Below are positions 1-64,000 of a stretch of DNA of 64,000 nt, piece after piece; positions within the stretch are counted from its first letter, which is position 1, and every line of letters begins with the position of its first letter. The notes beneath the pieces are model-generated. The model was not told the origin of the DNA. It was given only the letters and a program-made list of their open reading frames with translations, and ran no database searches. Source of the DNA: Planctomycetota bacterium (GTDB lineage Bacteria > Planctomycetota > SZUA-567 > H5-PLA8); the NCBI GenBank assembly GCA_038227875.1, contig JBBRPR010000016.1:64001-128000 (forward strand). Direction: 5' to 3'. The position numbers and the translations under genes are program-made.

Positions 1-112
1 ATTATCTGCTCTGCGAGAAGCGCTCCTTGCGGTACGCTTGTACGTCCGCGGTGACGTGGTTGGGCGCGCGCTGGCGGGCAGGCTGGTGGATGCGATGAGT
101 CTACACGGGTAA

Positions 113-258
113 TTTTGAGTGTTTAGTTTTTAGTTTTTAGTTTTGAGTTGTGTTTGAAAAGAAGCGTTCAATTTGAGGGTGGGTTTTGAAAATAAGCATT
201 GAGGACGCATTGCCAGAGTGCAACGCAACTCAAAACTTAGAACTCAAAACTCAAAACT
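113..258. repeat. Inverted arrays of heptamer repeats (TTTTGAG/TTTTTAG ... CTCAAAA)
   Basis: Left arm 113-156 (ttttgagtgtttagtttttagtttttagttttgagttgtgtttg) is complementary to right arm 221-258 (caacgcaactcaaaacttagaactcaaaactcaaaact). Confidence 0.8.
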
Positions 259-265
259 GACCACC

Positions 266-646
266 ATGGCCGACGAACGGGAAGACGAACAGAAACTGTC
301 ACAGATCCTGCTGCGGGATGACCGCTTTGCGCGGGATGCGTATCGCTTCGTGCAGGAAGGTCTGGAATTCACCGTGCAGCGCCGCGGCAGGCGTGGGCAC
401 GTCAGCCCGCGCGAACTGCTTGAAGGGCTGCGCGACATGGCCAAGGAACGCTTCGGCCTGATGGCCCGCACCGTCCTCAACCAATGGGGCGTGATGAAGA
501 CCGGCCACTTCGGCGAAATCGTCTTCAACCTCGTTGACGAACAGATCATGTCGAAAGAAGATTCCGACACGCGCGAGGATTTTCAGGACGTCTACGATTT
601 TGAAGAAGTCTTCGACCACGGCATGCAGATTGAAATTGAAGAGTAA
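266..646 (+). CDS. Minf_1886-like conserved PVC protein
   Basis: D.RF..DAY.FV.EGL, HVSPRELLEG, FGLMARTVLNQWG and FGEIVFNLV motifs. ATG 266 chosen because the longer ORF start merely reads through the heptamer repeat. Confidence 0.8.
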   Translation: MADEREDEQKLSQILLRDDRFARDAYRFVQEGLEFTVQRRGRRGHVSPRELLEGLRDMAKERFGLMARTVLNQWGVMKTGHFGEIVFNLVDEQIMSKEDSDTREDFQDVYDFEEVFDHGMQIEIEE

Positions 647-712
647 TGTTCAGTGAGTTGCGATATGAAAAGTGGAGCAGTTGAGAACAGCGGATACGGA
701 TTTTAAGGAAGA

Positions 713-2173
713 GTGATGAGCGAGCACGAAATCACGGTGCTGGATGTGCTGGAGCGGTCCTGTCAGCGTGCCCCGCAGAGCGTGGCGATTGCGCTGCCGG
801 ACAACGCGGTCATCACCTACGAGCAACTCGTCGCGAAAAGCAAGCGCGCCGGCGCGGCCATCGCGGCCGCCAACAAGAGCGATGTCGTCGCGCTCTTCTT
901 CCCGATGGTCCCTGAATTCGTCATTGCCTACCTTGGCGCGCTCTACGCCAACAAATGCGTCCTGCCGCTCAACCTGCTCCTGCCGCCTGAAGAGATGAAG
1001 TGGATTCTGGCCGACGCCTCCGCCGAGAGCATCGTCGCGCCGCCGTCGCTGGCCGAAAAGGTCGCGCCGTTGGGCTTGCCGGTGATCAGTTTCGCGGATC
1101 TCTTCGGCACTGAGCTCTCGCCCGCCGCGCCGCGCCCGACTCCCGAATCGCTGGCCACACTTCTCTACACGTCCGGCACGACCGGCAAGCCCAAGGGCGT
1201 GATGCTGACGCACAAAAATCTCGCCTCGAATGCCGCCAGCGCCATCGACGCGATGCGGTTGGAAGCGTCGAGCCGCTTTCTCTCCTGCCTGCCGACGTTC
1301 CACTCCTTCGCCATCACCGGCACAATCCTCGCGCCGATCGCCGCGGGCGCATCGCTGGCGGCGCTGCCCAAGTTCGATCCGGAAGCCGTCCTCAACCTCG
1401 TCTCGACTTTGAAGTGCGACACGCTGCTGATGGTGCCGTCGATGTATCGCCTCGTCACCCGCATGCAGGAACGGCGTCCGCACGAATTGAAAATCCGCCT
1501 CGCTGTTTCCGGCGCCGAAGCGCTGCCCAGCGAAGTGCGCGAACGTTTCGAAAAAGTCTTCGGCGTCCCGCTGCTCGAAGGCTACGGCCAGACGGAAACC
1601 TCGCCAGTGATTTCGTTCAACATGCCGTGGGCCAACAAGCCCGGCACCGTTGGCAAACCGATCAAGGATGTCAAAGTCCGCATCACCGACGCGGCGACGC
1701 TTCAGGAACTGCCCGCGGATACCACCGGCGAAATCTGGATCAGTGGCCCCAACGTCATGAAGGGCTACCGCAATCGCGCTGAAGAGACCGCCGCCGTGCT
1801 TACCGCCGATGGCTGGCTGCGCACCGGCGACATGGGCGAGCTGACGTCCGATGGATTTATTCGCATCACCGGCCGCCTCCGGGAAATGATCAAAGTGGCT
1901 GGAGAAATGGTCTTTCCGGCTGAAGTCGAGCACGCGCTGCTGACCCATCCCAACGTCTTTGAAGCCGGCGTCGCCGGCGTAAAGGACGAACGCAAAGGCG
2001 AAATCGTTAAAGCGTTCGTTGTGCTCAAACCAGATCAAAAAGTGACCGAAGATGAGTTGCTGCAGCATTGCCGTACGAATCTCGCATCCTATAAGGTGCC
2101 GAAAGCGATTGAATTTCGTACGGAGTTACCCAAAGGCCCTACAGGGAAGGTATTGCGTCGGTTGCTGAAATAG
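713..2173 (+). CDS. Long-chain acyl-CoA ligase / AMP-binding enzyme
   Basis: YTSGTTGKPKG, EGYGQTE, RTGD and PKGPTGK adenylation motifs. Confidence 0.92.
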   Translation: MMSEHEITVLDVLERSCQRAPQSVAIALPDNAVITYEQLVAKSKRAGAAIAAANKSDVVALFFPMVPEFVIAYLGALYANKCVLPLNLLLPPEEMKWILADASAESIVAPPSLAEKVAPLGLPVISFADLFGTELSPAAPRPTPESLATLLYTSGTTGKPKGVMLTHKNLASNAASAIDAMRLEASSRFLSCLPTFHSFAITGTILAPIAAGASLAALPKFDPEAVLNLVSTLKCDTLLMVPSMYRLVTRMQERRPHELKIRLAVSGAEALPSEVRERFEKVFGVPLLEGYGQTETSPVISFNMPWANKPGTVGKPIKDVKVRITDAATLQELPADTTGEIWISGPNVMKGYRNRAEETAAVLTADGWLRTGDMGELTSDGFIRITGRLREMIKVAGEMVFPAEVEHALLTHPNVFEAGVAGVKDERKGEIVKAFVVLKPDQKVTEDELLQHCRTNLASYKVPKAIEFRTELPKGPTGKVLRRLLK

Positions 2174-2265
2174 AACCTTTTGCCTCAGCGTTTTCGGCTT
2201 GGTCGAAAATTTGCGCTGCTTCACCCCTAGTAGCCGAGCCTAATTTAGATAAAATAGAGAGTAAC

Positions 2266-2778
2266 GTGTCACGAGCCAAGCAGACGCCAAACAATTTTAG
2301 TTTCGTCATTCCCGCCGTCCTGGCCGGAATGGAGCGTCCCGGCACGTTTTCAAAATTGCGCGACGACTGCGAATTCCTCAAAAATCACAAGATCAGCGCC
2401 ATCGTCTCGCTCACCGAATCCCCGCTCGAACGTGTCTATATCGAAGAGTTCGGCTTCCGCTACCTGCATCTGCCCGTCGCGGATTTCACGCCGCCCAGCA
2501 TCGAACAGGTCGACATTTTCTTGAATTTTCAGCGCAAGGCCGAGTCCGATTCGCTCGCTACTGTGGTCCACTGTGGCGCAGGACTGGGGCGAACGGGCAC
2601 GATGCTGGCCTGCGCCCTTGTCTCCCGCGGATACGATGCCGATGTCGCCATCGATAAGCTTCGTACCCTGCGGCCCTATTCCATCGAAACGCTGGAACAG
2701 GAAGATTGTGTAAGACTTTATGCCGATGTGGTGGCCAAACGCGCGGCGGGCGGTAACATCGAGGGTCCTGATGAATAG
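2266..2778 (+). CDS. Dual-specificity / protein-tyrosine phosphatase
   Basis: HCGAGLGRTG (HCx5R) catalytic loop; DFTPP acid loop; RP.SIET..Q. Confidence 0.92.
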   Translation: MSRAKQTPNNFSFVIPAVLAGMERPGTFSKLRDDCEFLKNHKISAIVSLTESPLERVYIEEFGFRYLHLPVADFTPPSIEQVDIFLNFQRKAESDSLATVVHCGAGLGRTGTMLACALVSRGYDADVAIDKLRTLRPYSIETLEQEDCVRLYADVVAKRAAGGNIEGPDE

Positions 2779-4045
2779 GACTCAGGATCCAAGCATGGCC
2801 CGAAAGGGACCCAAAACTTTCGAACAGGTGGCTGTCGAGAACGGCCTGGTGACTGAAATCCAGGTCCGCGAATGCCTTTCCGAGCAGGAATCCGCTCGCA
2901 AGGACGACAGAGACCCTGATGAGCTCGAACAGATCATGCTCCGCAAGGGGTTCATGACGGAGCAGGAAGTTCACGCCGTGAAAACGGCCCTCGGACGCAT
3001 CACGCGCGACGAGGAAAAGGGCGAACCGCTCCGCATCGGCAACTACGAAATCATCGGCAAGATCGGCGACGGCGGACTGGGCACCGTGTACAAGGCGCGC
3101 CAGATCTCCATGTCCCGCGACGTCGCGTTGAAAGTCCTCCACAAAAAGTGGCTGACCGACGAAGAATTCAAAAAGCGCTTTCTGCTCGAAGCCCGCCTCG
3201 CCGGCCGCTTGAGCCACCAGAATCTGATCCAGGTCTACGACGTCGGCCGCGACCGCGGCATTTATTACTTCTCGATGGAATTCGTCGACGGCGAGACCGT
3301 CGAAGACCAGATCGAACGCGAAGGCCCGCTGGAAACGGCCAAGGCCATCGACGTGGTGATCCAGGTCCTCCGCTCGATCACCTACATCAAGCGCTTCGAC
3401 ATCGTCCACCGCGACATCAAGCCCGGCAACATCATGATGACGCGCAACGGGCTGGTGAAACTCGGCGACTTCGGCTTCGTGAAATCCAAGCTCGACCCCG
3501 TCATCGCCACCGAAGGCGAAGTGCTCGGCACTCCCGATTACATCTCGCCCGAACAGGCCATGGGCATGGAGAACATCGACTGGCGCTCCGACCAGTATTC
3601 GCTGGGCTGCACGCTCTATCACATGCTCACCGGCAAGCCGCCGTACGAAGGCTCGGGCAGCTCGGTGATGCGCCAGCACATCAAGTCCGATCTCCCGGAT
3701 CCGCGCACGATCAACCCCAAGATTCCCGACTCGGTCATCCAGATCCTCGAACGCATGATGGCCAAGGATCCCAACGACCGCTACCTCGACACCGACCAGT
3801 TCTTCGAAGACCTCGAGCTGGTGAAGATGGGCCAGGTCCCGTCGAGCGCCCGCCTGGACGCCGGCAAGTCGACGATCATCCGCGCCTTCAAGATCGAGCA
3901 AGTCCGCGCTCAGCGCGCCAAAACCGAAGTCGAAATCCTGCGCGAAGAAGTCCAGCGCATGAAAAAGTACATGACCGCCGCGTTGGTCGCTGCCGGAGTG
4001 ATGGCCGTGATCGCCCTCGGCGCACTGCTGCTTCACCTGCACTGA
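2771..4045 (+). CDS. Hanks-type Ser/Thr protein kinase with C-terminal coiled coil and single transmembrane helix
   Basis: GDGGLGTVY, VALK, HRDIKPGN, DFG and GTPDYISPEQ motifs; hydrophobic C-terminus. Alternative start at 2795. Confidence 0.93.
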   Translation: MNRTQDPSMARKGPKTFEQVAVENGLVTEIQVRECLSEQESARKDDRDPDELEQIMLRKGFMTEQEVHAVKTALGRITRDEEKGEPLRIGNYEIIGKIGDGGLGTVYKARQISMSRDVALKVLHKKWLTDEEFKKRFLLEARLAGRLSHQNLIQVYDVGRDRGIYYFSMEFVDGETVEDQIEREGPLETAKAIDVVIQVLRSITYIKRFDIVHRDIKPGNIMMTRNGLVKLGDFGFVKSKLDPVIATEGEVLGTPDYISPEQAMGMENIDWRSDQYSLGCTLYHMLTGKPPYEGSGSSVMRQHIKSDLPDPRTINPKIPDSVIQILERMMAKDPNDRYLDTDQFFEDLELVKMGQVPSSARLDAGKSTIIRAFKIEQVRAQRAKTEVEILREEVQRMKKYMTAALVAAGVMAVIALGALLLHLH

Positions 4046-4115
4046 GCTCTGTGCTGAGCACCTCCTCCCATAATCCATGGTTGTTCACGCGATCCGCGCC
4101 CAGTAACCTCGCGGC

Positions 4116-4712
4116 ATGACTGGCACCTCGGCTGAAACTCCTGGCACCACCCATCGTGGCGCCGCGATTCCCTTGATCGTCTCGCTCGCGGCCACCGCCG
4201 TTACCGTTTTGATCCTGCGCGGAGAAGGGCGACGCTGGTGGTGTGCGTGCGGGGAGCTTTCTCTCTGGGCCAGCAATATTAATTCATCGCATTGCTCGCA
4301 GCATCTGTTCGATCCGTACAGTTTCACGCACGTCGAACACGGACTGATCGCGTTCAGTCTGCTGACGTGGTTGCGTCCGGGCTGGAGCGTCACCTGGCGG
4401 CTGTGCGCGACGGTGCTCTACGCTTGCGGCTGGGAGATCCTGGAAAACTCCACGTACATCATTGAGCGTTACCGCGCGCACACGCTCGCGCTCAATTACC
4501 TCGGCGACAGTGTTGGGAACTCGATGGGCGACATTCTGTCGTGCGTCACGGGTTTTGCGATCGCCAGTAAACTCGGCCTGCGCCGGACGCTGGTGCTGTT
4601 TGTGGTGCTGGAGCTAATGCTGCTGGTGATCATCCGGGATAATTTGACGCTGAATGTGGTGATGTTGCTTTATCCGGTGAATGGGATTAAGGCGTGGCAG
4701 ATGGGAAGGTGA
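4116..4712 (+). CDS. DUF2585 (UPF0314) family membrane protein
   Basis: GR.WWCACG, SSH.SQHLFDPYSFTH..HG, WEILENS, Y.GDS..NS.GD and IRDNLTLN motifs. Confidence 0.88.
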   Translation: MTGTSAETPGTTHRGAAIPLIVSLAATAVTVLILRGEGRRWWCACGELSLWASNINSSHCSQHLFDPYSFTHVEHGLIAFSLLTWLRPGWSVTWRLCATVLYACGWEILENSTYIIERYRAHTLALNYLGDSVGNSMGDILSCVTGFAIASKLGLRRTLVLFVVLELMLLVIIRDNLTLNVVMLLYPVNGIKAWQMGR

Positions 4713-5252
4713 TTATTCAGCGCGGAATTCCTGCGACACCCATTCTCCAACCTCACTAACCAAAGTGTGATTTTTTAGTCGCGATAATAGACAAAAGATA
4801 AAATACGGAATCAGCAGTACGGCGAAAACGGCGCCAAAAGTTAGAAACCAGGTAATCTTGCCTGAGATGATGATACGCGTATTCATTAAGAACAGGCCAG
4901 ACACAACCAGGGCCAAGGCGATTATTGCAATCATCAAGTAACGTTGAAAATGAACTCCTGACTCCACAATTGCGCGCGCGGAATTTAACCGTCTATCGGA
5001 CCAGATAAGCCGTACATTTACACCCTGAAAAAGTCCACGCCGGGCACGAACTACACGTTCGGCGTATTTCAGTTTTACGGTCTTGTTGTCACCGGCGACT
5101 TGATGCTGCGTTATCGTATGAAATGCTTAGATCTGAAATTCCGATCCTAAATTTTTCGCCAAGCGTTTATGTGTCTTGAAGGTTGCGACATCCAGGCCTT
5201 TTACAATATCTGCATCGGGTATGTTGCCGATTGGAATATCATAATATGGCAT
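4713..5252 (-). pseudogene. Membrane protein gene interrupted by an in-frame TAA (5127-5129)
   Basis: ATG at 5252 with a TAAGGGAG RBS. The 180-codon frame is open except for one TAA, and both halves resemble CDS 17852..18349. Confidence 0.7.
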
Positions 5253-5286
5253 TCGCAACTCCCTTATACGCTGACTTGCAACACGA

Positions 5287-5625
5287 TCACGGTTGGTGCT
5301 TCCTCAACATCCACTCACACGTCCCCACCGCCACGCCGAGAATCAGCAGCGCCACCGCCACGTCGATCGCCACGCCCGATGCCGACCACGCCGAGAATCC
5401 GCTGGGAAACGATTTGTAACAGTCCTCCGGCCAGCCGCGCGCTTTCGAGTGTTCCCAGTGACGGACGAGCATGCCCGCTTCCGGTTGGACCAGCGGTTCG
5501 CTTTCCAGATTGGCGCTGAGGCGCGGATGCGAGTTGAGGAAGACGAGTATCCCCGCCATCAGCACGAGCACCAACCGGGTGCGGAGTTGCAGCGCGAAAC
5601 GCGAGCGGGACGGAATTTTGCCCAT
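5287..5625 (-). CDS. Small membrane protein of the 'RF.L.T.L.L ... GWP' family
   Basis: RFALQLRTRLVLVLMAGILVFLN...RGWP...IDVAVALLIL; resembles the C-terminal halves of the next two CDS. Start uncertain. Confidence 0.65.
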   Translation of the reverse strand: MGKIPSRSRFALQLRTRLVLVLMAGILVFLNSHPRLSANLESEPLVQPEAGMLVRHWEHSKARGWPEDCYKSFPSGFSAWSASGVAIDVAVALLILGVAVGTCEWMLRKHQP

Positions 5626-5713
5626 GAGCCAGGAGTCTAATCGGCAGAGTCGTGCATGAAAAGTCGCGCAATTCACGTCCAATTTAATGTAACCCTCTTG
5701 TGGAGAATCTGCT

Positions 5714-6346
5714 GTGAAGAGCGAAACCTCGTGGAGCGTGCTGGTCGTGTCCAATGTGCTGATGTCGCTCGTAATCACCTTTTCCTGCGTCGTGGTGGCA
5801 GGATTTGCGGTCGAAGGGCTGCTGCGACTGACGCGGGGAATGGATAGCGTGGGTGGATACCGCTTCGACTCGAGTCAGATTCAGATCGTGGTACTGGAAT
5901 ATTCCGTCGTCAGCGGCTTTCTGATGTCGCAGGTTTGTTTTGCATTGCGCTATGTCCAGCGGGGCGAAAAGCCGTGGCGAATCTTCCCGTTTCGATTGCG
6001 CATCCGCCTGGCGACCGCGCTGGCGCTGATGCTGGCGGCCAGCGGCATTCTCTGGTTGAATTTACCGACGGCCTCCGCGCTGAACACATCGGATAATCGC
6101 CTCTATTCATACCAAGGTTGGCCTTTCACGTTCACGGAGTACAGCTCTGCGAATCCGGCGGGGTCTCAACGAGATGCACAACCCGATGACCTCAATCGTA
6201 ACTATACCGCCGCCATTGCAAATGTTCTGATTTGTGGCGATGTTCTGCTGGTACTTGCGCTGATGACGGACCTATTTCTTTCCCGACGTGAACGTGACAG
6301 CGCAGCAATCGAGGCAATCCCCACGCATACAGGAGCCCCCGTATGA
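5714..6346 (+). CDS. Multi-pass membrane protein, 'GWPF' family
   Basis: GTG start after GGAG; four hydrophobic segments; paralogue of 6343..6975. Confidence 0.75.
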   Translation: MKSETSWSVLVVSNVLMSLVITFSCVVVAGFAVEGLLRLTRGMDSVGGYRFDSSQIQIVVLEYSVVSGFLMSQVCFALRYVQRGEKPWRIFPFRLRIRLATALALMLAASGILWLNLPTASALNTSDNRLYSYQGWPFTFTEYSSANPAGSQRDAQPDDLNRNYTAAIANVLICGDVLLVLALMTDLFLSRRERDSAAIEAIPTHTGAPV

Positions 6347-6975
6347 AGCCCAAGCTCAACTGGACTACGCTGCTCGTTTCCAATGCGCTACTGACTCTGC
6401 CAGTGACGTTCACCTTCGGGGTGCTCGGATTTCTGCTGGGCGATCTCCTCAATCTGTTGGCGCACGACGGCAACCTCCATTTGCTTCCCGAATACATGCG
6501 CCAGGAAGAAGCCCTTCGTGGAGTGTGCATTGCCGCCATGCTTCTCGCCGGCTTCGCCACCTCGCAGATCTGCTTCGTCGTGCGCGTGATCCGCGAAGAT
6601 ACCGCTCCGCTCTGGTCCCTGCGCTTCCGCCTGCTCACGTCGCTGATTCTGATGCTGGCCGCTGCGGGATTTCTGTACCTGAATGTACGCACCGTTGTCC
6701 TGCAGGATCAGACCAATTACACGATGGTGCGATACGGCTGGCCGTTTCAATATCTCCGCGAATCCACGTGGACGGGTTCGGCGCCGGAGCAGTACTGGTT
6801 CCACTTCAATTTCGGCTTGAACTTTCTCTTCTGCGGCGACCTGCTGCTGGTAATCATGGTCGTGATCGAGTTCTTTTTGTCGCGCCGGAAAACGGCGGAA
6901 ATGAGTGCGCCGAAATTGAGCGTCGTTTCGATCGAGAACGGATCGCTGCCGAATTTGGCGAACGTTCGAGTGTAG
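6343..6975 (+). CDS. Multi-pass membrane protein, 'GWPF' family
   Basis: ATGA overlap with the upstream paralogue; shared W..L.VSN.L, GF..SQ.CF, GWPF, CGD.LLV and FLSRR motifs. Confidence 0.78.
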   Translation: MKPKLNWTTLLVSNALLTLPVTFTFGVLGFLLGDLLNLLAHDGNLHLLPEYMRQEEALRGVCIAAMLLAGFATSQICFVVRVIREDTAPLWSLRFRLLTSLILMLAAAGFLYLNVRTVVLQDQTNYTMVRYGWPFQYLRESTWTGSAPEQYWFHFNFGLNFLFCGDLLLVIMVVIEFFLSRRKTAEMSAPKLSVVSIENGSLPNLANVRV

Positions 6976-7011
6976 AAATGTCAACCCCGACGTGGCTTCA
7001 AGAATGGATCG

Positions 7012-7368
7012 CTACTCTTGCATGCGCGCGACGGCGTTCTTCTCGTCCATGAAGGCGATGCGAATGCGGTAGTTGGCGAGTTCCTTCTCGTCGAGCATGG
7101 CGTAGATCATGATGATCAGCTTATCGCCGATGCAACCCAGGCGCGCGGCGGCGCCGTTCAAGGAAAACGCGCCGGCTTTCTTGCCGGTGATGGCGTAGGT
7201 GGTCCAGCGTTCGCCGTTATTGACGTTGGCGATTTCAACCTGCTCGCCTTCGACGATGTTCAGTCGGCGCATCAGGTCTTCGGGGATGGTCATCGAGCCG
7301 ACGTAATTGAGACTGGCGTCGGTGACGGTGGCGTGGTGAATTTTGCAGCGGCAGACGGGTCTGAGCAT
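7012..7368 (-). CDS. panD: Aspartate 1-decarboxylase
   Basis: KIH.ATVT, Y.GS self-cleavage site, NNGER.TTY and NGAAAR. Confidence 0.95.
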   Translation of the reverse strand: MLRPVCRCKIHHATVTDASLNYVGSMTIPEDLMRRLNIVEGEQVEIANVNNGERWTTYAITGKKAGAFSLNGAAARLGCIGDKLIIMIYAMLDEKELANYRIRIAFMDEKNAVARMQE

Positions 7369-7548
7369 TTCGGTATCCCACATTCAGTGACGACTAACGT
7401 GGCAGGCACGAACAACTTCTGATAATTCTAGTGCGCGGCAGTTCCGTCCGCAACGGCGTGAATTTTTGCGCGGATTTCGCGCATCGGCGCCACGCGACGG
7501 GCGTCGAAGAGGGTGGATCATTCTGCGAATTCATCAGGAGACGTTGAG

Positions 7549-8817
7549 ATGCGCACTGCTGCACTGTTGATCGCCGGACTGAGTCTGCTGTCGGCGAGCG
7601 TTTTCGCGGAAGAACCGGCACCGGCCTCCACCGATGGCGTGCTGCCGCTGACGCTGCTGGAAGCGTCGCGCAGCGGCGATGACAATGCCGCGGGAAAGGG
7701 CAGCATCGAGCTTGCCGTTGCCGCGCTGGCCGAGACCCCGCAGGGACGGTCGGGTCTCGCGATCAACAGCCCGGATGAAATGCGATTTCCCTACAGAATG
7801 GACTTCGATGCCCCCGGCGTCACGACCGCGGCGCTGAAGGCCGGCACGATCAAACTCCTGAAGCCCGGCGCGGACCATTCCCTCGTGCTGTGGGTGAAGG
7901 CGTCGATGGGCGACAACTACACGTACACGGTTCCCGTTGCGCTCTCGCGTTCCGGCAACACGCTCACGCTGGTGCTGGAACATTGGTACGACAACGGCGA
8001 CCGCGACAAGTCGTATTCGGTTCAATACAACTACCTGATCGACTCCGGGAAACTGGCGGCCGGCGAGTACAATCTGCGGCTCGTCGTCCGCTCGTTTCTG
8101 TTGGGCGATCAGAAGGGCTCGGTGCTGAAGCAGGCGTACAGAAGCAACAGCACCCGCGAAGGCGCGCTGAAATTTTCCGTGGGAGAAACGTCCGCCGCCG
8201 GCGACGTGCCGGTACTGAAAGAGGCGAAGGCAATCCCATCTGGACCGGCACTGGACGCCTTCTGGCAGTTGCCGCGCTGCGCGAAAGGCGCGGCGCGAGC
8301 GGAGAAGCACCCCAATCCCGGCGTCTACGCGGGAACGTTGGACATCCAGGCTTGGCTGAAAAGCACGCGGGTCGAAGCACCCGAATTGACGGCGCCCGCG
8401 CCGGCAGACCCGGTCTACGCGATGGTTGTCGGTCCGCTCATGAACTCCGGCGATTCGATCCGCCTGCGCAGCATCTGCAACATTTTTGACACGAAGAAAA
8501 TCACGCTGGAAGTGGAACTGTACCAGGACGACCGGCCGCGTCTGCAGAACGTTCGGTCGCATCCTGTGCTGCTGGTGCCCCTGCAATTTTCGGGCGCCGG
8601 CACGTACACGGTGGAAGTGCAATGGATCGGCTTGCACGCCAAGGATTCAAGCGGCCCGTACGTTCCCGAATCCGACGCCGTGGCGGCCGCATTGAAGAAG
8701 CTGGAGAACACGCGCGAGCTTGTCGTCGCTGCCGATCCCAACGCCGTGACGCCAAAACCGTCCTCGCCGCGCAACCCGCCGCCGACTGCCAAGCCGGGGG
8801 CGAATTCGGATTTCTAG
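7549..8817 (+). CDS. Secreted hypothetical protein with two internally repeated beta-rich domains
   Basis: AGGAG RBS; signal peptide ending VFA-EE; Pro-rich tail. Confidence 0.75.
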   Translation: MRTAALLIAGLSLLSASVFAEEPAPASTDGVLPLTLLEASRSGDDNAAGKGSIELAVAALAETPQGRSGLAINSPDEMRFPYRMDFDAPGVTTAALKAGTIKLLKPGADHSLVLWVKASMGDNYTYTVPVALSRSGNTLTLVLEHWYDNGDRDKSYSVQYNYLIDSGKLAAGEYNLRLVVRSFLLGDQKGSVLKQAYRSNSTREGALKFSVGETSAAGDVPVLKEAKAIPSGPALDAFWQLPRCAKGAARAEKHPNPGVYAGTLDIQAWLKSTRVEAPELTAPAPADPVYAMVVGPLMNSGDSIRLRSICNIFDTKKITLEVELYQDDRPRLQNVRSHPVLLVPLQFSGAGTYTVEVQWIGLHAKDSSGPYVPESDAVAAALKKLENTRELVVAADPNAVTPKPSSPRNPPPTAKPGANSDF

Positions 8818-8922
8818 TTCCGAGTGTGATTTAATTTGATTCGATGAAAAACCGAACGTGTTTGTGAATATTCTGGGGCTGACTATCATCTCTGGCGATT
8901 ATTGCCATGGATGCGGAGCCCT

Positions 8923-9450
8923 ATGACAGAAGAGCCTATTGTCGTCGACGTTCGTCTTACACAAGCCGACTACATGCACTTCAACAAATGGCATTTTTAT
9001 AAGAGAAATCCGATCAGTAGTTTTTTGGTCGTCATGTCGTATCTCTCTATAGGTCTATTTCTCCTTGTGAATCTCTGGCCAAACCGTTGGATTCAATGCG
9101 AATTTACCCAATCCCTGTACATGCTCATTCTGCCATTCTTCTATTTGGTGTTCATTCCGTATTCGGTCGTCGCCGGATACAAAAAAATGGCAAAGTCCGA
9201 TCCCTCCCGTCTGGAAATGCATTACGAGTTTCTACCCGATTGTATTCGAGTAACGTTGCCCGCGTCCAAAGTTGAAGAGACTTGGGCAAATTATCAGAAT
9301 GTGGTCGAAACTCCGTCGCACTATTTTCTTTACCTAAGTTCGGTGCAGGCTCGCATTATCCCGAAGCGCGACCTGTCAGAGGACAAACTCGCCACTTTCC
9401 GGGAATTCATTGACCGCAACATCGACAAGACGAAACTCGTTCGCGGCTGA
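8923..9450 (+). CDS. YcxB-like membrane protein
   Basis: Two TM helices followed by W......ET..HYFLY......IIPKR. Confidence 0.8.
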   Translation: MTEEPIVVDVRLTQADYMHFNKWHFYKRNPISSFLVVMSYLSIGLFLLVNLWPNRWIQCEFTQSLYMLILPFFYLVFIPYSVVAGYKKMAKSDPSRLEMHYEFLPDCIRVTLPASKVEETWANYQNVVETPSHYFLYLSSVQARIIPKRDLSEDKLATFREFIDRNIDKTKLVRG

Positions 9451-9603
9451 ACACAGCCGCTTTAATGCGGCAGCAACTGGTCGAAGTGCCTCACGTTGTG
9501 CGCGAAATCGTGGTCGCAAATTTGCGACCACCCAAAACCAACGACCTCGCAAACCAAATATGGACTGATTCCGGCAAAGGTGTGAGCGCGGCTTGCGAAA
9601 TTC

Positions 9604-9747
9604 TCATGCCGCGCGCGCAGCCACAACCGGGCGCAGGCGTTTCTTCTCGACTCCGCAGCGCTGGCAAACTGAGGTATGGCTCGCGTCGGCGTGCTTCGTG
9701 GTCGTTTTGCAAGGGGCGCAGTAGTGGACGGTCGTTTGTGCTTTCAT
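9604..9747 (-). CDS. 47-aa zinc-ribbon microprotein A (CxxC-x14-CxxC)
   Basis: MKAQTTVHYCAPCKTTTKHADASHTSVCQRCG...; AAGGGA RBS; clear paralogue at 9983..10159. Confidence 0.8.
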   Translation of the reverse strand: MKAQTTVHYCAPCKTTTKHADASHTSVCQRCGVEKKRLRPVVAARAA

Positions 9748-9787
9748 CGGTCTTCCCTTTCTCTCGTGGGTGTAGCGTCCTGGGTTG

Positions 9788-9828
9788 AAAAAAGAAAAGG
9801 GCCGGAGGTTTCTGGCCTCCGGCCCTTT
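9788..9828 (-). terminator. Intrinsic terminator (attenuator A)
   Basis: Perfect stem AAAGGGCCGGAGG/CCTCCGGCCCTTT (9796-9808 and 9816-9828) with a U-rich tail on the minus strand, about 40 nt before the microprotein A start. Confidence 0.85.
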
Positions 9829-9857
9829 CACGCTTCTGAAAATTTCAGTTTAGCGGG

Positions 9858-9926
9858 TCAGGTCGAAGGCCTTTCAAACGAAAGATGAACGCAGCAGCGA
9901 ATGGCGGCTACGCGCTTCGAACACAT
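9858..9926 (-). CDS. Putative leader peptide A (MCSKRVAAIRCCVHLSFERPST)
   Basis: Short ORF whose last codons overlap a sequence complementary to the terminator 5' arm. Alternative in-frame ATG at 9959. Confidence 0.55.
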   Translation of the reverse strand: MCSKRVAAIRCCVHLSFERPST

Positions 9927-9982
9927 GGACCAGCTAAACAGACCTGACGTCAGATTCATCGTTGCACTCGGATTCCTTAAAC

Positions 9983-10159
9983 TCAATTCCAACGGGCGTC
10001 TTCGCTGTGTTCCTGGCTCGGGCTGGACTTCGCTACGACGCGACTGAGGTTCTTGATCGCTCCGCAGCGCAGGCACACAGAAGTCGTTTCCGACTCCGTG
10101 TGCTTGGTCGTTGCTTTACAGAGACTGCAGTAGTGAAGGCTGGTCTGTCTTCGTTTCAT
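9983..10159 (-). CDS. 58-aa zinc-ribbon microprotein B (CxxC-x14-CxxC)
   Basis: MKRRQTSLHYCSLCKATTKHTESETTSVCLRCG...; paralogue of 9604..9747. Confidence 0.8.
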   Translation of the reverse strand: MKRRQTSLHYCSLCKATTKHTESETTSVCLRCGAIKNLSRVVAKSSPSQEHSEDARWN

Positions 10160-10176
10160 GCTCAATCCCGATGGGT

Positions 10177-10216
10177 AAAACAAAAAGGGCCGGAGGTTTT
10201 TAAACCTTCGGCCCTT
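10177..10216 (-). terminator. Intrinsic terminator (attenuator B)
   Basis: mRNA stem AAGGGCCGAAGG / CCUCCGGCCCUU (one A-C mismatch) followed by UUUGUUUU, directly upstream of microprotein B. Confidence 0.82.
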
Positions 10217-10239
10217 GCACTTACGGGGTTGCTGGCAAG

Positions 10240-10347
10240 TCAGGCCGAAGATCTCTGAGTTTTCAAGTGTGCAAGACCGACAACGATCTTACGACGCATA
10301 CATCCGCAGGCGCACCAGCTCTGTGTAAGGCGACGAACCGAAGACAT
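10240..10347 (-). CDS. Putative leader peptide B (MSSVRRLTQSWCACGCMRRKIVVGLAHLKTQRSSA)
   Basis: GGAG RBS 6 nt upstream; the stop codon abuts the antiterminator CUUCGGCC. Confidence 0.6.
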   Translation of the reverse strand: MSSVRRLTQSWCACGCMRRKIVVGLAHLKTQRSSA

Positions 10348-10459
10348 GGGGCGCTCCAGAACTTCCACAGACAGTTGCACCTATCTAATTAACCCCTTTT
10401 AAGGGCTGCTGTCAAGAGGTGCGGGAAACAGAATTTTCTAAGTCTTTTGGAATCGTAAA

Positions 10460-13400
10460 TTATTTTTTGACGTCCGACACCGCCCCGTATTCGGTCTCAT
10501 CTTTCATCAGGTCCCCGCCGCCGCCGATGCCTGTTTCCACGTCGCGGACGGTCAAGTGGTAGAGACCCGCCGGTTCGTTGAGACCCAGCACAATCTGGAA
10601 TTCCTGCTGTCCTTCCGCAGCGACGAACGTCTGCGTGTACGCGGGCAGGAGCACCCCGGCGTCGTTGGTCAGCTCGGCGTGAAATAAATGCGTGCCGGGT
10701 GTGATTCCCAGCGCGGCGCTCAGCGTCGCCGTGACTTTGAAACTGCCGCGCGGGTCGATGCGGCGGAGCTTCACATTGAGGTGCTCGGCCTTGTACGGTA
10801 GCGCGGAGAGCAGTGTCGGCCGCAGCGCATCGAGCCGCGCCTTCACCGCCGCGCCGGCGCCGAGGAACTGGCCGGTCCGCATGTCGTACCAGTAACGCGT
10901 GACTTTGTCGGTCGTGCCGACCCAGACGGTCTGATCGTTGATGGCACTGCCGAAACGGCGCTGGATGCCAAAGAGCTCGTGGTCCGCGCCAAAATGGAAG
11001 CGAGCCTGATGCAGACCGCGGATCGGGACGCTCTCTTCCGACCACACTTTTAGCGGACTGCCGGAGCAGGCTTCGCCGAGCAGATCGCCGAGGACCAGGC
11101 GCAACGCTTCACCGCCGGTGGGTTTGCCGAATTGCTTTTCGTAGTCGGCGCGAGAAACGTCAAAGTAAGTGAACAGCGCCGCATCGGGAGCTTCACGCAG
11201 CGCGCCGTAATCCTGCAGCATCAGATTCAGGTAAACGAAGTGGCCCGCCCTGTTGGCTTTGGTCAGGAAGGCCGGCGCGCCCGACAGCGTCCCAGCTCCC
11301 ACGGCCGAACCCCGCGCCGCGACGCCGGGTTCCATTGCCCGCAACTCGGGCGACGAGGGACCGACGGGCTTGCGCGTCGCAGCGTCAATCAAGGTCACGC
11401 GCGCGGTGCTGGCGTCGGAGTTGGCATCATTGATGGTCAATTCTTTTCGCACGATTCCAAACTCGGCGTCGAGCGCTCCGGCGCACAGACTCTCCGCTGA
11501 GAATGTCGGGCGGCGCTTGCCGCTGCCGTCGAACAGTCCGCAGGCGCCGTCGGCGACGACCAACCCGCCGGCGCGGGCGAAAGCGCGGATCGCGACGGTT
11601 TCTTCATCGCTGAGCGAGACGACTTTGGGCAGGATCAGCACTTTCGTGTGGGAACTGGCCAGCACGCCGCTGTGCAGTTGCTGCGCGTTCAGATAAAGGG
11701 GCGAATAGCCGAGGTCTTCCAGCAGCATCGACCAGCCGCGCAAAGCGGCGAAACCCGTGTTGCTGGCCGCGTCGCGATCCATCCAATCTTGAGCGCTGGC
11801 GCGCTGGCAGTCGAGCAGCCAGTTCACCTGCAGTGAGCGCGGAGAATAGTAGAGCGCGACGGCATCGCGGACGGGCGTGGCGGCTTGGCGCAACTGCGTG
11901 ATGCCGCTGCTGAGCGCGCGGAAATCGGCGGCGAGCGCCTTGGTCGCGGGAAGCGTCTCTTGCTTGTCGTCGACGAGTGCGCGGGCATCGGCAATGCAGC
12001 CGTTGTCGCCGCGCAGCCAGCGGTCCCAGAGCTGATGAACATCCGCCGGATGGTGGCCGCCCAGCGCCGAGAGCCAGTGCATCGACGGCGCAAAGTTGCG
12101 GAGCAATTCGCGGCTGTACGCGTCGTCGTGTTCTTCAGCCCAATCGAGCACCTTGCTCAGCTGTGCGGCGTCCCAACCATTAAAGGGGGAGGGCGCAGCC
12201 AGTCCCGTTAGGCCGGCGCGGACTTCGTAGGGCGAATTGGCGCCGTGCTGCAGTTGCGCTTTGAATTCCCGCAGCATGCGCGTGAAGGCAAAATCATTAA
12301 ACGAGCGGAAGTCGCTCCACGCGGCGAAATTATCGTTGGCATCGTTGACCAGCACCGGCCGCGCACTGACGGGTTCGGGCACCAGGCTGAAACTGGTCTT
12401 CGGCTTGTCGGTCAGCAGCACTTGATCAGTGGTCGGCGGATGGACCTGATCCCACTTGGCAAAGTTCGAGCCCCATTCGCGGTTGAGCGCCGGGAGCGTG
12501 TGGTAGCGCCGCTGCAGCCACGCGCGGAAAACGTCGAGCGTGCCCGGCGCCATGCTGCCGTCGAAGGGTGCGTTACGGTTGGGTGACAGCGACAAGGCAT
12601 CGCCCAGCGACCAGCCCAGCGGCTGAAAGCCGCGCTTGGCCGTCAGGCCCGCGTCGATGTGTTCGGACATCTGCGCCACGGCGGCGTCATCAAACAACGA
12701 GAGCCCGCGCTGCAGCGCCGCGGCATCGCGCGATTTGCGGTACTGAAGGTAGGTCTGCTCCAGCGACTTTCCGGCCTTGAGCAGATTCTCGTCCGGCGCG
12801 ATCAGTTCACTGAAAAACGGCAGCGCCTGGCGCGTGTAGGTCGTCGGCGCATCGCTGGAGTCGCTCGCGCCGCCGGAGATGCCCAGCTCGCGGAGCTTCT
12901 GCCAGGCCTTGGGCGTGAGGAATTCGCCGCCGCGCAACGCGACGACGTACTCGTCCCACGGCTGCGGCGCATGGACCTGGAAACGGGTCTGCGCCACGAT
13001 GGCGGCGGGAATCGGCGCTTCGGTATCGTTCTGGCGCGGCGTGATGCGCACGACCACGAGGCGATGCAGCTGCCCGACGCAATGGTCCGGCATGGTGATG
13101 CTGAAGGCGATCGGTTCGCCGGGAGTTGCTTTGAAGGCGTCGACATTGTATTCGCCCATCACGCGCTGCGCGCCGTCGACCCAGAGCAGCTTCAAGCGCT
13201 CGGCGGGGGTCGTCGTGGCGAGCGTGCCTTCCAGCGGCGACTTGGCGTCGATCTCCAGCCGCGTCAGGTGCAGGGTGTAGGTCGCGTCTTCTTTTTTCGA
13301 CGTGACTTCGACGCGTTCGGGATGGATCGGAAGTTCGGAGCGGTCGACAAATTCAGCGCCGGAAGATGAAGATGATGTCAGCGCGGGCGCGGTGTAGTCA

Positions 13401-13597
13401 ACGTCGAGCGGCTTCTCTTCGGCCATCTTGCGCAGCGAGGCCACGTCGCTCTGCCCGACATGCGCCGCATGATCGCGTGACGACGCGTGGTCGTGCGACG
13501 TGTTCGTCGCGCAACCGGCGCAGAGCGTCAGCGCGGCCACGGCCAAAACACGGCGGCGGCTCCGGCGAGCAAAAAGTGGCTTGGGGCTAATTGGCAT
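10460..13597 (-). CDS. Lipoprotein with GH42-like (beta-galactosidase) TIM barrel and trimerization domain
   Basis: Lipobox LCAG-C; FRAWL..RY.TL.ALNREWG..F..WDQV; VALYYS; KVLILP....LSDEE..AIRAFARAGGLVVAD. Confidence 0.75.
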   Translation of the reverse strand: MPISPKPLFARRSRRRVLAVAALTLCAGCATNTSHDHASSRDHAAHVGQSDVASLRKMAEEKPLDVDYTAPALTSSSSSGAEFVDRSELPIHPERVEVTSKKEDATYTLHLTRLEIDAKSPLEGTLATTTPAERLKLLWVDGAQRVMGEYNVDAFKATPGEPIAFSITMPDHCVGQLHRLVVVRITPRQNDTEAPIPAAIVAQTRFQVHAPQPWDEYVVALRGGEFLTPKAWQKLRELGISGGASDSSDAPTTYTRQALPFFSELIAPDENLLKAGKSLEQTYLQYRKSRDAAALQRGLSLFDDAAVAQMSEHIDAGLTAKRGFQPLGWSLGDALSLSPNRNAPFDGSMAPGTLDVFRAWLQRRYHTLPALNREWGSNFAKWDQVHPPTTDQVLLTDKPKTSFSLVPEPVSARPVLVNDANDNFAAWSDFRSFNDFAFTRMLREFKAQLQHGANSPYEVRAGLTGLAAPSPFNGWDAAQLSKVLDWAEEHDDAYSRELLRNFAPSMHWLSALGGHHPADVHQLWDRWLRGDNGCIADARALVDDKQETLPATKALAADFRALSSGITQLRQAATPVRDAVALYYSPRSLQVNWLLDCQRASAQDWMDRDAASNTGFAALRGWSMLLEDLGYSPLYLNAQQLHSGVLASSHTKVLILPKVVSLSDEETVAIRAFARAGGLVVADGACGLFDGSGKRRPTFSAESLCAGALDAEFGIVRKELTINDANSDASTARVTLIDAATRKPVGPSSPELRAMEPGVAARGSAVGAGTLSGAPAFLTKANRAGHFVYLNLMLQDYGALREAPDAALFTYFDVSRADYEKQFGKPTGGEALRLVLGDLLGEACSGSPLKVWSEESVPIRGLHQARFHFGADHELFGIQRRFGSAINDQTVWVGTTDKVTRYWYDMRTGQFLGAGAAVKARLDALRPTLLSALPYKAEHLNVKLRRIDPRGSFKVTATLSAALGITPGTHLFHAELTNDAGVLLPAYTQTFVAAEGQQEFQIVLGLNEPAGLYHLTVRDVETGIGGGGDLMKDETEYGAVSDVKK

Positions 13598-13857
13598 CGG
13601 CGCTTAGTCTAGCAGCCCGGAGTAAAAGGTCCATTCCGTCGAGAGTTTCCGTGAAACGCCGGGCTGTGTCGGCGTTTCATGGCGTCAGTCGAGTGTTTTG
13701 TCCGGGCTGCGGGAGTCTCTGGCACTTGTCCATTTGTTCCGGCCACCTATCGAGGTTACACTTGATTGCGTTGTCAGGTCACGGGTGAACACGAACACAA
13801 CGTTATCGGACCCTTGCGGGCTGTGCTGCGCTCGCGTCACGAACGAGGGAGCACTAC

Positions 13858-15030
13858 ATGTCATCACTGCTGGATCAGGCCAAGGCCATCGGACCGGAAC
13901 TCGTCGACATCCGCCGGGATCTGCATCAGCATCCGGAGATCGCCTGGGAAGAATTCCGCACCGGCCAGCGCACCGCCGATTTCTGTGAACGCCTGGGCAT
14001 GCGCGTGATCCGCAATGCCGCGAAGACCGGCACCGTCGCGATTCTTAATGCCGACAAGCCCGGCCCGGCGCTGGCGCTGCGCGCCGACATGGACGCGCTG
14101 CCGATCCAGGAAGAAAATCAGGTCGCGTACAAATCGACCATTTCCGGCAAGGGCCATCTCTGCGGCCATGACGCTCACACCGCGATGCTGATGGGCGCGG
14201 CGAAAATGCTGGCCGGATACAAGGACCAGATTCCGTTCCCTGTCCGTTTCCTCTTCCAGCCCGCCGAAGAAGTCCCTAAGGGCGGCGCAGAGGTGCTGAT
14301 CAACGAAGGACATTTGAATGGCGTCGCCGAAGTCTTCGGACTTCACGTCAACCCGCTGCTGCCCTGCGGCACGCTGGGTTCGCGCAACGGCGCCTTGATG
14401 GCGAGCATGGACCGCATCGAGATCAACGTCGACGGCGTCGGAGGACACGGCGCGATGCCGCACCTCAGTTGCGATCCCGTCGTCGCGGCCGCGCAGATCA
14501 TCGTGGCGCTGCAGAGCATCGTGGCGCGGCGCATCGATCCGCTGGAATCGGGCGTGGTCAGCATCTGCCAGTTGGATGCGGGATCGGCGTTCAACGTGAT
14601 TCCATCCAAAGTGCGCCTGATCGGTACGATGCGCAGCCTGACGCCGGAAATCTGGAACGCGCTGCCGCAATGGGTCGATGAGATCGTGACCAACATCGCC
14701 AAGGGCATGGGCACATCCGCGCGCACGGAGATCATCCGCGGCACGCCGGTGCTGGTCAATCACGCCGAACCGCTGGAAAAGATGAACCGCGCGTTCCGGC
14801 GCATTGGCGGCAATCCCGTCGAAGTGAAGCCGACGATGGGCGGCGAAGATTTCGCGTCGTACTTGCTGAAGACGCCGGGCTGCTTCGCCTTCATCGGCGC
14901 CGGCAACGGCTCGCCGGAAACGTCGCAGTGCTTCCACCACCCGCGCTACAACATTGACGAAAAAGTCCTGCCGTGGGGCAGCGCGTTGTTTACGCAAGTG
15001 GTGCTGGATCGGGCCGGCGTCACGGTTTGA
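13858..15030 (+). CDS. M20D family amidohydrolase
   Basis: RRDLH.HPE, LRADMDAL, CGHDAH, QPAEE, GGHGAMPH, GGEDF and HHP motifs. Confidence 0.93.
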   Translation: MSSLLDQAKAIGPELVDIRRDLHQHPEIAWEEFRTGQRTADFCERLGMRVIRNAAKTGTVAILNADKPGPALALRADMDALPIQEENQVAYKSTISGKGHLCGHDAHTAMLMGAAKMLAGYKDQIPFPVRFLFQPAEEVPKGGAEVLINEGHLNGVAEVFGLHVNPLLPCGTLGSRNGALMASMDRIEINVDGVGGHGAMPHLSCDPVVAAAQIIVALQSIVARRIDPLESGVVSICQLDAGSAFNVIPSKVRLIGTMRSLTPEIWNALPQWVDEIVTNIAKGMGTSARTEIIRGTPVLVNHAEPLEKMNRAFRRIGGNPVEVKPTMGGEDFASYLLKTPGCFAFIGAGNGSPETSQCFHHPRYNIDEKVLPWGSALFTQVVLDRAGVTV

Positions 15031-15032
15031 AA

Positions 15033-15383
15033 ATGAAGACCACCGGTCCCGGCATCTTCGATAACGACGTCGCGCAAGGCGTGCGCGCGGAGTTCAACGC
15101 GTCGGTTGCGGAAGGCCTGAGCGTCTTCGCCGCGGCGGAACGCATCCTGGCCAAGCCCATCGACTTTCTAAAAGAGACCGACCGCGACCAGATTTTTCTG
15201 GCGCTCGCGGCGCTGCAACTGGAACACGGTTTGATCCAGCCCAAGGTCAAGAAGAACGCGCTGACCATCATTATTCTCGGCGACGAACTGGAACGCTGGG
15301 AGGCCTCCGCACCGGAATCGTACGAAGCGCGAAAGAAGGTCCTCCAGGATTTGCGCGAGCGACTCACGGCCACGTTAGGCTAG
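15033..15383 (+). CDS. Hypothetical protein, DUF4259-like
   Basis: N-terminal GPGIFDND.A, LALAALQ and W.......R..VL..L pattern. Confidence 0.6.
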   Translation: MKTTGPGIFDNDVAQGVRAEFNASVAEGLSVFAAAERILAKPIDFLKETDRDQIFLALAALQLEHGLIQPKVKKNALTIIILGDELERWEASAPESYEARKKVLQDLRERLTATLG

Positions 15384-15416
15384 GCGCGTTTTTTCTCAGT
15401 CCGCAGTCCTTCGTCC

Positions 15417-15839
15417 TCACTCCTTCCGCTTGTTCTTTTTCGAGCCGTCATAGATCGCGGTGAGCACGTTAAAAATTCCGACGCAGACGATGATCGGGCC
15501 GTAGACGGTGGGAGCTCCGGTGCTGAAGCGAAAAATCGTGTACGCGATGCCGCCGACGATCATCAGCAGGCCGAGGATGATGCGGACGGACACGGGCTTG
15601 CGTTCGATCTCCGGGACGCCTTCGCCGCGTTCCGGGCGGTCGGCACGGTCGCGCACGCCTTTCAATTCCTTGACCGGCGATTTTTTGCGGAGGTCTTTGA
15701 CGTCGCTCAAGTCCGGGGCGCGGCGCGCTTTGACGGGCGGTAAGTCGGCCGTGGGGCCGCTGATGATGCAGCCCGGACAGTCGGTCTCATCCGACTTCTT
15801 AATGAAGGTTTTGTTACACGTAGCACATTTCGCGAGCAT
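15417..15839 (-). CDS. Hypothetical protein: N-terminal CxxC..CxxC and two C-terminal TM helices
   Basis: CATC...CPGC; IILGLLMIVGGI...YGPIIVCVG. Confidence 0.7.
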   Translation of the reverse strand: MLAKCATCNKTFIKKSDETDCPGCIISGPTADLPPVKARRAPDLSDVKDLRKKSPVKELKGVRDRADRPERGEGVPEIERKPVSVRIILGLLMIVGGIAYTIFRFSTGAPTVYGPIIVCVGIFNVLTAIYDGSKKNKRKE

Positions 15840-16098
15840 GGTTTTTCAGTTCGACCGCTAACCCGAGGTTAAATCAAGACGTACGCGAACCCTCTCCCTT
15901 AGGGACCCAGTCACGAAGGGAGAAATCAGCGTACTCGTTTAAGGGTATTTTTGCACATGTGCAAACAATTTCTTAACAATTCCGACGAATTCATGTGGTA
16001 TGTTTCTATCAACTAAAGCGTGAAACGAAGCGGGCAATGGGGCTCGCGAAGTACAAAGCGTGCAAAGAGTTAAGAAGCGGCCGGAGAAGGGAGTATGG

Positions 16099-17166
16099 AT
16101 GAATAAGCTGTTCGGTACAGTGGTAGGTGTTGGGTTTATGTTCGTATGGTTGGCAGGTTGGACCGCAGGGACGGGATACTTCGATTATCAGGTCGGCCGA
16201 GGGTTCATCAAGCAGCTCGAGGCCCGTAAGTATGCCACAACTTCTGGGACCATCGATAGCAGCCAGGTGATCGATAAGAGCGATGACGACGGCAGCAGTT
16301 ATGCGGTTGAAGTCAAGTATCACTACACGGTCAACGGTCGGGTTTTCTCCAGCAACGTTTTCAATTACGGCACGAAGTCGGCTTCCCAGTCGTGGGCCAA
16401 TTCTGTGGTCGGGATGCACCCGGCCGGATCGACGACCTCCGTCTACTACAACCCGGCCAACCCACAGGACGCGCTGCTGACTCAAGGCATCGATGGCAGC
16501 ATGCTCCACTCGGTGGTTTTCCTGATCCCGTTCAACGTGATCGCGCTGACCATCCTCTACGCGCTGCTCTACGGCCTCTTCTATAGGAAGAAGTCGACGC
16601 AGGAACCGGCCGGCGGCATCCCGGTAAGCACCGACGGCTCCGTGACGCGCGCGACTTTTCCGATCTTCTCCCCGCTGCTGGCTGGCGCGATTGCAATGGG
16701 CGGTAGCGCGTTTCTACTGACGTTCCTGCTGGTCTTCACCAGCGGCGCGTACCCGACGCCGCTCTGGCCGGGCGTGCTGGCGCTGCTGACGGTCGCCGGA
16801 GCGGGAATCGTCGCGTACAGTTACGTCGCCAACTGGAATCGCTGCAGTTCCCGGGACCTGCTGATCGATCCACAGCGCAAGACCATCCAACTCCCCCAGA
16901 CCTGCGGCCGCAAGACGGCGCTGACCGTTCAATTGGAATCGCTGGCGGCCGTCGAAGTTGAGAAGTACTCCAAGACCGACAACGACGGAGACACAACCCA
17001 CTATTTCGCCCCGACGCTCGCCTGGAGCGATCCCGCGGGGTTGCGCACCGCGCGAGTGATCGAGTGGACCGATCAGGCGCAAGCTGAAGCGTTTGTGAAG
17101 TGGCTGCGGGAGGTGCTCTCCGGCGATTCCAAGCCGGTGGATGCACATCTTCGACAACAGGCATGA
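16099..17166 (+). CDS. DUF3592-domain membrane protein
   Basis: TT.GTI.SS.V, Y...V.Y.YTVNG and VYYNPANP.DALL motifs. Confidence 0.8.
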   Translation: MNKLFGTVVGVGFMFVWLAGWTAGTGYFDYQVGRGFIKQLEARKYATTSGTIDSSQVIDKSDDDGSSYAVEVKYHYTVNGRVFSSNVFNYGTKSASQSWANSVVGMHPAGSTTSVYYNPANPQDALLTQGIDGSMLHSVVFLIPFNVIALTILYALLYGLFYRKKSTQEPAGGIPVSTDGSVTRATFPIFSPLLAGAIAMGGSAFLLTFLLVFTSGAYPTPLWPGVLALLTVAGAGIVAYSYVANWNRCSSRDLLIDPQRKTIQLPQTCGRKTALTVQLESLAAVEVEKYSKTDNDGDTTHYFAPTLAWSDPAGLRTARVIEWTDQAQAEAFVKWLREVLSGDSKPVDAHLRQQA

Positions 17167-17278
17167 ACGCTATTTTTGAATAGATACGACTATAAAATCC
17201 TGTAAGGTTTTTTGAATCACAATTTTCGACGCACGCCGATGAGTCCACAGTTGACGTGAACTATTTGGAGGTACCACG

Positions 17279-17845
17279 ATGTTTTTTCTGCGCGTCCGAC
17301 CGACCTCCATTGCCGGCAAGAAAGCCGGGAAGATCGGGCTGATTCCCGCGATTCTCATCGCCTTGGGATTTTTCGGATCGCTTTCGGCGCTCTATCTCGT
17401 CGGAGTTCGCGCAACCGCCGTGGATCCCGAGGCGGAAGCCCGCGCCACGTTGCATAAGCAGATTACCTATCAGTTTGAACTCGCCTCCTCGCGATTCAGC
17501 AAACTGCTGCCGGTTGACGATGCTCCCAGCGGGTTTCCGACCACGTTGAAGGGCAAGACGGCCGTGGTGATGCCGATGGGCATGCTCCACGATCTTCATT
17601 GGGATCTGCCGATGGATCTCTGCGCCGAGCAGCCAGACCAGGTAAAAAATGTGATCGTCGTCTCGACGAAGAAAGAGCCGGGCATTGCGGCGAGCCTGTA
17701 CCTCTTCAATCTTGAAACGCGAAAATGCCTGGGCAAGCTCACCGTCAAATCCACGCCGGACATGTCCGACCCACAGAGCGGTTACCGCTTTGTCAACGGA
17801 GCGGTCAGCGATGCGTTCTGGGCCTGGCGTGACAAGTTAAAATAG
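17279..17845 (+). CDS. Hypothetical protein with N-terminal TM anchor
   Basis: GGAGG RBS; single hydrophobic helix. Confidence 0.65.
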   Translation: MFFLRVRPTSIAGKKAGKIGLIPAILIALGFFGSLSALYLVGVRATAVDPEAEARATLHKQITYQFELASSRFSKLLPVDDAPSGFPTTLKGKTAVVMPMGMLHDLHWDLPMDLCAEQPDQVKNVIVVSTKKEPGIAASLYLFNLETRKCLGKLTVKSTPDMSDPQSGYRFVNGAVSDAFWAWRDKLK

Positions 17846-17851
17846 GCGCAC

Positions 17852-18349
17852 TTATTTCAGGCGTTCGTTCAACCAGGCGCGCATGCCGTTGACGAAGACT
17901 TTGTTTTTCGCCTGATGCGTGCGGGTGTTGAGCAACAGTGTAAAAAACAGCGAGCACGCCGCGCCAAAAAATCCGCCTGTCAGCATTCCACCACCCACCA
18001 CAAATTGAACCACGCCGCGCTGTACCGTTGCGGCATGGCGCGCGGTGAGATCCGCCGTGTCGACATTGCCCATCGTGGCCCAGAACACCAGGACGCCCAG
18101 GACCGCACCCAGGCTGGTTGAGCGCTTGATAATGCGGGAGTCATGTTCGTCCAGATAGGAGCGCTGCGTCACCATCACGCGTTCGTCGGGCCCCTGCATC
18201 GATCCGCCGGACATCATGCGGATGTCGGCGCCCATGCTCCAGCCCTTGCGCATTTTGATCATGCCGTCGATCAGCGTAACGGAGTATTCTCGCCCGTAGC
18301 GCTTTTCCAGAAGATCGTAAACGTGGTCAGCGTTGGCGGCTTGGACCAT
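17852..18349 (-). CDS. Hypothetical two-TM membrane protein
   Basis: GGAGG RBS; resembles the interrupted gene at 4713..5252. Confidence 0.7.
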   Translation of the reverse strand: MVQAANADHVYDLLEKRYGREYSVTLIDGMIKMRKGWSMGADIRMMSGGSMQGPDERVMVTQRSYLDEHDSRIIKRSTSLGAVLGVLVFWATMGNVDTADLTARHAATVQRGVVQFVVGGGMLTGGFFGAACSLFFTLLLNTRTHQAKNKVFVNGMRAWLNERLK

Positions 18350-18657
18350 AGACAGCGGCCTCCGTCAAATAGGATCGAAGCAACAAAAGTGGGTAACGTC
18401 CAGAATAATAATTTGGGCGTGTAGAGTCAATTACGTCACACGAAATTCTGCACTTGGTGCAAGTGCGTCCGCAGTGGCTCCGTAGCCCCGAAATAAGATC
18501 GTCTATTTCCCGCCCTGACGCTCGACAAGCACCGCCCCACAGTTAGCATCGTTCGCAGGTCTTTTTTCGCCGAATTCCCGTAACGATTAACATCGAGCGG
18601 CATCAAGACTAATGTAAACAGAATACCGGTAAGTTTCGGTATCTCTCAACCGTATCA

Positions 18658-21600
18658 ATGGCAGTACTTCTTCAGGCTTACTTTGAGGTTCCGATGATCC
18701 AGGAAAATCTCAAGCAACGGCTCGACGCACTCCGTGGCACGCTGCGCAAGGCGTGCGCGCTCGATGGCGCCGGGCGCGTGGTGCTGGCCATTGTCATCGG
18801 TATCGTCTCGGCGATTTTGCTCGACTACTTCTTCTTCTGGCGCGACCGGCCGGTTAACACCGGGTTCCGCGCGGTGATGCTGCTCTCGTTTGTGGCGACC
18901 ATCGCGGCCCTGGCCTACCGCTACATTCTCTCGCCGCTGACGGTGCCGCTCTCGATCGACGACATGGCCCTCTCCGTCGAACGCGAATTTCCGCAGCTCA
19001 ACGACAGCCTGATCTCCACGATTCAGCTCACGCGCATTCTCGCTTCCGACGCCACGATCAGCACGCCGATGGTCGAAGAAGTCGCACGCCAGGCGCACGC
19101 TTCGACCGGCGCGCTGGATTTCGACAAGGTCGTGAAGTTCGATCGCATCAAGCCGCGCCTGTACTGGGCCGGCGGGTCGCTGGCGCTGCTGCTGCTGCTC
19201 TGCGTCACGCCGGTGGGTGGATTCATCATCGTCGGCGTCTGCCGCTTGTTCAATCCGCTCAGCAACATGCATTATCCGGAACTCACGCACATCGCCATAA
19301 AGGGCGAGCAGCACGAGATCGTGGTGCCGCGCAAGGATTCGCTCCACATCATCGCCGAAGCGACCGGCAGCATTCCCAGCAAGGCGTACATCCGCTTCAA
19401 ATACAGCGAGAACGGCGACTTCAACAAGCCCGAACCGATCACCACGATGAAGCCGGTCTTCGATGCGCAGAACCACATCGTCGCCAAGGAATTCGATTAC
19501 GAATACCAGTCGGTCGGCTCCAGCTTCGAGTACATCATCGAAGCCGGCGACAGCGAGACGTCGACCCACATCGTCCGCGTCGTCGACCGCCCTGAACTGA
19601 ACACGATGGCGATTCAGTACGAGCCGCCGAAGTACATCGCCGACCAGCCGCTGCCGTGGAAGCTCGGCGACCGCACGCTGCGCAACGTGGTCGGCACCCG
19701 CGCCACGATCAAGGGCGAAGTCAACAAGCCGTTGGTCTCCGCGACGATCAAGATCGGCGGCGGTGAGCCAACTGAAATGGTGCTCTCCGACGACGGCAAG
19801 ACCTTCCTCCACACGCTGGCGCTCGAGAAGAACACCGACTACGACATTTTCCTCAAGGACAAGGACGGTCTCGACAACCGCCAGTCCAAGATTCACAACC
19901 GCATCGTCGCGGTGCCCGATGCGCCGCCCGAGATCGCCTGGAAACTCCCCAACACGGATCTGGAAGTCGCGCCGACGGCCAACGTCGCGCTGGCGATGGG
20001 GCTCTCCGACGATTGGGGGTTGCAGAAGGCGTTGATCAAGTTCAAGCGTTACAAGATGGTCGCGCCGCCGGCAAACGGGGCCAACGGCCAAGCCGCGCCG
20101 CCGCCGCAGATCGATCCCAACAGCCCCGCGGTGGAAGGCAACTTCGAATTGACCGACGCGGAAGATGGCGTGGCCTTTGGCCGCAACGTCCTGCGCATGA
20201 ACATGACCAAGGACTGGGCGCTGACCGAACTGGGTTTGGAACCCGGTGACGTGGTCGAATACTGGGCGGAAGCCTACGACTGGTGCCCGACGATCCGCAA
20301 GCCGTCGAAGGTCGATCTCTTCCACCTGCGCGTGCTCTCGGCCGATGAAATCAAGCGCCGCCTGGACATCGAACGCCTGCGCCTGATCGACGATCTGAAA
20401 GTCATCATCCGCGATCAGGAAGGCGACAAGAAGCAGGTCGAAGCGATCAAGGATCACCTCGGCTCCGGCAACGCGTTCGAAAATCCCGACCGCGCCAAGG
20501 TGTCCGAAGCCGGCTCGCTGCAAGACGAAGTCCGCCGCAAGACGCAGAATCTGCAGAACGCGTTCTCGAGCCTGATTGCGCGCTACAAGGCCAACGGACT
20601 CGACACGCCCGACGAAACGCAAAAGCTCCAGAACATGGCCAACACGCTCGGTGAAGAGCACATGACCAAGATGCCGGAAGCGGCCAAGGACATCACCGCC
20701 ACCGCGCTGGTCAAGCAGGATGCCGACCGCGTCGCGCACCTCAAGAAGGCCGCCACCAAGCAGGAAGAAATCCTGACCGACCTGCGTGGCCTGCTGGAGC
20801 AGATGCAGAAGTGGGCGGAGACCGAAGAGTTGCTGCGCATGACCCGCGAACTGCTGATCAAGCAGCGCGGCGTGACGCGCCTGACCGGTGAATTCAAAGA
20901 CCGCCTCGGCACCAAGTCCCCGGCCACGGCCACGAAGGAAGAAGCCGGCCAGGTCAAAGCTCTGGAACACGAAGAACGCGACTGCGCCACGGACATGAAG
21001 GCGCTGGAAATCCGCATGCAGCAGGCGATGGCCAAGATGTTCGACCTCGACAAATGGGTCCACAAGAACATCAGCGACGCCTACAAGATCGCGCAGAACA
21101 CCGACGCCACGCCTGACAACCCCGACCTCCCCGTCGGCAGCGACAAGTCCCCGGGCATCGAAGACAAGATGACGCTGGCCCAGACCAAGATCCGCGAAGA
21201 CTTCGCCTTCGGCGTGGCGATGGGTTCCCAGCGCGGCGCGGAATTGGGACTCGAACGCATCATCACCGTCCTGAGCCGCCGCCGCGAGCCGGACCAGCAG
21301 ATCCTCAAGGAAATCGACGAAGCCAAGCGCAACCTCCAGAAGATCCTGGAGCAGCAGAAGGACCTGCACAAGAAGACCGACAACATCATGAACAAGCAGG
21401 ACCTGCAGCAGAGCATCCAGCAGGCGCAGAAGCAGCTCAAGGAAGTGCGCCAGCGCCAGCAGGAGCTGATGAAGCAGACCACCGCGATGCAGCCGGAAAG
21501 CGACCCGCGCGCCGATGCGCTGGCCAACCGCCTGGAAGACGCCAAGAAGAATCTCGACAACCTGATCAAGGAAGAGAACGACATCTTCAAGAAAACCGTC

Positions 21601-24324
21601 GACCAGCTCTCCGACGCGGAGAAGGAAGTCGCCCGCTCCGTTCACGAACTTGATGAACTGGAGAACGAAGAGCGAGCGATGGCCAAGGAAAGCGAAGCGC
21701 TGAAAGACAGCTCCATCGAAGATGCGCTCCGCTCGCAGTATGAGCAGATCAAGAAACTGCGCGGCCAGCAGAACGACCTCCGCGCCAAGACCTCGATGGC
21801 CGACAGTGCGCCCGACAAGGCCAAGGGCGCCGAGGCGCTCAAGCAATTGAAAGAAGCGGAAGCCAAGCTCGAGAAGGACACGCGTGAGATGCTCGCCGCG
21901 ATGCCGGCCGCCGCCGAAAAACTCGCCAAGCAGACGCCATCGTCGCTGGCCGCTCAGGCTGCGGCCCACGCCATTCAGCAGGCGCAGAGCTCCGCGTTGC
22001 ACGCGCCGGATGAAATGAAGAACGCCGCCGACCAGTTGGCCAAGCCCAGCGGCAAGGACGCGATCGAAGCGCAGGCTGAAGCCGAAAAGAAGCTCGGCGC
22101 CGCCGAAGAAGCGCTGCTCAAGGCCATCAACGCGGGCCATAAGCAGTTCGAAGACGCAATGACGACCAACGCCAACCGCCAGGCCGACGCGCGCCAGAAA
22201 CTCGACGACGTCTCCAACCGCCTCGCGGCGCTGGTCCGCAACGCCACGACGCCGGAACTGACGCAAAAAGACCCGAAGCTCGCCGAAGCCGCCAAGGGTG
22301 CATCGAAGGCGATGCCCGAACTGGAAAACAGCGGCAATGCCATGGGCGAAGCGACCGACACGCTGCGCCAGGGCTCCGGCAAGAACGATCACGCCAGCGC
22401 TCAGAAGGGCTCCGGCATGCAGACGACGGCGGCCGACAAGATCGCCGCCGCCCGCGCCGCGCTGCAGGGCGTCTCCGAAGCGCTCGCCAAGGACAAGCAG
22501 GGCGAGCACGGCAAGACTGGCGACGCGCAAGGCAGCGCGCAGACCCAGGCGCAGGGCTTGCAGAGCCAAATCGAGCAGCTCTCGAAGGACATCAATTCGG
22601 CGGCGGGCAAACCGTCGGCGGAAGCGCAATCCGGTGCGGCCGGCAAGGTCGGCGAAGCCTCGAAGAACATGGGCGACGCGCAGGCGAACCTGAAGAAGCC
22701 CGATCCCACCAGCGCCACGCGTAACGAATCGAAGGCCATCGACGCGCTGGAAGAGGCGCGCGACAAGCTCAACGAACTGCGCCGCCAGGTCGAAGAACTC
22801 AAGACCCCCGCGCGCAAGTTGGAACGCCAGCAGAAGCAGTTGAAGGACGAAGCGCGCAAGCTGGCCACCGACATCGACAAGCTCGAAAGCCAGATGCCGC
22901 AGAAGTCAGAGACCGATCCGAAGGCCGCCGACGCCGTCAAGAACGCCTCCAACAACATGCAGAACGCTCAGAACAGCCTCAGCAACAGTGCCAACACCAG
23001 CGAAGCCAAGACCAGCGAAAGCAAGGGTGGCGAGGGTTCGAAGTCCAAGGGCGGTGAAGGCTCGAAGGGTGGTGAAGGTTCCAAAGGTGGCGAAGGCTCC
23101 AAGGGTGGTTCAGGTTCGAAAGGTGGAGAAGGTTCGAAGGGTGGGGAAGGGTCAAAGGGCGGAGAAGGATCAAAAGGCGGCGAAGGTTCCAAGGGCGGCG
23201 ACCAGGGCAAGGGCGATCAGGGCAAGAACGCCGACGACGACAAGAAGGATGCCGCGAAAGAACAGGAACAGGCGTTGAGCGAACTGGACAAGGCGCTCAA
23301 GGCGCTCGACGATCTCGCCGGCCGCGCCGAAAAGGAACCCGATCCGCGCAGCGCCGCGGCGCTCAAGCGCTTGGAAGAGCCGCAGAAGGCCCTGCGCGAT
23401 GAAGTGCTGAAGCTGCAGAAGAAGCTCGATCAGCTCAAGGACAAGACGGGCAACCAGAAGGCCGACAAAGCCTCGTCATCCAGCCAGTCGGCGAGCAAGA
23501 ATCAGTCGGCGGCCTCCGGACAGATGGGCCAGGGCAGCCAGAGCGGTGCGTCGAGCTCCGAAGAAGAAGCCGAGCAGGACCTGCAGGACGCGCTGGATAA
23601 CCTCGACGACTTCCAGAAGCAGATGCAGGACCAGCAGCGCAACGAGACTCTTTTCCAGATCGAACAGGAACTGAAGAAGATGGTCGGCATCCAGAAGGAC
23701 GTGCTGGGCCGCACTCAGGAAGTCGAAAAGCTGCGCCCCAGCCCGACCGATTCGCTGCCGCGCGCGGCGAAGATCAAGGTCAAGCAGGCCTTTAGCGATC
23801 AGCAGAAGCTGGCCGATTCGACCAAGGTCATCGTCAAGAAGCTCGCCGACGCGCCGGTCTTCGAATGGGTGCTCCAGACCTGCACTGAAGACATGAACGA
23901 AGCCGCCGCGCGCCTGGACAAGGAAGACTCCGGCATCTCCACGCAGGACATCCAGGAAGACGTCGTCCGCAAGCTCGGCGAACTGATCGAAGCGCTCCGC
24001 AAAGAACGGACGAAGTCCGGCGGCGGAGGTGGTGGTGGTGGCGGCGGAGGCGGCAAGCAGCCCCTCGTGCCCCCGTTGGCCGAACTGAAGATGCTGCGCA
24101 TCATGCAGCGCGACGTGAACGCCAAGACCAAGAAGATCGACGAAGAAGTCTCGAAGACCAAAGCGAACGATCTGTCGAAAGATCAGAAAGACCGACTTCG
24201 ACGAGCGGCGGTGAAGGAAGAAGAGATCTCGCGCGTCACCAGCAAGATCGCCGACGACCTCGGCGGCGGCGGCGGTCCCGCTCCGCAGCCGGAGAAGGAA
24301 GACGATAAAGAAGATAAACCGTAA
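18658..24324 (+). CDS. Giant membrane-anchored coiled-coil protein (DUF4175-like architecture)
   Basis: N-terminal TM helices, VEREFPQLNDSLIS, Ig-like segments with D.PP.I and DDWGL, long Q/K/E/A helical repeats, C-terminal PLVPPLAELKMLR. Start may be 18694. Confidence 0.85.
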   Translation: MAVLLQAYFEVPMIQENLKQRLDALRGTLRKACALDGAGRVVLAIVIGIVSAILLDYFFFWRDRPVNTGFRAVMLLSFVATIAALAYRYILSPLTVPLSIDDMALSVEREFPQLNDSLISTIQLTRILASDATISTPMVEEVARQAHASTGALDFDKVVKFDRIKPRLYWAGGSLALLLLLCVTPVGGFIIVGVCRLFNPLSNMHYPELTHIAIKGEQHEIVVPRKDSLHIIAEATGSIPSKAYIRFKYSENGDFNKPEPITTMKPVFDAQNHIVAKEFDYEYQSVGSSFEYIIEAGDSETSTHIVRVVDRPELNTMAIQYEPPKYIADQPLPWKLGDRTLRNVVGTRATIKGEVNKPLVSATIKIGGGEPTEMVLSDDGKTFLHTLALEKNTDYDIFLKDKDGLDNRQSKIHNRIVAVPDAPPEIAWKLPNTDLEVAPTANVALAMGLSDDWGLQKALIKFKRYKMVAPPANGANGQAAPPPQIDPNSPAVEGNFELTDAEDGVAFGRNVLRMNMTKDWALTELGLEPGDVVEYWAEAYDWCPTIRKPSKVDLFHLRVLSADEIKRRLDIERLRLIDDLKVIIRDQEGDKKQVEAIKDHLGSGNAFENPDRAKVSEAGSLQDEVRRKTQNLQNAFSSLIARYKANGLDTPDETQKLQNMANTLGEEHMTKMPEAAKDITATALVKQDADRVAHLKKAATKQEEILTDLRGLLEQMQKWAETEELLRMTRELLIKQRGVTRLTGEFKDRLGTKSPATATKEEAGQVKALEHEERDCATDMKALEIRMQQAMAKMFDLDKWVHKNISDAYKIAQNTDATPDNPDLPVGSDKSPGIEDKMTLAQTKIREDFAFGVAMGSQRGAELGLERIITVLSRRREPDQQILKEIDEAKRNLQKILEQQKDLHKKTDNIMNKQDLQQSIQQAQKQLKEVRQRQQELMKQTTAMQPESDPRADALANRLEDAKKNLDNLIKEENDIFKKTVDQLSDAEKEVARSVHELDELENEERAMAKESEALKDSSIEDALRSQYEQIKKLRGQQNDLRAKTSMADSAPDKAKGAEALKQLKEAEAKLEKDTREMLAAMPAAAEKLAKQTPSSLAAQAAAHAIQQAQSSALHAPDEMKNAADQLAKPSGKDAIEAQAEAEKKLGAAEEALLKAINAGHKQFEDAMTTNANRQADARQKLDDVSNRLAALVRNATTPELTQKDPKLAEAAKGASKAMPELENSGNAMGEATDTLRQGSGKNDHASAQKGSGMQTTAADKIAAARAALQGVSEALAKDKQGEHGKTGDAQGSAQTQAQGLQSQIEQLSKDINSAAGKPSAEAQSGAAGKVGEASKNMGDAQANLKKPDPTSATRNESKAIDALEEARDKLNELRRQVEELKTPARKLERQQKQLKDEARKLATDIDKLESQMPQKSETDPKAADAVKNASNNMQNAQNSLSNSANTSEAKTSESKGGEGSKSKGGEGSKGGEGSKGGEGSKGGSGSKGGEGSKGGEGSKGGEGSKGGEGSKGGDQGKGDQGKNADDDKKDAAKEQEQALSELDKALKALDDLAGRAEKEPDPRSAAALKRLEEPQKALRDEVLKLQKKLDQLKDKTGNQKADKASSSSQSASKNQSAASGQMGQGSQSGASSSEEEAEQDLQDALDNLDDFQKQMQDQQRNETLFQIEQELKKMVGIQKDVLGRTQEVEKLRPSPTDSLPRAAKIKVKQAFSDQQKLADSTKVIVKKLADAPVFEWVLQTCTEDMNEAAARLDKEDSGISTQDIQEDVVRKLGELIEALRKERTKSGGGGGGGGGGGGKQPLVPPLAELKMLRIMQRDVNAKTKKIDEEVSKTKANDLSKDQKDRLRRAAVKEEEISRVTSKIADDLGGGGGPAPQPEKEDDKEDKP
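23020..23226 (+). repeat. In-frame 18-nt tandem repeat encoding (SKGGEG)n
   Basis: About nine SKGGxG units followed by GDQGK x2. Confidence 0.9.
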
Positions 24325-24396
24325 GGGATTGGGCGAAGACGGGATTCGGGATTCGGGAATCGGCAACACAACGCGGCCAGTGGTGAGGATGTTCTG

Positions 24397-25623
24397 ATGA
24401 AACGATTGACGTCGGCCTTGATCTGTGTGCTTCTCTGCTGTGCGGCGGCTTCAGTGCGCGCGGCTGACGACAGCAGCGGCGACATGTCGCTGGAACTTTA
24501 CCAGAAGATCAAGGGGCACTTCGACGTGCTTTACGGCGCCAGCTCCACGCTGGTCGCCGTCTCGCCGCCGAATAAAGCCGAGACCGAGAAGGCCCTCCGC
24601 GCCGACTGCGCTGAAAGCAAAGATGCGCTGATCAAGGCGCTGAAGTCCAAGAAATCCCTCCACCGCGAATTGGCCGCCCGGGCGCTGGAATACTGCGGCG
24701 ACAAGAAGGCCGCCGTCGAAGCGCTCAGCGCCGCGCTGAACGGCGACCCCGACGAATCCGTGCGCCGCGCCATCGCCGGAGCGCTGGCGAAGCTCCCCGA
24801 CGCCCGTGCCGTCGATGCCTTGATCAAGGGCTTGAGCGACACCGGCGATTCGATCCGCGGCATCTGCGCCTCGGCTCTGGGAAACATCAAAGACACCCGC
24901 GCCACCGACCCGCTCCTGAAGGTCCTGAAAGACGACGAAAAGCCGATCGTCCGCCTCCAGACGGCCCTGGCGCTTTCGAAGATCAAGGACCCCGCCTCGC
25001 TGGAACCGCTGAAGAAGGCCCTCGATCAGGAAAAAGACGAACGCGTCAAAATGGCCATCGCCGGTGCGCTCCGCGGCGTGATGAAGGACAGCGACAAGGG
25101 CGAAAAGGGCGACAAGGAAAGCGCCGAAGAGAAGGTCCCGACCGCCGGCGAAGCCGCCAACGAACTGGCTCAGCTGTCCAAGGAGATGAAGGAAGTCGAA
25201 GAGAAGCTGCGCGAAGACCGCCACGATCAGGCCGTGCAGGCACAGGGTACCGGTATCGAGAACAAGCTCGTCACGCTTATTGAGAAGATGAATAAGATGG
25301 GCAGCGGCCAGGGCGAAGGCAAGAAGGACGGCCAGGAACAGCGCCAGCAGCAGCAGCAGAGTCAGGGCAACCAGAAGAACAACGGTCCCAAGAACGCGGG
25401 CAGCGGCCTGAAGGACTCCCAGCTGGGCTCCTCCGTGCCCCAGGGCGCGATCAACGCTGCGATGGTTGCCGGCAAACAGGACGCCTGGGCCAAGCTGCCT
25501 CCCGCGCAGCGCGACGAACTGCTCCAGGCCTTCCGCGAAGACATGCCCATGCGCTGGAAGAAGCGCCTGGAAGCCTACTTCACCTCGATCGCCGCCGAAG
25601 AATCCAAGAACGACGGCAAGTAA
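24397..25623 (+). CDS. Secreted HEAT-repeat protein with C-terminal W.KLPP.QR...MP..W..RLEAYF domain
   Basis: Signal peptide; repeated D....VR...A.AL..L/I motifs. Confidence 0.85.
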   Translation: MKRLTSALICVLLCCAAASVRAADDSSGDMSLELYQKIKGHFDVLYGASSTLVAVSPPNKAETEKALRADCAESKDALIKALKSKKSLHRELAARALEYCGDKKAAVEALSAALNGDPDESVRRAIAGALAKLPDARAVDALIKGLSDTGDSIRGICASALGNIKDTRATDPLLKVLKDDEKPIVRLQTALALSKIKDPASLEPLKKALDQEKDERVKMAIAGALRGVMKDSDKGEKGDKESAEEKVPTAGEAANELAQLSKEMKEVEEKLREDRHDQAVQAQGTGIENKLVTLIEKMNKMGSGQGEGKKDGQEQRQQQQQSQGNQKNNGPKNAGSGLKDSQLGSSVPQGAINAAMVAGKQDAWAKLPPAQRDELLQAFREDMPMRWKKRLEAYFTSIAAEESKNDGK

Positions 25624-25640
25624 GCGCGCGCTTACGCGCG

Positions 25641-25835
25641 AGGGGTCAGGGGCCAGGGGTCAGGGGTCAGAGGTGGGCGCGAGCACGGCAAAGTATTTTG
25701 TGCTTCGCGCGGTGGGGACTAAGTAGGCAGAAGGCAGTGGCAGTCAGCAGTACATGGCGCCCAGTGCCGGACGCGCCCCGCCGACGAAAAATTCATCATT
25801 CATCAATCATAATTCATCGTTCGCACTTCACCATT
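25641..25835. repeat. Cluster of three heptamer-repeat types
   Basis: (GGGGTCA)-type at 25641-25672, GGCAG-type at about 25723-25752, ATTCATC/AATTCAT-type at about 25790-25835. Confidence 0.65.
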
Positions 25836-25978
25836 CTGCTCGAAATCCGGTGTACTCAAATAGACACGTCAAAGCCGACTCACAGGTGCCAAAACAATTC
25901 TTCGTATCATGCACAAAAAAGGGGACTTCTGGTACGCCATGTGGTTTGATGAAATACAGCACGTTCCGGAGGTCGCCC

Positions 25979-27280
25979 ATGCGCCAAACTTTCCGAACTT
26001 TCCACCTGGCCGACAGACCTGACTTGATTGGGTTAAATGGGCGTCTCAAACCGCGACGCTCAGACCTTCAGGCCCCGAGTCCTGAAGGTCCACCTCTCCC
26101 CCTTCTGACCTTGTCCTGCTCCCTTCTATTATGTCTGCTCACGTGCGTCGCACCTGCCGCGCAACCCACACCCGACCTGCCCCTTGATGTCTACCAGAAA
26201 CTGAAATCCGACTTCGACGCCCTCTACGGCGCCAACGCTACCTTGGTCTCCAACGCCCGAGCTCAAAGCCGCCAGGACGCTGAACGCGAACTGCGCGAGG
26301 ACGCCGCCGAAAACAAAGAGTTGCTGCTCATCGCCTTGCATTCGTCGGCGGGTCTCAAGCGCGAACTGTCCGTGATGGCGCTGGAATACTGCGGCGACAA
26401 GAAGGCCGTGGTCGACGCGCTGCAGCCGCTGCTTTCCGGTGATCCGGAAACCAGCGTCCGCCGCGCCACCGCGGCTGTCCTCGGCCGGCTCCCCGATGCC
26501 GCTTCTGCCGACACCCTGGTCAAGGCGCTCGACGATGCCGACGACATCGTGCGCGGCTTAAGCTCCGCGGCCCTGGGCAACATCCGCGACAACCGCGCCA
26601 TCCAGCCCCTGCTGCGCGTCTTGAAAGAAGACGCCAAGCCCATTGTGAGACTGCAGTCGGCCATGGCGCTGGCCCGGATCCAGGACGAAAGCGCCGTGAA
26701 GGGCCTGAAGGCCGCGCTGGATTCCGAAACCGATGAACGCGTCAAGACCGCCATCGCCGGAGCGCTCCGCGCCAGCCTCGGCATGGACGACGAAACCTCC
26801 TCGCTGCCGCCCGTCAGCCAGACGGCCAGTGAACTCGCGCAGCTGGCTCACGACATGAAAGAGGTGGAAGGAAAGCTCCGCGACGATCGTTACGACCAGT
26901 CGGTCCAGTCGCAGGGGCAGGGCATTGAAGACAAGCTCTCAACGTTGATCGACAAACTGGACGCACAATGCAACAGCAGTTGCTGTACACAGAAGAAACA
27001 AGCGCAACGCACCGGCAACAAGAACACCGCCAGCAAGAACAAGAATGCCGGCAGTCCGATGACCGACTCGCAGCTCGGCGCGTATGTGCCGCCGGGACCT
27101 CAAGGGAACGCCGTCGCGGCGTTCGTGACCGGCAATCAGGACAAATGGTCGAAGCTTCCGCCGGCGCAGCGCGACGAACTCTTCCAGGCCTTCCGCGAAG
27201 ACATGCCCGAACACTGGAAGCGCCGCCTCGAGGCGTACTTCACGTCCATCGCCGCCGAAGAAGCCGCCCGCGGGAAGTGA
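25979..27280 (+). CDS. HEAT-repeat protein, paralogue of 24397..25623
   Basis: GGAGG RBS before ATG 25979; shares ALEYCGDKKA, KPIVRLQ, DERVK.AIAGALR and KLPPAQRDEL. Confidence 0.82.
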   Translation: MRQTFRTFHLADRPDLIGLNGRLKPRRSDLQAPSPEGPPLPLLTLSCSLLLCLLTCVAPAAQPTPDLPLDVYQKLKSDFDALYGANATLVSNARAQSRQDAERELREDAAENKELLLIALHSSAGLKRELSVMALEYCGDKKAVVDALQPLLSGDPETSVRRATAAVLGRLPDAASADTLVKALDDADDIVRGLSSAALGNIRDNRAIQPLLRVLKEDAKPIVRLQSAMALARIQDESAVKGLKAALDSETDERVKTAIAGALRASLGMDDETSSLPPVSQTASELAQLAHDMKEVEGKLRDDRYDQSVQSQGQGIEDKLSTLIDKLDAQCNSSCCTQKKQAQRTGNKNTASKNKNAGSPMTDSQLGAYVPPGPQGNAVAAFVTGNQDKWSKLPPAQRDELFQAFREDMPEHWKRRLEAYFTSIAAEEAARGK

Positions 27281-27281
27281 A

Positions 27282-27357
27282 GTTGCAGGCGGGACGCCAG
27301 CACCACAAATGTGACGCGTCCGAACAGTATTTGTGGAGCAGGCGTCCCGCCTGCAAC
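27282..27357. repeat. REP doublet (29-bp inverted arms, 2 mismatches)
   Basis: gttgcaggcgggacgccagcaccacaaat ... atttgtggagcaggcgtcccgcctgcaac. Related single units lie near 36948, 40820 and 50119. Confidence 0.8.
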
Positions 27358-27430
27358 CTTTTGTCCTTGCTCGCCACCCTTTTTCATTTTTACATTACAC
27401 ACTTTATCGCCGTGTGGTAATTAACTGTCC

Positions 27431-28357
27431 ATGTCATGGACTCGCAAACATCTGCTCGGCCTCGAAGAACTTTCGAAGGCGGAAATTCTTCAGATCCTCG
27501 ATAAGGCGCAGTCGTACAAAGACGTCTCGTCGGGCAACATCAAAAAGCTCCCCGTGCTCCAGGGGCGCTGCGTCGTCAACCTCTTCTTCGAGAGCTCCAC
27601 GCGAACCAGTAATTCGTTCGCGCTCGCGGCCAAACGCCTCTCGGCCGACACGATGAGCTTCTCGAGCTCCGGCAGCTCCGTCTCGAAAGGCGAGACGCTG
27701 ATCGATACGGCGCTGAACATCCAGGCGATGGGCATCGACGCGTTCGTCATCCGCCACTCCGCGCCCGGCGCACCGCACCTGCTGGCGCGCCACGTCAAGG
27801 TTCCGGTCGTCAATGCCGGCGACGGCTGCCACGAACACCCGACGCAAGGCCTGCTCGATCTCTTCACGATCCGCGAAGTCTTCAACAAGTTCGAAGGCCT
27901 GACCGTCTCGATCCTCGGCGACATTCGCCACTCGCGCGTCGCCCGCTCCAACGCGTGGGGTTTGAAGAAACTCGGCTGCCGCGTGATCCTCGCCGGCCCC
28001 CCGACGCTCATCCCGCAGGCCATCGGCGACGCGCTGGGCGTGGAAGTCAGTCACGACATCAATTCCGTGATCGAACAGTCCGACGTGCTCAACTGCCTGC
28101 GCATCCAGTTCGAACGCAAAGCTGCGACGTTCTTCCCGAGCACCCGCGAATACGCCGCGATCTACGGACTCAACGAAGAACGAATGAAGCGCTGCAAACC
28201 CAACGCGATCATCATGCACCCCGGCCCGATCAACCGCGGTATCGAACTGACGCCGGAACTCGCCGACGGCCCGCGCAGCGTGATCCTCGATCAGGTCGAG
28301 AACGGATTGGCGGTGCGGATGGCGGTGTTGGATCTGTGTATGACGGCGGCCTCATGA
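27431..28357 (+). CDS. pyrB: Aspartate carbamoyltransferase catalytic subunit
   Basis: FFESSTRT, NAGDG.HEHPTQ, GDI.HSRVARS and HPGP.NRG. Confidence 0.96.
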   Translation: MSWTRKHLLGLEELSKAEILQILDKAQSYKDVSSGNIKKLPVLQGRCVVNLFFESSTRTSNSFALAAKRLSADTMSFSSSGSSVSKGETLIDTALNIQAMGIDAFVIRHSAPGAPHLLARHVKVPVVNAGDGCHEHPTQGLLDLFTIREVFNKFEGLTVSILGDIRHSRVARSNAWGLKKLGCRVILAGPPTLIPQAIGDALGVEVSHDINSVIEQSDVLNCLRIQFERKAATFFPSTREYAAIYGLNEERMKRCKPNAIIMHPGPINRGIELTPELADGPRSVILDQVENGLAVRMAVLDLCMTAAS

Positions 28358-28570
28358 ACCCGGAGGGTTCACAGCCATTAGCCGGTGGTTGAGCGCAGCG
28401 ATACCACCGGACAGATGCCCTTAACCGACTCAGCACCCCGGAGGGGTGCCAGCGGCGTCGAGGGCCGTAGTGCTAGCACCCCTGCCGGGGTGCTGATCGA
28501 CTGACACGACGTACCCGGTGGTGTCGCTTCGCTCAACCACCGGCTAATAGCTATGAACCCTCCGGGTTCA
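28355..28570. repeat. 216-bp palindromic REPIN/MITE-like element
   Basis: 56-bp outer inverted arms (about 4 mismatches) plus an inner ~24-bp inverted pair, built from CCCGGAGGG mini-hairpins. Confidence 0.82.
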
Positions 28571-28583
28571 CTGGAGAAAACGA

Positions 28584-29906
28584 GTGTCCACTCTGCTTCT
28601 GAAAAACGGCCGCGTCTTCGATCCTTCCCAGAAATTGGACAAGGTCGCCGACATCCTCATCGACGTTGCAACAGGGACGATCGCGAAAATCGGCTCCGGC
28701 CTGTCCGGCGACACGACCCTCGACTGCTCCGGCAAGCTCGTCTGTCCGGGGTTCATCGACATCCATGTTCACTTCCGAGAGCCAGGCTTCGGCGCGAAAG
28801 AAACCATCGCCACCGGTTCGGCGGCGGCCGTGCACGGCGGGTTCTGCACCGTCGTCACCATGCCCAACACCGATCCGCCGATCGACAATCCGACCTCCAT
28901 CGCCTACCAGTACCTGCAGGCGCGCAACGCGGGCAAGGCGCGGCTCTTTCCGATGGGCTGTATCACCAAGGGACGCGCGGGCACGGAGCTCGCCGAGCTG
29001 GGCCTGATGGCGCTGCCCAACAGCGGTTACCCCGGCGCGGTCGCCTTCACCGACGACGGCGCGGCGGTGCCCAGCAGCCAGGTCATGCGCTCGGCGTTCG
29101 AGTACGCCCAGTCGCTCAACCGCGTCATCGTCGAACACTGCGAAGACCACGACCTCTCGCACGGCGCGATCATGCACGAAGGCAAGGTCAGCGCGGCGCT
29201 GGGCATCAACGGTTACCCCAGTGCGGCCGAAGAGATCATCGTCGCGCGCGACATCCGCCTGGCCAAGCTCGCCAACGCGCGCTTCCATGTCTCGCACATT
29301 TCCGCCAAGGGCGCCGTGCAGCTCGTGCGCGAAGCCAAGGCCAAGGGCGCGAAGGTCTCCGCCGAAGTCAGCCCGCATCATCTCCTGCTGACCGACGAAT
29401 GCTGCCGCGGCTTCGATCCCGTCTACAAGATGAATCCGCCGCTGCGTGAAGCCTCCGACGTCGAAGCGTGCCTCGAAGGCCTGCTCGACGGCACCATCGA
29501 CTGTTTCGCCTCCGATCACGCGCCGCACACGAGCGAAGAAAAAGCGCGCGAGTTCATCGACGCGCCCAACGGCATCATCGGCCTGGAATCGAATATCGCC
29601 GTGCTGCTGGCGAAGCTGGTGCTGACCGGCAAGATCCCGCTCGCCCGCTTCGTGGAAGCCTGGACCTCCGCGCCCGCCAAGTGCCTGGGCCTGGATCAGT
29701 TCGGCGTCACTGGCAAGCTGCTGGAGAAAGGCAACGCCGACATCACGGTCCTGGATCTCGATCAGGAATGGAAGCTCGACGCCGCGGTCTTCAAATCCAA
29801 AGCGCGCAACTGCCCGTTCAACGGCTGGGCCTTGAAGGGCGCGCCGGTCTACACGATCGTCGGCGGCGTGGTGCATGAGGCGATCGGGTTGACAGTCAGG
29901 AAATAG
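28584..29906 (+). CDS. pyrC: Dihydroorotase (class I)
   Basis: DIHVHFREPG, MPNT, KMNPPLR and SDHAPH; GTG start after GGAG. Confidence 0.95.
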   Translation: MSTLLLKNGRVFDPSQKLDKVADILIDVATGTIAKIGSGLSGDTTLDCSGKLVCPGFIDIHVHFREPGFGAKETIATGSAAAVHGGFCTVVTMPNTDPPIDNPTSIAYQYLQARNAGKARLFPMGCITKGRAGTELAELGLMALPNSGYPGAVAFTDDGAAVPSSQVMRSAFEYAQSLNRVIVEHCEDHDLSHGAIMHEGKVSAALGINGYPSAAEEIIVARDIRLAKLANARFHVSHISAKGAVQLVREAKAKGAKVSAEVSPHHLLLTDECCRGFDPVYKMNPPLREASDVEACLEGLLDGTIDCFASDHAPHTSEEKAREFIDAPNGIIGLESNIAVLLAKLVLTGKIPLARFVEAWTSAPAKCLGLDQFGVTGKLLEKGNADITVLDLDQEWKLDAAVFKSKARNCPFNGWALKGAPVYTIVGGVVHEAIGLTVRK

Positions 29907-30105
29907 GTTTTTGTACTCACGCGGTGCCGCCCAGAATGGAAACCAGCGGGATTCGGGAATCGGGAATCGCCGTAGCCGAATCCCGCTCGTAGCAGCTTCG
30001 CAACTTGCGTGAGAAAAAAACCTCCGCACTTGCACCCAGCCGCCACTGACTTTATCCTCTGCGGGATTTGAGATTTTCAAGCCGTTCGCTTCGAGAAAGG
30101 ATTCC

Positions 30106-31260
<1,155 letters not shown>

Positions 31261-31266
31261 CGAACT

Positions 31267-31401
31267 GAGTCATTGGTCATTGGTCATCGGTCATCGGTCA
31301 TTTGTCATTTACGAAGAGCGTAGTTGCGAGCCCAAGCTCCTGCCTACCGCTCCACGTAAATGACAACTGACCGATGACCATTGCCCAATGACCAATGACT
31401 C
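31267..31401. repeat. Inverted heptamer arrays (GGTCATT/GGTCATC ... AATGACC) forming a long hairpin
   Basis: gagtcattggtcattggtcatcggtcatcggtcatttgtcatttacg pairs with cgtaaatgacaactgaccgatgaccattgcccaatgaccaatgactc. Confidence 0.85.
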
Positions 31402-31474
31402 TGTTTCACTTTCGTATGGTTTATAGCCCTAAGCCTCATACAATTAGTGCCGTCGTAGGATGAGAGGATCGGCT

Positions 31475-32386
31475 ATGCGACTCATTCCGCTGCTGGTGTT
31501 TGTTCTCGCGCTGGGATTGCGCGCTGAAGATGCGCCGGTTGTGGAATTGAGCGATCTGCCGGTCCAGGATCCCGCCTACGTCGATCCGCTGGCCCGCGAC
31601 GTGGCCTCTTCCACCGAGACTCTGAATTCGAACGATTTTCAGGCCGCTCAGAAGCAGCGTATCGAAGAGACGTTGTCCGCGAGCGAAGAGGTTTTTCGCC
31701 ACGCGCTGCGGCTGAACAATCGGCGTTTTGGTCTGCGCGGATCGGTCAATGAATATGCGATGCGCCGCCTCGAAGCGAACCGATCGACCATCGTGATCGT
31801 CCCGTTCGGCGCCGAAATCCGTTCCAAGGCGCTCGTGGCCTTCACGCGTAAGCTGCCCATCACCAGTCAACGCGTGGCGTTGCTGGCCGATGGTTCCATC
31901 GTTCGCGTCGAGAACACCGCGCAGCTCCACGCGCTGATCGCCTCGACCCTGCGCAACAGCCACTGCACCATCGAACTCCGCCGCGACTGCACGCCCGATG
32001 AGGAACGCAATTTTCTGGAAGCGCTGGCGCAGCTGACGCACGAAGACTTCGACCAGCGCGAAGCCGCCTCGGCGCGGTTGCGCGAAGCGGGATTGAAAGC
32101 ACTGCCGCTCCTGACGCTCGGCGCGAAATCCGCCGACCCGGAACGCCGCGAGCGCTGCCGCGACGCGCTGGTCCGGCTCGACCGCTTTTACGCGTTGCGT
32201 TCGTACGTCGTGGATTTGCGCAACGAGCTGGGCCTCCCGGAAATCCCCGACACCGGCAAACCGATCGTCCCCGAGACCGTCCGCGTCGCCGGCGAGATCG
32301 TGATCGTCGGCAGCAAGGAGTTCCCACTGGCGCTGCTGCGGGATTCGTTTCCGGATATTTATGGGAATTTGATCGGCGGGGAGTGA
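31475..32386 (+). CDS. Secreted hypothetical protein with one HEAT-like hairpin
   Basis: Signal peptide; L..EDF.QREAASARL...G..ALP.L.......DPERRER. Confidence 0.75.
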   Translation: MRLIPLLVFVLALGLRAEDAPVVELSDLPVQDPAYVDPLARDVASSTETLNSNDFQAAQKQRIEETLSASEEVFRHALRLNNRRFGLRGSVNEYAMRRLEANRSTIVIVPFGAEIRSKALVAFTRKLPITSQRVALLADGSIVRVENTAQLHALIASTLRNSHCTIELRRDCTPDEERNFLEALAQLTHEDFDQREAASARLREAGLKALPLLTLGAKSADPERRERCRDALVRLDRFYALRSYVVDLRNELGLPEIPDTGKPIVPETVRVAGEIVIVGSKEFPLALLRDSFPDIYGNLIGGE

Positions 32387-33021
32387 TGCCCAAGTTGCTC
32401 GCGAATATCACCGGCGCTCGACAACTACTTCTCGCTTGGCAAGAGCAGTTTGGAACGCCTTGTATTCCGCAATTGCTCGGCACGGTTTGTGTGCTCGATG
32501 AGAAAGTTCATATATTTGAAGTCCTGAGAAACTATGGATCCAACAGCTCGGATCACAAATGTTATGGTGTGCCAGACGGTCGTTGGCTGGTCGTGGATAT
32601 TTTCAAAGATGCCTCGGGTGAAAAGTTGCTGACTGCGATTTGCCATCCAAAAATTACTGTGAATTCGTGGACCCGTGGCGATCACCTCTGTTTTGACTCG
32701 GGCATTCTGGGCATATTCAATACGAAGGCGATCGAAATTCTCCGAAAGCTCCACATTAAAGATGGGAATGAATATCTTGATTTGCCCGAGGTCGATGGAA
32801 GGCTTTGTTGGTTTTCAACAGACGTCAAAGAGCCAGAAGACTATATCGATCAAATCGAGCACTTTAGCGATTTGGGTCTGCAACTGAATTCACTAAATAG
32901 AGGAACCAGCGTTATAACCAAAAGTCCACAAGATGCTGTAGTTGTCCACGGCAAAGACAAGCATGGTAAAATTGGGATGATTGTGTTGGACTACCAGAAT
33001 TTCATGAAATTGGGTTCCTGA
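32383..33021 (+). CDS. Hypothetical protein, lower GC
   Basis: GTGA overlap with the upstream gene; 212-aa ORF in visibly AT-richer DNA. Confidence 0.65.
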   Translation: MMPKLLANITGARQLLLAWQEQFGTPCIPQLLGTVCVLDEKVHIFEVLRNYGSNSSDHKCYGVPDGRWLVVDIFKDASGEKLLTAICHPKITVNSWTRGDHLCFDSGILGIFNTKAIEILRKLHIKDGNEYLDLPEVDGRLCWFSTDVKEPEDYIDQIEHFSDLGLQLNSLNRGTSVITKSPQDAVVVHGKDKHGKIGMIVLDYQNFMKLGS

Positions 33022-33109
33022 CGGCAACTCGGCTTACGCATGCGTCCGTGTTCTCGGGTCCGTTTCATGTCGCTGCGAACTCGCCGACGAGTTTGTGTTC
33101 GCTGCGCTC

Positions 33110-33140
33110 ACCCACCCGAATTCTTCGAATTCGGGTGGGT
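33110..33140. terminator. 14-bp hairpin between convergent genes
   Basis: acccacccgaattc-ttc-gaattcgggtgggt; no clear U tract. Confidence 0.45.
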
Positions 33141-33203
33141 CACCCCTCGCGGGGAACGCGCTTCGCTAATCCGCAATCCGCAATCCGAAATCCGCAATGC
33201 CGT

Positions 33204-36200
33204 TTAGGCTCGCTTCAGCGCGATCGTGGCTTTCTCCTCGTCGACTTCGACCTCCATCGTCTCGTAGCCGTCCGGCAGCGCGCCGACTTGCTGGTCGACG
33301 GCCAGCGTCTCCTGGCAGATGTACGCGGAGAACTTCTTCGCCACATCTTCCAGCCGCGCCGAGCCTTTCAGCGCGATGTGGATGCGCTGCTCGTACGCGA
33401 GCTTCAGATCGCCGCGCCAGCCGTTGACGCGGTTGACCAGCTCGCGCGCCACGCCTTCGTCGAGCAACTCCGGAGTCAGGTGCGTGTCGAGCACCACCAC
33501 AACGCTCCGGCCACTGGCGGCGGCGTAGCCGTCTTTCGCTTTGAGCGAGACTTCGACCTCTTCGGGCGTCAGCTCCACTTCCTTGCCGCCAGAAAGCGCC
33601 AGCTTCGCCTTGCCGCTGGCCGTCATCTGCGCGCGCAGGTTCGCGGCGTCGGCTTTCGAGAGCGCTTCCTTCAGCTGCGGAACCAGCTCGCGGTACTTCG
33701 CACCGATCGCCTTGAAGTTCGGCTTCAGCTCGTAGTTCACGAACTGATCGGCCTGGTGCGCGATCTCGATGGCCTTCACGTTCAGCTCGTCGAGCAGCAC
33801 CTGCTCGTGCTTGCGCACCGTGGCGTCGAACTTCGCGTCGCTCAGCACCACAATCACTTTCGAAAGCGGCTGGCGCGTCTTCAGCTTCGCGCCCGATCGC
33901 GCGGCACGGCCGAGGCTCGCCACTTCGCGCACCAGCGCGAACTCGTCGCCCAGCGACGCGTCGATCAACGCTTCGTCGGCTTCCGGGTAATCGCAGAGAT
34001 GCACGCTCTGCGGCACGTCGTCGCCGAACGGCAGCACGGACAGATTCTGCCAGAGCTCTTCGGCGAGGAACGGCACGAACGGCGCCGAGAGTTTGGCGAC
34101 GGTGATCAGCGCTTCGTAGAGCGTCCAGTACGCGCTGAGCTTCTCCTTGTCGCGCAGGGCGTCCTTGCCCGGCGTCTGCCAGCTCGCCCAGAACCGGTCG
34201 CGCGAACGGCGCACGTACCAGTTCGAGAGCGCTTCGACAAACGCGTTGAGCGCCTGCGCCGCCGCGTAGATGTCGTACGCGTCGAGCTTCGCGCGGACGG
34301 CTTTGACCGTCTGCTGCAGCTCCGACAGGATCCAGCGGTCGAGCAGCGTCTTTTCCTTCTTGTCCGGATCGAACGTGCCGGGATCGAAGCCGTCGATGTT
34401 GGCGTAGATCACGAAGAACGAATAGACGTTGCGCAGCTTGAGCAGGAATTCCTTCTGCGATTCGCGCACCGCCGGCCGCGAAAACCGCGCGCTGGTCCAC
34501 GGATTGGTCGACGAATAGAAGAACCAGCGCAACGCATCCGCGCCTTCCTCATCAAGGATGAGATTCGGGTCGAGGTAATTACCCTTCGACTTCGACATCT
34601 TCTCGCCCTTCTCGTCACAGACGTGACCCAACACGAGGCACGTCTTGTACGGAAGCGGATACGAACGGAAGGACTGAGGACTGAGGGCTGAGGACTGAGG
34701 TACTCCGTTCTCTGACCCCTGGCCCCTGACCCCTGACCCCTCAGCAGCGAAGCTGCTGTTCAGCAGCGTGCTCTCCGCGATCAGCGAATAAAACCACCCG
34801 CGCGTCTGGTCGATCGCTTCGCTGATAAAATCCGCGGGGAAGGCGAGGTTGAATTTCTCCTTCGAGCCGGCCAGATGCGGATAGCCCCACTGCGCGAAGG
34901 GCATCGCGCCGCTGTCGTACCAGCAGTCGATCACTTCCGTCGTCCGCTTCATTTCCTTGCCGCAGGTGCCGCACGAAAACACGGCCGCGTCGATCCACGG
35001 CTTGTGGACGCGCAGGTGTTCGTTCAACGACGGGTCCTTCTTCTTGGCGACGTCAAACGCGTCGAGCCCCTTCGCGTTGGGCTTGCTCTTCAATTCCGCA
35101 AACGACGCGACGGCTTCCTGGTGGCCGTTCTCGCACTGCCACACATTCAGCGGCGTGCCCCAGTAACGTTCGCGCGAGAGCGCCCAGTCGATGTTGCTCT
35201 CGAGGAAGCTGCCGAAGCGGCCTTCCTTGATGTGCTCGGGATGCCAGTCCACCTTCTTATTATTCTCGATAACGTGGCCGATCTCCCGCGTCGTGCGGAT
35301 GAACCACCCGCCGCGCGCGTAGTAGATCAACGGCGATTTGCAGCGCCAGCAGAACGGGTAGGGATGTTTGTATCCCTCGCGCTTGAGCAGCAGCCCCCGC
35401 GCTTTGAGATCGCGGATGATGTCGTTGTCGGAATCTTTGACGAAGCGGCCCGAGAATTCACCGCACGCCGCCGTGAAATTGCCGTCCGGCCCGACCAGCT
35501 GGATGACCGGCATGCCGACCTTTTTGCCGAGCTGATAATCGTCTTCACCGAACGCCGGCGCCATGTGGACGATGCCCGAACCGGTGTCGAGCGTCACGAA
35601 CTCCGCGGCGTGTACGCGCCAGACATTCTTTTTCTCATCGGGCGTGAATTTCGCTTCCTGATTCCATTTAAAGAGCGGCTGATACGCGCGCCCGACCAGC
35701 GCCGTTCCCGGCTCGGTCTTGACGACGTCAAACTTCATCTTCCCCATCACCGTTTTCACGAGCGCCGACGCCATCACCAGCGTCTCTTCGCCGACTTTGA
35801 CATGGCTGTATTCGGTGTCGGCCTTCACAGCCAGGCCCGCGTTGCTGGGAAGTGTCCACGGGGTCGTCGTCCAGGCGAGGTAGCTGGTTTTGTTCGTTTC
35901 CCAATCGACATCGCGGAACGTCACGAAGACCGACGGGTCTTCGACTTCCTGATAGCCCTGGCCGACTTCGTGGCTCGACAGTGCCGTCTGGCAGTGCGGG
36001 CACCACGGCAGGATCTTGTGCCCCTTATAGAGCAGATCCTGCGCATGCAGTTGCTTCAGTGACCACCACACGCTTTCGACGTAGCTCTGATGGTACGTGA
36101 CGTAGGCGTCGTTGAGGTCGATCCAGAAACCGATCTTCTCGGTCAGCTGCTCCCAGTCCTGCGTGTAACGGAAGACCGAGTCCATGCATTTGCGCACGAA

Positions 36201-36560
36201 CGGTTCGACACCGTACTTCTCCACTTCGCTCTTGCCGTTGAGCTTCAGTTCCTTCTCGACTTCGATCTCGACGGGCAGACCGTGCGTGTCCCAGCCCGCT
36301 TTGCGCGGCACGTAGTACCCGCACATGGTTTTGTAGCGCGGGAAGAGATCCTTGACGACGCGCGTCAGCACGTGCCCGGGATGTGGCTTGCCATTGGCCG
36401 TCGGCGGGCCTTCGTAAAAGACCCACGTCTTCGTGCCCTTCGCCGACTCGCGCTGTTTCATGGATTGCTGGAAGATGCTGTTGGCTTTCCAGAATTCCAG
36501 GACGCGCGCTTCGCCCTTGGGGAAGTTGAAGTTGGAATCGACCGGTTCGAAGACGGACAT
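33204..36560 (-). CDS. ileS: Isoleucine--tRNA ligase, type 2
   Basis: EGPPTANG.PHPGH, GWDTHGLP, WTTTPWT, DWALSRERYWGTP, DQTRGWF and KMSKS; type-2 C-terminus without a zinc finger. Confidence 0.97.
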   Translation of the reverse strand: MSVFEPVDSNFNFPKGEARVLEFWKANSIFQQSMKQRESAKGTKTWVFYEGPPTANGKPHPGHVLTRVVKDLFPRYKTMCGYYVPRKAGWDTHGLPVEIEVEKELKLNGKSEVEKYGVEPFVRKCMDSVFRYTQDWEQLTEKIGFWIDLNDAYVTYHQSYVESVWWSLKQLHAQDLLYKGHKILPWCPHCQTALSSHEVGQGYQEVEDPSVFVTFRDVDWETNKTSYLAWTTTPWTLPSNAGLAVKADTEYSHVKVGEETLVMASALVKTVMGKMKFDVVKTEPGTALVGRAYQPLFKWNQEAKFTPDEKKNVWRVHAAEFVTLDTGSGIVHMAPAFGEDDYQLGKKVGMPVIQLVGPDGNFTAACGEFSGRFVKDSDNDIIRDLKARGLLLKREGYKHPYPFCWRCKSPLIYYARGGWFIRTTREIGHVIENNKKVDWHPEHIKEGRFGSFLESNIDWALSRERYWGTPLNVWQCENGHQEAVASFAELKSKPNAKGLDAFDVAKKKDPSLNEHLRVHKPWIDAAVFSCGTCGKEMKRTTEVIDCWYDSGAMPFAQWGYPHLAGSKEKFNLAFPADFISEAIDQTRGWFYSLIAESTLLNSSFAAEGSGVRGQGSENGVPQSSALSPQSFRSYPLPYKTCLVLGHVCDEKGEKMSKSKGNYLDPNLILDEEGADALRWFFYSSTNPWTSARFSRPAVRESQKEFLLKLRNVYSFFVIYANIDGFDPGTFDPDKKEKTLLDRWILSELQQTVKAVRAKLDAYDIYAAAQALNAFVEALSNWYVRRSRDRFWASWQTPGKDALRDKEKLSAYWTLYEALITVAKLSAPFVPFLAEELWQNLSVLPFGDDVPQSVHLCDYPEADEALIDASLGDEFALVREVASLGRAARSGAKLKTRQPLSKVIVVLSDAKFDATVRKHEQVLLDELNVKAIEIAHQADQFVNYELKPNFKAIGAKYRELVPQLKEALSKADAANLRAQMTASGKAKLALSGGKEVELTPEEVEVSLKAKDGYAAASGRSVVVVLDTHLTPELLDEGVARELVNRVNGWRGDLKLAYEQRIHIALKGSARLEDVAKKFSAYICQETLAVDQQVGALPDGYETMEVEVDEEKATIALKRA

Positions 36561-36686
36561 AGTGTTCTACTCCAGTGGCGCCGCAAGCGGCGAGGGGTCA
36601 GGGGTCAGGGGCCAGTGGTCAGAGCTTCGCGGGACGAGCCGAGATGCGTTGACCGTTGCTCCGGAGACCTTTAAAAAGTGAACAGT

Positions 36687-36719
36687 AAAAACGAAAACGG
36701 GCCATTCCCATGGCCCGTT
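36687..36719 (-). terminator. Intrinsic terminator about 130 nt upstream of ileS
   Basis: AACGGGCCAT-GGGA-ATGGCCCGTT followed by TTCGTTTTT on the minus strand. Confidence 0.75.
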
Positions 36720-36732
36720 GAGCATCCTCTTT

Positions 36733-36860
36733 CCGTTGAACGTGAACTTCAGCTTAAGCCATCAACCGGTCGAAGCGCTCATCGGCCCAGGGAGCTATCT
36801 CCCGGGCCAAAGTAATAGGCGATCCACCGTCCGCAGCCAGCATGGCATTCACGCTCCCGT
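36733..36860 (-). ncRNA. Putative rod-shaped structured RNA or ileS leader
   Basis: Nested pairings GAGCGUGAAU/GUUCACGUUC, GCCAU/AUGGC, CGGU/ACCG and GGCCCGGGAG/CUCCCUGGGCC. Confidence 0.45.
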
Positions 36861-37082
36861 AGTGCAGGTTTCAAATAGACCACCTTTGGTGCGTGGTGTC
36901 AAGTCCTCCGCCTGGGTTGCTTTCGAAGAGGGCAACCGGAACGCTACGTAGTCCGGGCGTCCCGCCCGGTCTAACCGCGCCAAACGCAGAAGAGACGAAC
37001 GTTTCGATTAGCGCGTGTTCTATCGCGAAGCAAGGACTACGAAACTGCCCGCGATGAAAACCTAAATTTCAATATTTACTTC

Positions 37083-37111
37083 TTGACAAAGCCTATTTAA
37101 CGGTCTATAGT
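37083..37111 (+). promoter_or_regulatory. Sigma70 promoter
   Basis: TTGACA (37083-37088), 17-nt spacer, TATAGT (37106-37111); AT-rich UP-like region upstream. Confidence 0.8.
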
Positions 37112-37128
37112 TATTAATTGAAGCGTAG

Positions 37129-37141
37129 TGGTCTTTGACAA
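37129..37141 (+). promoter_or_regulatory. boxA-like antitermination element
   Basis: TGGTCTTTGACAA resembles boxA (TGCTCTTTAACAA) and lies just after the predicted transcription start. Confidence 0.5.
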
Positions 37142-37647
37142 CCCAAGAGCTCTTCCCGACTACCTCGGATCGCACCCGCTGCGCCGGCTGCCGCAGCGCC
37201 GTGCGTGTTGTTCTCGGCGCCCCACCGCGACCGGCGCACGAGGCGCGCCGAACCTGACAAGTACAACAACGATGTTGTACGGAAAATATCCGAGGACCTG
37301 AAAACCGTAACATTTTGTAACATTCTGTAACATTTGCCTATGAAGTCTGTGTGGTACTTCACCCCGTGCAATCGACCCAAATGTTACATGCGGCAGCCTT
37401 GAGCCAACCCTCGGGCCACGTGGCCCGGAGGTCATTTTGACCCTGGGGACAATTGTCCCTGAGGGGTGGGCGACCTTGGGGAAAATTGCTAAAAGTTTTG
37501 CGATAACTAATGATCAGGCTGAATAGAATTTTGAGCGAGATCTCGCTATTGCGATGGCTGGGTTGGAGAAATTGTTACTGCAATGTCCGTGTTGATTCTT
37601 GTCAGTGAGTTGTTAACGTTTGAAAATCCAATTTCTTAAAAAGTGAA

Positions 37648-38166
37648 ATGAATATGTCACCTCTGGCCTATCTTTTCATGATCTCAATTTTGGCCCTTGG
37701 GGGTATCGGAGTATTATGGTACTTCTCGAGGAACAAGCGGTATACGCGGACGGTAAAGATTCTAGGCATAGTGTATTTTTTAATGCTATTTGGTGTCCAC
37801 GTTGGCTATCTAGTTTCTGCTTTGTCCCAATCACAGACACCACCTGTCCTCCAAATCGCAAATAGTACGCTTCCAATTACCGCGCCCTCGACGATTCCCG
37901 CTGGAAAATATACCCTTGTGATTGAGGTCCGCAAAGATGCGAAGCAGAGTGCAGTGACTTCAAAAATAATAATGGATTTGACGGAGAGCGGTGCTCACTG
38001 CAACGTCGCTCACGATCTTTCGGTCATTGCCTTTGCGCATCTTGCCCAATCGTACGCCAACGATCTACGAGAAAAGATTGCTCGAGAAGGTATTTCTGCG
38101 CGTGTTATAGAAGATGATCCCAGCCCCAACTATGAGCCGCTCAAGAGTACAACGGCTGAAAAGTAA
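37648..38166 (+). CDS. Hypothetical membrane protein, low GC
   Basis: Two N-terminal TM helices; AT-rich coding sequence. Confidence 0.7.
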   Translation: MNMSPLAYLFMISILALGGIGVLWYFSRNKRYTRTVKILGIVYFLMLFGVHVGYLVSALSQSQTPPVLQIANSTLPITAPSTIPAGKYTLVIEVRKDAKQSAVTSKIIMDLTESGAHCNVAHDLSVIAFAHLAQSYANDLREKIAREGISARVIEDDPSPNYEPLKSTTAEK

Positions 38167-38699
38167 ACTATTCTGATGGCACGGCCTTGTTTCCAGTGCC
38201 GTAGGCAACGCCAATTGGCCAGACCATTTTTGCTCGTCCTGCCCATATACGGCACATAGTGGTTGAGAATCAACGTCAACGCACTCATTCAGCCCCATGT
38301 GTTAATTAGGCACCACGAAAGATTTACGAATAAAAGTAAAGAAAAGTTTGCGTTGAATCTCCATAAGCAACAGTCACTTACATCAATTAGAGAAGTATTA
38401 GCCTGCGCCCCATTTGACGGCTTGACGATGGATATGATATGAGGAACGAAGCTTCCCGATGCGCGTTGTCAGACGCTGGGTTTGGGGCCCGCGAACGCAA
38501 TTGAGAAGCAAGCAGCGAAGTTTGGTCCGTGTGTGTTCGCTGCGCAGTTGGTTTCAGTGCGGTGCAGACATCTTGGTTCCGGGTATTGGATACGCGGAAC
38601 GTCGGCGCGTTGATTCTGCTGAGTGCAGCATCAGCCGGGCTGCGGAGACGCAGTTCGTAAAAAGCCGGCCACTTCACTGGGCGAGGCCGTAGACCCGAA

Positions 38700-40802
38700 A
38701 TGGGTACTCACAGCAGCACAGTCATTCAAGTTCCACTTCCTTCCGCAAGCAAATCCACCCATCCCAAAAAACGGCGCAACTGGAAGAACATTTTCCGTTA
38801 CGCCAGCGGCGCCGTCGATCCGGAAGCCACCACCGACGATCCGCGCGTGGCTCCGGTCACCCGGAGTTCCCTGAGGCGATTTTTCGAATTCGTCCGCCCG
38901 CACAAAACGCTGGTCATGCTGCTGGTCGGCTGCACGCTGATCAACCAGGCCATGATCGTCGTCATGCCCGTGGCGATCGGCCGCGTGATCGACAAGGTGC
39001 TGCCGGCCAAGGACATGACCCTGCTCAACGCCACGGCCATCGGCTTGGCGGTCTTCCTGGTCGCACGCTCGTTCTTTCTCTGGTGTGAACGCGAACTGGG
39101 CGTGCTGGTCGGTTCGCTGATCGTCCGCGACGTCCGCACGCGCCTGCACGAACACATGCAGACCATGTCGCTCAAGTTTCTCGAGGACTATCAAGTCGGC
39201 CGCATCGTTTCGCGCATCATGGGCGATACGGAATCCGTACGCAATCTGCTCATCGGCGGCTTCATCACCAGCGCTTCGAACGGGCTGCGCTTCATCTTCG
39301 TGCTGGCGACTCTTTTCTGGATCGACTGGCGCCTGACGCTGATCAGTCTGATCACGCTGCCGTTCTTCATGGTCGGATTCTGGTTCTTCGTGCGCCGGCT
39401 GCGTCCCGCGTACAAGGAACTGAGCGAAGACGGCTCGCGCCTGTGGGCGACGGCGAGCGAAACGTTTTCGGCTGTCCGGGTCGTCAAGACCTACCGCGGC
39501 GAACACCGCGCCGATTCCGGATTCACCGGCCGCGTTCACACGATCCTGCGCAAGACGTTGCTGATCTGCCGCACCCATCACCTGATCGCCGTGATCTGGG
39601 AAGCCGCCGTCTGGGCCGGCCTGGTCGCGATGATCTGGTACGGCGGCCGCCGCGTGATGCTGGGCCAGATGAGCGCCGGCGAACTGGTCGCGTTCTACGG
39701 CCTGATTGGGCAGGTCCACGGACCGGTCGCGGAACTGATCAACGTTTCCGGAACCGTCCAGCAGGCCATGGCTTCGATCGAACGCATCGGCGAAGTCCTC
39801 GATCGCAAGCCGGAAATCGCCGATCACCCGCTGGCGGTGGAAGCGCGCGAACTGAAGGGTGAAGTCACGTTCGAGAATGTCTCGTTCACGTACGAACGGT
39901 CGGCCGCGTCGATGCGCGCCAGCCAGGTCACGGCCGAGTCGCTGGCGGCCAAGGGCGCCTCACCGGCAAGCGTCGAACTACGCGCGCCGAAGTCGACGCT
40001 GGCCGGCGTCTCGTTCCACGTGCGGGCCGGCGAGAGCATCGCGCTGGTCGGTTCGTCGGGTTCGGGCAAAAGCACCATCATCAATCTGCTCGCGCGCCTT
40101 TACGACGTGGGCGCCGGCGCGATCAAGGTCGACGGCATGGACATCCGCGATTACCGCCAGGCATCGTACCGCAAGCACTTGGCGCTGGTGCTGCAGGAGA
40201 ATTTCCTCTTCCGCGGCACGATTCGCGAGAACATCCGTTACGCGAAGCCCGACGCCACCGAAGAGCAGATCATCACCGCCGCGAAAATGGCCGGCGCGTG
40301 GGAGTTCATCTGCGCGCAGGGCAAGGGCCTCGATTCGCTCTGCGGCGAACGCGGCGTGAAACTCTCCGGCGGGCAGAAGCAGCGCATCTCGATCGCGCGC
40401 GCGATCCTGGCCGATCCACGCATCCTGATTCTGGATGAGGCCACCAGCGCGCTCGACAGTCAAGCTGAAGCCCACATCCAGGAAGCGCTCGACGTTCTGA
40501 TGAAAGGCCGCACCACGTTCATCATCGCGCACCGGTTGTCGACCATTGTCAACGCCGACCGGATCCTCGTGATGGAGAAGGGCCGCATTGTCGAAATGGG
40601 CACGCACGAAGAACTGCTCGTGCGCGAAGGCAAGTACTTCGACATGTTCATGGAACAGTACGGCAAGGTGAAGTTCAACGGCAACACGTCCGAAGCCATT
40701 GGACGCTGGCGCCAGAAGAAGGCCAACAATTGCAGCAAGCAGAGCGGGCGAGCGACCGCCGTAGTCTCCGCACCGCAGGCATCCAGCCTGCAAGGAGTCT
40801 GA
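38700..40802 (+). CDS. ABC exporter, fused permease + ATPase (ABCB/MsbA-like)
   Basis: Six-TM domain; GSSGSGKST, LSGGQKQR, ILILDEATSALD and IAHRLST. Confidence 0.93.
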   Translation: MGTHSSTVIQVPLPSASKSTHPKKRRNWKNIFRYASGAVDPEATTDDPRVAPVTRSSLRRFFEFVRPHKTLVMLLVGCTLINQAMIVVMPVAIGRVIDKVLPAKDMTLLNATAIGLAVFLVARSFFLWCERELGVLVGSLIVRDVRTRLHEHMQTMSLKFLEDYQVGRIVSRIMGDTESVRNLLIGGFITSASNGLRFIFVLATLFWIDWRLTLISLITLPFFMVGFWFFVRRLRPAYKELSEDGSRLWATASETFSAVRVVKTYRGEHRADSGFTGRVHTILRKTLLICRTHHLIAVIWEAAVWAGLVAMIWYGGRRVMLGQMSAGELVAFYGLIGQVHGPVAELINVSGTVQQAMASIERIGEVLDRKPEIADHPLAVEARELKGEVTFENVSFTYERSAASMRASQVTAESLAAKGASPASVELRAPKSTLAGVSFHVRAGESIALVGSSGSGKSTIINLLARLYDVGAGAIKVDGMDIRDYRQASYRKHLALVLQENFLFRGTIRENIRYAKPDATEEQIITAAKMAGAWEFICAQGKGLDSLCGERGVKLSGGQKQRISIARAILADPRILILDEATSALDSQAEAHIQEALDVLMKGRTTFIIAHRLSTIVNADRILVMEKGRIVEMGTHEELLVREGKYFDMFMEQYGKVKFNGNTSEAIGRWRQKKANNCSKQSGRATAVVSAPQASSLQGV

Positions 40803-40886
40803 GGTAAGCGTCAAGATGCGCGCCGGCAAGATGCCGGCGCTACAGCTTCCGGACTTGAGAGGGGCTCGTCACCGAGTCGATTCACC

Positions 40887-42017
40887 ATGAAAACCATTTC
40901 GCTGCTGCCGATCGTGCTCACCGGCATCGTTGGCGGCGTCTTTCTGATCCAGATCCATACCGTGCCCACATCCATCAGTGTAAGCCCGTCCGCGCGCGGA
41001 CAGGTGGAAGCCGTAAACGCTCCAACCAAAACGGAATCGCCGGCGGCGACTGCGCCGTTGACGGTCCGCCCTGCGCCGGAATTCCGCCATGAACCGGCGC
41101 TGCTCTGCATTCCCGGCCGTATCAAGGCCAACCGGGAGCTGGACATCAAGAGCAAGACCTCGGGCCAGGTGCTCACGGTCGCCGTCGATGTCGGCGACAC
41201 CGTCAAGCCCGGACAACTGCTGGTGGAACTCGACGCCACCGACGCGACGCGCTCCGTGCAGCGCGCCGAAGCCACGCTCGCCGCCTCGCGCGCGCGTCTG
41301 GCGCAGGCGCGGGACAACCTGGACATCGCGCAGATGTCGCTGAGCGCCCTGCAGACGCGCGCGGGCGCCTGCGTGAAATCGGCTTCCGCGAAAGCCACGC
41401 GCGCGCGCAGCCGCGCCGACCGCTACAAGGCGACGATGCTGAAAAACGTGATCAGCCAGGAAACGTACGAAGAAGCGGAAGCCGGCGCCGTGGAAGCCGC
41501 CGCCAACCTGGAGCTCAGCCGCGTGCAGCTCTTCGACGTCAAGACGCAGGAGCGCTCGCTGGAACTCCGCCGCGAAGATGTCTCGTGCGCCGAAGCGCAG
41601 GTCACCATCGATGAGATCACGCTGAAAGACGCGCAGCAGCGCCTGGCCGAGACGAAAATCCATGCGTGCATGGAAGGCACCGTCACCGCGCGCTTCGTTC
41701 AGCCGGGGCAGATTGTGTCGGCCGGTTCGTCGAGCGCCGAGACGCGGCTGCTGACGATTCTGGATTTCTCGCGCGTCTTCGTCACCGCGTCGGCCAGCGC
41801 CAGCCAGTTTGGCCAGCTCAAGGTCGATCAGGCCGCGACGATCCGCACCGAAGCGTGTCCCGACACCACGTTCACCGGAAAAGTCGTGCGCGTCTCACCG
41901 CGCGCCGCGGGAACAGACGTGACGTTCGACGTCAAAATCGAAGTCCTGAGCGAGAACCGCACGCAGCTGAAGTCCGAGATGCCGGCCTGCGTGGAGATCG
42001 CGCCGCTCTCGCATTAG
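40887..42017 (+). CDS. Periplasmic adaptor (membrane fusion protein)
   Basis: Lipoyl halves (V.VGD.VK.GQLLVELD; I.A.M.GTV....VQ.GQ) flanking a long helical hairpin. Confidence 0.88.
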   Translation: MKTISLLPIVLTGIVGGVFLIQIHTVPTSISVSPSARGQVEAVNAPTKTESPAATAPLTVRPAPEFRHEPALLCIPGRIKANRELDIKSKTSGQVLTVAVDVGDTVKPGQLLVELDATDATRSVQRAEATLAASRARLAQARDNLDIAQMSLSALQTRAGACVKSASAKATRARSRADRYKATMLKNVISQETYEEAEAGAVEAAANLELSRVQLFDVKTQERSLELRREDVSCAEAQVTIDEITLKDAQQRLAETKIHACMEGTVTARFVQPGQIVSAGSSSAETRLLTILDFSRVFVTASASASQFGQLKVDQAATIRTEACPDTTFTGKVVRVSPRAAGTDVTFDVKIEVLSENRTQLKSEMPACVEIAPLSH

Positions 42018-42034
42018 TCGCATCGTGGCTCCAA

Positions 42035-44965
42035 CTACTTCAACTCCGCCGTGATGGCCTTGCGGAGGCGTTCGAAGTCGTCGATGCGCAGGCCGCTGAA
42101 AGACTCGGTCACGGCGCCTTCGGCGTCGAGCTTGCCGAACGTGCGCGTGACTTTGACGGCGCTCTCCGCGAGTTGTTCGAGCTGCCGGCGGGCGGGATCG
42201 TCTTTAAGCAGATTGCGCTTCTCGGCCAGCAGGTACAGGTACTCCACGTCCTGCTCCGCGCGCCGGTACGCTTTCAGCCGCAGGGAAGGGCAGGCGCCGG
42301 TGATGCCGAACTGCTTGCCGCTGTAGATGACGCAAGTGTCCTCGTACTTGGTCCAATTGCCGGAGTTGCCCAGCGTCAGCCACGGCACGAATCCGCTGAC
42401 GCCGCTGGTGTAAAGATCCAACGCGCGCGCGCAGGCATCCAGCGCACTCGAGGTCGTCCGCTCGGCGCCGCCGTAGGTCCAGATGTCCTGATGGTAGCGT
42501 TCGCGCCAGTCTTCCAGCCAGGAGCGATAGCCGCCGAAACCACCACTGACATTGACGTCGATCAGGCCATCCAGCGTGTCGCGGCCGGATTCGGGACGCG
42601 AGATGTCGGCGCGGAAGAGCACGCGCGAACGATCGCCATTTTGAGCAGCGCGGAGCAGCTTGCTGAAGAATGCAAGCGCGTGGTAGTCGTCGATGTGGTT
42701 GGGTTCGTCCAGCAGCCAGAAGCTGACGCCTTTTCCCGCGCCGGTCTTCGGCTTATACTGCTTGTAATAATACTTGTCGTTGAGGTAGATCTGGAACTTC
42801 GTCTTCCAGCCCTTCTCTTTGACGTGCTGATCGAACTCCCGCGCCACGGCCGTCCACTGATCCTTGTAGTCCTGCGAGAAGCCTTCGTCGATCGGGCCGG
42901 CGACTTTCCAATGCTCTTCCCATTTGGCGTCATTCCATTTGTAGTCGGTCATCGGTGTGGGGTAATGCTCGGCCAGAGGCAGATAGAAGTGGTCGACGCC
43001 CACTCCGGCGCGCGGCGTGTCCTTGAAGGCGCTGCCGTCGAAGAGCGGACCAAAACGCTTGTCCCACGCTTCCCAGGAAATGACCTTCATGTCCTTGCCC
43101 TTGCCGGCCAGCGGCCAGTGCGTGCCTGCTTCAAAATGCGCGCTGTGTCCGTAATGGAGAATGGCCAGATTGGTGCGATGTTCGTGCGCAACCGTGTAGA
43201 AGGATCGCTCCGCCTGCAGGAATTCCGCGCTGTCCTCTTTGCCAAATTCATTGCCCGGCGACGAGTACGCGTTCATCGACCAGACAAAATGCGCTTCGTC
43301 CGGGATCACGGCGTTGCCGACCGCGAGGCTGATCGGCAATTCCACCGGATCGGCGTTGGCGGCCTGGACGCTGATGGTGCCAGAATACGTGCCAGGCTTG
43401 GCATCCTTCGGCACAAAGAAGTCGACGTAGACGGTCTGGTTTTTCTGGCCCGGCACTGCGTTTTTTTCGTTCGGAATCGTGAATGCATCGCCGGCTTTCA
43501 GCGGCAACAGCGGATCGGGATACCAGCCCTTCTCGTCCTTGCCCGCCTTTTGATACCAGAGTAGCGACAAGCGCACCGACGCAGCGGGAATGACGCCGCC
43601 ATCGGGTCCCTTCAGATCACCCGGCTTGACCGTCCAAGCCGTGCCGTCCTTCTTATTCTGACAGACCAATTGGAAGGCCGCCCATTCTCCGCGCAACGAA
43701 TGCAGCGAAACGGTTTTCGTCGCGCCGCTCCATGCGGCGTTGGCTTGGCTCCACGTTCCGGCCGGATCCTTGGCGTACGCGTCGGCGGATTCTTCGTAGA
43801 CGTTGTTCGTGATGGGATTCACTTTGGCGCAATCGGGGACGACCCAGACGATTCCCGAATCGTTCTCCGGCGGCTTCCCGGGATTGAGCACCGCATTGAA
43901 CGTCTCGAGCGGAAGCTGAGCCGGTTTGGGGTAGGCCGCGGAGACCTTGCCCTTGCCGGAACCTTTCGCAGCAATCTTTCCGCCGCGGGTAATGATCGTG
44001 ACTTCGACTTCAGTCTCCGCGTCCACGGGCTGATGCCGCAGCAGCGCGCGCACGGGTTCGCCGGGCTTGCCGGGGGAGGGTACTTTGAAGCGGGGAATTT
44101 CCGCCATCGGCGTGCCGCCGACGGACGCGCGGATCACGTATCCCAGGATGGATTTCGCTTCATCAGCGTTGGCCGGGCCGGGCCAGGAGATTTCCAGACC
44201 GCCGGTGCTCAAGTCCGCGCCCGACTGCCACGGCTTGACCGCCACAGTCAACGCGGCTGTTGCGACGTCTGGCGCCGGTTCCACTTCGACCACGAAATAC
44301 GGCATCGCGTTATTCTGTTCGCGCGAGAAGAAATAATTGTTCCCGTTGTTGGTGTCCGGCACGACGTCCTTGTGGCCGTTGCCCGTCTGGCCATTGTCGT
44401 CGGAGCAGCAAATGCCGTGGGACAACCCAGCCGCGCACGCTTCCATCAGGCGCCCGTCGAACTCCATGTCAAACCACACGTCGTCGTTGTGGGTGACATA
44501 ACTTTGCGTCCAGATCGTGCCGCTCCGTCCGCCGTAGGCGTTGAGGAAATTCGAACTCGGTCCGCCCCACTTCTTGTCGCTGCCGAAATCGGGGCTTTCA
44601 AAACAGGAATCGCCTTTCGCGCCCGGCTTCGCGTCGCTGGAGGACGTCCCTTCGTTCCAGGCGACGGCGATGGTCGAGAAGCCCACCTTCCGCACCATGA
44701 TATTTTTCTCCGTGCCTTTGATGTGAAGCACGGCGCGTTTGACGATCATGTTTTTCAGGGGCAGTGTGTCGAAGTCGAAGATCAGGAAATTCTGAATGCC
44801 CTTCATCTTGATCCGTGGCGACGTGCCCAGGTTGGACTTGGTCTCCGACGAATACGCGCAGATCGAATTGTCGGCCGTGATCGGAACCTTGACCTCACCG
44901 GCGCACGCATACTTTATGCACGCAAACACGACCAGGGCGAAAACCAGCGTCTTCAGGTTGTTCAT
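42035..44965 (-). CDS. Secreted protein with GH123/DUF4091-like C-terminal domain
   Basis: Signal peptide; LRGEW.AFQL, V.VD.FVP.DAKPGTYSG.I.V, LDEP and PSLRLKAYRR..QD.EYL. Confidence 0.72.
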   Translation of the reverse strand: MNNLKTLVFALVVFACIKYACAGEVKVPITADNSICAYSSETKSNLGTSPRIKMKGIQNFLIFDFDTLPLKNMIVKRAVLHIKGTEKNIMVRKVGFSTIAVAWNEGTSSSDAKPGAKGDSCFESPDFGSDKKWGGPSSNFLNAYGGRSGTIWTQSYVTHNDDVWFDMEFDGRLMEACAAGLSHGICCSDDNGQTGNGHKDVVPDTNNGNNYFFSREQNNAMPYFVVEVEPAPDVATAALTVAVKPWQSGADLSTGGLEISWPGPANADEAKSILGYVIRASVGGTPMAEIPRFKVPSPGKPGEPVRALLRHQPVDAETEVEVTIITRGGKIAAKGSGKGKVSAAYPKPAQLPLETFNAVLNPGKPPENDSGIVWVVPDCAKVNPITNNVYEESADAYAKDPAGTWSQANAAWSGATKTVSLHSLRGEWAAFQLVCQNKKDGTAWTVKPGDLKGPDGGVIPAASVRLSLLWYQKAGKDEKGWYPDPLLPLKAGDAFTIPNEKNAVPGQKNQTVYVDFFVPKDAKPGTYSGTISVQAANADPVELPISLAVGNAVIPDEAHFVWSMNAYSSPGNEFGKEDSAEFLQAERSFYTVAHEHRTNLAILHYGHSAHFEAGTHWPLAGKGKDMKVISWEAWDKRFGPLFDGSAFKDTPRAGVGVDHFYLPLAEHYPTPMTDYKWNDAKWEEHWKVAGPIDEGFSQDYKDQWTAVAREFDQHVKEKGWKTKFQIYLNDKYYYKQYKPKTGAGKGVSFWLLDEPNHIDDYHALAFFSKLLRAAQNGDRSRVLFRADISRPESGRDTLDGLIDVNVSGGFGGYRSWLEDWRERYHQDIWTYGGAERTTSSALDACARALDLYTSGVSGFVPWLTLGNSGNWTKYEDTCVIYSGKQFGITGACPSLRLKAYRRAEQDVEYLYLLAEKRNLLKDDPARRQLEQLAESAVKVTRTFGKLDAEGAVTESFSGLRIDDFERLRKAITAELK

Positions 44966-45162
44966 GATGCCTCGCTAAAAGATTTTAATGTCTGTCATAA
45001 TTTACACTGAAGCCGGGCAAATAGTCGTGGCAACTTTGGAGTTTCTCGCGACTTTTGCCTCGCAGAAACGGCACACCTGCGGCTCAACACGCCCCTCTTT
45101 GACAGCGCGCTTTCCAACTCATACACTTCAGTGGAGTTGCCCTGCCGGAGACCCCACCTCGA

Positions 45163-46515
45163 ATGCTTCGTTTTTTAATCGCGCTGATTGTTATTGGTGG
45201 CCTTGCAGCGGGCGGATTCTTCTTCTGGAAATCGCGGCAGCCCAAGGTCGATCCCCTCGCCGATAAAGTCGCGGTGGTGAAGGTCGAGAAAGGCAAGATC
45301 CGCGCCAGCATCTCCTCGACCGGCCGCGTCGTCTCGAATCTCGACGTCGACATCAAATGCAAAGCCAGCGGAACGATCGTCCAGATCCCCTTCGACATCA
45401 GCGACAAGGTCAAGCCCGGCGACCTGCTCGTGGAGCTCGACCCCATCGACGAACAGCGCAATGTCAAGCAATCGCAGAATGGGCTGGAAGCCTCGCAGGC
45501 GAAACTCGAGACGGCCAAGCAGAACCTGATCATCGCCACGATGAGCCTCGACACCGACCGCCAGCGCATGGAGCAGCAGATTCAATCGGCGAAAGTGCGC
45601 GCCCAACGCTCGCGCGAAAAAGCCGACCGCCTGAAGCAACTGGTCACCACCAGCTACTCGGCCACCAGCAAGGAAGAATACGACACCGCGGAAGCGCAAG
45701 CCAATCAGGACGACGCCGACCTCAAGAACGCGCAGGTCCGCATCAACGAATTGAAGACCGAAGAAGCCGCGCTGGAAATCAAGCGCCAGGAAGTGCGGCT
45801 GGCACAAACCGACGTCGAAGGCGACCAGATCTCCCTGGCGATCGCCAACCAGCGACTCACCGACACGAAAGTTTTCTCGCCGATGAACGGCGTGGTCTCC
45901 GCGCGGCCGGTGCAGAAGGGCACGATCATTTCGTCGGCGATCAGCAATGTCGGTGGCGGCTCGACGCTGATGACGCTCTCGGACACGTCGCAACTGTTCA
46001 TCCTTGCCTCCGTCGACGAGAGCGACATCGGCAACGTCAAACTCGGCTACCAGTGCGACATCTCGGCCGATTCCTTCCATGGCGTAAAGTTCAGCGGCAA
46101 AGTCGTGCGCATCGCGCCCAAGGGCGTCAGCGTCTCGAACGTGGTGACGATCGAAGTCAAAATCGAAGTGCTGAGCCCCAATAAAAATCTGCTGATGCCG
46201 GAGATGACCGCCAACGTCGAAATCGTTTCGGCAGAGAAGGACGACGTGATCCGCATTCCGGCCGACGCCGTCACGCGCAAACACAAGGAGCGCTTCGTCC
46301 AGGTCTCCAAGCCCGTCGGCCCGCCGGAAGAGAAGAATGACACGAAAGAAGAACGGAAAGTCGAAGTCGGCATCACCGACGGCGTCAACATCGAGATCAC
46401 CGATGGCCTTACAGAAGGCGAAATGATCGTCGTGAAGAAGTCCGACGCCGACAGCCGCTGGAAAGCCTCCCCGCGCGCGCCGACGCCCGGCCAGATGATG
46501 GGCGGCCGGCGATGA
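45163..46515 (+). CDS. MacA-like periplasmic adaptor
   Basis: N-terminal TM helix, lipoyl/hairpin, VDESDIG.VK.G, MPEMTA.VEI and VEVGITDG. Confidence 0.9.
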   Translation: MLRFLIALIVIGGLAAGGFFFWKSRQPKVDPLADKVAVVKVEKGKIRASISSTGRVVSNLDVDIKCKASGTIVQIPFDISDKVKPGDLLVELDPIDEQRNVKQSQNGLEASQAKLETAKQNLIIATMSLDTDRQRMEQQIQSAKVRAQRSREKADRLKQLVTTSYSATSKEEYDTAEAQANQDDADLKNAQVRINELKTEEAALEIKRQEVRLAQTDVEGDQISLAIANQRLTDTKVFSPMNGVVSARPVQKGTIISSAISNVGGGSTLMTLSDTSQLFILASVDESDIGNVKLGYQCDISADSFHGVKFSGKVVRIAPKGVSVSNVVTIEVKIEVLSPNKNLLMPEMTANVEIVSAEKDDVIRIPADAVTRKHKERFVQVSKPVGPPEEKNDTKEERKVEVGITDGVNIEITDGLTEGEMIVVKKSDADSRWKASPRAPTPGQMMGGRR

Positions 46516-47219
46516 TCATCGCCGACGACCTGGTCAAGACCTACACGCTTGGCGGCCAGACCGTCCGCGCGCTCGACGGCGTCACGCTGCGCATCGAGGA
46601 CGGCGAACTGCTGGCGATCACCGGCGCATCCGGCAGCGGCAAATCGACGCTGATGAACATCCTCGGCTGCCTCGACCGCCCCGATTCGGGCAGTTATTCG
46701 CTCGGCGGCGAAGACGTCTCGCAACTGTCCGGCGATCGCCTCGCGGAGATCCGCAACCGGCACATCGGCTTCGTCTTTCAAAGCTTCAACCTGCTGCCGC
46801 GCATGAGCGCCATGGAAAATGTCGAACTGCCGCTGCTCTACCAGGGCAATCACGAAGCGCGCGCGCGCGCCGAAAAAGCGCTCACCACGGTGGGCCTCGG
46901 CGACCGCATGCATCACGAACCCAATCAGCTCTCCGGCGGCCAGCGCCAGCGCGTCGCGGTGGCCCGGGCGATTGTCACCGATCCCTCGATGATCCTCGCC
47001 GACGAACCGACGGGAAATCTGGACAGCAAAACCGGCGTCGAAATCCTGGCGCTCTTCAAGCGCCTGAACGACGAAGGCCGCACGATCGTGATTGTGACCC
47101 ACGATTCGTCGGTCGCGCAGCACTGCAAACGCGAGATCGCGATGCGCGACGGAAAGATCCGCGACGAAATCCGCCGCGACCCCAATGCGGCCGCGCCCGT
47201 TCAGGCCACCGGACACTAA
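46512..47219 (+). CDS. MacB/LolD-like ABC ATP-binding protein
   Basis: GASGSGKST, GFVFQSFNL, LSGGQRQR and ADEPTGNLD. Confidence 0.94.
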   Translation: MIIADDLVKTYTLGGQTVRALDGVTLRIEDGELLAITGASGSGKSTLMNILGCLDRPDSGSYSLGGEDVSQLSGDRLAEIRNRHIGFVFQSFNLLPRMSAMENVELPLLYQGNHEARARAEKALTTVGLGDRMHHEPNQLSGGQRQRVAVARAIVTDPSMILADEPTGNLDSKTGVEILALFKRLNDEGRTIVIVTHDSSVAQHCKREIAMRDGKIRDEIRRDPNAAAPVQATGH

Positions 47220-47222
47220 GCG

Positions 47223-48431
47223 ATGCTGCTGCTCACCATCCTGAAAGTCGCGTTGCGCAGCCTCTATGGGAACAAGCTCCGTTCATTCCTGGCGATGCTC
47301 GGCATCATCATCGGCGTCGGCGCGGTGATCTCGATGCTCGCCGTCGGCGCCGGCGCACAGCGCCAGGTGCTCGACCGCGTCACCGCGATGGGCACCAACC
47401 TGCTGATCGTCCGCCCCGGCAACAAGGGCATGGGCGGCGTGGTCTCCGGCGTGCAACAGAACCTGACGCTCGAAGACGCCGCCGCGATCGTCGCCGAAGT
47501 CGAACAGGTCCGCCAGATCGCGCCGGTCGTGGGCGGCTCGGCGCAGGTGAAATACCTGAGCAAAAATGCGCGCGTCAGCATCATCGGATCGGCGCCGCCC
47601 TACGTCGCCATGCGCAATTTCGAAGTCGAAAGAGGCCGCCCGTTCACCGAAGGCGAAGCCGACCGGCTCGCTCACGTCGCCGTGCTCGGTCCCACCACGG
47701 TCACCAATCTCTTCGGCGACAGCGAACCGCTGGGCGAAACGATTAAGCTCAACGGCATCAACTTTCTCGTCATCGGCGTCTTGAAGGCCAAGGGCGACCA
47801 GGGCTTTTATAATCCCGACGACCAGATCATCATGCCTTACTCCACGGCGATGAAACAGGTCTTCGGCGTCGACAAACTCCGCGAGATCGACATTGAAGGC
47901 CAGGACCAGGCCGACATCACGAAAATGCAGGACGACGTCACCTCGCTGCTCCGCAAGCGCCACCGCATCCAGGGCGCCAGCGCCAACGATTTCTTCGTCC
48001 AGAATCAGGCTGAATTGATCGAGACGGCGTCGAGCTTCGCGCGCATGTTCAATATTCTACTCGGCAGCGTCGCCGGAATTTCGCTGCTGGTCGGCGGCAT
48101 CGGCATCATGAACGTGATGCTGGTCTCCGTCACCGAACGCACGCGCGAGATCGGCGTGCGCAAAGCCATCGGCGCGCGCAACCGCGATATCCTCGGCCAA
48201 TTCCTGATCGAAGCGCTGCTGATGAGCGGCGTGGGCGGCATGATCGGCGTGCTGATGGGTGTGGGCTTCGCCGAAATTCTTTCACCGGTCTTCGCCTTCA
48301 CCACGATTGTGGAAACGTCGAGCATCCTGCTGGCCCTCTCGTTTTCCGCCGGCGTGGGAATTTTCTTCGGCTTTTACCCCGCGTACCGAGCCGCGTCGCT
48401 GAATCCCATTGAAGCGCTGCGCTACGAGTAG
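47223..48431 (+). CDS. MacB/FtsX-type ABC permease
   Basis: NKLRSFL.MLGIIIG, GGIGIMN.MLVSVTERTREIG and PIEALRYE. Confidence 0.94.
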   Translation: MLLLTILKVALRSLYGNKLRSFLAMLGIIIGVGAVISMLAVGAGAQRQVLDRVTAMGTNLLIVRPGNKGMGGVVSGVQQNLTLEDAAAIVAEVEQVRQIAPVVGGSAQVKYLSKNARVSIIGSAPPYVAMRNFEVERGRPFTEGEADRLAHVAVLGPTTVTNLFGDSEPLGETIKLNGINFLVIGVLKAKGDQGFYNPDDQIIMPYSTAMKQVFGVDKLREIDIEGQDQADITKMQDDVTSLLRKRHRIQGASANDFFVQNQAELIETASSFARMFNILLGSVAGISLLVGGIGIMNVMLVSVTERTREIGVRKAIGARNRDILGQFLIEALLMSGVGGMIGVLMGVGFAEILSPVFAFTTIVETSSILLALSFSAGVGIFFGFYPAYRAASLNPIEALRYE

Positions 48432-48438
48432 CAAAAGC

Positions 48439-48568
48439 ATTGCGGATTTCGGATTAGGTAAGCACATCAATCCGAGAATCCGACATGAACCACCCACATA
48501 ACTGCGCGCACGGTATCAACATGTGTGTCACCCATTCCAATCCGAAGCCGCAATCCGAAATCCGCAAT
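48439..48568. repeat. Inverted heptamer arrays (TGCGGAT/TTCGGAT ... AATCCGC/AATCCGA)
   Basis: attgcggatttcggatt pairs with aatccgaaatccgcaat; the same unit occurs at 33168-33198. Confidence 0.7.
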
Positions 48569-48631
48569 AGTTGCCCGTCAGAATTCCCATTTTTCCTGAA
48601 ACCCCACGTCCACTCATCCGTTCAACACATC

Positions 48632-49114
48632 ATGAAGGCGATGCGCCACAAGGTTAGTCGCAAACGCACACGTGCAGCCGAGTCACAGCCGCTGACGTTG
48701 GGGTCGGCGTTTCTGGCTTTGATTGGTGCGGTTGTCTTTTTTCTCCTCTTGGGCGCGGCGGCCTCCAATAGAAATCATGCCGGCGGCGTCATCATTGGCG
48801 TGCTGGCGCTCCTGATCTCTGCCGTGATGTGCGCCTTTTGGTATCGCACGTATCAACAGCGCGGCATCACCACCAAGCCGCGCATCTCGTTCCGCGAAAT
48901 CTACGTGCTCTATTTCGGTTTCAGCATCGAAGTCGGACTGATCGTTCACACGATGGCCGGCACCACCGACGCCGGTTGCGCCGCCGCCGCGTTGTTCCTC
49001 CCCCCGATGCTGATCGGCATCATCGCCGGCATGGACGACACGCCCAATGGCCGCGTCCTGGAACGCAAGGCGGTCATCAAGGCGAAGAAAGAACTCGCTC
49101 CGCCTGACGCGTAG
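48632..49114 (+). CDS. Hypothetical four-TM membrane protein
   Basis: Hydrophobic segments; start uncertain (48632 or 48641). Confidence 0.6.
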   Translation: MKAMRHKVSRKRTRAAESQPLTLGSAFLALIGAVVFFLLLGAAASNRNHAGGVIIGVLALLISAVMCAFWYRTYQQRGITTKPRISFREIYVLYFGFSIEVGLIVHTMAGTTDAGCAAAALFLPPMLIGIIAGMDDTPNGRVLERKAVIKAKKELAPPDA

Positions 49115-49206
49115 TACGAATCATTTTCGATTTTCAACGGAACGAAATGGAAAATGCCTGTCCCGCCGTTGGAGTCCCCTCAAATCCTTGCTATACTCCC
49201 AGTCCT

Positions 49207-50109
49207 ATGGCTTCCACGCTGCGCGCTCACCGCTACTTCGAACCCGGCGCCCTCTCTCTGGCCGTCCTGCAGGGTAACCACGGCGACGGGGGCGTCGACG
49301 AGCACGCGCACGACTTCATCGAACTGGTCTTGTTCGCCGAAGGCTCGACGATCCACGAATACGCCGGGAAGCGCTACGAACTGACGCCTGGCGACGTCTT
49401 CATCATCCACCCCGGCGAACCCCACGCGTACACCGACGGCCGCAACGTGAAGCTCTGGAACTGCATCTTCCTCCCCGAAGTGGTGATGCCCGATCTCGAA
49501 TACCTCAAGCGCATGGACGGTTTCTTCGACATGGTCATGGTTGAACCGTTCTTCCGCAGCGAAGCCGGGATGCGCAACAAGCTCCACCTCGATGCGCCCA
49601 CCCGCATCCGCGTTGAAGAACTGCTCACCGAGATGCGCCTGGAACTGGAGAAGAAAACGCCCGGCTACGAAGCCTCCGCGCGCGCGATGCTGATCCAGCT
49701 CCTCGTGTACGTCGCGCGTTTCCGGGCGAAGCTCAACAGCGAAGCGAAGGACGCCGACGGCGAAGAACTCAGCGGCAAGCGCTCGCTGATCCGCGATTGC
49801 ATCCGCTACATCGAAGAGCATTATCCCGAGGAAATCCGGCTCGACAATCTCGCCGACCGCGCGTATTTGAGCCCCGAATACTTTTCGAAAGTCTTCAAGC
49901 GCCTGACTTCGCAGACGCCGATCGAATTCATCAACAACGTCCGCCTGGAAAAAGCCAAGAACCTGCTGGCCAGTTCGTCGCTCCCGGTGACTGACATCGC
50001 CTACCGCACCGGCTTCCACGATTCGAATTACTTCGCGCGCCAGTTCAAAAAAACAACAGGCCTCACCCCCGGCGATTACCGCAAGCGCGCCGCCGCGGGA
50101 TATCTGTAG
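49207..50109 (+). CDS. AraC-family regulator (RhaR/RhaS-like)
   Basis: HAHDFIEL cupin; C-terminal HTH with IA...GF.DSNYFARQFKK.TG.TP..YR. Confidence 0.92.
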   Translation: MASTLRAHRYFEPGALSLAVLQGNHGDGGVDEHAHDFIELVLFAEGSTIHEYAGKRYELTPGDVFIIHPGEPHAYTDGRNVKLWNCIFLPEVVMPDLEYLKRMDGFFDMVMVEPFFRSEAGMRNKLHLDAPTRIRVEELLTEMRLELEKKTPGYEASARAMLIQLLVYVARFRAKLNSEAKDADGEELSGKRSLIRDCIRYIEEHYPEEIRLDNLADRAYLSPEYFSKVFKRLTSQTPIEFINNVRLEKAKNLLASSSLPVTDIAYRTGFHDSNYFARQFKKTTGLTPGDYRKRAAAGYL

Positions 50110-50145
50110 CCCAACGTTTGCAGGCGTCCCGCCTGCAATAGTTGG

Positions 50146-50847
50146 TCACGGATTGGCCGGCGGCGTCGTCACGCGGTTGTACTCCACGACCAGCACCAGA
50201 TTGTCGCTGCGCCGCGTCCCGGTACCGACGAGCTTGTCCTTGGAGACGGGCTTCAGCTGCATGTCGAATTCATAGCCGGGATTGAACGTCTCGTGGACAT
50301 GCAGCTCGCCGTTTTTGACTTCGATGGAATCGAAAAGATACTGCTTGTCCTTGTTGTAGTCCGTCACGCGCATGGTCAGCCGGCCGTCGGGCTGAATTTC
50401 GACGCGGTAGTAGCACTTGTAGCTGATCGACTCCTTGGTTTCTTCCCATTCGCCGGTGAAATCAAAGCGTGTCGCATCGATGGCGCTCAAGAGCCTCTCG
50501 ACGCGTTCGCGCACTTCCTCCGACGGCGGATGAGCGCGGATTTTCCGCAGCGTCGTCTCCGCGCACAGTCCCATGCGCGCCAGTCCGGCACTGCCGGCTT
50601 CGCGGGTGGTGAAGTCGTCGGAATCGAGCTTCAACAGCAGCGCATCGATCTTCTGCTGCTCGTCGGGCGACGCCTCCACGATCTTGATTTCCGGCAGCGT
50701 TTTGGCTTCAGGATTTTCAGGCGTTTTGTGATCGGTGTTGACGACCGGCGCGTTCTTCCCGCCCGGGTCAACAGGCTGCTCCGCGCGAGCCAAACCACCA
50801 AGCGCGAGGGCAAAAATCGGGATAACCAGCCAGGCGCGTGATCCCAT
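50146..50847 (-). CDS. Secreted hypothetical protein with HEAT-like hairpin
   Basis: Signal peptide; LDSDDF.TREA....L..MG..EEVRER. Confidence 0.72.
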   Translation of the reverse strand: MGSRAWLVIPIFALALGGLARAEQPVDPGGKNAPVVNTDHKTPENPEAKTLPEIKIVEASPDEQQKIDALLLKLDSDDFTTREAGSAGLARMGLCAETTLRKIRAHPPSEEVRERVERLLSAIDATRFDFTGEWEETKESISYKCYYRVEIQPDGRLTMRVTDYNKDKQYLFDSIEVKNGELHVHETFNPGYEFDMQLKPVSKDKLVGTGTRRSDNLVLVVEYNRVTTPPANP

Positions 50848-51016
50848 GGCCAAAAAGTCTAACGCGCTTCAGGTGTGAGTAAACAGTTCTGTTTGCAGAA
50901 GAAGCCGGCGCTTAGCACCCCCTCTGAAATCGCTCATGGTAAAGATTGACGGCACAGTGACAATCGCTACGATTTCAAAGACTTCATTAGCGCACCCAAA
51001 TTGACACACGGAGACT

Positions 51017-54000
51017 ATGATGAGCCACAGCCGCCGCGGCATCCGGTCGCATTTTGTCGTGTTCGCACTGACGGTTCTCTGCGGCCTGTTGGGCGCTCAA
51101 AAATGCCACGCGCAAGCCTACACCTGGAACGTTAGTGGTACGGCTTCATGGACGACTCCCACCAACTGGCTGCCCAATGGTGTTCCCGGGACGTCGATTA
51201 CGGACACCGTCACCATTTCCAGTGGCACGCCACAGCTGACGACCAACGAGACGATACAATCGCTCACGGTTGCCGGCACCGTCGATATCAGCGGCGGAGC
51301 AATCCTCACCACGACCAACGCCACGATTCAAAATGGAGGGCAGTTGAACAACTCCGGCACACTTGTAGTCAGCGGCGCGATGACCACGGACTCCTCCTCG
51401 ACAACGGTGATAAATACTGTTTTAAATGTGCTCGCCGGCGCCACGGTTACGGTGAACAGCGGAACGCTGGACTTGCATCAGGGTCTTAACAACGGAACCA
51501 TTACGGCCACCGCGGGCACATCTGTTCATGTCACGCCCATCAATACGTACACGAACGGAACGGGCGTGTTTGTCGGAACCTTGACCGTGGACGGCATGCT
51601 GCAATTCAACTCGCCCGTCAGCATGGCGCCGTTGATCACATTGAATAATCTCGGGACGCTGAGCGGCACCGTGCTGGTCACGATCACTACAGGCGGATCA
51701 CTGACGACCACAGGCAACGTGAACGTGCCGATGCTGTTCAATTCTGGCGCGACGCTTTCCATGTCGGCCAACCCGGTTTTCAACTCCAATGTAACCTGCA
51801 ACGGGACCGGTTCGGTCAATGGCGTATCGACGCTGACGATCAACGGCGGAGCCACGCTCGACTTTGGCGGGACCACGTCGATCAACGCCAACAGTGGAGC
51901 GATGACAATCACGGGCGCCGGAACATTCAGTAATAGCGGCACCATGACCAACATCACCAACACGATCAATATTGCCTGCAACGCCACGAATTCCGGAACC
52001 ATGATGAACAACGTCGGCAGCACAACGTCGATTAATGTCAGCAGTACATTCACGAATAGTGGCTCGATTCAGACGCTCAATTCCGGCGCGGCAGTGGTGA
52101 TCGTGTCCACCGGAACAATGACGGTGGCAGGGGGAGGAGGTTTTTCCGGCGGTCTGGTGGTGGTCTACGGCACTCTGACCGTCAATACCACGCTGGCGAT
52201 TCCGGGGACGTTGCTGGTCGGATATTCGACGAACTTCGGCGGCTCGGGCAACGGCACTGTTAATGGCACGGGCGCGATTAATATCACCGGCACGATGACC
52301 GTCAGCGGCAACGCCGGTTCCGTGCTGTCGATTGCGGTGCCGATCACGACCACCGCGCCCGGAGTGTTCAACCTCAGCAACGTTGCACTCACGCAATCGG
52401 CCGACATCATCAACAACAGCACCGTTACTCTCACCGGATCATCTGCGATCATGACGTTTGGCGGAACGCTGTCGGGGAACGGCACGGTGAACCTGACCAG
52501 CGGCCCGCAAATAAAAGGTACCGGCAGCATCTCGAGTGCCTGTGCGTTCAGTCTTAGCGGCGGCGGCGCGGGGATCATCAGTGTTCCCGCTACAATCGAT
52601 TCCATGTCGACCGCGTTCGGTACGAGCTTGCAGATCGACTCGAGTCTCGCGTGTGCGAATTCGTTCAGCTACAACACCAACTCTGCCATGGTCATCAATT
52701 CGCCTGCAACGCTGACGCTGCAAGGTACATCAACGATGAATACCGGCACGATCAACGGCAGCGGAACGCTCGCGGTGGCCTCTACGGGAACGCTTTCGTT
52801 CACCGGCATCGGAACTCAGACGATCAATCCGACCGTAAACGTGGCTGGAGCGCTGAGTCTTAACAATTCAGCCGGCAACACCACGATCCCCAATTTAATC
52901 AACACTGGTACGGTTACGGTTACGCAGGGGCAGACGAATGTAACCAATGGCAGCAGCACGGCCCCGGGAATGCTGGTAACCAATGGAGCCGCCGTGCTGA
53001 AGATCCTGAACAACACGAATTTTGCGAACTCTGGAGCAATGTCGGGCACGTTCGTCGTCGCGGGACAGGTGACGCAGAGCGGCGCACTAACCATTCCCGG
53101 TTCGCTGCAGATGGGAGACGGTGCGACCCTGGGACATTTCGCTGGCAGCGGCAGCATCTCGATCACTGGAACTCTGACGGACACCTCGGTGTCTGGTTCC
53201 GTGTTCGATATTTCCGCGACAGTCGGCTCCGCCGGTACGATGAATCTGACGGACAACGGCATTGAATTTAAGAATGGTCTCACCAACAACGGTATAACCA
53301 CGTTGACTCTGAGCGGCCTGAACGTGCTGAAAATCACGGGCTCGACGTTTACCAACAATGGGACGTTAAACCTTCAGGGAAACATTTCCGGGACGGGCAA
53401 TGTGAGCAACGCCGCCGCGGGCACGATCACGGTGACGGCGTCCCAGAGCATCACCTGCCCCGTCGCCAATGCCGGCAACGTCACGCTTCAAAGCGGAGTC
53501 ACGCTGGCCTGCAGCGGCGGCTATGTGCAAAGCGCCGGGACCTCGCAGATCACGCTCGGCGGTCTCACGAGCAACACGACGCTCAACGGAGGAAATCTGA
53601 AGCTCTCGCAAAACTGCACGCTTACCGGTTCGCTGACGAACACCGGCGGCGCGATCTCGTTCCTCTCGCGCGGCAAACTCGCAATCACCACGAATTACAC
53701 GCAGGGTTCAGCCGGGTCGTTCGCGACTACAATTTCCGGAACCGCAGTGGGAAATTTTGATCAACTCGTCGTCACTGGCTCCGCGACGCTCAACGGTGCG
53801 CTCAACGTCTCCCTTAGCGCGTATGCGCCAGTGCCCTCTGATACGTTCGCCGTGATCACCAGCGCCGGCGTCACGAGCACCTTTACCTCGTATTCGCCGG
53901 GCACCTCGAACCTGACGCCCTCCTACAGCGGCACGGCAGTCACGCTGATCAACACCGTCATTCCCAATCCGGTGCCGACCTCCACGACGCTCAGTCCCGC

Positions 54001-55633
54001 CTCCGTCGTGGCAGGATCCAGTGCGTTCGTGCTGCTGGTGAACGGATCGAATTTTCTGAACAGTTCGTCGGTGCTTTTCAACGGTACCGGCCGCCCGACC
54101 CTGTTCATCTCCTCCACACTGCTGGGCGCGGCGATTTCAACGTCGGATATTTCATCCGTGGGCTCGGCCAGCATAACTGTCACTAACCCCGCGCCGGGCG
54201 GCGGAACGGCTGCGGCGTTGACGCTAACCATCTCGCCTCCGGCGCCGGCCGTGATCACCAGCGCGCTGACGGCCAGCGGCTTCGTCAACCAGACTTTTGC
54301 TTACGTGATTTCCGCCACGGGCAATCCTCCACCGACGTATTCCGCCACCGGTTTGCCGGCGGGATTGAGCCTGAATGGCTCCACGATCGTCGGCACGCCC
54401 AGCGGCACGGGCACGACGAGCGTCATGATTACGGCGGCGAACGTGCACGGCACCGACAGCAAAACGCTGGTGATCACCATCGGCACGGCCGTATCCAACC
54501 CGCTGGTGGCAGGCAGCGTCGATGTGCTCCCCAATCCCGGTCGCGCGGGCGCGCCGATTACATTCACCGCCAACACCACCGGCGGCGCGGGACCGCTGAC
54601 CTTCGCGTGGGACTTCGGTGACGGTACGGCGCCTGGGAGCGGTAATCCCGTCACGCATATCTACAATGTTTTTGCCGATTCGGCGTTCACGGTGAAAGTG
54701 TCCGTGGGGGACGGCACGGTCAACGTCGCGTCTTCGGTCAATCTCTCCGTGCTCGCGCCAAATTCTGGAGCTGACGGCGTCCTGAACGCCTCCGACGGAA
54801 AGCCTGCCGTGGCCAATCCGCTCACGGGAATTTCACAGCAGGTCACTGGCAGCAATGGCGGCGTGATCCAACTGGCGATCGACGTCTCCGCGCTCAACCG
54901 CGCGGGCTTCGATGTCAGCACCGACTTCCCTGAAACCATTGCCGGCCGCTCGTCGACGGTCGCCGGCATCGTGGCGGTCCATAAATATGTGGAGAACGGC
55001 GTCTACGTGGCGACCAGCACCGCGACGCCCACGGGCAGTACAACCGTCTCCGGAAAATCGCGCAAAACTCTCACCGTCAGCGCGCAGGAGACTGGCGAGA
55101 CCGTGGCCTTCAGCGCCCTGCCGTCCAGTCGCGCGATTCAGACCAGCCAGTTGAAGGGCAAGTTCGTTTTCAGCGGCAAGACCGCCGCAGACTCGGTGAC
55201 TTTCGGAGGGACGCTCGAACTGCCCGCTGGACTGGACCTTTCGAAAAAGCAGGTACTGAACTTTGCGATCGGCAACATCGTCGACACGGTCTCCGTCGAC
55301 GGCAAAGGAAAAGGTGCGGCACCCGGCGCGAATAAACGCATCACCAAGCTTCAACTCAAATACCCCAAGCTGGCCGCCGGGGCGCTCACGACCGCCGGAC
55401 AGAAGGTGACCCTGAGCGCGACGGTAAGCGGCACCGCGCTTTCCGCGGCGGGATTCGACACCGAAGGCATTGCTGCTGGCGCGAAGGACGCCGCCACGAA
55501 AACGGGCGCCAGCCGCAGCATTCAGGTCGCGGTCGTTTTCGCAGGAGTCAGCTACGAAGCACTGGCGCCGGCGACGTTCAAACTCGCCACGAACGGATCG
55601 AGCGGCCAGATCGCCGGACGCAGCGGACTGTAG
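51017..55633 (+). CDS. Large secreted beta-helix / IPT / putative-Ig / PKD protein
   Basis: Signal peptide; W....NW N-terminus; G/T/N/S-rich passenger; VNGSNF...VTNPAPGGG (IPT); ATGLPAGLS (putative Ig); WDFGDG (PKD). Confidence 0.88.
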   Translation: MMSHSRRGIRSHFVVFALTVLCGLLGAQKCHAQAYTWNVSGTASWTTPTNWLPNGVPGTSITDTVTISSGTPQLTTNETIQSLTVAGTVDISGGAILTTTNATIQNGGQLNNSGTLVVSGAMTTDSSSTTVINTVLNVLAGATVTVNSGTLDLHQGLNNGTITATAGTSVHVTPINTYTNGTGVFVGTLTVDGMLQFNSPVSMAPLITLNNLGTLSGTVLVTITTGGSLTTTGNVNVPMLFNSGATLSMSANPVFNSNVTCNGTGSVNGVSTLTINGGATLDFGGTTSINANSGAMTITGAGTFSNSGTMTNITNTINIACNATNSGTMMNNVGSTTSINVSSTFTNSGSIQTLNSGAAVVIVSTGTMTVAGGGGFSGGLVVVYGTLTVNTTLAIPGTLLVGYSTNFGGSGNGTVNGTGAINITGTMTVSGNAGSVLSIAVPITTTAPGVFNLSNVALTQSADIINNSTVTLTGSSAIMTFGGTLSGNGTVNLTSGPQIKGTGSISSACAFSLSGGGAGIISVPATIDSMSTAFGTSLQIDSSLACANSFSYNTNSAMVINSPATLTLQGTSTMNTGTINGSGTLAVASTGTLSFTGIGTQTINPTVNVAGALSLNNSAGNTTIPNLINTGTVTVTQGQTNVTNGSSTAPGMLVTNGAAVLKILNNTNFANSGAMSGTFVVAGQVTQSGALTIPGSLQMGDGATLGHFAGSGSISITGTLTDTSVSGSVFDISATVGSAGTMNLTDNGIEFKNGLTNNGITTLTLSGLNVLKITGSTFTNNGTLNLQGNISGTGNVSNAAAGTITVTASQSITCPVANAGNVTLQSGVTLACSGGYVQSAGTSQITLGGLTSNTTLNGGNLKLSQNCTLTGSLTNTGGAISFLSRGKLAITTNYTQGSAGSFATTISGTAVGNFDQLVVTGSATLNGALNVSLSAYAPVPSDTFAVITSAGVTSTFTSYSPGTSNLTPSYSGTAVTLINTVIPNPVPTSTTLSPASVVAGSSAFVLLVNGSNFLNSSSVLFNGTGRPTLFISSTLLGAAISTSDISSVGSASITVTNPAPGGGTAAALTLTISPPAPAVITSALTASGFVNQTFAYVISATGNPPPTYSATGLPAGLSLNGSTIVGTPSGTGTTSVMITAANVHGTDSKTLVITIGTAVSNPLVAGSVDVLPNPGRAGAPITFTANTTGGAGPLTFAWDFGDGTAPGSGNPVTHIYNVFADSAFTVKVSVGDGTVNVASSVNLSVLAPNSGADGVLNASDGKPAVANPLTGISQQVTGSNGGVIQLAIDVSALNRAGFDVSTDFPETIAGRSSTVAGIVAVHKYVENGVYVATSTATPTGSTTVSGKSRKTLTVSAQETGETVAFSALPSSRAIQTSQLKGKFVFSGKTAADSVTFGGTLELPAGLDLSKKQVLNFAIGNIVDTVSVDGKGKGAAPGANKRITKLQLKYPKLAAGALTTAGQKVTLSATVSGTALSAAGFDTEGIAAGAKDAATKTGASRSIQVAVVFAGVSYEALAPATFKLATNGSSGQIAGRSGL

Positions 55634-55774
55634 TCGCGGGCTGTGGCATTGGGCAAAAGCCAGTCAGGGGACTTGCTCGACGCGAGTGGGCCGAGCGACG
55701 GCGCACGCAACGTTATGCAATATGAAATCCGCAATGAATTGCCCGCCGCGCCTCGACCCCGTAAACTCGCGTCC

Positions 55775-56572
55775 ATGAACGTCCTCCGAATCTGCACCCT
55801 CGCGCTCCTTCTCGCCGGTCTGGTCCGCGCCGAAGAACCTGTCGCCGTCAACGCCTACTTCTCCAAAGACGACACACACTGGCCCGCCGTTGAAAAGACC
55901 CTCGATGCCGCCGCTGCGAAGTACCCGCGGCTGCGGCTCAGCAAGATCGATATCGATACGCCCGTCGGATACAAGCTGCTCCGCGCGCTGGAATCGCTCA
56001 ACGACACCCAAACCGGCGACCTGACCGTCACCGTCGAACACGTGACGCTGACCAGCAAAGGCGAGCGGCGCGATGTCGAGACCTACCTGCCGTCGGCCAT
56101 TGAGCGAGCGCTCGGGTTGGCGGGGATCAAAGGCAAGAAGCCGGCCGATGCCGCGGCCTACGCCGCGGAAATTTTCGGCGCAGGCGCGACGGCGACACCG
56201 GACGGCGCGGCGGACCCGGATCGCGATGACGCCTTCTTCCGCGTGAAATTGAACGGGCAGATCGCAGGGTGGGTGGTTAACGCGTACCGCAAAATCGAGT
56301 GCCCCGTCTGCAGCGACGCGCAATTCCTGATCGCGGTGAAATCCCCGACGCTCACGATCGTCGACATGCGACCGGTGCGCGAGCTGGAAATCCGCGGTGT
56401 CAAGGCCGACGACGCTGTGACGCGCCCGTTCCTGGCGCAGGTTAAAGGCCGCGCCGCCAGCGACGGCGAGAAGCGTATCGACGTGCTCTCCGGCGCGACC
56501 AAGACCACCACCGCCTACCAGATCGCGATCAATGAAGTGCTCCAGGAATTGCAGAAGCGGGAGAAGCAATGA
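55775..56572 (+). CDS. Secreted protein with FMN-binding (flavinylation) domain
   Basis: Signal peptide; CPVC; C-terminal IDVLSGATKTT matches the D..SGAT motif. Confidence 0.7.
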   Translation: MNVLRICTLALLLAGLVRAEEPVAVNAYFSKDDTHWPAVEKTLDAAAAKYPRLRLSKIDIDTPVGYKLLRALESLNDTQTGDLTVTVEHVTLTSKGERRDVETYLPSAIERALGLAGIKGKKPADAAAYAAEIFGAGATATPDGAADPDRDDAFFRVKLNGQIAGWVVNAYRKIECPVCSDAQFLIAVKSPTLTIVDMRPVRELEIRGVKADDAVTRPFLAQVKGRAASDGEKRIDVLSGATKTTTAYQIAINEVLQELQKREKQ

Positions 56573-58890
56573 AAGTCGCACGCGTTTTATTCATGATGCT
56601 GCTGGCCAGCGCCGGTTGCCGGGCCGCCGAACCGGCGCCGCCCAAGCCGCTGCTCACGATCCTCTACACCGCCGAAGCACACGCCGCGCTCCTGCCCTGC
56701 GAATGCCCGCTGCAGCCGCTCGGCGGCGTCGCGCGTCGCGCGGCGCTGATCAACCAGTATCGCCAGCGCGGACCGGTCGTGGTGGTCGACGCCGGCGGCT
56801 GGGCCTCGGGCGGAATTTACGACGAAGACACCGACGGCGACCCCGCCCGCGACCAACTCCGCTCGGAATTGATGCAGAAAGCGATGCAGGAGATCGGCTA
56901 CGACGGCGTCGTCCTGTGTCCCCAGGACCTCGCCGCGCGCTCGCAGGTCCTCCCGCTGACGCTACCGGGGGCGACCGCGATGCCGCTGGTGCTGAAAGAC
57001 AAGTTCGCACTCCCTATCCGTATCTTTGGCTGGGATGAAGCCAGCGCCCCGCAGCTCCCCCGATTGGCGGCGATGCCGCCTTCGGATTTCAGCGCCGCCC
57101 ATTCGGAAAAGTTCTTCGACGTCCATCTTTGCCGCCTGGGCGAGGAGGGCGCGGAATCGCTCGCCAACGCCACACACGGAGACGTGATCGTCAGCGCGGG
57201 GCGCAAGTCCACCCAGCGCATCGGCTGGCACTCCGGAGAGACGACGCTGGCGAATTTCGACTACGAGGCGCAACGGCTGGGCGTGATCGAGGTCTTCCCC
57301 GGCGAAGCCGGAGCCTCGCGGAAATTCGACGTGCGGGTGCGCTTCGAACCGCTGACCGCGCAGATCCCCGACGACCCAAAAATCGCAGCGATGCTCGCGC
57401 CGCATCTCCAGGCCCTGAAGAAAAAGTCCAAGGAGAAGATCCAGATCGAATTCTGGACGATGCCCGAATGCCCCTACTGCGCGCAGATCCGCCCGGACAT
57501 CGAACGCATCGCCAAAGACCTGGCGGGGCGAGTGGAGGTCACTTTCCACTTCGTGCTCCACCGCGAGAACGGAAAGTTCGGCTCGCTGCACGGCCCGCGC
57601 GAATACCAGGAAGCCCGCCTCCAGGCAGTGATCCGCACATATTATCCGGAAAAGATGTGGGAGTGGGCCGCGTGGCGCGACACCGCGCGCGAGGCGCCAT
57701 GGGAGGAAGGCGCGAAGAAATTCGGCATGCTCCCCGCGCGAATCCGCGGTGCGCTGGCCGAAAACGAAGCCGACCAGATCCTCGAGAAGGATTACGAACT
57801 GATGCAGCGCCGGCACGTCGAAGGCACGCCGTCGCTGGTGATCGGCAACCGCATGTACGCGGCCACCGACGGATCGATGGAGCGCCAGCAGATCCTGCGC
57901 GTGCTCTGCGCCAACCTCTCCGCGCCCGCTCCGGCCGCGTGCAAGGACGTCCCCGCCTGCTTCTTCGATGCCCAGTGCAAAAAGCGCGGCTTCGTCGGCA
58001 AATGCAGCGATGCCGGGAAACCCGGCGCGGCCTGCGACTTTTCAAAGCCCGCCGTCGTGGTGCCGGCCGTGGTGATCGACGATCGTGAGAACGTCTACGA
58101 CAACTACGAACACATTCTCGACCTGATCGTCAATGACCTGCCCGGCCTGCAGCACCGCGTCATCGACGTCTCGACACCCGAGGCCCGCACGCTGATCGAA
58201 AAACTGAAGCTGGTGCGCCTCCCGGCCTACGTGCTCGACGCCGTCGCCAAGACGGAAACCAATTTCGAGGACGGCATCGGGAAGGTCGTCTCCGAAAACG
58301 CCGCGGAGAAAAAGCTGGTCGTCCAACCCCTGGCCGTCGGCGCCCACCGGTTACTTAACCGCGAGCGCATCAAGGGGCGCGTCGACCTGTTTGTCTCTCG
58401 CTTCAGCAAAAGCGGCCAGGAGTCGCTCGAAGCCGCTTTAGAATACGTCAAAACGCTCGGCGCCGACGCCCCCGAACTGGTCGTGCACGACGCGCTCTAC
58501 CTGAAGCAGAAAGACGAGGCCGGCAGCCAGGAACTCGCCGCATCTGGCGGCATCGCCGAACTGGAAGAAGCCGCGCGCGCCTTGGCCGTCCGCAAAATAG
58601 CACCGGAAAAGTTCGAAGCGTACCTGCTCGAACGCGGCAAAAAGCGCGGGAGCTCGTACTGGGATGTGGCCTTGAATACGCTGAAAATCGACGCCAACAA
58701 AGTCCGCGAACTGGCCGACGCGCCGGAAATCCTGGCGCAACTTCAGGCCGAAGCCGCGCTGCTGAAGAACATCGAAGCCGGCGGCGAAATCTCCTTCCTC
58801 GGCGAGAACTGCGAGCTCATCGCCATCCGCTCGCGCGAAGACCTTCGCCACACGCTGGAAGCCATCGGGAGGCACCGGCCGCGGAAGTAA
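56569..58890 (+). CDS. Secreted UshA-like metallophosphoesterase-fold / thioredoxin (DsbA-like) fusion protein
   Basis: LLPCEC....GGVARRA and VDAG; CPYC with GTPSLVI (cis-Pro); Cys-rich linker; further degenerate thioredoxin-like repeats. Confidence 0.7.
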   Translation: MKVARVLFMMLLASAGCRAAEPAPPKPLLTILYTAEAHAALLPCECPLQPLGGVARRAALINQYRQRGPVVVVDAGGWASGGIYDEDTDGDPARDQLRSELMQKAMQEIGYDGVVLCPQDLAARSQVLPLTLPGATAMPLVLKDKFALPIRIFGWDEASAPQLPRLAAMPPSDFSAAHSEKFFDVHLCRLGEEGAESLANATHGDVIVSAGRKSTQRIGWHSGETTLANFDYEAQRLGVIEVFPGEAGASRKFDVRVRFEPLTAQIPDDPKIAAMLAPHLQALKKKSKEKIQIEFWTMPECPYCAQIRPDIERIAKDLAGRVEVTFHFVLHRENGKFGSLHGPREYQEARLQAVIRTYYPEKMWEWAAWRDTAREAPWEEGAKKFGMLPARIRGALAENEADQILEKDYELMQRRHVEGTPSLVIGNRMYAATDGSMERQQILRVLCANLSAPAPAACKDVPACFFDAQCKKRGFVGKCSDAGKPGAACDFSKPAVVVPAVVIDDRENVYDNYEHILDLIVNDLPGLQHRVIDVSTPEARTLIEKLKLVRLPAYVLDAVAKTETNFEDGIGKVVSENAAEKKLVVQPLAVGAHRLLNRERIKGRVDLFVSRFSKSGQESLEAALEYVKTLGADAPELVVHDALYLKQKDEAGSQELAASGGIAELEEAARALAVRKIAPEKFEAYLLERGKKRGSSYWDVALNTLKIDANKVRELADAPEILAQLQAEAALLKNIEAGGEISFLGENCELIAIRSREDLRHTLEAIGRHRPRK

Positions 58891-58963
58891 TTGTCCACGG
58901 CGCGCACTGCCAGTATCATCTGCGCTTTCATTTTCATCCGTTCAAATAAGGGAGCACCAGGCA

Positions 58964-60220
58964 ATGGCGAAGAAGTCTGAAAAAGCAGGCAGCGGCAATG
59001 GTAAGAAGGGTGAGAAGGTCATCCTGCTCTATTCCGGCGGCCTCGACACGAGCGTGATCGTCCGCTGGCTGGCCGACAAGGGCTTTGACGTGATCTGCGT
59101 CACCGTCGATGTCGGACAGCAGGACGAAGTCAATTTCGAGAAGAAGGCGCTGGGCAGCGGCGCGAGCAAGTTCATCCTCCGCGACATCAAGGACGAATTC
59201 GTCCGCGACGGCGTCTTCCAGTGCATTCGCGCAGAAGCCAAGTACGAAGGCCGCTACCTTCTCGGCACCTCGATCGCGCGTCCGTTCATCATCAAGGCTG
59301 TCGTCGATGTCGCCAAGGCCGAGAAGGCGACGATCGTCGCTCACGGCGCGACCGGCAAGGGCAACGACCAGTGTCGCTTCGAACTGGCCACGTACGCGCT
59401 GCTCCCCGGCGCCCGGATCATCGCCCCATGGCGCGATCCGGAATTCCGCGAACTGATCCCCGGCCGCAAGGAAGCGATCGAGTACGCGGCCAAGCACAAC
59501 ATTCCGATCCAAGCCAGTTCCAAGAAGCCCTGGTCGACGGATCCGAATCTCCAGCACCGCAGCCACGAAGCCGGCGAGCTCGAAGATCCGTGGTACAAGC
59601 CGCGCGACGAGATGTTCCAGCTGATCACCCCGCCGCAGCAGGCGCCGGACAAGACCGAAGTCGTCGAAATCGAGTTCGAACGCGGCACGCCCGTTGGCGT
59701 CAACGGCAAGCGCCTGGCTCCCGTTCCGCTGATGGAAAAGTTGAACGTGATCGCGGGACGCAACGGCGTGGGCATCTGCGACATGGTCGAAAACCGCTTC
59801 GTCGGCATGAAAAGCCGCGGCGTGTACGAAGCCCCCGGCGCGACGCTTCTCTACGAGTGCCACCGCGATCTCGAAGGCCTCACGATGGACCGTGAAGTCA
59901 TGCACATCCGCGACACGCTGATCCCCAAGTACGCCGAACTGATTTACTACGGCTACTGGTTCCACCCGGCCAAGGACTGCCTCGACGCGTACATTAACGA
60001 GAGCCAGAAAAACGTGACCGGCGTGGTGCGCTGCGAGCTCTATAAAGGAACGCTGCGCGTCACCGGACGAAAGTCGCCCTTCTCGCTTTACGATGCGAAC
60101 ATCGCGACGATGGAAGCCGGCGGCTCGTACAATCAGGACGACGCGACAGGCTTTTTGCGCATCGTCGGTCTGCCGACGCGCGTAATGGCCAATCTGAAGT
60201 CGCGCGGCATGGTTGACTGA
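58964..60220 (+). CDS. argG: Argininosuccinate synthase
   Basis: YSGGLDTS, LLGTSIARP, HGATGKGNDQ.RFE and ENR.VGMKSRGVYE.P. Confidence 0.97.
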   Translation: MAKKSEKAGSGNGKKGEKVILLYSGGLDTSVIVRWLADKGFDVICVTVDVGQQDEVNFEKKALGSGASKFILRDIKDEFVRDGVFQCIRAEAKYEGRYLLGTSIARPFIIKAVVDVAKAEKATIVAHGATGKGNDQCRFELATYALLPGARIIAPWRDPEFRELIPGRKEAIEYAAKHNIPIQASSKKPWSTDPNLQHRSHEAGELEDPWYKPRDEMFQLITPPQQAPDKTEVVEIEFERGTPVGVNGKRLAPVPLMEKLNVIAGRNGVGICDMVENRFVGMKSRGVYEAPGATLLYECHRDLEGLTMDREVMHIRDTLIPKYAELIYYGYWFHPAKDCLDAYINESQKNVTGVVRCELYKGTLRVTGRKSPFSLYDANIATMEAGGSYNQDDATGFLRIVGLPTRVMANLKSRGMVD

Positions 60221-60321
60221 ACGGCAGCGCACTGACGCGCGAGGGGCCAAGCGTCAGGGGCCAGAAGTGGGGCCGCGATTCCGGCGACGTTAGAGCAGGG
60301 CGACGGGTAGGTTCTAGAACA

Positions 60322-60349
60322 ACACCGGCTGCCAATTGGCAGCCGGTGT
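60322..60349. other. Perfect 28-bp palindrome between convergent genes
   Basis: acaccggctgccaattggcagccggtgt; possible bidirectional terminator or REP. Confidence 0.6.
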
Positions 60350-60372
60350 ATTAGGTAGCAAGTGAAGTTCAA

Positions 60373-61203
60373 TTATGCGTTGGCGGCAGTGACTGCAGGT
60401 TCCAAAGCTTCAATCTCTCCCAGCGGCAAATTCGAGACGAGCGGAAATTTTGGACCCGCCAAGCGCTCACCGACCTGAAATTCATCCTTGTCGATCACGC
60501 AGTGACCATTTCCGGAGTACGTCGTGCCGTCGGGCATGTACAGAATGGCCATCGCTTCGCGCATGCCATCGGTGCGGTTCGGGCCGGCGTAGTGGAACGT
60601 CAGTCCGTTATGGAATGTGCACGAACCAGCCTTCAACTGACACGTCACCGGCTTGATGCCCTTGACCTGCGGCGCGATTTCGAACAGGTCCTGCGGGTTG
60701 CCCAGGTTCACGGGCTGAATGTTGGGAAACTTCTGAGTGCCGGGAATGAACGACATGCAGCCATTGGAAATCGTCGCGTCGCGAAGCGCGATCCAGATGC
60801 TGGTCTGGTGCGCCTTTTCGCGGTGCGGCCAGTAGTGCGTGTCCTGATGCCACGGCGTCTTGGAGCCGGTCTGTGGTTCCTTGAACAAGGCTTGGTCGTG
60901 CCAGAGGCGCATGCGGAATCCGCTGAGCCGCGCGGCGATGTTGCCAAATCGCGGCGAGAGCACGAATTCCTTCACCGCCGGATGCCGCTGCCAGAGGTTC
61001 ACTTTCTGAATAAAAATCTGCTCGTAAGAGCTTTTGTGTTTGGCAGCGTTGTCCGGAATGTTTTCGTCGGAGACGGCGGCCTCAACCGCGGTGCGCAGTT
61101 GCTCCAGATCGGCTCCGGTGATCACGTCGTTGAGTTGTATGAATCCATTTTCGCGGTAGAAGGCAATCTGTTCCTCGGTCAACGCGTAGTCGCCGTTCAG
61201 CAT
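60373..61203 (-). CDS. Phytanoyl-CoA dioxygenase (PhyH) family Fe/2OG oxygenase
   Basis: EQI.FY.ENGF, TPWHQD, NGCM.FIPG and FH.AGPN. Confidence 0.92.
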   Translation of the reverse strand: MLNGDYALTEEQIAFYRENGFIQLNDVITGADLEQLRTAVEAAVSDENIPDNAAKHKSSYEQIFIQKVNLWQRHPAVKEFVLSPRFGNIAARLSGFRMRLWHDQALFKEPQTGSKTPWHQDTHYWPHREKAHQTSIWIALRDATISNGCMSFIPGTQKFPNIQPVNLGNPQDLFEIAPQVKGIKPVTCQLKAGSCTFHNGLTFHYAGPNRTDGMREAMAILYMPDGTTYSGNGHCVIDKDEFQVGERLAGPKFPLVSNLPLGEIEALEPAVTAANA

Positions 61204-61310
61204 GGATTGAAATCCTTTGTCACGAGAAATATGGCCAGCACTCCTTCGAACGTGCTAGACTCTACCTCCAGTAGCAGCCACAGCCTTGTAGGATTAAGAC
61301 AAAAACTTGT

Positions 61311-62264
61311 ATGAATCCGGCATTTAGCGACTTAAAAGCGGCCACCTCCCGGCCCCGGCTCAAGCCGGAATGGACCATCCGGCAGGCCGCCGTGCAGCTC
61401 TCCGCCAGCCGTCCCATGCGCGCGCAGAACATCGACGTCAACAGAATCGTCCGCCCTCACGACCACGATTATTACGAAATCTGCGTCGCCCACTCCGGTA
61501 CGGCTCTCCACCAGACCGACACCTACGACCGCGTGTTGACGCCCGGCTCCGTCGTGGTCATGGCGCCGGGGCAGACGCATGGTTTTACGCAGGTTGAAAA
61601 TTTGAATGTGACGAACATCTACTATCTCGCGGAGTGGCTGCTGGCCGATCTTCGGGCCTTGTGGGAACACGACGGACTGGTGCCGCTCTTTCTCTCGGCC
61701 AGTTTGTTCCGCCGGCCAATGTCGGATGTTCCCGTGCCCCAATTTACGCTCACGCCCGAACAGCTGCGGAGCTGCTGCCGGGAACTCGACGACGCCACGC
61801 GCGAACGAGACTCGGCCAAGCCCTCGCTGGTCATGCTCAAAGCGTGTCTGCTAAAGTTCCTGATCGGCCTGAGCCGCGCCTACGTGCAGAGCGAGCCGGA
61901 ACGGCAACTGGGCTTCGGCTTCCGCCGCCAGATCTGGACGGCGCTGGAACACATCGAAGAATCGATTCGCCAGTCGACACCGTTTTCCGTAGATGAGCTG
62001 GCGACAGAAGTCGACATGTCAACGGACCATCTCAGTCGGATTTTCAAGGAGGCCACCGGCTGGGCGCCGATGGATTATTTTCAGCGGCGGCGCATCCACC
62101 ACGCCTGCACGTGGCTGCTGAATCCGCGGAACTCGATCACCGATGTCGCCTATGCGCTCGGCTTTTCAGACGCGGCCCATTTCAGCCGGCTCTTCCGCCG
62201 CTACCAGGGCCAGACGCCACGCGATTATCGCAAGATGTACGCCAGCGACACTATTCCTCGATGA
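61311..62264 (+). CDS. AraC-family regulator
   Basis: HDHDYYE cupin; ITDVAYALGFSDAAHFSRLF. Confidence 0.92.
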   Translation: MNPAFSDLKAATSRPRLKPEWTIRQAAVQLSASRPMRAQNIDVNRIVRPHDHDYYEICVAHSGTALHQTDTYDRVLTPGSVVVMAPGQTHGFTQVENLNVTNIYYLAEWLLADLRALWEHDGLVPLFLSASLFRRPMSDVPVPQFTLTPEQLRSCCRELDDATRERDSAKPSLVMLKACLLKFLIGLSRAYVQSEPERQLGFGFRRQIWTALEHIEESIRQSTPFSVDELATEVDMSTDHLSRIFKEATGWAPMDYFQRRRIHHACTWLLNPRNSITDVAYALGFSDAAHFSRLFRRYQGQTPRDYRKMYASDTIPR

Positions 62265-62625
62265 TCGTCTCGCGGTGCGCGCTGGAGAACGCGACGAGCA
62301 ACTCCGCATTCGTGGCGCCCACGTTGATCGCCTGATGCTTCAGGTTGCGCGGAATCAGGATCGCCTCTCCGGCTTTCATGCGCAAATTCGGAGTGCCCTC
62401 GACCACATGCTCGATTTCACCCGCGATGACATAGAGGACTTCTTCGCAGTTGGGATGACGGTGGAGCGGGTTGCGCCCGCCGGCCGCCACGATGGTATGT
62501 CCGAGCGTCAATTCCCGCGCGCCATTCACTGAGGCGCTGGTCAGCCAGTGCAACGCGCCCCACGCGTAGTTTTCCGCCTGAACTTCCGATTTGCGCATCA
62601 CTTTGACTTGAGGTGCTGAAGACAT
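62251..62625 (-). CDS. Cupin-domain protein
   Basis: HRHPNCEE.LYVI.G and IP....H. Confidence 0.9.
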   Translation of the reverse strand: MSSAPQVKVMRKSEVQAENYAWGALHWLTSASVNGARELTLGHTIVAAGGRNPLHRHPNCEEVLYVIAGEIEHVVEGTPNLRMKAGEAILIPRNLKHQAINVGATNAELLVAFSSAHRETIIEE

Positions 62626-62635
62626 GGGCGTCCTT

Positions 62636-63727
62636 TCATTTTTGAAGAGTGGCCAGATCGGCGATGCGCACGGACTGTCCCTGGCTCAGCAGCGCGGCTT
62701 CGTAGCACTCCATCACCCAGCGCGCTTCTTCCAGCGTACCCACGGTTGGCGCAGTGTTGTTCAGACAGGACGTCACAAAATGATCGAGCTCCTGCACGAA
62801 GCCCTGCACGAAAATCGCTTTGTTGTAGAGCGTCGAGAGTGTGTGCTGCAGGTCGTAGGTGATGGCGGAGCTTTCGTCGGTTCCGGCGGTGAAGTCGAAG
62901 CCGCGTCCGTAATCGAACGGTGCGCCGGGGCGGTGGAGGGTGAGCTTCACGTTGTTGTCGCAGACGATATGGCCTTTCTCGCAGACAATTTCGTAGTTCT
63001 CCATGATTCCGGAATTCGAATGCCCGGCCGCGTCGTGAATGCATGCGGTCGCGCCCGATTCAAAATCGATGATCACAAATCCGCCCCCGCGCGGCGAGAG
63101 GTGCGTCGTCACGGACTCGGCGCGGCCGGCGAGATGGACGAACATGCTGAGCGGGTGGACGCCGTTGCCAAGCCAGTTGTTCGGCTTCTTTTCCGCGAGG
63201 ACACGGGGACCATCCGCGGGAATTCCGAGCGGATAACGCGCCGTCAGCGTCCGCATTTTTCCGAAGCTTCCGCCACTCAACGCTTCTTTGATTTTACGCG
63301 TGACGGGCATGAACGCTTTTTTGAAACCTACCGCGACGAAGCGTTGATGCGCCTCGCGGGCTGCAATCATCTTCGCCACGCCGGCGACATCTTCGGCTGG
63401 CGGTTTGTCCATCCACACATGCAAGCCAGCGGCGAGCGCTTGGCAGGCGAGGTCGGGATGCTGCTTGGGGCCCACGCACATCACCACGGCCTCGGCGACG
63501 TTGGCCGCGAGCAGATCTTTCATCGATGCGAATGCCGAATCCTGCGATGGAGCTCCAAAATGGGCGGCGTATTTTCGCGCGCGGTCAATGTCCGCATCGC
63601 AGAAGGCGACGCATTCCGCGGCAAGGTAGTCGAAGCAGGGAATAATGCTGCGGTAGGCGTGGTTGCCGCAGCCGACGATTGCCACTTTCAGCCGCCGTCC
63701 TTCTTCGTGTGCCAGCATGATGGCCAT
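62636..63727 (-). CDS. Gfo/Idh/MocA oxidoreductase
   Basis: VAIVGCG, H......AL.AGLHV.MDKP and NGVH. Confidence 0.9.
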   Translation of the reverse strand: MAIMLAHEEGRRLKVAIVGCGNHAYRSIIPCFDYLAAECVAFCDADIDRARKYAAHFGAPSQDSAFASMKDLLAANVAEAVVMCVGPKQHPDLACQALAAGLHVWMDKPPAEDVAGVAKMIAAREAHQRFVAVGFKKAFMPVTRKIKEALSGGSFGKMRTLTARYPLGIPADGPRVLAEKKPNNWLGNGVHPLSMFVHLAGRAESVTTHLSPRGGGFVIIDFESGATACIHDAAGHSNSGIMENYEIVCEKGHIVCDNNVKLTLHRPGAPFDYGRGFDFTAGTDESSAITYDLQHTLSTLYNKAIFVQGFVQELDHFVTSCLNNTAPTVGTLEEARWVMECYEAALLSQGQSVRIADLATLQK

Positions 63728-63729
63728 GG

Positions 63730-63999
63730 TTAGCGCGCTCCCTTTTTGGTTCGAACGGTTTTCGGCGGCGCGCAGAAGATGGCCAGAAACGTCACCGGCC
63801 CGCCCTTCGGGTGCGGAGCGTGTGGCTTGCGCGCATCGAAATACAAACTGTCGCCGGCTTTCAAATCGAACGTTTCGTCACCGACGCGGTAATCGCAGCG
63901 GCCGTTTAGCACAAAAATGAATTCTTCGCCCGGATGCTGGAACGTCTTTTTCGGATCAACTTCTTTTGGATGAACGGTGAGCACGAACGGTTCCATGGC
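63730..63999 (-). CDS. C-terminal cupin domain of a probable XRE-family regulator (5' part outside the window)
   Basis: MEPF, HPGEEFIFVL.G and GDSLYFDA..PH. Confidence 0.8.
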   Translation of the reverse strand, partial: AMEPFVLTVHPKEVDPKKTFQHPGEEFIFVLNGRCDYRVGDETFDLKAGDSLYFDARKPHAPHPKGGPVTFLAIFCAPPKTVRTKKGAR

Positions 64000-64000
64000 C

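Follow-up and report, generated by a model that had tools for sequence, protein, structure and literature searches.

Leader-peptide attenuation is textbook knowledge for the amino-acid operons of Proteobacteria, Firmicutes and Actinobacteria. In the trp, his, leu, ilv and phe attenuators, a short leader open reading frame (ORF) precedes an intrinsic terminator, one strand of which can also enter an alternative hairpin. A ribosome at the leader's stop codon masks the strand needed for antitermination. These classical amino-acid attenuators are the subject of comparative papers (PMC1262725, PMC3082878). In Firmicutes, vmlR (PMC9226507) and msrD (bioRxiv 10.1101/2021.11.29.470318) are described as resistance genes under antibiotic-responsive attenuators that depend on ribosome stalling. 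In Sinorhizobium meliloti, a translated upstream ORF (uORF) is reported to cause premature termination before duf1127-1, which encodes a small basic protein (Kothe et al., RNA Biol 2025, PMC12218461). According to that report, impaired or delayed translation lifts the attenuation, and the leader thus reports ribosome availability and translation efficiency. Termination at duf1127-1 is described as Rho-dependent, with a split rut-like element at uORF codons 3-10, and was tested experimentally; a C-rich part of the uORF is able to base-pair with the uORF's own ribosome-binding site (PMC12218461).

The window analyzed here is a stretch of 64,000 nucleotides from a planctomycete. Direct reading of its minus strand, with all coordinates checked, shows two paralogous modules within 9604..10415, which we call A and B. 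Each consists of an ATG-started leader ORF, a UGA stop codon right after a CCUYCGRCC element, a strong intrinsic terminator and a gene for a microprotein with the pattern CxxC-x14-CxxC. The 5′ arm of the terminator is complementary to the CCUYCGRCC element in both modules. The features, all on the minus strand, are as follows.

10387..10415 (minus): promoter-like site of module A by direct reading, with TTGACA at 10415-10410, a 17-nt spacer and TTAATT at 10392-10387
10240..10347 (minus): leader ORF A, 35 codons and UGA, ending in UCUUCGGCC-UGA
10243..10251 (minus): predicted antiterminator strand A, UCUUCGGCC, adjoining the UGA at 10242-10240 (local fold)
about 10177..10216 (minus): intrinsic terminator A, with one A.C mismatch in the stem, followed by a U-tract (dG -20.1)
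9983..10159 (minus): zinc-ribbon microprotein A, 58 aa
9858..9926 (minus): leader ORF B, 22 codons and UGA, ending in CCUUCGACC-UGA
9861..9869 (minus): predicted antiterminator strand B, CCUUCGACC, adjoining the UGA at 9860-9858 (local fold)
9785..9829 (minus): intrinsic terminator B, a 14-bp perfect stem with U-tract (terminator scan; dG about -27)
9604..9747 (minus): zinc-ribbon microprotein B, 47 aa, paralogue of A

The preliminary description had listed the same repeated modules and the TTGACA at 10410-10415, and these were confirmed at every coordinate; TTAATT lies 17 nt further downstream of that hexamer. A consensus promoter scan missed the site because its second hexamer has no A at position 2. 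Aligned with each other, the two leaders reach a mean column identity of 67%, and the alignment shows conservation of the pre-stop element and the terminator. Between the two microproteins, identity is 55% over 38 residues. In leader A, GGAG stands 6 nt before the ATG. The frame ending in the UGA contains an ATG and stays open over 46 codons; neither of the other two frames has an ATG. Leader ORF B has an alternative in-frame ATG at 9959, which would give 33 codons. Microprotein A ends in Trp-Asn, and its start lies 17 nt past the U-tract of its terminator. Module B has no TTGACA promoter upstream of its leader. As that promoter is seen before module A only, the two attenuators probably act in series, as had been proposed, and microprotein B would need read-through of both terminators. 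The microprotein genes are followed by a convergent YcxB-like gene. The unit holds no enzyme gene, in line with the earlier description, and the modules are tied to zinc-ribbon microproteins instead.

The closest published analogue is the uORF attenuation of the DUF1127 gene in Sinorhizobium. In both cases a uORF precedes the gene of a small basic protein, and in the planctomycete modules the pre-stop element is predicted to pair with the leader's own ribosome-binding site in 8-9 of 12 leaders. The modules differ from the Rho-dependent system as reported in using a strong intrinsic terminator and in having a uORF that closes with the antiterminator strand. They also belong to another phylum, encode a zinc-ribbon product rather than DUF1127, and stand as two units in tandem. 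The duf1127-1 leader was tested by experiment, whereas the modules are known here from sequence. The classical amino-acid attenuators share with them a leader ORF, an intrinsic terminator and a strand-sharing alternative hairpin. Unlike those, the modules lack a run of cognate codons, their downstream genes are not biosynthetic, and their leader peptides are unrelated between genera. With vmlR and msrD, as these are presented, they share a leader ORF followed by an intrinsic terminator and would share read-through favored by a stalled ribosome and the sensing of translation inhibition. However, vmlR and msrD control ABC-F resistance factors and are described as needing a specific drug and nascent-peptide arrest. 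The modules precede a zinc-ribbon product of 47-65 aa, and their leaders have no common arrest motif save a Pro/Ser-rich end imposed by the pre-stop element. Literature searches found no description of this attenuator and microprotein system, nor any such leader-peptide attenuator described for Planctomycetota, which bears out the earlier remark that this was not a described system.

We examined the pairing of the last nine nucleotides of the leader ORF (region 2) with the 5′ arm of the terminator (region 3) in local folds that left out the 3′ arm of the terminator (region 4). In module A all nine nucleotides before the UGA pair with the terminator arm (dG -24.4), and in module B eight of nine do so (dG -28.6). 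Mutually exclusive hairpins are thus predicted for both leaders, as had been expected, and a ribosome at the leader stop codon could mask the antiterminator. All 12 modules that we found in total behave alike, with 7-9 of the nine nucleotides paired in 12/12 local folds. Across them the two hairpins match in stability, dG running from -24 to -36 in the antiterminator and from -19 to -32 in the terminator. An A.C mismatch in the terminator that is replaced by perfect pairing in the antiterminator had been assigned to module B. It is in fact found in the upstream module A (10250-10177); module B has a perfect terminator, and its antiterminator contains one A.C mismatch. In both module A and L084, the antiterminator has a Watson-Crick pair at the point where the terminator stem is weak (A.C or G.U).

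The covariation that had been suggested as a check is present in the terminator and not in the antiterminator. On the alignment of the 12 modules, 95% of the terminator cells are paired, six pairs show changes on both sides, and the observed covariation score was reached by 0/500 shuffles. A covariance model matches terminator A at 67 bits. For the antiterminator 93% of the cells are paired, a figure that falls to 28-62% if the partner is shifted by 1-3 columns. A compensatory change occurs in only one cell among these 12 closely similar copies, and column shuffles equal the observed percentage paired in 195/500 cases. The predicted antiterminator is backed by conserved complementarity, not by covariation. 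The duplex between leader and terminator arm was compared with mononucleotide shuffles in eight modules. A clear excess is seen only in module A (best -19.8 kcal/mol, reached by 0.6% of 500 shuffles) and L007 (1.4%). L031 and L032 (about 5%) and L009 (10%) are borderline, and module B, L057 and L060 show no excess (50-66%). In a fold of the full nascent leader B, the partner of region 2 is the leader's start region instead of the terminator arm; the folding z of leader B is -3.75 against shuffles.

The modules recur in other genomes. Eight of the 12, the two of the window being included in the total, occur in 7 of 17 genomes of the same family (G000 with two modules, G001, G004, G006, G008, G012 and G014), and the other four, all distinct, come from metagenome contigs (L082-L085). 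L086 duplicates L009 and was not counted as a separate module. The modules are spread over six genera of the family plus the metagenome contigs. Being homologous, the 12 do not count as independent events. Every one lies directly 5′ of a CxxC-x14-CxxC microprotein gene on the same strand, eight before a type-1 and four before a type-2 microprotein. All four strong type-2 copies in the family carry a module. The architecture is more than chance, since the same layout is found in ten further modules from other genomes and contigs. No true module was seen in the class and phylum samples outside the family. On present sequences, the putative attenuators thus form a conserved family limited to one bacterial family.

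The expectation that homologues would keep the leader holds in part. Leader and terminator recur in the 12 modules, but microprotein genes lacking a leader module are found at L003, L008, L011, L012, L016 and L018 and in the whole 'HPYENRYC' subfamily, and L081 has kept promoter and terminator and has lost the leader ORF by deletion. A scan of genome contigs with the single protein gave one locus, L054, and a region-2 search found no module there. The weaker matches of the covariance model were ordinary gene-end or tRNA terminators (L033, L035, L037, L039, L041, L043, L044, L046, L048, L056, L058, L059, L061, L071, L072 and L073). On inspection, the same was true of the matches C29, C81 and C8 in G000 and of L100-L104 in the phylum sample.

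The leader ORFs are short (22-44 codons). In all 12 modules the frame of the conserved UGA contains an ATG and stays open over 41 codons or more. An ATG-started ORF is present in the +1 frame of 0/12 and in the +2 frame of 3/12 leaders (together 3/24). GGAG stands 6-8 nt before the ATG in module A, L009, L031 and L032, and the distance from the leader stop codon to the end of the terminator is 62-73 nt in every module. Between genera, the leader peptides show no relation beyond their last few residues, which region 2 encodes. Changes in region 2 are mostly C/U opposite G, so that pairing is kept and the amino acid is altered (Ser/Pro/Leu), as expected if the RNA and not the peptide is under selection. 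In the alignments, the RNA shows little conservation apart from region 2 and the terminator.

A TTGACA-N17-TTnnnT site is also found before the leader in L007, L009, L031, L032, L060, L082, L083, L084 and L085; the presence of promoters across the modules was judged by eye and not recomputed. The gap between the terminator and the ATG of the microprotein gene is 17 nt in module A and L084, 29 nt in L060, 34 nt in L057, 40 nt in module B, and 50 nt in L031 and L032. These seven gaps (17-50 nt) leave no room for a separate microprotein promoter. The possibility that each microprotein has its own promoter downstream of the terminator, which would speak against attenuation, is thereby countered in 7/12 modules. 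It stands for L007, L009, L082 and L083, where 81-135 nt separate terminator and microprotein start and thus offer room for a second promoter. In L009 the gap contains a motif that recurs ahead of the leaderless genes L011, L012, L016 and L018. Transcript data come from a single contig of an RNA library, which is flanked by adapters and covers only 10210-10342; the parts that it leaves uncovered are uninformative. It is a weak hint of a short leader RNA.

The microproteins of the modules are basic and 47-65 aa long, and those of type 2 are Arg-rich. The four cysteines are invariant in 23 sequences, as are a Tyr, a Thr, a His and a Gly. Orthologues of microprotein A in metagenomes are 65-97% identical to it. 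The AlphaFold model of microprotein A contains four short strands (residues 6-11, 16-21, 26-28 and 35-37), with a mean pLDDT of 68.6 and values of 78-85 over residues 11-40. The model is consistent with a zinc-ribbon fold, in which two CxxC knuckles sit on β hairpins and are predicted to bind metal. Comparison of type 1 with type 2 by hhalign gave 24% probability over 37 columns with the same cysteine spacing. The microproteins share the CxxC-x14-CxxC pattern with generic zinc-ribbon small proteins, but they belong to no named family. In Pfam and NCBIfam no family reaches its cut-off for them; the NCBIfam entry 'putative Zn-ribbon RNA-binding protein' gives one weak match (E 0.011), which at 15.7 bits stays below the cut-off of 61. 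A profile search of the PDB gave eL42 as the best match (E 0.023, 17.7 bits, over 17 residues) and no significant relative, and the best Foldseek match in the PDB had E 0.5. In the ESM Atlas the nearest clusters are unnamed, and no named relative was found there. Named families of small zinc ribbons (ribosomal eL42, L33, DksA/TraR and others) were set aside, as they show no significant similarity in sequence or fold.

We think it fairly probable that each module is a ribosome-dependent transcription attenuator, which would terminate if the leader is translated to its stop codon and read through if translation lags. Leader translation, the direction of the switch, its signal and the roles of the microproteins are what we infer from the sequence. 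Transcription would start at TTGACA-N17-TTAATT in module A, and a ribosome would translate the short leader ORF, whose last nine nucleotides (CCUYCGRCC, region 2) are complementary to region 3. A ribosome that keeps level with RNA polymerase and sits on the UGA would cover region 2. The terminator (3:4) would then form, and the product would be a short leader RNA. A ribosome that lags, stalls further upstream or is delayed at initiation would leave region 2 to pair with region 3, no terminator would form, and the polymerase would enter the microprotein gene, which lies 17-50 nt downstream in 7/12 modules. With no ribosome at all, region 2 may pair with the 5′ UTR and Shine-Dalgarno sequence of the leader and thereby restore termination.

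How translation is progressing in general (availability of ribosomes, inhibitors, supply of charged tRNA) is most likely the signal, rather than a single amino acid. There are no conserved control codons and no shared run of cognate codons in the 12 leader peptides, and genes for amino-acid synthesis or import are absent downstream. The trp/his/ilv-type label given earlier holds for the geometry of leader, antiterminator and terminator. It fails in the strict sense, because the control codons are missing and cysteine codons (UGY) are not enriched in frame; the modules are therefore not amino-acid sensors of the trp/his type. It is very improbable that they are classical cysteine attenuators, in which ribosomes stall at cysteine codons of the leader when Cys-tRNA is scarce and so turn on Cys-rich microproteins. 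Such a device has a reported precedent in the polycysteine short ORFs of mycobacteria, presented as Cys-responsive attenuators (bioRxiv 10.1101/834739), and some leaders do contain cysteine runs (CCC in L085, CC in module B, C-A-C-G-C in module A and C-S-L-C in L009). However, L031, L032, L057 and L084 have no cysteine codon and L007, L082 and L060 have one each. UGY occurs 16/247 times in frame, against 21/239 in the +1 and 6/239 in the +2 frame. As UGY is as common out of frame as in frame, the cysteine codons reflect base composition, and we rejected control by them on these frame counts and on the leaders without cysteine. To make a four-cysteine protein during cysteine shortage would also make little sense. 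Sensing of EF-P or RF2 through the Pro-rich end and the UGA was set aside as well, because a ribosome stalled there would still cover region 2 and favor termination, not induction.

It is unlikely, in our judgment, that the leader is an independent small gene. It would then yield a short RNA or the mRNA of a tiny peptide, have its own terminator and act in trans; the microprotein would come from leaky read-through or its own promoter, and the complementarity before the stop codon would be a by-product of reused terminator sequence. The terminators are strong, so the leader RNA should be the main product, and the RNA-library contig covers the leader only. The 81-135 nt gaps in L007, L009, L082 and L083 and the promoter and terminator without an ORF in L081 also fit this reading, and trans-acting RNAs derived from an attenuator are reported for the trp leader of Sinorhizobium (PMC7968998). 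Yet the peptides are unconserved save for the residues encoded by region 2, which argues against a functional peptide, and the poor conservation of the RNA outside region 2 and the terminator argues against a structured trans-acting RNA. The position of 12/12 modules immediately 5′ of a same-strand zinc-ribbon microprotein gene and the lack of room for a separate promoter in 7/12 count against it too. The stop codon always adjoins region 2, of which a plain small-RNA gene has no need. The probability is lower still, and small, that a protein or small ligand bound to the leader RNA sets the switch, for example by feedback of the microprotein or by metal, with the ORF being incidental. The alternative hairpins exist with or without translation of the leader. 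The basic zinc-ribbon products, those of type 2 being rich in arginine, could bind RNA, as the weak sub-threshold NCBIfam match would suggest, and autoregulatory attenuation by a gene product is reported for the rplJL leader of Bacillus (PMC4538822). Against this, an Rfam scan of 9000-11000 at E up to 10 gave nothing that reaches its gathering score, the best match being BjrC68, which scored 26.5 bits where its threshold is 39 and aligned mostly on the terminator. Upstream of region 2 the leaders differ in length and sequence, with no conserved aptamer-like core visible. Ligand control also leaves unexplained the one-frame ATG ORF in 12/12 modules and the stop codon fixed beside region 2.

Ribosome-dependent attenuation is the reading that we carry forward. 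What sets the modules apart is that they have no control codons, that their sole cargo is a tiny zinc-ribbon protein and that they occur twice in series in the genome of the window. A wider idea, which we regard as doubtful, is that of a translation-surveillance circuit. Faltering translation would release the small basic zinc-ribbon proteins, whose target would be the ribosome or RNA polymerase and whose action would reset translation or transcription, and the tandem pair would give a graded response with two thresholds, A coming first and B under stronger stress. If the attenuation mechanism holds, the modules would offer a small, naturally occurring device that senses how translation and transcription are coupled, and two uncharacterized families of microproteins would be probable responders to translation stress. 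The role of these microproteins would then become testable, by asking when the switch opens and what the proteins bind.

The minus strand of the window carries two tandem modules, A and B, each composed of a leader ORF, a 9-nt element directly before the leader stop codon, a terminator, and a zinc-ribbon microprotein gene. The features of the region are as follows.

10460-13597, minus strand: gene lying upstream of module A, with its 3' end at 10460; the 1045-aa product matches GH42 beta-galactosidase weakly
10415-10410 (TTGACA) and 10392-10387 (TTAATT), minus strand: promoter-like site of module A, with a 17-nt spacer
10347-10240, minus strand: leader ORF A, 35 codons, GGAG 6 nt 5' of the ATG; final 9 nt and stop UCUUCGGCC-UGA
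about 10216-10177, minus strand: terminator A
10159-9983, minus strand: microprotein A gene, 58 aa, start 17 nt downstream of the U-tract
9926-9858, minus strand: leader ORF B, 22 codons (33 if an in-frame ATG at 9959 is used); final 9 nt and stop CCUUCGACC-UGA
9829-9785, minus strand: terminator B
9747-9604, minus strand: microprotein B gene, 47 aa
8902-9450, plus strand: YcxB-like gene, convergent, which bounds the region

The coordinates and motifs in the preliminary description were all correct on re-check. The GH42 match of the 1045-aa protein is short (E 7e-6), and its N-terminus resembles a signal peptide. The microproteins are 55% identical to each other. Leaders A and B have in common the pre-stop element, the terminator, and a short stretch by the predicted transcript start. 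The promoter is not shared; TTGACA was looked for upstream of module B and none was seen.

A first covariance model was built from module B alone and a second was rebuilt from six matches. The models were run over 17 family genomes, 62 class genomes, and 151 phylum genomes. Context was read for full-length weaker matches; terminator-only and a few low-scoring matches were left out. The window's two modules are the only true ones in their own genome. Single modules occur in six other family genomes (L007 in G008, L009 in G001, L031 in G012, L032 in G006, L060 in G014, and L057 in G004), so that 7 of the 17 family genomes, across six genera, have one. Outside the family, no true module was found among the class and phylum genomes sampled. 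Metagenome contigs retrieved via the microprotein gave four further distinct modules (L082-L085); L086 repeats L009, and L080 is truncated by a contig end. The module architecture first noticed in the window is confirmed and extended to 12 modules. Directly 3' of every one lies a CxxC-x14-CxxC microprotein gene, of the window's type in eight cases and of a second, Arg-rich type in four (L031, L032, L057, and L060). All four strong copies of the second type in the family have a module. The two types share the cysteine spacing, and their hhalign probability of 24% does not establish homology.

Other loci illustrate the surroundings. On the metagenome contig L081 (locus about 700-900), from a relative with 67% protein identity, promoter and terminator are kept, while the ORF and pre-stop element are gone by apparent deletion; the promoter now fires straight into the terminator. 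A GH42-like gene is also upstream at this locus, so synteny holds among close relatives. At L007 (G008:C23), leader, terminator, and microprotein gene are flanked by tandemly repeated 7-nt units (GGTGAGT-like, with GGTCATT-like ones downstream), at about 1020-1050, 1370-1410, and 1760-1810 of the locus. A further match in the window's genome (L046, G000:C25:20522-23603; match C25:22022-22113, minus strand) is an unrelated 60-codon ORF with a good Shine-Dalgarno sequence, a strong terminator, and a tRNA-like sequence about 200 nt downstream. Its promoter, TTGACA-N17-TTAGTT, has the same form as that of the module, and TTGACA-N17-TTnnnT may be a general promoter shape of the family.

In 12/12 modules, the frame with the conserved UGA as its stop contains an ATG and has an uninterrupted run of at least 41 codons; the +1 frame matches this in 0/12 and the +2 frame in 3/12. 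Leader ORFs span 22-44 codons, and the stop is UGA, directly after the conserved 9-mer, in all 12. GGAG is found 6-8 nt 5' of the leader ATG in four modules, and most others have a purine-rich stretch. Between genera, the leader peptides show no similarity 5' of the last few codons. This pattern fits a leader in which translation of the ORF would matter and its product would not.

The terminators are strong (dG -19 to -32). Their covariation was assessed on a 13-row model alignment that includes one antisense row: 95% of cells are paired, six pairs have changes on both sides, and none of 500 shuffles matches the observed score. For the predicted antiterminator, local folds began 25 nt 5' of the stop and ran through the whole terminator loop. 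The 9-mer pairs with the terminator 5' arm at 7-9 of 9 nt in all 12 folds, giving hairpins at least as stable as the terminators (dG -24 to -36). In the alignment, 93% of antiterminator cells are paired, a figure that drops to 28-62% if the partner is shifted by 1-3 columns. Only one cell has a compensatory change, and column shuffles give an equal percentage paired because the columns are so conserved. Support for the putative antiterminator is conserved complementarity, not covariation; the mutually exclusive hairpins expected earlier are predicted throughout. Against mononucleotide shuffles (eight modules), the leader-arm duplex is clearly above chance only in module A and L007, with no excess in module B, L057, and L060. 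Most changes within the 9-mer exchange C and U opposite a G, so that pairing is kept while Ser, Pro, and Leu are interchanged. In module A and L084, a weak terminator-stem position becomes a Watson-Crick pair in the antiterminator; the preliminary description had placed the terminator with an internal mismatch and a perfectly pairing antiterminator in the second module, and it belongs to the upstream one. The C/U exchanges and the weak stem position both favour selection acting on the RNA. The distance from stop to terminator end is 62-73 nt in all modules.

The geometry is that of classical amino-acid attenuators, from which the modules differ in control codons and cargo. No control codons shared across the leaders were found. 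Some leaders have cysteine runs (CCC in L085, CC in module B) and four have no Cys codon at all. UGY triplets number 16/247 in frame and 21/239 and 6/239 out of frame, which is no in-frame excess. A cysteine attenuator and a strict trp/his analogy are therefore rejected, and the analogy drawn in the preliminary description was an overreach. Ribosome pausing over the Pro-rich end or the UGA is likewise ruled out as the inducing event, since the 9-mer would stay covered. Folding the leader alone predicts that the 9-mer is base-paired even without the terminator (mean probability 0.46-0.96); its partner in 8-9 of the 12 modules is the 5' UTR and Shine-Dalgarno region of the same leader. These folds make a four-strand switch plausible, with this region as strand 1, the 9-mer as strand 2, and the terminator arms as strands 3 and 4. 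With no ribosome engaged, 1:2 and 3:4 would pair and transcription would terminate. A ribosome that lags, or is delayed at the start or close to it, would allow 2:3 pairing and read-through. A ribosome at the stop codon would restore 3:4 and termination. Judged from computation alone, the modules are probably ribosome-dependent attenuators.

The closest published analogue found is a small DUF1127 gene of Sinorhizobium meliloti with uORF-dependent attenuation, where termination is permitted by uORF translation and relieved when translation is impaired or ribosomes are short (PMC12218461). Rho and an element at the uORF start are employed there, whereas the window modules have an intrinsic terminator and an element at the ORF end. 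Drug-responsive resistance-gene leaders reportedly share the stalling logic and differ in cargo. Reinitiation distances are the subject of the one paper whose abstract mentions both Planctomycetes and leader genes (PMC4833913). The architecture first proposed recurs in 12 modules, and its novelty for zinc-ribbon cargo stands: literature on Planctomycetes attenuation, leader ORFs, and zinc-ribbon or small proteins yielded no description of the element.

Expression evidence comes from assembled contigs only. One contig, from a metatranscriptome library, is identical (100%) to exactly 10210-10342 and is flanked on either side by adapter sequence. This is a weak sign of abundant leader RNA, and it proves neither transcription nor the position of the RNA's end. 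Three DNA runs cover parts neighbouring this segment.

Of 16 other same-family genomes, 13 carry the microprotein family, compared with 0 of 44 class-sample genomes of other families; members are named merely 'hypothetical protein [Planctomycetota bacterium]'. Pfam, NCBIfam, PDB, and Atlas gave no assignable family. Tyr-Cys, Cys, Thr, His, Cys, and Cys-Gly are invariant in the alignment, and the structural model shows four strands in a small ribbon, plus a disordered tail. A C-terminal Trp-Asn is retained in close orthologues of microprotein A, and in metagenome orthologues (65-97% identity, 9983-10159, alignment A11) the 15 preceding residues vary freely. Conserved at the end of a disordered tail, this dipeptide may serve for docking. 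From the small size, basic charge, and zinc ribbon, we conjecture that the microproteins bind nucleic acid or a large machine. A leaderless subfamily in genus g10 (L011, L012, L016, and L018, in G009, G015, G016, and G013) also ends in Trp-Asn. Its gene lies directly 3' of an ABC-transporter ATPase gene, has a conserved A/T-rich motif 5' of the ribosome-binding site, and is followed by a gene whose N-terminus appears TetR-like. A His-rich tail on the L012 copy suggests a possible connection with metals. The sole microprotein A match in genome contigs beyond relatives, L054, is on a 2.6-kb contig of a MAG labelled Acidobacteriota (Thermoanaerobaculia). Faulty binning or a broader occurrence of the microprotein may account for it; the contig showed no leader module.

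In seven of the 12 modules (A, B, L084, L060, L057, L031, and L032), the U-tract is 17-50 nt from the microprotein ATG, a gap too short for a separate promoter and ribosome-binding site. In L007, L009, L082, and L083 the gap is 81-135 nt, so a second promoter is possible. The L009 gap holds a motif also present 5' of the leaderless g10 genes. A stretch of about 20 nt is conserved between the post-terminator spacers of L083 (122 nt) and L085 (at least 68 nt) and may act as a promoter or as a second control element. The expected co-occurrence of leader and microprotein held in one direction, as all 12 modules adjoin a microprotein gene and many homologous genes have no leader. The gene can therefore do without the module, which is an accessory control confined to certain lineages.

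Follow-up and report, generated by a model that had tools for sequence, protein, structure and literature searches.

Leader reading frames ahead of zinc-ribbon miniprotein genes in a Planctomycetota family: candidate ribosome-sensing terminator switches that lack an amino acid codon run

The window analyzed here, a 64,000-nt stretch of contig JBBRPR010000016.1 from a Planctomycetota bacterium, carries on its minus strand two tandem units (A and B), each composed of a short leader ORF, a predicted intrinsic terminator, and a gene for a zinc-ribbon miniprotein with four cysteines (Table 1). In unit A the leader frame runs open over 85 codons (4 and 15 codons in the other frames), and in unit B over 46 codons (15 and 6 codons). 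Leader A had originally been delimited as a form of 22 codons from the ATG at 9926 (minus strand 9926..9858, MCSKRVAAIRCCVHLSFERPST), and it contains a CC pair at -12/-11 relative to its stop, while leader B contains a C-x-C-x-C stretch at -24 to -20. No codons of the window are rarer than AGG and AGA, which stand at -4 of leaders A and B (relative use, 0.02 and 0.01), and the codon adaptation of leader B is low (0.33 vs a gene median of 0.72). GGAG lies 7-10 nt ahead of the leader B ATG, and unit B is preceded by a promoter-like site that a generic sigma-70 scan did not flag. Unit A showed neither a promoter motif of its own nor a clear Shine-Dalgarno site and is therefore probably transcribed by read-through from unit B. 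An insert from the metatranscriptome library of run X7 matched the leader B stretch with 0 differences; its read 1 lies on the plus strand, which denotes minus-strand RNA in most stranded libraries, with DNA carry-over being possible. None of the contigs from this RNA library lay over the miniprotein ORFs or unit A, which says nothing on their expression, and the DNA contigs of runs X2, X3, and X4 were identical to the window and thus added no variation.

Table 1. Positions of the leader, switch, and miniprotein features of units A and B in the window
Feature	Positions	Strand	Details
Promoter-like site, unit B	10387..10415	-	TTGACA (10415-10410), 17 nt, TTAATT within GGGGTTAATT (10396-10387)
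Leader ORF B	10240..10347	-	35 codons + TGA; reads MSSVRRLTQSWCACGCMRRKIVVGLAHLKTQRSSA
Insert from metatranscriptome library run X7	10210..10342	-	133 nt; leader B stretch, adapters at both ends
Antiterminator 5' strand, unit B (predicted)	10243..10254	-	AGAUCUUCGGCC; last four sense codons of leader B
Intrinsic terminator, unit B (predicted)	10177..10214 (hairpin 10214-10187)	-	GGGCCGAAGG / loop / CCUCCGGCCC, then UUUUUGUUUU
4-Cys zinc-ribbon miniprotein gene B	9983..10159	-	58 aa; ends ...RWN
Leader ORF A	9858..9959	-	33 codons from ATG at 9959, + TGA
Small hairpin inside leader A (RNA folds)	9871..9884	-	CUUUC-GUUU-GAAAG; encodes L-S-F-E-R of H-L-x3-R
Antiterminator 5' strand, unit A (predicted)	9861..9871	-	GGCCUUCGACC
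Intrinsic terminator, unit A (predicted)	9788..9829 (hairpin 9829-9795)	-	(GAAA)GGGCCGGAGG / CCAGAAA / CCUCCGGCCC(UUUU), then CUUUUUU
4-Cys zinc-ribbon miniprotein gene A	9604..9747	-	47 aa

No Pfam or NCBIfam family reached its cutoff for miniprotein A or B, and neither database gave a resistance-family match for the downstream genes. The predicted fold of miniprotein B is a generic zinc ribbon of four short strands (mean pLDDT, 76), for which Foldseek returned no PDB match at E ≤ 0.001, and the ESM Atlas matches were unnamed clusters only. The best sequence match, archaeal eL42 (E = 0.035), was too weak to use. The closest relatives of the two miniproteins are P0001-P0003, P0005, and P0008, of which P0001 and P0002, both 47 aa long, share 85% and 79% identity with miniprotein A; the DNA around these relatives may hold further leaders.

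Eleven copies of the element, which is about 190 nt long, were collected (10 non-redundant), 8 of them in genomes and 3 on metagenome contigs. The genome copies occur in 7 of the 17 genomes of one Planctomycetota family, and units A and B are the only two in the window's own genome. The covariance model, in which true copies scored at least 57.8 bits and everything else at most 41.6 bits, identified no true copy in the 45 other genomes of the class or the 148 other genomes of the phylum. A search of the genome collection with closer alignment rows returned three Planctomycetota MAGs that were already known and one weak Salinicoccus match, and a metagenome scan gave four loci, one identical to L010. 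Several lower-scoring candidates were set aside: L034/L055, L050, L052, L054, L056, L062, L048, and L065 each cover the 3' end of a longer ORF together with a terminator; L057, L061, L063, L064, L066, L067, and L075 have no leader stop or downstream miniprotein; and a repeated segment accounts for both L073 and L077, one copy each. Our sample is small and phylogenetically narrow, comprising 10 non-redundant copies from one family. The genes behind the leaders are zinc-ribbon ORFs of 47-67 aa without family assignment, and they fall into two miniprotein families behind the same leader type, the second of which is always preceded by a leader (4/4 genomes). Homology between the two families could not be demonstrated (hhalign profile comparison; probability, 4%).

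Comparison of the copies indicated that the leader frame, its end, and the promoter-like motif upstream are shared features of the element. In 11/11 copies the frame stays open over 39 codons or more, and the other two frames are open for fewer than 20 codons in 12 of 22 cases. The position of the stop is common to all 11 copies, being TGA in 10 and TAA in L031, where the base change kept a stop. An in-frame ATG lies 22-44 codons upstream of the stop in every copy, but the start codons are uncertain, given the lack of a clear Shine-Dalgarno site in leader A and the presence of GGAG or GAGG 7-14 nt before the ATG in only 6 of the 11 copies. The last three codons have the consensus CCU CCG GCC and encode S-S-A in leader B and P-[P/S]-[A/T/V] in the other copies. 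Between L043 and L044, the only close pair, leader codons 8-41 carry three synonymous changes and one non-synonymous change. In 10/11 copies the leader ATG is preceded, at a distance of 62-93 nt, by a TTGAC[AT] motif with a G(G)RTTWRKT-type box 15-17 nt after it, and no promoter-like motif was noticed by eye in the 27-106 nt that separate the terminator from the miniprotein start.

In all 10 non-redundant copies, no part of the leader complements the terminator 5' arm better than the segment abutting the leader stop (offsets of 0 to +3 nt; -10 to -26 kcal/mol), and the last leader codons are therefore predicted to form the antiterminator strand. When leader windows were ranked by their pairing with the terminator 5' arm, this strand came first both in unit A (129 windows; -18.1 kcal/mol, or -19.6 kcal/mol for a longer duplex) and in unit B (128 windows; -19.6 kcal/mol). 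The antiterminator helix of unit B carries a compensatory U-A pair where the other copies have C-G, with the terminator of this unit retaining an A.C mismatch. Apart from unit B, covariation of the antiterminator is weak (cognate vs non-cognate permutation, P = 0.055), because most copies share the consensus. The predicted terminator, present in all copies at a distance of 25-32 nt from the leader stop, is a GC-rich hairpin of 9-11 bp with a U-rich tail, the tail being weak in L043/L044 and L045; the hairpin energies are -25.3 kcal/mol in unit A and -20.7 kcal/mol in unit B. In the terminator alignment, 90% of cells pair, and apparent changes on both sides of the helix were rejected as covariation since they largely reflect a register shift in one row.

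RNA folding was consistent with a choice between two states. The minimum-energy fold of the nascent transcript is the antiterminator in 8/10 non-redundant copies; in L043 and L044, the strand pairs with the Shine-Dalgarno region, not with the terminator arm. At equilibrium the terminator state is more stable in 7/10 copies, as expected for a kinetic switch. Folds of the leader only showed 4-9 of the 9 antiterminator core bases paired with upstream sequence in 10/10 copies, with partners that vary (the Shine-Dalgarno region in five copies and the leader body in five). Hairpins equivalent to the small one inside leader A (CUUUCGC...GCGAAAG) are present in L009 and L010 and absent from the other seven non-redundant copies. 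Collectively, the framework of leader ORF, antiterminator, and terminator that had originally been proposed for this locus is supported by 11 related copies.

A scenario with no switch at all, in which chance ORFs or independent micro-genes simply end at ordinary terminators and the miniprotein genes have promoters of their own, strikes us as highly improbable. GC-rich DNA does yield long chance ORFs, the other frames reaching 30-296 codons at some copies; the leader peptides are poorly conserved, and the covariance model also matches gene-end terminators at lower scores. However, in every non-redundant copy the segment that best complements the terminator arm sits exactly at the leader stop; this and the compensatory change in unit B argue against this scenario, as do the clear separation of true copies from all others by score and the conserved promoter upstream of the leader, with no similar motif noticed after the terminator.

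The original prediction held that the leaders are enriched in cysteine codons and share an H-L-x3-R-x-S-x-stop ending, so that Cys-tRNA shortage could be the sensed signal. Both quoted peptides are present on the minus strand and fit this pattern, with H-L followed by seven residues and the stop. The three cysteines in each window leader were likewise confirmed, but their enrichment was not above chance, as 6 of 68 residues were observed vs 3.2 expected from the base composition of the two leaders (binomial P = 0.098). The conserved part of the ending proved to be x-S-x-stop, in the form P-[P/S]-[A/T/V]-stop, whereas H-L at -9/-8 occurs in only 2/10 leaders, the tandem paralogues of the window, and R or K at -4 in only 5/10. 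An arrest motif built on H-L is thus not supported as a family feature, being absent from all eight other non-redundant leaders, and neither is a branched-chain signal, given the count of isoleucine, leucine, and valine over the 10 leaders (53 observed vs ~57 expected); histidine is not enriched either (13 vs 9.5). The suggestion that the R-x-S part may simply mirror the antiterminator held up well: the ending coincides with the antiterminator strand, and on sequence grounds we interpret the R-x-S-x-stop ending as a reflection of the antiterminator RNA.

A mechanism in which ribosomes stall at cysteine codons when charged Cys-tRNA is short, thereby inducing the four-cysteine proteins, draws on the position of the cysteines in the window leaders, all of which lie far enough upstream for a ribosome stalled there to leave the antiterminator free, and on their share of ~9% in leaders A and B vs 0.96% of codons in the long ORFs of the window. 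A stall at the CC pair of leader A, for instance, would leave the antiterminator free. Two cysteines each are also found in L010 and L031, and one each in L009 and L046. However, four of the ten leaders (L028, L029, L043, and L045) have none, the total of 12 hardly differs from the 10.3 expected from base composition, and the cysteine positions do not align between copies; making a Cys-rich protein during cysteine shortage would also make little physiological sense. The related copies share neither the cysteine nor the His-Leu feature; we therefore doubt that the leaders sense cysteine and consider Cys-tRNA sensing quite improbable. A cysteine effect peculiar to the two leaders of this genome would still be conceivable. 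As the conserved signal, neither cysteine nor H-L is worth pursuing. More generally, the leaders contain no run or cluster of codons for one amino acid, and no residue type is conserved in position.

The leader end itself could hold the ribosome, in that Pro-Pro-Ala/Val-stop or the rare AGG/AGA codons would slow peptide-bond formation or release, so that the leader reports the status of EF-P, RF2, or a rare tRNA, or so that the ending acts as a hold for reliable termination. P-P-[A/V]-stop ends 7/10 leaders, extended to R-P-P-P-A in L043; the stop is UGA in nearly all copies, and the codons at -4 of leaders A and B are the rarest in the window. Four wobble changes in proline codons (L010, L029, L045, and L046) break one pair of the antiterminator helix and keep the proline, although third-position changes in four-fold proline codons are necessarily synonymous and hence no proof of selection on the peptide. 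According to PMC5021804, loss of EF-P uncouples translation from transcription at polyproline and promotes premature termination at intrinsic terminators. On the other side, the two window leaders end in P-S-T and S-S-A and L009 in P-S-A, and CCUCC is required by the RNA helix, so that Pro-Pro may be a by-product. On balance, dwell at the leader end strikes us as an unlikely source of the signal.

Small basic zinc-ribbon proteins are frequent nucleic acid binders, and a trans-acting protein, possibly the zinc-ribbon product itself, or a small ligand might set the choice on the leader RNA, with the ORF being incidental. Autoregulation of this kind would be economical, and two different miniprotein families do stand behind one leader. 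However, the stretch from the promoter to the last 15 nt of the leader contains no conserved sequence or structure able to form a binding pocket, and the conserved open frame, the fixed stop position, and the TGA-to-TAA change would be left without explanation if the ORF were incidental. At gathering thresholds, Rfam gave no match in the whole window; the best sub-threshold match, the Bradyrhizobiaceae sRNA BjrC68 (RF02353; 9789-9874, minus strand; 26.5 bits vs a threshold of 39 bits; E = 2e-4), rests mainly on the likeness of a GC-rich terminator hairpin with its U tract. We consider control by such a factor improbable.

Taken together, the anatomy of the element, its conservation, and the antiterminator complement at the leader end in every copy lead us to a reading that we favor with some reserve: leaders A and B would be the sensing ORFs of ribosome-mediated attenuators that gate the tandem four-cysteine miniprotein genes, with general slowing of translation as the sensed condition. 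Transcription would start at the TTGACA-type promoter before unit B, with unit A probably receiving read-through from unit B. A leader ORF of 22-44 codons would be translated, its last three or four codons being the antiterminator 5' strand, which can pair with the 5' arm of the intrinsic terminator further on. A ribosome at the leader stop would cover this strand, allowing the terminator to form and transcription to end before the miniprotein gene. If the ribosome were held ~9 or more codons earlier, the strand would remain free, the antiterminator would form first, and RNA polymerase would read through. With no ribosome, the strand is predicted to pair with the upstream leader, in half of the copies with the Shine-Dalgarno region, and termination would again be favored. 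We infer leader translation, termination at the hairpins, and the ribosome position that makes the choice, as well as the identity of the signal, from this arrangement. Since no codon run is conserved among the leaders, we take a general slowing or lag in their translation, as might arise under starvation, with translation inhibitors, or at low translational capacity, to be the most likely signal, rather than Cys-tRNA shortage; this is an argument from the absent codon run and not a positive finding.

A bolder version of the attenuator model would make the element a family-specific translation-status regulon, free of any codon run, in which output is set by the distance between ribosome and polymerase together with dwell on the P-P-A-UGA or rare-AGR ending, and which would switch on two unrelated zinc-ribbon families whose products feed back on the translation or transcription machinery as protein synthesis declines. 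We consider this proposal unlikely.

Attenuation by leader peptides is well established in Proteobacteria and in some Firmicutes. The enterobacterial amino acid attenuators are governed by leader peptides such as trpL, hisL, leuL, thrL, pheL, and ilvL, and our element resembles these in its short leader ORF, its intrinsic terminator, and an antiterminator that pairs with the terminator 5' arm and so excludes the terminator. Upstream pairing, for which the predicted partners vary among the copies, may likewise sequester the antiterminator strand, and with the stop at that strand, a ribosome that has finished the leader would favor termination. The differences lie in the absence of a codon cluster for one amino acid, the Planctomycetota host, the lack of a match to an Rfam leader family, and the controlled genes, which encode orphan zinc-ribbon miniproteins rather than biosynthetic enzymes. 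Term-seq surveys have uncovered leader-ORF attenuators, among them those of vmlR, bmrCD, and lmo0919, that respond to ribosome-targeting antibiotics or to translation stalling in general; their targets are resistance genes (ABC-F proteins, efflux pumps, and methyltransferases), and drug induction has been shown. These share with our element an RNA logic that operates without an amino acid codon run, in which any stall in the leader yields read-through, and they are the nearest functional analogue of the proposed signal of general slowing. They differ in controlling resistance genes, whereas the genes here encode orphan zinc-ribbon miniproteins.

The mgtL and mgtP leaders of Salmonella are proline-codon leaders. 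As in these leaders and in the EF-P-dependent coupling of translation to transcription (PMC5021804), proline codons in our leaders would tie ribosome speed to the terminator decision. They differ in that the proline codons here are the antiterminator strand, so that a stall on them should favor termination and not read-through, and in that 3/10 leaders, both window leaders included, are without Pro-Pro. The arrest peptides SecM, ApdA, and ApdP carry RAPP or RAGP motifs, and like our leaders they have an R/x-x-P-P-like C terminus, close to where a regulatory upstream ORF stops. However, R-A-P-P or R-A-G-P occurs in 0/10 leaders (A-P-P in L046 and R-P-P in L029 and L043 come closest), none of the downstream genes encodes a secretion component, and the predicted effect of an arrest is the opposite. 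In Bacillus subtilis, anti-TRAP is controlled by a T-box together with the leader peptide rtpLP, a Trp-codon leader that acts on translation. Anti-TRAP (rtpA) is a small zinc-binding protein (PMC10327191). As in our proposed switch, a signal from translation or tRNA charging induces the synthesis of a zinc-binding miniprotein by way of antitermination in the leader RNA. The T-box and Trp-codon leader set it apart, and no sequence or fold relationship to the miniproteins described here was found.

A literature search for leader-peptide transcription attenuation in Planctomycetota or Planctomycetes found nothing in print, and one for Planctomycetota riboswitches, attenuators, or small proteins gave none naming Planctomycetota among the matches listed; combining leader-peptide attenuation with zinc ribbon retrieved only the anti-TRAP work. 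The element apparently represents an undescribed small family of candidate ribosome-sensing terminator switches. As a compact and testable switch without an amino acid codon run, this family offers a regulatory handle on two orphan miniprotein families, and the inducer of read-through, once known, would say when the cell needs the miniproteins.

Units A and B, two tandem minus-strand sets of leader ORF, terminator and zinc-ribbon miniprotein gene, share one anatomy in the window, with the leader separated from the terminator hairpin by 25 nt in unit B and by 32 nt in unit A. Unit A lies directly 3' of unit B, its leader ORF starting 24 nt past the stop of miniprotein ORF B (start at an in-frame ATG at 9959, which would yield a 33-residue form of leader A). 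A promoter motif belonging to unit A itself was looked for and not found, and it is probably transcribed by polymerase reading through unit B. In one metatranscriptome library, an insert of 133 nt flanked on either side by adapters matched 10210-10342 exactly; its read 1 lay on the plus strand, which agrees with a minus-strand leader RNA but is no proof of transcription. A promoter-like site, TTGAC[AT]-15 to 17 nt-G(G)RTTWRKT, was present in 10 of 11 copies of the element (unit B and its equivalents at L009, L010, L028, L029, L031 and L043-L046, related copies at other loci). Its -10 part, TTAGT/TTAAT preceded by a run of G, is unlike TATAAT, perhaps owing to a promoter preference peculiar to the lineage. 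Further upstream, 45 nt separate the end of a 1045-aa gene from the unit B promoter; the sole match of this gene is weak (GH42 beta-galactosidase; E=7e-6 over 40 residues). The perfect palindrome between miniprotein gene A and a convergent YcxB-like gene is probably a shared bidirectional terminator.

Features of the window and leader endings of the related copies
Feature	Position	Strand	Sequence or remark
Promoter-like site, unit B	10415-10387	minus	TTGACA-17 nt-TTAATT
Leader B	10347..10240	minus	MSSVRRLTQSWCACGCMRRKIVVGLAHLKTQRSSA; GGAG 7-10 nt 5' of ATG; TGA stop
Terminator hairpin, unit B	10214-10177	minus	GGGCCGAAGG/CCUCCGGCCC + U tract
Miniprotein ORF B	10159..9983	minus	58 aa; C-x2-C-x14-C-x2-C
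C-terminal W-N, miniprotein B	9983-9991	minus	
Leader A	9926..9858	minus	MCSKRVAAIRCCVHLSFERPST; TGA stop
Terminator hairpin, unit A	9825-9788	minus	GGGCCGGAGG/CCUCCGGCCC + U tract
Miniprotein ORF A	9747..9604	minus	47 aa; 4-Cys
Palindrome	9510-9531		GTGGTCGCAAATTTGCGACCAC
YcxB-like gene	8902-9450	plus	
1045-aa gene	10460-13597	minus	
Leader ending, A			...IRCCVHLSFERPST
Leader ending, B			...GLAHLKTQRSSA
Leader ending, L009			...CQISLSRWRKPSA
Leader ending, L010			...AHMLSISRVRKPPA
Leader ending, L028			...VTMWRHMPVPPA
Leader ending, L029			...TRISARLASRPPA
Leader ending, L031			...QVCIARSTEPPA; TAA stop
Leader ending, L043			...MRAWLDRPPPA
Leader ending, L045			...DTGDPSPPA
Leader ending, L046			...TREAHAPPV

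The miniprotein family is rare: of 1.84 billion proteins searched, 88 representatives reached E<=1e-3 and 16 reached E<=1e-10. It received no Pfam or NCBIfam assignment. Within the same family-level group, 11 of 16 other genomes gave a match; among 44 genomes from the other families of the class, one did. Among the miniprotein relatives in genomes, only L009 (genome G008) and L010 (G001) were preceded by this leader and terminator. Scanning metagenomes contributed L028, L029 and L031, and covariance models, rebuilt as the set grew (3, 7 and finally 11 copies), yielded four more in the family (L043, L044, L045 and L046). With the last model, true copies scored 57.8-79.5 bits versus at most 41.6 bits for the best other matches; those inspected were terminators at gene ends or a repeated segment, or lacked leader features in some other way. 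Two identical segments of at least 270 nt, about 6 kb apart on contig 7 of another Planctomycetota genome (L073 and L077, G117) and each with the same strong terminator at its end, were set aside as a repeated element picked up via its hairpin. In total, 7 of 17 family genomes carried eight copies and metagenomes a further three, with none in the 45 other genomes of the class and 148 other genomes of the phylum searched; the element is narrowly distributed. Because L043 and L044 are near-identical, 10 copies are non-redundant. At L009 (~1360-1400), tandem GGTGAGT-like units lengthen the spacer that leads from the terminator to the start of the miniprotein ORF.

Leaders were aligned from the stop, and counts refer to the 10 non-redundant copies unless 11 are stated. 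The leader frame was open for at least 39 codons in 11/11 copies; of the 22 alternative frames, 12 stayed below 20 codons. The stop position was identical in 11/11. The original prediction read the minus-strand peptides correctly: the H-L-x3-R-x-S-x-stop ending fits A and B, and in both H-L is followed by seven residues and TGA. What the alignment of homologous leaders upheld was a conserved stop and ending, P-[P/S]-[A/T/V] (S-S-A in B), with P-P-[A/V] in 7/10 and R or K at -4 (codons counted back from the stop) in 5/10; no codon type was conserved in the stall zone. A Cys-tRNA signal found no support, as Cys was close to the expectation from base composition (12 vs 10.3), absent from L028, L029, L043 and L045, and at 6 of 68 residues vs 3.2 expected in the window pair (P=0.098). 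H-L at -9/-8 was confined to A and B, and neither His (13 vs 9.5 expected) nor the branched-chain residues proposed as an alternative (I+L+V, 53 vs ~57) were conserved features. Internal in-frame Met (11 vs 3.9) and Lys (15 vs 6.2) were over-represented in the leader ORFs, and Tyr, Gly and Glu under-represented. The L-S-F-E-R of leader A is encoded by a small hairpin, CUUUC-GUUU-GAAAG, also found in L009 and L010 and absent from the other copies. Between the leaders of L043 and L044, the sole close pair, five codon changes were synonymous and four non-synonymous (3 to 1 in codons 8-41), a pattern that, in small numbers, hints at peptide-level constraint.

The suggestion that the R-x-S part reflects the antiterminator was borne out: judged by complementarity, the R-x-S-x-stop ending is the antiterminator strand. 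The last leader codons, CCU (C/U)CG (G/A)CC, nearly match the terminator 3' arm and are thus complementary to its 5' arm, and in a scan of every 13-nt window from leader start to terminator the best 5'-arm complement adjoined the leader stop in 10/10 copies, with duplex energies of -14 to -26 kcal/mol over a longer window. In unit B, UCUUCGGCC pairs perfectly with GGCCGAAGG, including a compensated U-A pair, while the terminator retains an A.C mismatch. Covariation was weak overall (permutation P=0.055) because the consensus is common to most copies. In the 9-nt core, four wobble changes (L010, L029, L045, L046) retain Pro and break a pair, and five C-to-U changes retain pairing and alter the residue; on these substitutions, neither peptide nor helix is strictly fixed. 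The antiterminator was in the minimum-energy fold of 8/10 transcripts ending before the terminator 3' arm, and including the full terminator made the terminator state the more stable one in 7/10, the order that a kinetically controlled switch requires. In leader-only folds the antiterminator core was paired upstream in 10/10, in 5/10 with the Shine-Dalgarno region of the leader itself, since CCUCC is complementary to GGAGG.

Classical ribosome-mediated attenuators have this anatomy; we infer the switching steps from structure and conservation. A ribosome at the leader stop would cover the antiterminator strand and let the terminator form; one delayed about nine or more codons upstream would leave the strand free for the antiterminator, giving read-through; and with no ribosome the strand would be held by upstream pairing, again giving termination. 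Because the stall zone lacks a conserved codon type, we think that the switch senses an overall slowdown or lag in translating the leader, not one particular amino acid. Rare codons abound in the window leaders (adaptation 0.47 and 0.33 vs a gene median of 0.72), with AGG and AGA, the rarest, at -4. An excerpt of PMC5021804 describes EF-P as preserving coupling at polyproline and suppressing premature intrinsic termination. The Pro-Pro-Ala-UGA ending, or the rare AGR codons of the window leaders, may keep the ribosome on the strand for as long as reliable termination needs; a role of the ending as a sensor in its own right seems to us improbable.

Miniprotein B is modelled as a zinc ribbon of four strands (mean pLDDT 76), for which no significant structural match was found. 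Its best PDB sequence match, archaeal ribosomal protein eL42 (E=0.035), may be taken as a weak lead only. The miniprotein encoded after L043-L046 is a different one, 61-65 aa long (...HCPHCSGVLRAFGDTGKWACERCQQVV...), with four Cys at the same spacing. It was found in 4/17 genomes and always behind the leader; hhalign (probability 4%) did not establish homology of the two families. Miniprotein B and 12 of 21 relatives fetched (noted among proteins P0003-P0022 and loci L009, L011, L013, L018, L021, L029 and L031) finish in W-N, preceded by a tail of variable sequence that is often acidic or rich in His; the conserved dipeptide suggests a docking or recognition tag. Leaderless relatives in genus g10 (L011, whose protein has a His run, L013, L018 and L021) directly follow FecCD-type permease and ABC ATPase genes, L013 additionally preceding a TetR-family gene, and the family may be linked to metal or cofactor uptake.

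In its working, the element would resemble trp/his/leu-type attenuators; two of the features that define those, a run of regulatory codons and a biosynthetic gene as target, are missing here. Stall-sensing leader ORFs exist upstream of resistance genes, and by analogy these appear functionally nearer. A precedent for a zinc miniprotein turned on via leader-RNA antitermination is B. subtilis anti-TRAP, as outlined in an excerpt of PMC10327191. The literature searches turned up no account of an element of this kind in Planctomycetota. On sequence grounds, the element is a real, narrowly distributed and apparently undescribed family of predicted attenuators.
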